In this document: piece by piece, positions 1-5,100 of the stretch | How positions within the stretch are numbered: position 1 is the first letter of the stretch | How the letters are laid out: each line of letters begins with the position of its first letter | The notes under the pieces: model-generated | Databases searched by the model: none | What the model saw: the letters and a program-made list of their open reading frames with translations, nothing else | What the model was told of the DNA's origin: nothing | From: a virus | Length of the DNA stretch: 5,100 nucleotides | Reading direction: 5' to 3' (one strand) | IMG/VR virus record: IMGVR_UViG_3300034033_000029 | Translations under genes and position numbers: made by a program

Positions 1-94
1 TAACGGCCAATAGTTTTAGACCTGGGCTTTTGACCCAGGTTTTTTTTGTTTTGTTTAAAGGGATTAAGTTGAAATTGTTTGCTAGTGCCAAATG
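1..94. repeat. Terminal redundancy of a circular genome (identical copy at 5007-5100); unit length 5006 nt
   Basis: Base-by-base comparison: 1-94 (taacggccaatag...gtgccaaatg) equals 5007-5100 with no mismatch. An ORF runs continuously across the junction. Confidence 0.97.
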
Positions 95-836
95 GATTGG
101 CAGAGAGAAAGCCCTGGAGTTCTTTATTAACGTAAGAGCCGGATGCTATGAACACGGCTAGAACATTGCGAAATTGACTCTCTGAGAGAGAAGACATTTG
201 TTCTTGACTTGTGATATCGATACCGAATCGTTTTTGGAGCATGGTATTGATAGAGTTATCAACGCCCATTGATAGCAGTAATTGACTGCGTTTGAATTTA
301 TCGGTAGATGTAATTATATTGTTTAGGATGACCTTCGTTTCCTCTTCGGTCTTTTTAATTTTTGCAGCCGCGGAAGGAAGGGTAACTTGGTTAAAGTTTT
401 TATTATTGAGTCCGAACTGACGATCGGAAATAATTTTGTTGGTATCAGTTGAATACCGAGAGGCACCAGACGATATTTCGGACGATTTGATACTAGCATC
501 AGCAGATATTTTTGAGGCTTCGAGTTGAATATCTTGGCCTCGTTTTTGAAGTGCGCGATCAGCGTTACGATTGATAGAATCCGCGAGATTAACATTGCGG
601 GAAGCATTGCCGAGTACCTGGCCAGCGCCGGAAGTAGAACTACCGCCGGAAGCTGATGAGCCGTAAAATTCCTGGGGAGTAAGGCCACGGGACTTGGCCA
701 TATCCCAGTCATATTGAGAACGTTCTTTGTAAGAGCGATTGTCGATCTCGGCGCCGCGTTTCGCATCCGATCGACCAAGAGCTGAGTCGAATATTTTGGC
801 GCCAGCGGCACCAAGGATAGATGAACCAAAGAACAT
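1..836 (-). CDS. H: DNA pilot / minor spike protein H-like, 285 aa; the 5' 836 nt are here and the CDS continues across the circular junction to TAA at 4985-4987
   Basis: ATG at 836..834 directly follows the TAA (839..837) of the upstream gene. I checked every codon from 836 to 3 and found no in-frame stop. The frame continues through 5006 down to 4988 (..TIGRYNQSRPN) and then reaches TAA. The N-terminus MFFGSSILGAAGAKIFDSALG is Gly/Ala-rich like remembered phiX174 gpH (MFGAIAGGIASALAGG...). There is a Gly/Ser-rich tract (GSSASGGSSTSGAG) and Q/N/K-rich helical-looking segments. It is the last gene after F and G, as in phiX174. It is absent from the ORF track only because it runs off the window edge. 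Confidence 0.8.
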   Translation of the reverse strand, partial: MFFGSSILGAAGAKIFDSALGRSDAKRGAEIDNRSYKERSQYDWDMAKSRGLTPQEFYGSSASGGSSTSGAGQVLGNASRNVNLADSINRNADRALQKRGQDIQLEASKISADASIKSSEISSGASRYSTDTNKIISDRQFGLNNKNFNQVTLPSAAAKIKKTEEETKVILNNIITSTDKFKRSQLLLSMGVDNSINTMLQKRFGIDITSQEQMSSLSESQFRNVLAVFIASGSYVNKELQGFLSANPFGTSKQFQLNPFKQNKKNLGQKPRSKTIGR

Positions 837-1388
837 TTAGCTAACCGCGTTTTGCATGGTTGGGGGTTTAACGGCAAGCCGTTGAACAGATATTTGTCCC
901 GTTGCTCGAGCAGTAAGAGCGGAACTAGCATCAAGAGCTATTCCGAAGAACAGAGGGCGACCGAAATAAGTGTCGCCACTGACCAGGTTAGGAACCATTA
1001 TTAATTCATCAATTGAATTAAATATGGGGATTACATAGACCTGGTTGACATCATCATCAGCGCCTGTGATCGAGGCTGGAGCGTAACCGATGATTAGATG
1101 AGATGCGATATCGACGAGAGTCGTTTGTATATCGAGAGATGCTTTTACGCGGTAAGGAGCGTTATCACCGATAGGCTCTTGCATATAAACACCTATGGCT
1201 TCACGGTAGCCAGCGGTAATAGTAGCGAATTCACCGACTGCTGCATCCGCAACGTCAGAATGAACAGCTGTTTTTGCATTGACGAGAATGTTACCAGCCG
1301 ACCGAACTGTTTCAGTTGGCCAGGTGAGCTTCGCGGCGAGGGAGTTTGTCCAGATACCATCGCGTTGAATATTTTTAGGAGCGCTCAT
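837..1388 (-). CDS. 183-aa beta-rich structural protein in the gene-G position (putative major spike protein; function assigned by position only)
   Basis: ATG 1388..1386 overlaps the F stop as ATGA (1385-1388). TAA 839..837 abuts the ATG of the H-like gene. The composition looks beta-strand-rich, with no hydrophobic helix. The size (183 aa) is close to phiX174 gpG (175 aa). I cannot see convincing sequence similarity to gpG by eye. Confidence 0.7.
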   Translation of the reverse strand: MSAPKNIQRDGIWTNSLAAKLTWPTETVRSAGNILVNAKTAVHSDVADAAVGEFATITAGYREAIGVYMQEPIGDNAPYRVKASLDIQTTLVDIASHLIIGYAPASITGADDDVNQVYVIPIFNSIDELIMVPNLVSGDTYFGRPLFFGIALDASSALTARATGQISVQRLAVKPPTMQNAVS

Positions 1389-2680
1389 AACATTTTACCG
1401 CCTTTGGGAAATTCCTGGTCTTTACCACCTGGTCGGGGGTAGCTTTCATCGACGAGCCCGGACATATATGAGTCCATAGAATCGCCGATAGGTTGTGTTG
1501 ATGATTCTTTGAAGAAAACATCGACCATGTAATCATCGAGAGATTGAGAACGAAAGGCACTTTTGACGCGGGTAGCATCTTTAGCTTCCGCTTGAGTAGT
1601 AGGCACCAGCATGTAAGGAAAACTATCACGAATGTCGATAGAGTTTCCGATAACATCGTGGTCGCTACGCCATTGCCAACCGGCGGGTAAGTAGCCGAGT
1701 TGAGTGGTAACGCCATTTTGAATAACATCTTTGATTTGTACAGGTTGTGGCCGAGCCGTAGAGAGATATTCGGGATCGGCAGTCATTTCGAACCAGTCGA
1801 GATTGTCCTTGGCCAGCGGCATACAGCCTTCAATAGTAGAGGCGAAACGGACAGTAAGTAGAGTAACCAGAATACAGTGTTCGGGTGCTACAACACCCTT
1901 GATTTTGTGATTGACGCTGAAGTCAAATAGCGATTGCCATTGCCCGAGGCTTGCGCCGTCGGTAGCTGGAATTTCGCGAGGATTTACGCCGACTTCAACT
2001 TGATCGAGCATGATGGGTACCTGGTCAACTTCGCGCGAGCCGTCACCTTTCCATGTTTCTTTTACAAGTTCCATCCAGCGATTATAGGATAGTACATCGC
2101 GTTTCATTGCGGAACGAAAACGGCCTTGTACTTCTGCGAGATTGCGAATGTCGATAGCTGAAGCGACAGAAACCTCATGATCAGGGGTTGCTCCTGGTGA
2201 GGAATCGAAGCGACAACGATTCCATGCTTTAGATAGAGGTACAGCTTTTACGCCGTGATTGCCGATATCAGCTGCGAGGTAATCGGCGTTTTCAGGCCAT
2301 TTGTACCACTCGTTGACACAGCGTAGATAAGCATCCTGGTAGAATTTGTAGTAATTGGCGAGTACTGCGCCACTTGAACCGATACCGAGAGAGGACCAGT
2401 CGATTTGCGAACTAACGACAGGTGGAGTTATTGCTGTAGCTGGCCCTTCTTTGACATAGTCAGTGAATTCAGGCCAGACCCAACGGAGAGGAACCATAAA
2501 CGTAGCGAGGTGAGCATTGATACGCATCACGTCACGTTCGCGTAGGGCTTCGAGCCGAACCGAACCGCTGATATCGACGTTCATGCGTTCGCCAGGCATT
2601 AGCATTTGCTGCCTGAGACAGTTAACCCGACCGATTTTGCCGGTTTTCAGAGTGTGCCCACCGCGATTAGTTCTGCTCAT
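1385..2680 (-). CDS. F: Major capsid protein F (Microviridae, phiX174-type, 431 aa)
   Basis: Several blocks line up with remembered phiX174 gpF (426 aa). GKIGRVNCL..MLMPGERMNVDISGSVRLEAL matches GQIGRLITI..VIAGDSFEMDAVGALRLSPL. FMVPLRWVWPEFTDYVKEG matches FYVPHRHVYGEQWIKFMKDG. SLGQWQS...VAPEHCILVTLLTVRF matches SLGQFSG...FVPEHGTMFTLALVRF. Its length is phiX-like, well below my recollection of ~530-560 aa for gokushovirus VP1. Confidence 0.96.
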   Translation of the reverse strand: MSRTNRGGHTLKTGKIGRVNCLRQQMLMPGERMNVDISGSVRLEALRERDVMRINAHLATFMVPLRWVWPEFTDYVKEGPATAITPPVVSSQIDWSSLGIGSSGAVLANYYKFYQDAYLRCVNEWYKWPENADYLAADIGNHGVKAVPLSKAWNRCRFDSSPGATPDHEVSVASAIDIRNLAEVQGRFRSAMKRDVLSYNRWMELVKETWKGDGSREVDQVPIMLDQVEVGVNPREIPATDGASLGQWQSLFDFSVNHKIKGVVAPEHCILVTLLTVRFASTIEGCMPLAKDNLDWFEMTADPEYLSTARPQPVQIKDVIQNGVTTQLGYLPAGWQWRSDHDVIGNSIDIRDSFPYMLVPTTQAEAKDATRVKSAFRSQSLDDYMVDVFFKESSTQPIGDSMDSYMSGLVDESYPRPGGKDQEFPKGGKML

Positions 2681-2789
2681 TTTTTGTTTGCCTGTTTAAT
2701 GGTTTCAGCAACATCCTTGGGAAAACGACTAGATCTGCTCATTTTTTATTTGCCTGTTTCATAGTTTCAGCAACATCCTTGGGGAAACG
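2666..2789. repeat. Tandem direct duplication, 2 x 62 nt (2666-2727 and 2728-2789), 56/62 identical
   Basis: Position-by-position alignment gives mismatches only at 2667, 2671, 2686, 2698, 2701 and 2722, against 2729, 2733, 2748, 2760, 2763 and 2784. It duplicates the D-tail / ATGA / F-head junction. Confidence 0.95.
2677..2742 (-). CDS. 21-aa micro-ORF MSRSSRFPKDVAETIKQANKK in the gene-J position, created by the 62-nt tandem duplication
   Basis: ATG 2742..2740 overlaps the D-like stop (ATGA, 2739-2742). Its TGA 2679..2677 overlaps the F start (ATGA, 2677-2680). Net basic (6 K/R against 2 D/E). Whether it is translated is not proven. Confidence 0.45.
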   Translation of the reverse strand: MSRSSRFPKDVAETIKQANKK

Positions 2790-3218
2790 ATGTGCCGAGG
2801 GTTCACCCCCGTAACCACCTGAATAAGCGATTACGAGGGACATTAATTGTTGCACCGACATGTCTTTGACCTCATGAGTGCCGAGTATACCTGACGCGGC
2901 GTCTGCGTCAAATGTATCTGGTGCTTTGGTACAGGCTAACAGCCTGTTTACGGGTGCTACTACTTCTGCGATAAGGGCAGCAACATATTGACCTGGTAGA
3001 GGGAGTGCCGGCATTCCGGCGATAGTCATAGATACCTCGGCCACTGATGCGATAATTGACCGCATTTGCCTAGCCTGATCAGGTGACCAATATTCAGCCT
3101 GAGTGAGTATATCCCAGTGATGTTCATCGATGCCGTGGCCTTTGTGAAGGGTAGTGTATTTGTTTTCATTTTGAGCGAGTATTTGTGCGCCATGTTGAAA
3201 TGCCTTATGGATGTCCAA
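2739..3218 (-). CDS. D: External scaffolding protein D-like, 159 aa, TTG start
   Basis: Residues 68-96 GMPALPLPGQYVAALIAEVVAPVNRLLAC (nt 2931-3017) align with remembered phiX174 gpD GYPRFPAPVEFIAAVIAYYVHPVNIQTAC. The size is similar (159 against 152 aa) and it sits between A and F. TTG at 3218 is the only start after the in-frame stop at 3231-3233, and it is preceded by AGGAG (3232..3228) with a 9-nt spacer. It overlaps the Rep 3' end by 14 nt. Confidence 0.85.
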   Translation of the reverse strand: MDIHKAFQHGAQILAQNENKYTTLHKGHGIDEHHWDILTQAEYWSPDQARQMRSIIASVAEVSMTIAGMPALPLPGQYVAALIAEVVAPVNRLLACTKAPDTFDADAASGILGTHEVKDMSVQQLMSLVIAYSGGYGGEPSAHRFPKDVAETMKQANKK

Positions 3219-4587
3219 TTTCGTTTGCTCCTATTTTAATAGATTTTACTCGTAGTTTTTCACGAGGGAAGATTGTGCCGATGAAAGTATTAGCGATTAG
3301 GGCCTTTGTATCAGAGTACCCGATTTGCTCGGGGAGGAGTTGACTTACCCAATCGTAGAATTGAGATGAATCCATCCTGTCTGGTCTCGCTCCACTTCGA
3401 ACGCTCGATAGCATCTTCGTGAAGGTGCTGGAGTTGCTTGTGATTAGTTCGCTCAAAGTGAGTTGCTTCTGCCTGAATTTCATCAAGTAGAGTTGACGTT
3501 TCGCCACGGAGCGCAGTAATCCGAGAGGCACCATATGGATCCTCATTAGAAAAAGGTTCGTAGTGCTGCTCGGCGCTCTCCAGGTCAGTGCTTCGACGGT
3601 CATTTGATCGAGTTGACTCAGAGCTGCTCGGAGGGTGTTTATCCCGAGATTCCTGGTTGCTTTCATTCGGTGATGCCATTCTTTGTGCTCCTTAGATAGA
3701 TATTTAGTGATGTAGAATCCCGATGTCCTCGGGGTGCTTACTTTCATTGGCCGCCCTGATTTATCGAGTGGGAGACAGAATTGGTGATTGGTTTGATAGA
3801 TATCGGCAACGTGTCTAAAGTAGAGAGCTGGCGATAAATGCGGTAAAGACCATCCCCATAAGGTACGCATTGGTAAACATTCATTGTGTTTGCGGTTGGC
3901 TGGATTTCTGATCCCTTTGTTTGGGCAAGTTCTCCAACTAGGAGGAATTGCCCTGAGCCAGATAATAAAATGGCCGTGATGATGCTCACGACTTTTGCCA
4001 TGCTCGATAACTCCTGCGTACGTAACATACTGAGATTCGCTCCGATAGGGCGGTTTATGGGCTGGTGGTTCGCCGAGTTCCTTACAAACTATATTGACGA
4101 GCCGCCTGATGTATTTTCTGAATGCGCGGCCATCTTGCCATAGTTTTTTGGGGTCTGTCAATTGGGGGTCAACTGTGAGTGTAACGAAGAACGGATACCA
4201 TTCATCCTGGCGTTTTTCTTCTGCTTCCTGTCCGATTCGCCAAGCCCAATTTGATTTTCTGACTACGTCAGCCTTGTGGGACATATTTTTGAGGAAGATT
4301 TTTTCATCCTCGTTATGATTTAGAACGTCAGTCCGGAGACCGAGTTCTTGTTTTTTGTCTTTTAAAGACATTCCAGGTTCGATACCGACCTGGGTTAGTG
4401 TTTGGGGGTAAGTAAGAATTCCAGAATCAAGAATGTCGTGGAGTTCTTCGGTGATGGTATTGATTGTAATTTCATCGACTTTGTCAGAGCGATGTGAAAG
4501 TAAAAGATTGGTGCGCATTTGCGCCCAATATTGTTGAGATTTATTGGAGAATTTTTGTTGTATTTGATCGAGATATGATTTAGACAT
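3205..4587 (-). CDS. A: Rolling-circle replication initiator (gene A type, HUH endonuclease), 460 aa
   Basis: Motif I is FFVTLTV (4171-4191). Motif II is HHHGHFIIW (3958-3984). Motif III, with paired Tyr, is YITKYLSK (3691-3714), compared with remembered phiX174 gpA YVAKYVNK. ATG at 4587..4585, TAA at 3207..3205. Confidence 0.95.
   Translation of the reverse strand: MSKSYLDQIQQKFSNKSQQYWAQMRTNLLLSHRSDKVDEITINTITEELHDILDSGILTYPQTLTQVGIEPGMSLKDKKQELGLRTDVLNHNEDEKIFLKNMSHKADVVRKSNWAWRIGQEAEEKRQDEWYPFFVTLTVDPQLTDPKKLWQDGRAFRKYIRRLVNIVCKELGEPPAHKPPYRSESQYVTYAGVIEHGKSREHHHGHFIIWLRAIPPSWRTCPNKGIRNPANRKHNECLPMRTLWGWSLPHLSPALYFRHVADIYQTNHQFCLPLDKSGRPMKVSTPRTSGFYITKYLSKEHKEWHHRMKATRNLGINTLRAALSQLDQMTVEALTWRAPSSTTNLFLMRIHMVPLGLLRSVAKRQLYLMKFRQKQLTLSELITSNSSTFTKMLSSVRSGARPDRMDSSQFYDWVSQLLPEQIGYSDTKALIANTFIGTIFPREKLRVKSIKIGANEIGHP
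3311..3679 (-). CDS. Overprinted 122-aa hydrophilic ORF inside the 3' half of Rep; candidate internal scaffolding protein (gene B analogue)
   Basis: ATG 3679..3677 is preceded by a perfect AAGGAG (3693..3688) with an 8-nt spacer. The protein is acidic, Ser/Glu/Arg-rich and lacks hydrophobic stretches. Its size and nesting (ending 106 nt before the Rep stop) resemble phiX174 B (120 aa) nested inside A. No sequence similarity to B is recognised. Confidence 0.6.
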   Translation of the reverse strand: MASPNESNQESRDKHPPSSSESTRSNDRRSTDLESAEQHYEPFSNEDPYGASRITALRGETSTLLDEIQAEATHFERTNHKQLQHLHEDAIERSKWSETRQDGFISILRLGKSTPPRANRVL

Positions 4588-4608
4588 ATTTGTATTTAGG
4601 GATTAGTA

Positions 4609-4624
4609 GCGCGCTTATGCGCGT
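4609..4624. other. GC-rich hairpin gcgcgc-ttat-gcgcgt flanked by direct GATTAG repeats (4601-4606, 4629-4634)
   Basis: CGCGC/GCGCG 5-bp stem plus a G:T closing pair and a 4-nt loop, 22 nt upstream of the Rep ATG in virion sense. It is the only GC-rich block in an AT-rich region. Confidence 0.45.
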
Positions 4625-4710
4625 GAGAGATTAGAGTTTTGAAGTATAGCTGTTTGGACAATGAAAGATTATTGATAGAAGCTATAGGAGAGAGTGTTGG
4701 TATAGGTTAT

Positions 4711-4739
4711 TTGTATATGATATGTCGGATTTTTATAAA
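4711..4739 (+). promoter_or_regulatory. Sigma70-like promoter for the + strand ORF: TTGTAT (4711-4716), 17 nt, TATAAA (4734-4739)
   Basis: Hexamer match and 17-nt spacing read directly from the sequence. The -10 element lies in the loop of a 5-bp inverted repeat, GTCGG (4723-4727) / CCGAC (4742-4746). Confidence 0.4.
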
Positions 4740-4796
4740 TAGCCGACGATTATTTGATAGTGAGTTTTTGAGTTGAGAGTAAAGTGAATACTCACT

Positions 4797-4804
4797 AAGA
4801 GGAG
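4797..4804 (+). promoter_or_regulatory. Shine-Dalgarno AAGAGGAG, 7 nt upstream of ATG 4812
   Basis: Read directly from the sequence. It is the strongest SD in the whole genome. Confidence 0.6.
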
Positions 4805-4811
4805 AGATTTA

Positions 4812-4988
4812 ATGAATGATTGTGTTGAGATTATTTTGCATGATAGTGAAGTTGAACGCCAGTATGGCGGGATTTATACGCTACAGATTCCTTTGAGCGT
4901 AATAATGGTAGCCCTGATTGGACAGGGCTTTTGTGGATATGATAAGGAGAAGAATTGTTCTCAGATTATTTTAGATTTAGAGAGTTAG
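4812..4988 (+). CDS. 58-aa ORF on the strand opposite to all other genes; hypothetical small membrane-type protein
   Basis: ATG 4812 to TAG 4986-4988, hand-translated as MNDCVEIILHDSEVERQYGGIYTLQIPLSVIMVALIGQGFCGYDKEKNCSQIILDLES. It has a strong SD, an upstream promoter-like element and a downstream intrinsic terminator. The central hydrophobic stretch is LQIPLSVIMVALIGQGFCG. It was not in the supplied ORF track, whose shortest listed ORF is 60 aa. Confidence 0.55.
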   Translation: MNDCVEIILHDSEVERQYGGIYTLQIPLSVIMVALIGQGFCGYDKEKNCSQIILDLES

Positions 4989-5100
4989 TTAGGCCGAGAT
5001 TGATTATAACGGCCAATAGTTTTAGACCTGGGCTTTTGACCCAGGTTTTTTTTGTTTTGTTTAAAGGGATTAAGTTGAAATTGTTTGCTAGTGCCAAATG
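4985..5100 (-). CDS. H: 3' end of the same H-like CDS, seen intact in the redundant right-hand copy (stop TAA 4985-4987)
   Basis: Same frame as 1-836 after removing the 94-nt redundancy. The C-terminal peptide is ...FKQNKKNLGQKPRSKTIGRYNQSRPN, then stop. Confidence 0.75.
   Translation of the reverse strand, partial: FGTSKQFQLNPFKQNKKNLGQKPRSKTIGRYNQSRPN
5007..5100. repeat. Second copy of the wrap-around redundancy (same as 1-94)
   Basis: Identical to 1-94. This is a linear representation of a circle, not a biological repeat. Confidence 0.97.
5026..5053 (+). terminator. Rho-independent terminator on the + strand (also present as 20-47 in the redundant copy)
   Basis: The 7-bp stem acctggg/cccaggt has a 7-nt loop and is followed by eight T. 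It lies 38 nt downstream of the ORF58 stop. On the - strand the hairpin is preceded by A8 and not followed by a T-run, so it is unidirectional. Confidence 0.7.

Follow-up and report, generated by a model that had tools for sequence, protein, structure and literature searches.

In the genome of an uncultured microvirus, the ORF listing places a micro-ORF of 21 codons between gene D, which encodes the external scaffold, and the capsid gene F. This is the slot that gene J can occupy, and the question raised by the locus is whether the micro-ORF is a new J-like gene, a functional gene of another kind, or a by-product of the event that created it. The window, which is the whole stretch of 5,100 nt of DNA that was analysed (IMG/VR record IMGVR_UViG_3300034033_000029), represents a circular microvirus of 5,006 nt with a phiX174-type external scaffold D. 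The virus belongs to a large uncultured marine/metagenomic family. The coordinates of the features are listed in Table 1.

Table 1 Features of the D/F junction and of the two genes that it connects, with positions in the window.
Feature	Coordinates	Strand	Description
External scaffolding protein D homologue	2739..3218	-	159 aa, TTG start, AGGAG Shine-Dalgarno, ends ...RFPKDVAETMKQANKK; conserved C-terminal tail, predicted helical
Repeat unit 1	2728..2789	-	Last 16 codons of the real D, then TGA overlapping ATG, then redundant F head (micro-ORF codons 1-5, MSRSS)
First ATGA overlap	2739..2742	-	D stop and micro-ORF start codon
Chimeric micro-ORF of 21 codons	2677..2742	-	MSRSSRFPKDVAETIKQANKK; head from F, tail from D; proposed role as translational relay
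Repeat unit 2	2666..2727	-	Redundant copy of the tail of D (codons 6-21 of the micro-ORF, RFPKDVAETIKQANKK), TGA that overlaps the ATG of the real F, F codons 1-5 (MSRTN)
Second ATGA overlap	2677..2680	-	Micro-ORF stop and F start codon
CG microhomology	2664..2665	-	Directly after unit 2; same CG at 2726-2727 and 2788-2789 (from reading the sequence)
Major capsid protein F	1385..2680	-	431 aa, starts MSRTNR, basic N-terminal arm MSRTNRGGHTLKTGKIGR; Pfam Phage_F, E 1.7e-23

Both flanking genes are what the preliminary description took them to be. The identity of F is given by its match to Pfam Phage_F. D matches the Pfam family gpD (PF02925) with 27 bits, where the cutoff is 25, and PHROG 1386 with an E-value of 5e-16. 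Comparison of the D profile with the PDB found phiX174 gpD (1TX9/1AL0) at an E-value of 1.6e-6. The AlphaFold model of D matches 1AL0/1CD3/1TX9 with TM-scores of 0.63/0.68, and the top 7 Foldseek matches are all chains of phiX174 gpD. By homology of its sequence and of its predicted fold to gpD, D is a phiX174-type external scaffolding protein.

The D/F junction is built of two 62-nt units that stand head-to-tail. Tandem Repeats Finder reported a repeat at 2664..2790 with a period of 62, 2.0 copies, 90% matches, 0 indels and a score of 212. Direct comparison of units 1 and 2 in virion sense, which is the minus strand, showed identity at 56/62 positions, and the duplication was correctly described in every detail. 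Identity collapses abruptly beyond both outer edges, where the flanks are unrelated. A CG dinucleotide is common to the three unit boundaries (2789-2788, 2727-2726 and 2665-2664), and this microhomology is likely the breakpoint of a duplication or of an illegitimate recombination. D, the 21-aa ORF and F form three linked frames, joined through the two 4-nt ATGA overlaps, as had been noticed at the outset. The period of 62 nt does keep these frames, as was also claimed, but it represents no special coincidence, for 62 equals 2 mod 3, which has a one-in-three chance in any duplication that spans the ATGA.

Across the family, the D/F junction takes several forms. In 21 of 28 distinct genomes of the family, the D stop directly overlaps the F start; of the others, 5 have a J-like gene, one has a non-coding spacer and one has the duplication. 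The direct overlap is found in all the nearest relatives (the sister genome L001, and also L012, L008, L032, L033 and L037). The J-like gene is a basic ORF of 35-50 aa between D and F (L011, L013, L028, L035 and L036), and in the Vibrio phage vB_VpP_WS0699 the same slot is occupied by the J-type protein gp07. These genomes bear out the view that the D/F slot is a position of J. The comparison of one against two units in related genomes, suggested together with the preliminary description, found a single junction elsewhere and the duplication only in this virus; the repeat was absent from all the other 27 distinct family genomes. Since the relatives have a single junction and the nearest of them lack J, the duplication is a terminal-branch event in a lineage that was already J-less. 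The event is placed on the terminal branch also because, among 5.8 billion proteins, there was no relative of D or F with an identity between about 80-86% and 100%. A megablast search with the whole window found no close phage relatives in GenBank, and a tblastn search with D found only distant pequenoviruses and the Vibrio phage. A scan of JGI metagenomes with D found 4 loci only, with no close relatives, and a degenerate pattern of the novel duplication junction had 0 matches in IMG/VR. A protein search with the J-like ORF of L011 gave no candidates, since too few words of 5 residues were in common. The J slot is evolutionarily labile in this D-bearing microvirus family. With such lability, one may ask how DNA is packaged in most members, which have no J; the candidate for neutralising the DNA is the basic N-terminal arm of F. 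The context of the J slot is perhaps more useful than the duplication itself. The idea that the J-like genes of the relatives were themselves born by junction duplication is unsupported, as only repeats of 12-16 nt at chance level were found in the junctions of those genomes, and ancient events of this kind would be undetectable.

The explanation that we favour, and consider probable, is a lineage-specific duplication of the 62-nt D/F junction in a J-less phiX174-like microvirus, in which the ORF would serve as a coupling relay for F and its peptide would have no function. The ancestral junction was a single ATGA, where the D stop overlapped the F start, and it would have been doubled at the CG microhomology, either by slippage or by illegitimate recombination. 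A duplication of 2 mod 3 length leaves D and F intact and inserts a 21-codon ORF between them. This new ORF starts at the duplicated ATGA, continues in the frame of D through the second copy of the D tail and stops at the second ATGA. It would take over the initiation region that the ancestral F had, so that it would be translated by ribosomes that finish D or that start de novo. Ribosomes that terminate the micro-ORF on the F start codon would then restore the termination-reinitiation coupling of F. The duplication was most likely tolerated by the virus, with the ORF handing ribosomes over from D to F.

F may depend on this coupling because its Shine-Dalgarno sequence appears to be only weak. 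The regions upstream of F and of the micro-ORF are A-rich and have a weak Shine-Dalgarno-like CAGG, compared with canonical AGGAG/AAGGAG sites for D and the B-like gene. The upstream sequence aaacaggcaaaYaaaaa is common to the micro-ORF ATG and the F ATG, and the first 9 nt are also the same. Overlapping stop and start codons (ATGA/TAATG) couple translation in bacterial operons and at the D/J boundary of phiX174. The junction resembles these systems in its 4-nt ATGA overlaps and in the apparently weak Shine-Dalgarno sequence downstream, and stop/start overlaps are also present at F/G in the same genome and at D/F in 21/28 family genomes. It differs in that two overlaps are chained via a spacer ORF of 21 codons, for which two termination-reinitiation events are predicted. 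Among RNA-level signals, the junction has no significant fold (z +0.65), no enrichment of terminators or promoters and no Rfam family. Programmed -1 frameshifting at an AAAAAAT run, a candidate that came from reading the sequence, was dropped; the A-run is not conserved, and L001 and L006 have CAAAAATGA and CCAAATGA, respectively.

Tandem duplication across a gene boundary, which gives chimeric small ORFs, is a general mechanism of gene birth. The duplication described here is similar, for it lies head-to-tail across a junction, has microhomology at the breakpoint and brings the 5' end of the downstream gene together with the upstream gene's 3' end in one ORF. It differs in its length of only 62 nt and in its occurrence in an ssDNA phage of 5 kb, whose packaging limits are tight. 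Because the product consists of the terminal helix and five residues only, it is unlikely to have a new function. If the relay is true, this junction is a natural example of a compact genome, with overlapping and coupled genes, that absorbed a junction duplication. Only duplication lengths of 2 mod 3 spare D, F and the coupling, and the observed length is in that class. Genomes with one unit and with two units would form a simple system for finding how far termination-reinitiation can be chained.

The six differences between the copies are exactly those that had been claimed, with four in the tail (TTC/TTT, ACT/ACC, ATG/ATT and AAT/AAC) and two in the head (TCT/ACT and AGT/AAT). Read in the frame of D, the tail copies differ at third codon positions only (4/4 differences), and 0/32 first or second positions differ. 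Outgroup polarisation assigns 3 synonymous and 0 replacement changes to the redundant tail. The P-value for this pattern is 0.009-0.02 for the tail alone and 0.06-0.13 for the whole micro-ORF, the split between the two being post hoc. All 5 changes on the redundant copy give residues that are seen in real D tails or F heads of the family (P 0.04-0.10). At the site of the I/M difference, both residues are common in real D tails (19% and 49%, respectively). The two head differences are at positions 4 and 5, which are variable in real F heads, and no change is seen at M1, S2, R3 or R6. The pattern, which is statistically weak with P of about 0.01-0.13, hints that the sequence of the peptide is constrained. 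Such constraint is not expected of a pure relay, except where each copy had diverged as part of a real gene in one of two parental genomes.

Unequal recombination between two relatives that diverged by roughly 10% explains the substitution pattern equally well as constraint. A second explanation, which we regard as possible though not as the leading one, is that the two units came from two co-infecting relatives about 8-10% apart and that recombination, unequal or illegitimate, joined them at the CG microhomology. This origin is compatible with the relay, and an equivalent route would be a duplication in place and, after it, a homologous exchange with a relative that had diverged. Two parents would account for tail differences at third positions only, without any function of the peptide, and both the I/M difference and the location of the head differences on variable F positions fit such an origin. 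Up to the join, each 'redundant' part would have served as the D tail or F head of a working gene, and the event could therefore be recent. The preliminary description had read the divergence of about 10% as evidence against a recent event. That part of the claim is unsafe because unequal recombination of diverged co-infecting relatives gives such divergence at once. However, no candidate parent was found in the databases, in line with the gap in D/F identity given above, nor was the junction pattern found in IMG/VR. Intramolecular slippage is also mechanistically simpler, and the statistics for both copies being functional are weak (P 0.01-0.1).

The peptide is most likely not a J protein. 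The J protein of phiX174, WS0699 gp07 and the J-like ORFs of the relatives are like the micro-ORF in being small net-positive ORFs between D and F, with a start that overlaps or abuts the D stop and a stop that overlaps or abuts the F start. The micro-ORF differs in that it derives wholly from the duplicated D tail and F head and is found in one lineage only. J proteins are strongly basic with almost no acidic residues, whereas the peptide has 6 K+R and 2 D+E over 21 aa, which gives a net charge of +4 and a net charge per length of 0.19. In the J-like ORFs of the family, which have 15 K+R each, the net charge is +11 to +13 and the net charge per length is 0.23-0.29; in phiX174 J the latter is 0.32. 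J proteins also have a hydrophobic or aromatic C-terminal motif that binds the capsid. None of the motifs of J and J-like proteins (LWYVGG, YYTGG in the Vibrio phage, GNSWY and MPNLYG) is found in the peptide, which has no aromatic residue after F7 and ends in ...ETIKQANKK, identical to the D tail. The absence of the J motif had been noticed before. The peptide had no match in Pfam at E<=10, a single non-significant match in PHROG (phrog_37238, a family of unknown function, E 0.25), and no match by blastp-short, even at E<=100, to the five J-like ORFs and WS0699 gp07. The proposal of a newborn J-like peptide is not supported by the low charge, by the lack of similarity to J or by the nearest relatives, all of which have the direct D/F overlap without J. 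No selection is needed for the micro-ORF to be open because, after 5 random substitutions, it would remain open with a probability of 0.82-0.87. The peptide is most likely a short-lived by-product without a function of its own.

A functional peptide, kept by purifying selection, could mimic the C-terminal helix of D as a free molecule and modulate the assembly of procapsids or the release of the scaffold, or it could be a first step to a replacement of J; we consider this unlikely. Despite 3 nucleotide changes, the protein sequence of the redundant D tail matches the inferred ancestral tail at 16/16 residues, which favours a function. Across the family, the tail motif of D shows strong conservation (L 112/118, P 112/118, V 89/118 and N 87/118) and is therefore probably an interaction surface. 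The ORF lies at the slot of the J-like genes of the relatives with the same overlap layout, and from the initiation region of F it is predicted to be produced at roughly F-like rates. On the other side, the micro-ORF is seen in one lineage only, and the selection statistics are marginal and based on the post-hoc split. The 21 J-less relatives evidently do without any gene at the D/F site, and a two-parent origin accounts for the same pattern. The lack of similarity to J-like or J-type proteins, the C-terminus without an aromatic or hydrophobic motif and the low net charge count against a function as well. Similarly unlikely is that the peptide is translated and kept by selection as a free copy of the D C-terminal helix that tunes procapsid assembly or scaffold release, a small gene reborn by junction duplication after the loss of J. 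A functional peptide would make this junction one of the rare documented cases in which a gene of an ssDNA phage was born by junction duplication.

The duplication is real in the biological sample. Another contig, L007 (JGI sample 3300034044, Ga0373973_06641, 3,709 nt), has 3 differences from the window and an identical duplication, and further contigs are on record with the same D and F proteins. The repeat is not an assembly artefact because this second, independently assembled contig has it in identical form, while the 3 differing sites lie elsewhere. Assemblers can generate short tandem repeats, but such artefacts are exact copies, whereas the copies found here differ at 6/62 positions; D and F are also both intact and in frame. 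The preliminary description had also read the divergence of about 10% as evidence against an artefact. That the repeat is an artefact of assembly or of a chimera, or a minority variant of a transient kind, is rejected as very improbable. Another reading, in which the micro-ORF is not a duplication product but what decay has left of an ancestral J gene, is effectively refuted by the repeat structure. J-like genes are found at the D/F slot in 5/28 family genomes and in the Vibrio microvirus, but the adjacent D tail and F head, at 90% identity, account for every base of the micro-ORF. The micro-ORF is similar to none of the J-like ORFs, and in the sister genomes no spacer separates D from F.

A search for a hidden J elsewhere in the window found the micro-ORF as the sole small ATG-started ORF with at least 27% K+R. 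Basic stretches in the window correspond to the N-terminal arm of F, the tail of H and two unexplained alternative-frame stretches inside F. The others are one alternative-frame stretch inside A and an alternative-frame ORF inside H.

The window spans a complete microvirus genome, a 5,006-nt circle whose ends overlap exactly over 94 nt (1..94 = 5007..5100), and its minus strand carries all the genes. The F product is a Pfam Phage_F match (E 1.7e-23). The D product, of 159 aa, scores 27 bits against Pfam gpD (cutoff 25) and E 5e-16 against PHROG 1386, and its family profile matches phiX174 gpD in the PDB (E 1.6e-6). The top seven Foldseek matches of its AlphaFold model (pLDDT 75) are phiX174 procapsid and free gpD chains, with TM 0.63/0.68; the duplicated tail is predicted, at low confidence, as a terminal helix (residues 147-158). 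The homology of D and F therefore places the genome in 'Suborder I / Family 1' of Kirchberger et al. (PMC9239249), among the D-bearing microviruses, but at a large distance from all cultured phages. The closest GenBank phage matches, Eel River pequenoviruses and a Vibrio microvirus, have about 31-36% D identity. More than 300 homologues of D and more than 350 of F are present in the protein collection, mainly from marine and coral metagenomes, and the range between about 80-86% and 100% identity is empty. The 122-aa ORF within gene A mirrors the internal scaffold gene B of phiX174 in position and size. D begins 14 nt before gene A ends; its start codon (3216..3218, minus strand) is TTG in this virus and in its sister L001, and ATG in most relatives.

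Features of the genome, and small ORFs of its relatives
Feature	Position	Strand	Description
Repeat unit 1	2789..2728	-	56/62 identical to unit 2
Repeat unit 2	2727..2666	-	56/62 identical to unit 1
D	2739..3218	-	159 aa, end ...HRFPKDVAETMKQANKK
Micro-ORF	2677..2742	-	21 aa, MSRSSRFPKDVAETIKQANKK
F	1385..2680	-	431 aa, start MSRTNRGG...
H-like gene	start 836, past window start, end 4985 (wrapped, 5,006-nt circle)	-	285 aa
122-aa ORF	3311..3679	-	alternative frame within replication gene A; own AAGGAG site; called as gene in L007
ORF in H-like gene	323..934	-	alternative frame; 168-203 aa by TTG start; very basic end ...LKRPKRKRRSS
13-nt repeat	13..44 (= 5019..5050)	+	GTTTTTGACCCAG, 2.5 copies at 73% identity; H-like gene 3' end
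H end to A start	4588..4984		397 nt
J-like ORF	L011:1864-2007		
J-like ORF	L013:574-726		
J-like ORF	L028:3015-3143		
J-like ORF	L035:2997-3104		
J-like ORF	L036:3001-3144		
Vibrio phage gp07	L039:2906-2995		29 aa, MARRTTKKLRKKGNKRKVPRRYYTGGQRM
Basic ORF of L008	1420-1554		44 aa, MDDRNKYTWNYVKKEWMINPKRRKASNQKKYRYSTRRPGRRHWD; upstream of gene A

The D/F junction is duplicated in tandem. Tandem Repeats Finder reports an array at 2664..2790 (period 62, 2.0 copies, 90% matches, no indels, score 212), the sole significant one in the window besides the terminal redundancy. Together with direct comparison and the ORF listing, it bears out the two units, the three linked frames and the ATGA overlaps at both the D/micro-ORF and micro-ORF/F boundaries; the six inter-unit substitutions are exactly those of the preliminary description. 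Identity collapses at once just beyond both units. The dinucleotide CG starts each unit and recurs directly after unit 2, so the breakpoint lies within a 2-nt microhomology. Every base of the micro-ORF is accounted for by the flanking D tail and F head. An assembly artefact is ruled out, as had been argued, by the identical two-unit structure on an independent contig (L007; JGI sample 3300034044, Ga0373973_06641, 3,709 nt), which encodes the exact D protein and has 3 differences from the window, 0 of them within the repeat, and by the roughly 10% divergence of the copies, unlike repeats made by an assembler. The duplication is thus confirmed as real and lineage-specific.

F and the micro-ORF both start in the context aaaCAGGcaaaYaaaaaATGAGCAGA, with no canonical Shine-Dalgarno sequence; AGGAG/AAGGAG precedes D and the B-like gene. 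Given this context, and since the family as a rule joins D to F by a stop/start overlap, a device that recurs at F/G in this genome, we infer that F translation rests largely on termination-reinitiation. Upon duplication, the first ATGA would place the micro-ORF in exactly the initiation context formerly used by F, and 21 codons on, the micro-ORF stop would fall on the F ATG, in a local context as in the ancestor. Only lengths of 2 mod 3 among junction-spanning duplications would do so. The 62-nt period does keep the overlaps and the frame, as first described, but it is a one-in-three outcome on which selection would have acted as a filter, rather than a designed feature. The junction shows neither RNA structure nor a terminator or Rfam element. 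The micro-ORF is best read, with somewhat better than even confidence, as what had been the alternative proposal, a relay that would preserve D-to-F coupling, or as a by-product; the duplication itself is a known mutational class and a known translational device.

The differences between the units were polarised with seven outgroup junctions, a procedure that relies on third positions about 50% diverged from the sister genome. The redundant copy (unit-1 F head and unit-2 D tail) has five changes, three synonymous in the tail (TTC>TTT, ACT>ACC, AAT>AAC) and two replacements in the head, at F positions 4 and 5, while the real D tail has one, I>M. For at least three synonymous changes of five over the whole micro-ORF, P is 0.06-0.13; for three of three in the tail only, a post-hoc split, 0.009-0.02; and for all five leading to residues allowed in the family, 0.04-0.10. 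Each of the four differences in the tail falls on a third position of the D frame, and none on the 32 first or second positions, a pattern that is suggestive but weak as a sign of selection on the micro-ORF. After five random hits without selection, the micro-ORF would still be open with a probability of 0.82-0.87, and its being open is therefore not evidence of anything.

The preliminary description did not consider that the units may come from two parents. They could have been joined when two co-infecting relatives, about 8-10% apart, recombined unequally. In-place duplication followed by homologous exchange with such a diverged relative would be an equivalent route, and both 'redundant' parts would then have been working gene ends until the join. 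This origin accounts, without any peptide function, for the third-position-only differences, for the I/M polymorphism (real D tails commonly have either residue) and for head changes limited to the two variable positions of real F heads; however, no parent is found among the sampled sequences. If it holds, the roughly 10% divergence no longer implies an old event.

A newborn J-like peptide, the other earlier proposal, is not supported. The peptide has 6 K+R and 2 D+E over 21 residues, versus 15 K+R in each J-like ORF of the family, and its C-terminus lacks the aromatic or hydrophobic motif of J. Pfam gives no match, PHROG a single non-significant one (E 0.25, a family of unknown function), and blastp-short none at E<=100, whether against the J-like ORFs or against the Vibrio J. 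That the peptide functions at all is unlikely. A search across the window gave no second small basic ORF. The N-terminal arm of F is more basic than the N-terminus of phiX174 F and may be a candidate substitute for J.

The D-F junctions of 28 distinct family genomes were compared. D and F overlap directly in 21 (ATGA; GTGA in L038), a strongly basic ORF of 35-50 aa lies between them in five (L011, L013, L028, L035 and L036), a non-coding 97-nt spacer in one (L029-31), and the 62-nt duplication in the window only. The five J-like ORFs have no Pfam or PHROG match, and most share with the micro-ORF an overlap with the D stop or the F start. Those of L013 and L036 are 50% identical over 42 residues (E 9e-16), those of L011 and L028 have a common G-N-S-aromatic core, and by their sequences these ORFs are evidently real genes. 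In Vibrio phage vB_VpP_WS0699, a 'hypothetical protein' (PP583598.1 gp07) encoded between the external scaffold and capsid genes has a basic N-terminus and an aromatic-GG C-terminus, RRYYTGGQRM. Measured against ...ARLWYVGG..., the C-terminus of Bullavirinae J, it appears to be an unannotated J with the phiX174-type signature. For PG19, too, a 29-aa ORF4 is listed between gpD and gpF (PMC9431446). On this evidence, the D/F slot is a true J position, and J has been lost in most of the family.

In a neighbour-joining tree of D and the N-terminal part of F, the sister L001 and then L012, L008, L033, L037 and L032 all have the direct overlap and no duplication, so the duplication is a terminal-branch event in a lineage already without J. 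A more notable by-product of the analysis than the duplication is how variable the J slot is in this uncultured family. The slot is patchy even among genomes more than 80% identical in D, which implies repeated loss, gain or recombination. Many D homologues (including P0011, P0014, P0027, P0041, P0049, P0069 and P0097) have a basic C-terminal extension of 5-15 residues that follows the common ...N-x-K ending, such as ...NEGDQKRKVKS or ...NQGTRKRTAKT; among the small number of genomes examined for it, the junction next to such an extension is variously a direct overlap, a spacer or a J-like gene.

L008, the closest relative by D (86%), has, besides its basic ORF, an additional 183-aa gene that is absent from the window. 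The alternative-frame ORF in the H-like gene could be chance or an overprinted gene, and the period of the 13-nt repeat is not a multiple of three. The stretch between the H end and the A start, whose coding strand has no convincing ORF, is presumably regulatory, or the site of the origin or of a promoter.

Follow-up and report, generated by a model that had tools for sequence, protein, structure and literature searches.

The closest described counterpart of the locus analysed here is found in phiX174, in which the internal scaffolding gene B is nested inside the replication gene A, in the same spot as the open reading frame (ORF) described below. The phiX174 A/B overlap was among the first overlapping gene pairs to be discovered, and phiX174 genetics showed that B is normally required for assembly with the D-type external scaffold. 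In the very small genome of phiX174, further genes likewise arise from reading an existing gene a second time, with E located in D, K spanning A and C, and A* contained in A. To our knowledge, the A/B overlap has been left unannotated outside cultured phages. The phiX174 group is the sole microvirus group said to possess an external scaffold (PMC9239249), while in viruses without a gpD-type external scaffold VP3 is encoded by a separate, non-overlapping gene (PMC9239249). A survey of microvirus diversity omitted overprinted genes, stating that computation alone cannot verify them (PMC9239249).

The window, by which we mean the whole 5100-base stretch of DNA that was analysed, is one circular microvirus genome with terminal redundancy, an identical peptide being present at both ends, and all of its long genes are carried on the minus strand. 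Rep, a gpA-like replication initiator of 460 amino acids (4587..3205, minus strand), was assigned to PF23343 and phrog_713, contains the catalytic motif Y-I-T-K-Y-L-S-K (3714..3691, minus strand), and provides the host frame of the nested ORF. The 3′ end of Rep overlaps the start of a gpD-like external scaffolding gene of 159 amino acids (3218..2739, minus strand), which has a TTG start codon with AGGAG 9 nt upstream and matched PF02925 (E 4.8e-6, 27.0 bits against a cut-off of 25) and phrog_1386 (E 5e-16). The F-type major capsid gene (2680..1385, minus strand; 431 amino acids; PF02305, E 1.7e-23) encodes a protein with ~25% identity to gpF, covering 95% of the length, and this is the presumed binding partner of the nested protein. 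The remaining assigned genes are one in the G position (1388..837, minus strand) and an H-like gene (from 836, minus strand).

Using tblastn with Rep we detected gpA of Bullavirinae and Vibrio phages at 24–27% identity, and with Rep and F the matches were limited to Bullavirinae, PG19-type Vibrio phages and a few metagenomic records, again at 24–27% identity. Because these searches reach only those relatives, and at such low identity, the lineage of this genome is, on the evidence of its Rep and F proteins, a deep sister of the phiX174 group. It is also a large lineage, with at least 241 Rep relatives, mostly on contigs of 5–6 kb. A search of genome contigs with the Rep alignment detected no relative and thus gave no hint of the host. 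Recognisable C, K, E and J genes are absent from the family of the nested gene, and a phiX174-type A* was also not recognisable in the genome.

The nested gene lies at 3679..3311 on the minus strand, these coordinates including the stop codon, and consists of 122 codons plus TGA. An earlier note on this DNA had described an ATG at 3679, out of frame with Rep, which is preceded across an 8-nt spacer by an AAGGAG formed from the Rep codons AAG GAG of YITKYLSKE and opens an ORF of 122 amino acids ending 106 nt before the Rep stop, and each of these features was located as described. The offset between the Rep and nested starts is 908 (4587 − 3679), which is 2 modulo 3 and places the nested gene in frame +2 relative to Rep, and the first base of its stop codon lies 106 nt ahead of the first base of the Rep stop codon. 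The ATG (3679..3677, minus strand) takes its A from the third position of Rep codon 303 (GAA) and its TG from the invariant Trp304 (TGG), while the TGA (3313..3311, minus strand) is formed by the T of a Rep TCT (Ser) and the GA of GAT (Asp). Likewise, the Shine-Dalgarno (SD) sequence AAGGAG (3693..3688, minus strand; spacer cacaaaga) is provided by Rep codons K299 (AAG) and E300 (GAG), which belong to the Y-I-T-K-Y-L-S-K-E segment closing the catalytic motif. Strong SDs were found in this genome only for the nested and D-like genes, and this fits proteins that are required in many copies. A promoter scan found no sigma-70-like site on the minus strand upstream of the nested gene, which speaks neither for nor against a PB-like internal promoter. 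A −1 frameshift fusion of the nested frame with Rep was also considered and was rejected because a conserved ATG and SD are present, and it is further disfavoured by the +2 frame being stopped 1–8 codons upstream of the ATG in most loci.

We compared the window with 22 related loci from IMG/VR and metagenomes, which have Rep identities to the window of 31–81% and represent ~15 non-redundant, independent lineages; the codon analyses rest on these 22 loci. The nested ORF was exactly 122 codons long in 20/20 relatives with a complete region (Rep identity ~35–81%), and in all 20 complete loci the ATG and the stop lay 35 and 401 nt, respectively, after the first catalytic Tyr codon. The codon preceding the Rep Trp ended in A in 23/23 loci despite encoding E, K, Q, A, S or L, and an SD core (AAGGA, AAAGG or AAGGG) was present at the equivalent site, again in 23/23 loci. 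When the Lys codon of the SD was followed by GAN it was AAG in 14/14 loci, compared with 43% AAG for other Rep Lys codons, and in loci with Gly after this Lys the site read AAAGG or AAGGG. The position of the stop was identical in all 20 loci that reach it, as TGA, TAA or TAG, and it was composed of a T-ending Rep codon (S, F or C) and the next codon, which encodes D, E, N, K or R, with the Rep residues varying. By this comparison, the nested start, stop and SD are maintained via constrained codon choice while the Rep residues change.

To provide a null for openness, synonymous codons were reshuffled within each Rep with the protein and codon usage preserved (5000 trials per genome), and the 122 codons remained open in only 0–0.38% of trials per genome, compared with 20/20 real genomes. 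The +1 frame across the nested interval contained 5–16 stops per genome, and in a 21-sequence Rep codon alignment the sole shared stop-free run of at least 40 codons in either alternative frame was in +2, across Rep codons 302–424, and corresponds to the nested ORF. A caution in the earlier note about long alternative-frame ORFs in this genome was well placed, as a 94-amino acid +1 ORF (3744-4028), considered as a second overprinted gene, was rejected on being closed in some relatives.

Across 94 divergent pairs (Rep identity <55%), identity of the +2 frame in the overlap was 0.371 versus 0.195 in a synonymous-shuffle null, a ratio of 1.91, and because the shuffle nulls, here and above, ignore shared ancestry, the same ratio is reported alongside for a control region of the same alignment, the Rep core, where it was 1.09. 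In the C-terminal half, identity between divergent pairs was 0.427 for the nested protein and 0.409 for Rep. Synonymous codon identity in Rep was 0.496 in the overlap versus 0.394 in the core, being at background (~0.40) under the nested N-terminal part and peaking at 0.56–0.61 under the nested C-terminal domain. Furthermore, codon usage of the nested frame correlated positively with the other genes of the genome (r +0.41), whereas the Rep frame in the overlap was anti-correlated (r −0.38); as a control, Rep upstream of the overlap gave r +0.81 and the +2 frame of that part of Rep gave r −0.04.

We also searched 1.84 billion protein representatives with a profile of the nested protein and recovered 54 clusters at 50% identity, 38 of which were exactly 122 amino acids. 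Full-length matches down to E 3e-25 were all of 122 amino acids, and more distant matches were 120–129 amino acids long, retaining an N-terminal M-x-x-Q-x-E and a C-terminal ER..W ... PPR..R[IV]L. Members of these clusters had mostly been called on short contig fragments and are unnamed. Comparison of the relatives shows that selection has preserved the nested frame, start, stop, ribosome-binding core and protein sequence throughout a large clade of D-scaffold microviruses, and the protein-coding status of the nested ORF is established as far as sequence analysis allows. The expectations that ORF, ATG and SD would persist in relatives and that synonymous variation in Rep would be reduced over the nested interval were thus both borne out, and together these data support reading the ORF as a B-like overprinted gene, with a putative scaffolding function.

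The nested protein is mildly acidic (pI 5.66), hydrophilic (GRAVY −1.27) and 31% Ser/Thr/Asn/Gln. Its first ~39 residues (3679..3563, minus strand) are variable, acidic and Ser/Asn/Gln-rich, with residues 1–27 having a pLDDT below 50 and predicted to be disordered. Residues 40–122 (3562..3314, minus strand) form a conserved C-terminal domain with three predicted helices (pLDDT 83–94), which in the AF2 model span residues 50–67, 80–94 and 98–111, and this domain contains the motifs DP.R, ER..W and D.F.G.LRLG, with PPR..R[IV]L at the C-terminus. The product had been described from the window as hydrophilic and acidic with a helical centre, which agrees with these values and with modelled helices in the central and C-terminal parts. 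Foldseek of the model against PDB and BFVD gave nothing at E ≤0.001, a wide VIA-align search gave a best Z of 5.8, which is within noise for helical models, and a PDB sequence search with the profile returned only noise. Likewise, a tblastn search of GenBank phages with the nested protein found no match at E up to 1, and Pfam and PHROGs searches with the protein, 18 relatives and a 48-member set gave only scattered single matches at E >0.01.

An E-like lysis role for the nested protein was rejected on its GRAVY of −1.27 and lack of a hydrophobic stretch for an N-terminal transmembrane helix, and a J-like DNA-binding role was rejected on its acidic composition. In contrast to phiX174 E, which is a membrane protein, the nested protein has no hydrophobic segment, and phiX174 K and A* occupy positions or frames other than that of the nested gene. 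Gokushovirus VP3 and the nested protein share a presumed role, scaffolding a T=1 microvirus capsid from the inside, and are both small and hydrophilic, but no consistent PHROG or Pfam match ties the nested protein (48 members, PHROGs) to VP3.

Comparison with the phiX174-type B genes showed no similarity in sequence but close agreement in arrangement. As had been noted from the window, there is no recognisable likeness to B: PF02304 (Phage_B) did not match the nested protein, 18 relatives or four distant relatives even with E allowed up to 10, while the positive controls were recovered (G4 B, 2.6e-49; PG19, 6e-19; a pequenovirus ORF, 0.028), and hhalign of 18- and 48-sequence nested profiles against B alignments, with or without the pequenovirus ORF, gave probabilities of 0.1–0.4%. 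The aromatic coat-binding motif at the C-terminus of B (..Q.AEF[YW].F.D......G[YR]F), which the B, PG19 and pequenovirus nested proteins have in common, is absent from the nested family, so that ..EFYRFND..YGYF in B compares with ..D.F.G.LRLG..PPR..R[IV]L here. However, the nested gene and the B group are alike in occupying frame +2 in the 3′ third of Rep/A, in length (116–122 amino acids) and in ending 27–35 Rep codons before the Rep stop; within this, the B genes of G4, FL68, Lilleput, PG19 and NC29 encode 117–120 amino acids and end 27–28 Rep codons before it. They are also alike in being acidic, very hydrophilic and Ser/Thr/Asn/Gln-rich, with a variable N-terminal and a conserved C-terminal part, and the nested protein and G4 B compare closely in length (122 and 120 amino acids), pI (5.66 and 5.31), GRAVY (−1.27 in both) and polar content (0.31 and 0.32), although this likeness in composition may be partly imposed by homologous Rep codons. 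Both genes are accompanied by genes for a gpD-type external scaffold and an F-type capsid, and in phiX174 A/B, as here, the nested frame has genome-like codon usage and the Rep frame does not, an equivalent inversion being described in a passage of PMC8227390 that cites Pavesi. Unlike in Bullavirinae, no K gene follows the nested gene here, and its length is invariant among closer relatives.

The B start codons of G4, FL68 and Lilleput consist of the A of GAA and the TG of TGG in a Rep K-E-W, that of PG19 is found in AAA TGG (Rep K-W), and that of the alpha3-type NC29 is found in AAA TGC (Rep K-C), with Cys instead of Trp. In the Eel River basin pequenovirus NC_026665 we found a 116-codon +2 ORF in Rep, which is without annotation in the record; its ATG is in ACA TGG (Rep T-W) with AAAAGGAG 8 nt upstream, and its product ends in ..YGRF and weakly matches the end of PF02304. 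When the Rep proteins were aligned with MAFFT, the B starts of G4, FL68, Lilleput, PG19, NC29 and the pequenovirus all fell in the column of window Trp304, and the frame offsets were all 2 modulo 3 (window, 908; G4, 1217; PG19, 1028; NC29, 1046; pequenovirus, 716). This alignment shows that, in each of the other D-scaffold lineages examined, B starts on the Rep codon column used by the nested start. The start follows the first catalytic Tyr by 11 codons in the window and by 21–23 codons in the B group; Bullavirinae, PG19 and the pequenovirus have ~10–11 extra Rep residues between the catalytic motif and the nested start that the window lacks, and it is due to this shorter distance that the SD of the window is built from the catalytic-motif codons themselves. 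The pequenovirus Rep is intermediate, having a 10-residue insertion before the Trp as in Bullavirinae, followed after the Trp by W-x-x-R-L-T-R-T-L-G, which resembles W-x-H-R-M-K-A-T-R-N-L-G of the window family.

Three other explanations of the ORF were weighed against these data. That it is not a gene, its open frame and apparent conservation being side effects of whatever constrains the Rep protein or the DNA/RNA structure, is strongly disfavoured and in our judgement extremely improbable. The +1 frame identity is also raised in the overlap (ratio 1.49), indicating that nucleotide conservation is raised as such, and the ATG draws on an invariant Rep Trp; yet given the Rep protein the probability of openness is ≤0.004 per genome and 20/20 are open, the stop position is held through three stop codons amid changing Rep residues, only the nested frame has genome-like codon usage while the +1 frame is full of stops, and profile relatives to E 3e-25 are all of 122 amino acids if full-length, with distant ones keeping the terminal motifs. 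A real gene that originated independently at the B site by convergent overprinting would have to match column, frame, length (116–122 amino acids) and an end 27–35 Rep codons before the stop in every lineage, and would also have to accommodate both the pequenovirus intermediate, with its insertion before the Trp and a post-Trp motif resembling the window family, and the equivalent codon-usage inversion reported for phiX174 A/B in that passage of PMC8227390 citing Pavesi. We regard such convergence as improbable, even though an A-ending codon next to the Rep Trp, with purine-rich K-E/D/G codons upstream, offers a ready-made start and SD, no likeness to B is detectable in sequence or motifs, and the SD here comes from catalytic-motif codons whereas Bullavirinae, PG19 and the pequenovirus have ~10–11 intervening Rep residues. 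Loss of similarity in the nested frame is expected, since Rep itself is only 24–27% identical. As the arrangement matches B in detail, the pequenovirus Rep is intermediate and the composition is close to that of B, convergence seems to us less likely than one ancient Rep/B overlap that all D-scaffold lineages inherited; the choice between deep conservation and independent origin had previously been left open, and the placement of the B starts on one Rep column in frame +2 now favours deep conservation.

The remaining alternative accepts that the overprinted gene at the B position is real but assigns its product a non-scaffold function: it might switch the phage from replication to packaging in the manner of C, modulate Rep, or serve as an accessory protein directed at the host. 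This is unlikely on balance but deserves consideration, since C, K, E and J are not recognisable in the family and the Rep end overlaps the D-like start, the protein has no similarity to B and lacks its coat-binding C-terminal motif, and the predicted small helical domain has no fold match; the nested protein might instead fill a role that is missing from the genome (C, K). Against this stand its positional homology to B in all other D-scaffold lineages examined and its B-like size, charge and layout of a disordered N-terminal and a conserved C-terminal part. Moreover, D-scaffold assembly normally needs B and the genome, in which gpD-like and F-like genes are present, offers no other candidate internal scaffold, and the protein is neither hydrophobic (GRAVY −1.27), which argues against E-type lysis, nor J-like, being acidic.

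We conclude that the 122-codon ORF is a genuine overprinted gene and probably a diverged positional homologue of phiX174 gene B, with a putative role as internal scaffolding protein. In the proposed mechanism, the nested protein would be translated from its own AAGGAG and ATG within the Rep message, and independent initiation would allow many copies to be made. The N-terminus, acidic and disordered, and the conserved C-terminal domain of three helices would bind the inner face of F pentamers and, jointly with the gpD-like external scaffold, the protein would direct the assembly of procapsids and would then be lost from the particle when DNA is packaged. If the nested protein is a scaffold, its contact with F would have been re-made, because the coat-binding signature of B is replaced here.

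A wider reading joins these points, and we offer it tentatively, with somewhat less than even confidence. The Rep/B overlap would be ancient and common to all D-scaffold microviruses (Suborder I sensu PMC9239249), with its start anchored on one Rep Trp codon, and in this large uncultured clade the B-frame protein would have evolved into a new sequence family, whose compact domain has three helices and whose C-terminal capsid contact has been re-made. Within this tentative reading, the genome-like codon usage of the nested frame and the anti-correlated usage of the Rep frame would support an older proposal, namely that Rep's C-terminal region was written over a pre-existing B and not the reverse.

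Comparative evidence here verifies one overprinted gene near the strongest level that can be reached from sequence alone. The gene verified in this way belongs to a deep sister clade, where Rep has at least 241 relatives and the nested profile matches 54 clusters (50% identity). This suggests, for a textbook overlap, a much greater age and a wider occurrence than the few cultured phages indicate, and it seems to have arisen before the D-scaffold lineages examined diverged. The results also suggest an anchor for annotation, namely a frame +2 ATG built on the Rep Trp codon that follows the catalytic Tyr motif. The nested family lends itself to the study of how constraint is shared between two proteins, with a C-terminal half as conserved as Rep, and it bears on which of the two frames arose first. 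Finally, these data suggest that a protein in the scaffold position can part with all sequence likeness, coat-binding motif included, with no change in where its gene lies.

Comparison of the start regions of all six minus-strand genes of the window showed a strong Shine-Dalgarno sequence at only two of them: AAGGAG, at 8 nt, for the nested gene, and AGGAG, at 9 nt, for the D-like external scaffolding gene, which has a TTG start. Shine-Dalgarno sequences were weak or missing at Rep, F, the G-position gene and the H-like gene.

We also found gene B ORFs that are left out of the annotation of comparison phages. The Rep gene of Eel River basin pequenovirus (NC_026665.1) contains an unannotated 116-codon ORF in the +2 frame at 717-1064, with AAAAGGAG located 8 nt upstream, and its product ends in a B-type C-terminal motif (..AAELWNYND....YGRF) and weakly matches the end of the internal scaffolding protein B profile PF02304 (E 0.028). 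This ORF is a gene B homologue that was overlooked in the reference record. The record of Escherichia phage Lilleput (MK629525.1) lists six genes and leaves out B as well as other overprinted genes, even though a B ORF of 120 aa, with 68% identity to its G4 counterpart, lies at 1188-1547.

Rep of the window contains a further ORF on the minus strand, of 94 codons in the +1 frame (3744-4028), which is also present in the related loci L001, L005, L008, L014 and L018 and is closed in some other relatives. It has a hydrophobic stretch over the HUH-motif codons. The ORF probably arose as a side effect of codon conservation in Rep, though it may encode a small membrane protein confined to some lineages.

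At Rep codons ~53-62 (window 4404-4431, minus strand), the nucleotide motif CTTG - 10 nt - TCTTAyTTACCCCC is near-invariant among relatives while the residues encoded there differ, and synonymous codon identity of Rep peaks over it at 0.59-0.65. The known origin sequence (CAACTTGATATTAATAAC...) of G4, FL68, Lilleput, NC29 and PG19 likewise lies within the N-terminal part of Rep and has a CTTGAT core in common with this motif. The motif is a candidate for the origin and nick site, placed inside Rep and not in the intergenic region.

Finally, the Rep/nested-gene overlap (window 3314-3679) was compared with the equivalent interval in the related loci L001-L021 and L027. It contained no insertions or deletions, giving 122 ungapped columns across 18 aligned loci, with the rest of Rep heavily gapped (651 alignment columns for ~460 residues). 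Length, like sequence, seems to be frozen here by double coding.

Follow-up and report, generated by a model that had tools for sequence, protein, structure and literature searches.

The DNA analyzed here, referred to as the window, is a stretch of 5,100 nucleotides that contains the whole genome of a phiX-like microvirus, a circle of 5006 nt followed by a 94-nt overlap, so that positions 5024-5053 are the same DNA as positions 18-47. The minus strand carries Rep, a B-like ORF, the D scaffold, the F capsid gene, a G-like ORF and an H-like ORF. The F-type major capsid protein was recognized with PF02305 (E 1.7e-23, 83.6 bits, cut-off 25), and the external scaffolding protein D with PF02925 (27.0 bits, cut-off 25, E 4.8e-6). 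This gene set and its order, together with a circular genome of about 5 kb and a Rep gene with an internal B-like ORF, resemble those of phiX174, G4 and alpha3 of the Bullavirinae. However, F shares no more than about 24% identity with the F proteins of G4 and phiX over 95% of its length (tblastn), no J or E homologs were recognized in the genome by family searches, and the gap between H and the gene A-like Rep extends over 397 nt and holds a putative antisense unit, whereas the Bullavirinae have a short H-A gap and one transcribed strand. By protein, G4 and phiX are the closest GenBank phages (about 24%), and a nucleotide search of 50,697 GenBank phage records gave no match, the clade being absent there. 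The phiX174 origin motif CAACTTGATATTAATAAC had no match within 3 mismatches.

The gap (4588-4984) has a G+C content of about 0.34-0.38, compared to 0.46 for the genome, in agreement with the low value reported by a first-pass annotation of the same DNA. That annotation had also described the gap as devoid of virion-sense coding; this holds insofar as no minus-strand ORF of at least 30 aa lies within it, except that a 43-aa ORF (4966-5097) intrudes with its last 19 nt. On the plus strand, the gap contains a 58-codon ORF, named ORF58, whose start, length, stop and Shine-Dalgarno (SD) spacing were all confirmed, as was the interlocking of its stop codon with that of H. The coordinates are collected in Table 1. 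A 45-aa plus-strand ORF further upstream (4639-4776) was discarded as a gene: its start codon is not kept, in L001, the one close relative, an indel moves the ATG into another frame, and its dN/dS is about 9.

Table 1. Features at the H-Rep junction; positions are those of the window.
Feature	Position	Strand	Remarks
Rep, replication initiator (gene A-like, 460 aa)	3205-4587	-	PF23343, E 1.1e-5, just under the cut-off; divergent from ORF58
Divergent non-coding region, 224 nt	4588-4811		From the Rep ATG (4587, minus strand) to the ORF58 ATG; hairpins at 4609-4626 and 4724-4748
Promoter-like site TTGTAT-17-TATAAA	4711-4739	+	8/12 match; -10 hexamer without final T; weak, unproven
Shine-Dalgarno AAGAGGAG	4797-4804	+	7-nt spacer to the ORF58 ATG
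ORF58, 58 codons	4812-4988	+	ATG 4812, TAG 4986-4988; acidic orphan protein MNDCVEIILHDSEVERQYGGIYTLQIPLSVIMVALIGQGFCGYDKEKNCSQIILDLES; also a JGI gene call (P0001)
Hairpin GCCCTG-ATTGGA-CAGGGC	4911-4928	+	Within ORF58; -12.6 kcal/mol, z -2.7; stems identical in L001
H-like gene, 285 aa	836 to 1, then 5006 down to 4985	-	Crosses the circle junction; TAA 4985-4987; circular ORF reconstruction
Hairpin GGCCG...CGGCC	4993-5015	+	Just past the ORF58 stop, in the last H codons; 100% identical in L001
Predicted intrinsic terminator, hairpin + T8	5024-5053 (= 18-47)	+	7 Watson-Crick pairs (9 with outer A-U/G-U), 5 of them G-C

The SD of ORF58 is comparable to those of the B-like and D genes of the same phage (TAAGGAG and TAGGAG, respectively), and in L001, whose H protein is 71% identical, its counterpart GATAGGAG keeps the AGGAG core at equivalent spacing. 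A plus-strand ATG ORF of at least 58 codons arose in the 401-nt stretch in 1.3% of dinucleotide shuffles, and one preceded by an SD in 0.24% of them. The L001 homolog of ORF58 is of equal length, with the start and stop codons kept, no indel and 84% amino acid identity, whereas the non-coding DNA upstream of ORF58 carries indels between the two genomes. The ten amino acid changes are conservative (D/N, V/I, I/V, D/E, V/L, I/V, S/G and others), with one non-conservative exception, G37E in L001. Their BLOSUM62 scores sum to +9, compared to a simulation mean of -3.8 (P = 0.016), and the sums in the other five frames range from -11 to -21, meaning that the changes are conservative only in the frame of ORF58. 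Two other measures do not set ORF58 apart: that it stays open through 17 substitutions is not improbable by chance (P = 0.33), and its dN/dS of 0.36, tried as a coding test, was matched by control frames (0.32-0.53). Of the homolog search and conservation check proposed earlier, the first found ORF, SD and terminator retained in L001, and the dN/dS part gave a value that is not specific to the frame.

Among 5.8 billion clustered proteins, and again when 1.84 billion representatives were searched in full with HMMER, the only homolog of ORF58 was that of L001, and comparisons with Pfam (even with E up to 10), PHROGs and PDB sequences returned nothing. Scans of viral contigs for the ORF58 module recovered L001 alone, metagenome scans with peptide patterns and a 22-mer yielded no further copies, and a search with H found no relatives with the same H 3' end. 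The next relative, L002, with an F protein 73% identical, is without ORF58. The gene is therefore patchy in the manner of an accessory cassette, being present only in the window and L001, with unrelated cargo elsewhere, and lying in a slot whose G+C content is 0.36 compared to 0.46 for the genome. A 17-nt direct repeat (4589-4605 and 5056-5072, 14/17) was considered as a sign of insertion and rejected: by a rough estimate chance alone would give about one pair of this kind, and L001 lacks the repeat at its H side.

The hairpin followed by T8 that the first-pass annotation had pointed out, now placed at 5024-5053, is a G+C-rich stem-loop with a U-tract, as predicted for an intrinsic terminator. 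It begins 38 nt after the stop codon of ORF58 in the plus direction and folds with -14.9 kcal/mol (z -3.7), and the equivalent in L001 with -14.0 kcal/mol (z -4.7). When strict terminators are defined by 7 Watson-Crick pairs, at least 4 of them G-C, and at least 7 T in 8, this is the only one in the genome, and one was found on either strand in just 5 of 1000 whole-genome shuffles. This terminator sits within the final 23 codons of H, 38-68 nt inside the gene as counted from its stop, and so the cassette is not self-contained, contrary to what had been proposed. Within these 23 codons dN is 0 and dS is 0.54 relative to L001, and the stem differs by a single compensatory exchange of a G-C for a U-A pair, with both of the substitutions involved being silent in H. 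A terminator written into H in this way illustrates dual coding nicely. The preceding hairpin at 4993-5015 folds together with the terminator hairpin with -24.4 kcal/mol (z -4.0).

Together, the ORF, its SD and the sole canonical terminator, all kept in L001, are best read as an opposite-strand expression unit that converges on H, as had been suggested and against the microvirus rule; on balance, ORF58 is probably a real, lineage-specific antisense accessory gene. These features, their conservation and the antisense slot of the clade are observations, whereas its transcription, its translation and the role of its protein are inferences. In the double-stranded replicative form, ORF58 would be expressed from the complementary strand, with plus-strand transcription beginning within the 224-nt region that ORF58 and Rep, placed back to back, have in common. 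The resulting mRNA would carry the strong SD and the 58-codon ORF and would end at the intrinsic terminator within the 3'-terminal codons of the convergent H gene. The protein would be one cargo of the accessory H-Rep slot, whose content varies and is usually antisense in the clade. By analogy with morons or accessory islands, it would most likely serve in host interaction or in regulation, for instance by counteracting defence, controlling superinfection or adjusting early expression.

Promoters for both directions presumably lie in the divergent region, which is 83-88% identical to that of L001, compared to 59-75% for coding genes. The promoter assigned earlier to ORF58, TTGTAT-17-TATAAA, received no support, since the L001 equivalent of its -10 hexamer is TAATAA and thus not conserved. 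Furthermore, a consensus promoter scan gave 6 sites, compared to 8.7 in shuffles, hence no enrichment, and missed this one. The best sigma-70 sites on both strands of the region reach 8-9/12 and none is convincingly conserved, although the sigma-70 consensus may not be that of the host.

The conservation of the divergent region extends well beyond it. At the nucleotide level, no part of the genome is better conserved than a 460-nt block (4598-5055), which is 83-100% identical to L001 compared to 59-75% for genes, and the dS of ORF58 is 0.22, about 10 times below the 2.0-2.9 of D, F, G and H. Given this low dS and a comparable degree of conservation in the non-coding DNA on its flanks, ORF58 is to a large extent conserved at a level other than that of the protein; the evolution of the whole block from H to Rep, far slower than that of synonymous sites elsewhere, points to either nucleotide-level constraint or recent recombination. 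Six hairpins have stems that are kept and loops that vary with respect to L001, among them the one inside ORF58, where both substitutions fall in the loop and produce G37E. Substitutions are depleted at confidently paired positions on either strand (P about 0.02-0.05). One explanation is that the block is a non-coding control region that holds the Rep promoters, the complementary-strand (minus) origin and structured ssDNA signals, with ORF58 being fortuitous and the hairpin with T8 a structural element of the H 3' end. This agrees with the nucleotide conservation and the kept stems, with a dN/dS that fails to single out the ORF58 frame, and with a protein that is an orphan of low-confidence fold. 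In addition, the virion strand has no other sizeable stretch free of sense coding in which the origin and promoter signals could be placed. However, such a control region leaves unexplained the strong and correctly spaced SD kept in L001, the lack of indels or stops in ORF58, the frame-specific conservative replacements and the antisense-side U-tract of the only canonical terminator, and relatives demonstrably encode antisense proteins in the slot. As a substitute for the gene it is rather unlikely, but the two readings are not exclusive, and the DNA between H and Rep also holds nucleotide-level signals, in the form of conserved hairpins and probably of promoters and/or a complementary-strand origin.

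The position of the terminator has a further consequence, namely that the 3' ends of the ORF58 and H mRNAs would overlap over about 70 nt. By geometry only, this is the arrangement of a cis-antisense pair. No sense-direction terminator was found after H, and therefore sense read-through across the slot is expected. Accordingly, the plus-strand transcript could act mainly as an RNA, either in cis-antisense on the 3' end of the H mRNA or on read-through into Rep, or convergent transcription could damp the read-through, with ORF58 incidental or secondary. The structure and conservation of the RNA are consistent with such a regulator, but it would have no need for an SD and a conserved 58-codon frame with conservative replacements. 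Rfam 15 offered no match at the gathering score, the sole hit being L20_leader with 22.7 bits compared to 58.7 (E 0.38). Moreover, the antisense units of relatives encode real proteins of unrelated sequence, which makes protein cargo their common denominator, and a mainly RNA-based function is improbable.

As regards the protein, the first-pass annotation had emphasized a hydrophobic core and proposed a membrane-acting peptide for lysis or superinfection exclusion. The core is borderline: the run GGIYTLQIPLSVIMVALIG has a 19-residue Kyte-Doolittle mean of 1.71-1.82, just above the classical 1.6. A single-pass membrane peptide would also fit the finding that family searches recognized no phiX E-like gene elsewhere in the genome, and single-gene lysis proteins are typically orphans. 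However, the 19-residue Hessa sum is +3.4 to +4.1 kcal/mol, compared to -3.4 for phiX174 E and -2.7 for the lipoprotein signal peptide of a relative. Among the residues of the stretch are Q, P, S and G, to which L001 adds the glutamate of G37E, and it is flanked by acidic residues on both sides in a cysteine-containing protein of net charge -6, with no basic flank and hence no positive-inside signal. Lysis proteins of the phiX174 E type have a strongly hydrophobic N-terminal transmembrane helix and a basic tail and are overprinted in D on the sense strand; ORF58, with a Hessa sum of +4.1, is antisense and is not overprinted. More suitable as a hydrophobic candidate is a sense-strand ORF of 94 aa that is overprinted in Rep and conserved in L001. 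Finally, the AlphaFold2 model of ORF58, at low confidence (pLDDT 57), is a soluble beta-beta-alpha-beta-beta domain. The protein is more likely soluble or oligomeric than membrane-spanning, a single-pass membrane peptide has little probability, and ORF58 is unlikely to be a lysis gene. Foldseek comparison of the model with the PDB gave nothing below E 0.3, just generic beta-grasp look-alikes. A swapped-hairpin fold of the AbrB/MazE/SpoVT type, guessed by eye, was abandoned after hhalign with approximate reference sequences returned a probability of 0.2% (E 0.27), and Pfam gave no hit.

The H-Rep slot of related genomes provides a broader view of ORF58 as an antisense accessory gene. Related contigs that carry F number 357. 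Across 20 related genomes, antisense ORFs of at least 50 aa with an ATG and an SD occur at 1.94 per kb in the slot compared to 0.18 per kb elsewhere, and 15 of the 20 have at least one in the slot. Families in the slot recur between divergent genomes; two such proteins, L007_a185 and L020_a175, match phrog_12600 (E 1.6e-30) and show purifying selection (pS 0.83, pN 0.285). L022 has an antisense PAPS-reductase-like gene at this site. Independent gene callers also placed minus-strand genes in the slot of L020, L021, L022 and L026, and antisense-facing terminator-like hairpins occur at or in the H 3' end of L007, L013 and L021. One possibility, on the doubtful side, is that a whole phiX-like clade with a D scaffold is ambisense. 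Starting from the Rep promoter region in the divergent direction, its antisense H-Rep module would carry cargo that turns over, play an early regulatory or anti-defence role similar to that of the accessory or immunity regions found in larger phages, and would have been erased from large curated microvirus datasets in which reverse-oriented genes were deleted. The proposed cargo comprises orphan acidic proteins like ORF58, weakly RHH/MazE-like small proteins, the phrog_12600 protein and the PAPS-reductase-like enzyme.

For compact genomes that are read from a single strand, microviruses serve as the textbook example. According to this rule all genes point in one direction, and because of the one-strand assumption reverse-oriented calls were removed in a global curation (PMC9239249); the present genome departs from it, with ORF58, its SD and its terminator in the opposite orientation and antisense genes in relatives. 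Kirchberger et al. are cited for the same rule, which an opposite-strand unit contradicts. An earlier exception is Microviridae Human_gut_33_003, a gokushovirus-type genome with a 153-codon ORF on the complementary strand beside a peptidase gene, which Roux et al. 2012 (PMC3394797) called 'highly unusual', as they knew of no second example. Like ORF58, it is a predicted complementary-strand microvirus ORF with no function assigned. The two have no sequence relation, and the earlier case was a single ORF with no reported SD, terminator or conservation analysis, whereas the genes described here occupy the H-Rep slot in most members of the clade. A resemblance of layout only exists to the ambisense CRESS-DNA viruses (circoviruses and geminiviruses; PMC5075696), which are also small circular ssDNA viruses with Rep and another gene diverging from a hairpin-bearing intergenic region and expressed from the double-stranded form. 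However, these infect eukaryotes and are unrelated, and their opposite-strand gene is the core capsid gene, as opposed to the small, variable accessory gene proposed here.

Among the roles proposed earlier, that of a moron fits best. Morons and accessory-gene islands have been described for lambdoid and HK97-like dsDNA phages. Like a moron, ORF58 is a small extra gene amid core genes, with its own terminator, a lower G+C content and a patchy presence, and it is replaced by unrelated cargo. Unlike morons, it lies in a 5-kb ssDNA microvirus, its terminator is within a neighboring coding sequence, no promoter was identified, and it faces backwards, so that its expression would require the double-stranded replicative form.

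Should genes on the complementary strand, with ribosome-binding sites and, in the present genome, a terminator, be routine in a sister lineage of phiX174, the gene repertoires of microviruses would be under-counted. Convergent and divergent transcription would then take place on a replicative form of 5 kb, which would bear on the control of Rep and on conflicts between transcription and replication, and the H-Rep slot would be a defined place to seek new small host-interaction proteins. Three points were missed by the first-pass annotation: the location of the terminator within H, the nucleotide conservation of the H-Rep block and the antisense genes in most relatives.

The first 94 bases of the window recur at its end, and its sequence is therefore a circle of 5006 nt. 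The - strand carries all the large ORFs, in the order found in phiX174. No phage in GenBank matched the window at the nucleotide level, and the nearest deposited phages by protein are of the G4 and phiX types, with about 24% identity in F. A protein search returned 357 related F proteins at E ≤ 1e-10; among the 120 F matches listed, identity ranged from 58 to 100%, and most of them come from metagenomic contigs about 2-6.5 kb long. Together, these results place the window in a large lineage of phiX-like phages that have a D scaffold and are not represented among deposited phage genomes. The ORF nested in the replication initiator gene (Rep) had no match in the family searches; with dS at 0.29 and dN at 0.20, its divergence is what an overlapped gene typically shows, which suggests that it is probably the equivalent of the internal scaffold (gene B).

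Coordinates of features in the window and in related contigs (L numbers)
Feature	Position	Strand	Description
Replication initiator	4587-3205	-	460 aa; weak PF23343 match
B-like ORF, nested in Rep	3679-3311	-	122 aa; strong SD (TAAGGAG); kept in L001 and L003
94-aa ORF, overprinted in another Rep frame	4028-3744	-	counterpart at L001 257-538
External scaffold D		-	PF02925, above cut-off
F capsid		-	PF02305, E 1.7e-23
G-like ORF		-	183 aa
H-like ORF	836, across the circle junction, to TAA 4985-4987	-	285 aa
D/F tandem duplication	2664-2787		62 nt, 90% identical
SD of ORF58	4797-4804	+	AAGAGGAG; 7-nt spacer
ORF58	ATG 4812 to TAG 4986-4988	+	58 aa
Hairpin and T8	5024-5053 (same DNA as 18-47)	+	intrinsic terminator
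phrog_12600 protein	L007 657-1214; L020 1060-1587	- (antisense)	175-185 aa
PAPS-reductase-like (PP-loop) gene	L022 about 5832-6404 plus 1-297	- (antisense)	about 240 aa
Lipobox ORFs after H	L020 634-786; L021 slot	+ (sense)	about 50 aa
Basic ORF after H	L018 4443-4583	+ (sense)	46 aa

The duplication lies across the D/F junction and yields a 21-codon ORF, MSRSSRFPKDVAETIKQANKK, whose F-like start leads into a copied D C-terminus. The duplication also occurs in L003, a fragment of the same virus, and not in the close relative L001, where D abuts F. The related contig L008 (7074 nt) carries D, F and G twice each and thus represents a concatemer exceeding one unit length, built from a genome of about 4.9 kb, not a larger genome. 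The excess of G over C on the + strand is very strong (0.42-0.57) in window 4401-5100, which covers the H-to-Rep interval (hereafter the slot) and the beginning of Rep, and is about 0-0.25 over the remaining genome.

According to Kirchberger et al. 2022 (PMC9239249), genes face one direction in all microviruses, and reverse-oriented calls were removed; Roux et al. 2012 (PMC3394797) reported one complementary-strand ORF, termed "highly unusual". A recurrent antisense slot was not described in the literature searched, and an earlier mention in Bryson 2015 (pequenovirus) is possible. Among 25 related contigs fetched, the slot was contiguous in 20 genomes, and 15 of these have in it at least one antisense ATG ORF (≥50 aa, with a Shine-Dalgarno sequence, SD). 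Such ORFs number 1.94 per kb in the slot and 0.18 per kb over the rest of the antisense strand. Several belong to families shared between genomes in which F is only 55-70% identical to its counterpart in the window.

The family shared by L007 and L020 shows a full-length match to phrog_12600 (E 1.6e-30) and carries the signature "VIAHPPCRGYSAF ... GGVLEHP". Its synonymous sites are saturated (pS 0.83) while nonsynonymous change is restrained (pN 0.285); the family is under purifying selection. In L020, the gene calls of the collection break this stretch into two small out-of-frame ORFs instead, and pS for these ORFs is about equal to pN in the pair tested. The PP-loop protein of L022 (genome of 6257 nt) aligns with almost the entire PAPS_reduct domain and scores 22.3 bits (cut-off 22.5 bits), and its gene is adjoined by two further small antisense genes; such an enzyme is an unusual cargo for a microvirus. 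Small proteins of L013 and L019 gave weak matches to a repressor PHROG and a MazE-like family, and L026 and L018 share the layout of the window: a single antisense ORF, small and acidic, diverging from Rep. Terminator-like hairpins facing the antisense direction occur at or inside the 3' end of H in L007, L013 and L021. The slot is occupied by sense-strand genes in L023 and L024, and is nearly empty in L002 and L025. These contents identify it as a variable accessory island, the cargo of which is usually antisense, with the + strand ORF of the window (ORF58) as a lineage-specific example. The regular presence of antisense genes in this clade is a broader and better-supported result than ORF58 itself.

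Sense ORFs were also seen after H. Those of L020 and L021, immediately next to it, have lipoprotein-type signal peptides with lipoboxes (…LAGC…, …SIGC…), are mutually related (E 4.8e-5) and could be exclusion or lysis lipoproteins. The one in L018 is very basic (MSYKKRKTQSRKTNPKRG…KRKRSKKR) and resembles a DNA-packaging protein of the J type; the window lacks such an ORF and has a basic F N-terminus instead.

ORF58 and its SD lie where the first-pass annotation placed them, the ORF58 stop interlocks with that of H, and the 397 nt of the slot are indeed devoid of sense-strand ORFs. The G+C content of the stretch is low, as noted earlier (about 0.36 versus 0.46 genome-wide). Dinucleotide shuffling produced an ATG ORF of this length on its + strand in 1.3% of cases, or 0.24% with an SD required. 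The proposed terminator (-14.9 kcal/mol, z -3.7) proved to be the sole intrinsic terminator on either strand under strict criteria, and 5 of 1000 shuffled genomes contained one. These elements had been described as a self-contained cassette; they are all in place, but owing to the circular overlap the hairpin falls inside the last 23 codons of H, and the unit therefore overlaps H. The promoter assigned to it, TTGTAT-17-TATAAA, was not upheld: it is only an 8/12 match, lacks the invariant final T of the -10 element and is not kept in L001, and a consensus scan found no enrichment of promoter-like sites.

A search of 5.8 billion protein clusters found one homolog, P0002 on the IMG/VR contig L001, the F protein of which is 81% identical to that of the window; a complete HMMER scan of 1.84 billion representatives found no other. 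In L001, ORF58 has the same length, start and stop, without indels, the AGGAG core of the SD is retained at equal spacing, and the terminator is kept with one stem pair changed from G-C to U-A by two substitutions, both synonymous in H (CTG to CTT, CCC to CCA). An open frame through the 17 substitutions in ORF58 is unremarkable (P=0.33), the 10 amino-acid changes are not a low number, and the dN/dS of 0.36 is discounted as coding evidence because control frames gave 0.32-0.53. The kind of amino-acid change does set the ORF58 frame apart from the other five: the BLOSUM62 scores sum to +9, versus -11 to -21 in those frames and a simulation mean of -3.8 (P=0.016). A neighbouring 45-aa + strand ORF was rejected as a gene, as it behaves like non-coding DNA (dN/dS about 9).

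Conservation between the window and L001 is highest in a block that begins immediately upstream of the Rep ATG and extends some 70 nt into H (83-100% identity; genes 59-75%). For D, F, G and H, dS is 2.0-2.9; it falls to 0.54 over the final 23 H codons and to 0.22 in ORF58. In several hairpins the loops differ and the stems are preserved, and on either strand the positions paired with confidence carry fewer substitutions than expected (P about 0.02-0.05). One non-conservative replacement in ORF58, G37E, maps precisely to a hairpin loop. This conservation reflects either recent exchange by recombination or an additional function of the DNA or RNA, such as promoters, a complementary-strand origin or RNA structure. 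Both the nucleotide conservation and the low dS in ORF58 would suit a purely non-coding control region, the chief rival, which we consider less likely; among the points against it, amino-acid changes are conservative in the ORF58 frame only. The most likely explanation, held with moderate confidence, is that ORF58 is a genuine accessory gene in antisense and that signals acting at the nucleotide level occupy the same DNA; this additional constraint is the main reason why confidence is not higher.

ORF58 had been proposed as a membrane or lysis peptide. Its hydrophobic stretch is borderline on the Kyte-Doolittle scale (1.71-1.82) and, by the Hessa scale, disfavoured for membrane insertion (+3.4 to +4.1, versus -3.4 for phiX174 E), without a basic flank; the protein is acidic (9 D/E versus 3 K/R), and its AlphaFold model is a soluble beta-beta-alpha-beta-beta unit of low confidence (pLDDT 57), for which no structural match was found. 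For these reasons, a lysis peptide was rejected as the leading idea, and a small soluble or oligomeric accessory protein is favoured, with a putative role in host interaction or regulation, as judged from context. Its three cysteines are all conserved. A likeness to AbrB/MazE, seen by eye, failed a profile test.

The 94-aa ORF overprinted on Rep includes a hydrophobic stretch, AKVVSIITAILLSGSGQFLLVG (Kyte-Doolittle 2.03, Hessa +1.7), and is a candidate sense-strand K- or E-like membrane or lysis protein. Its L001 counterpart is open, with an ATG and 93 aa, a conservation expected anyway because Rep is conserved there.
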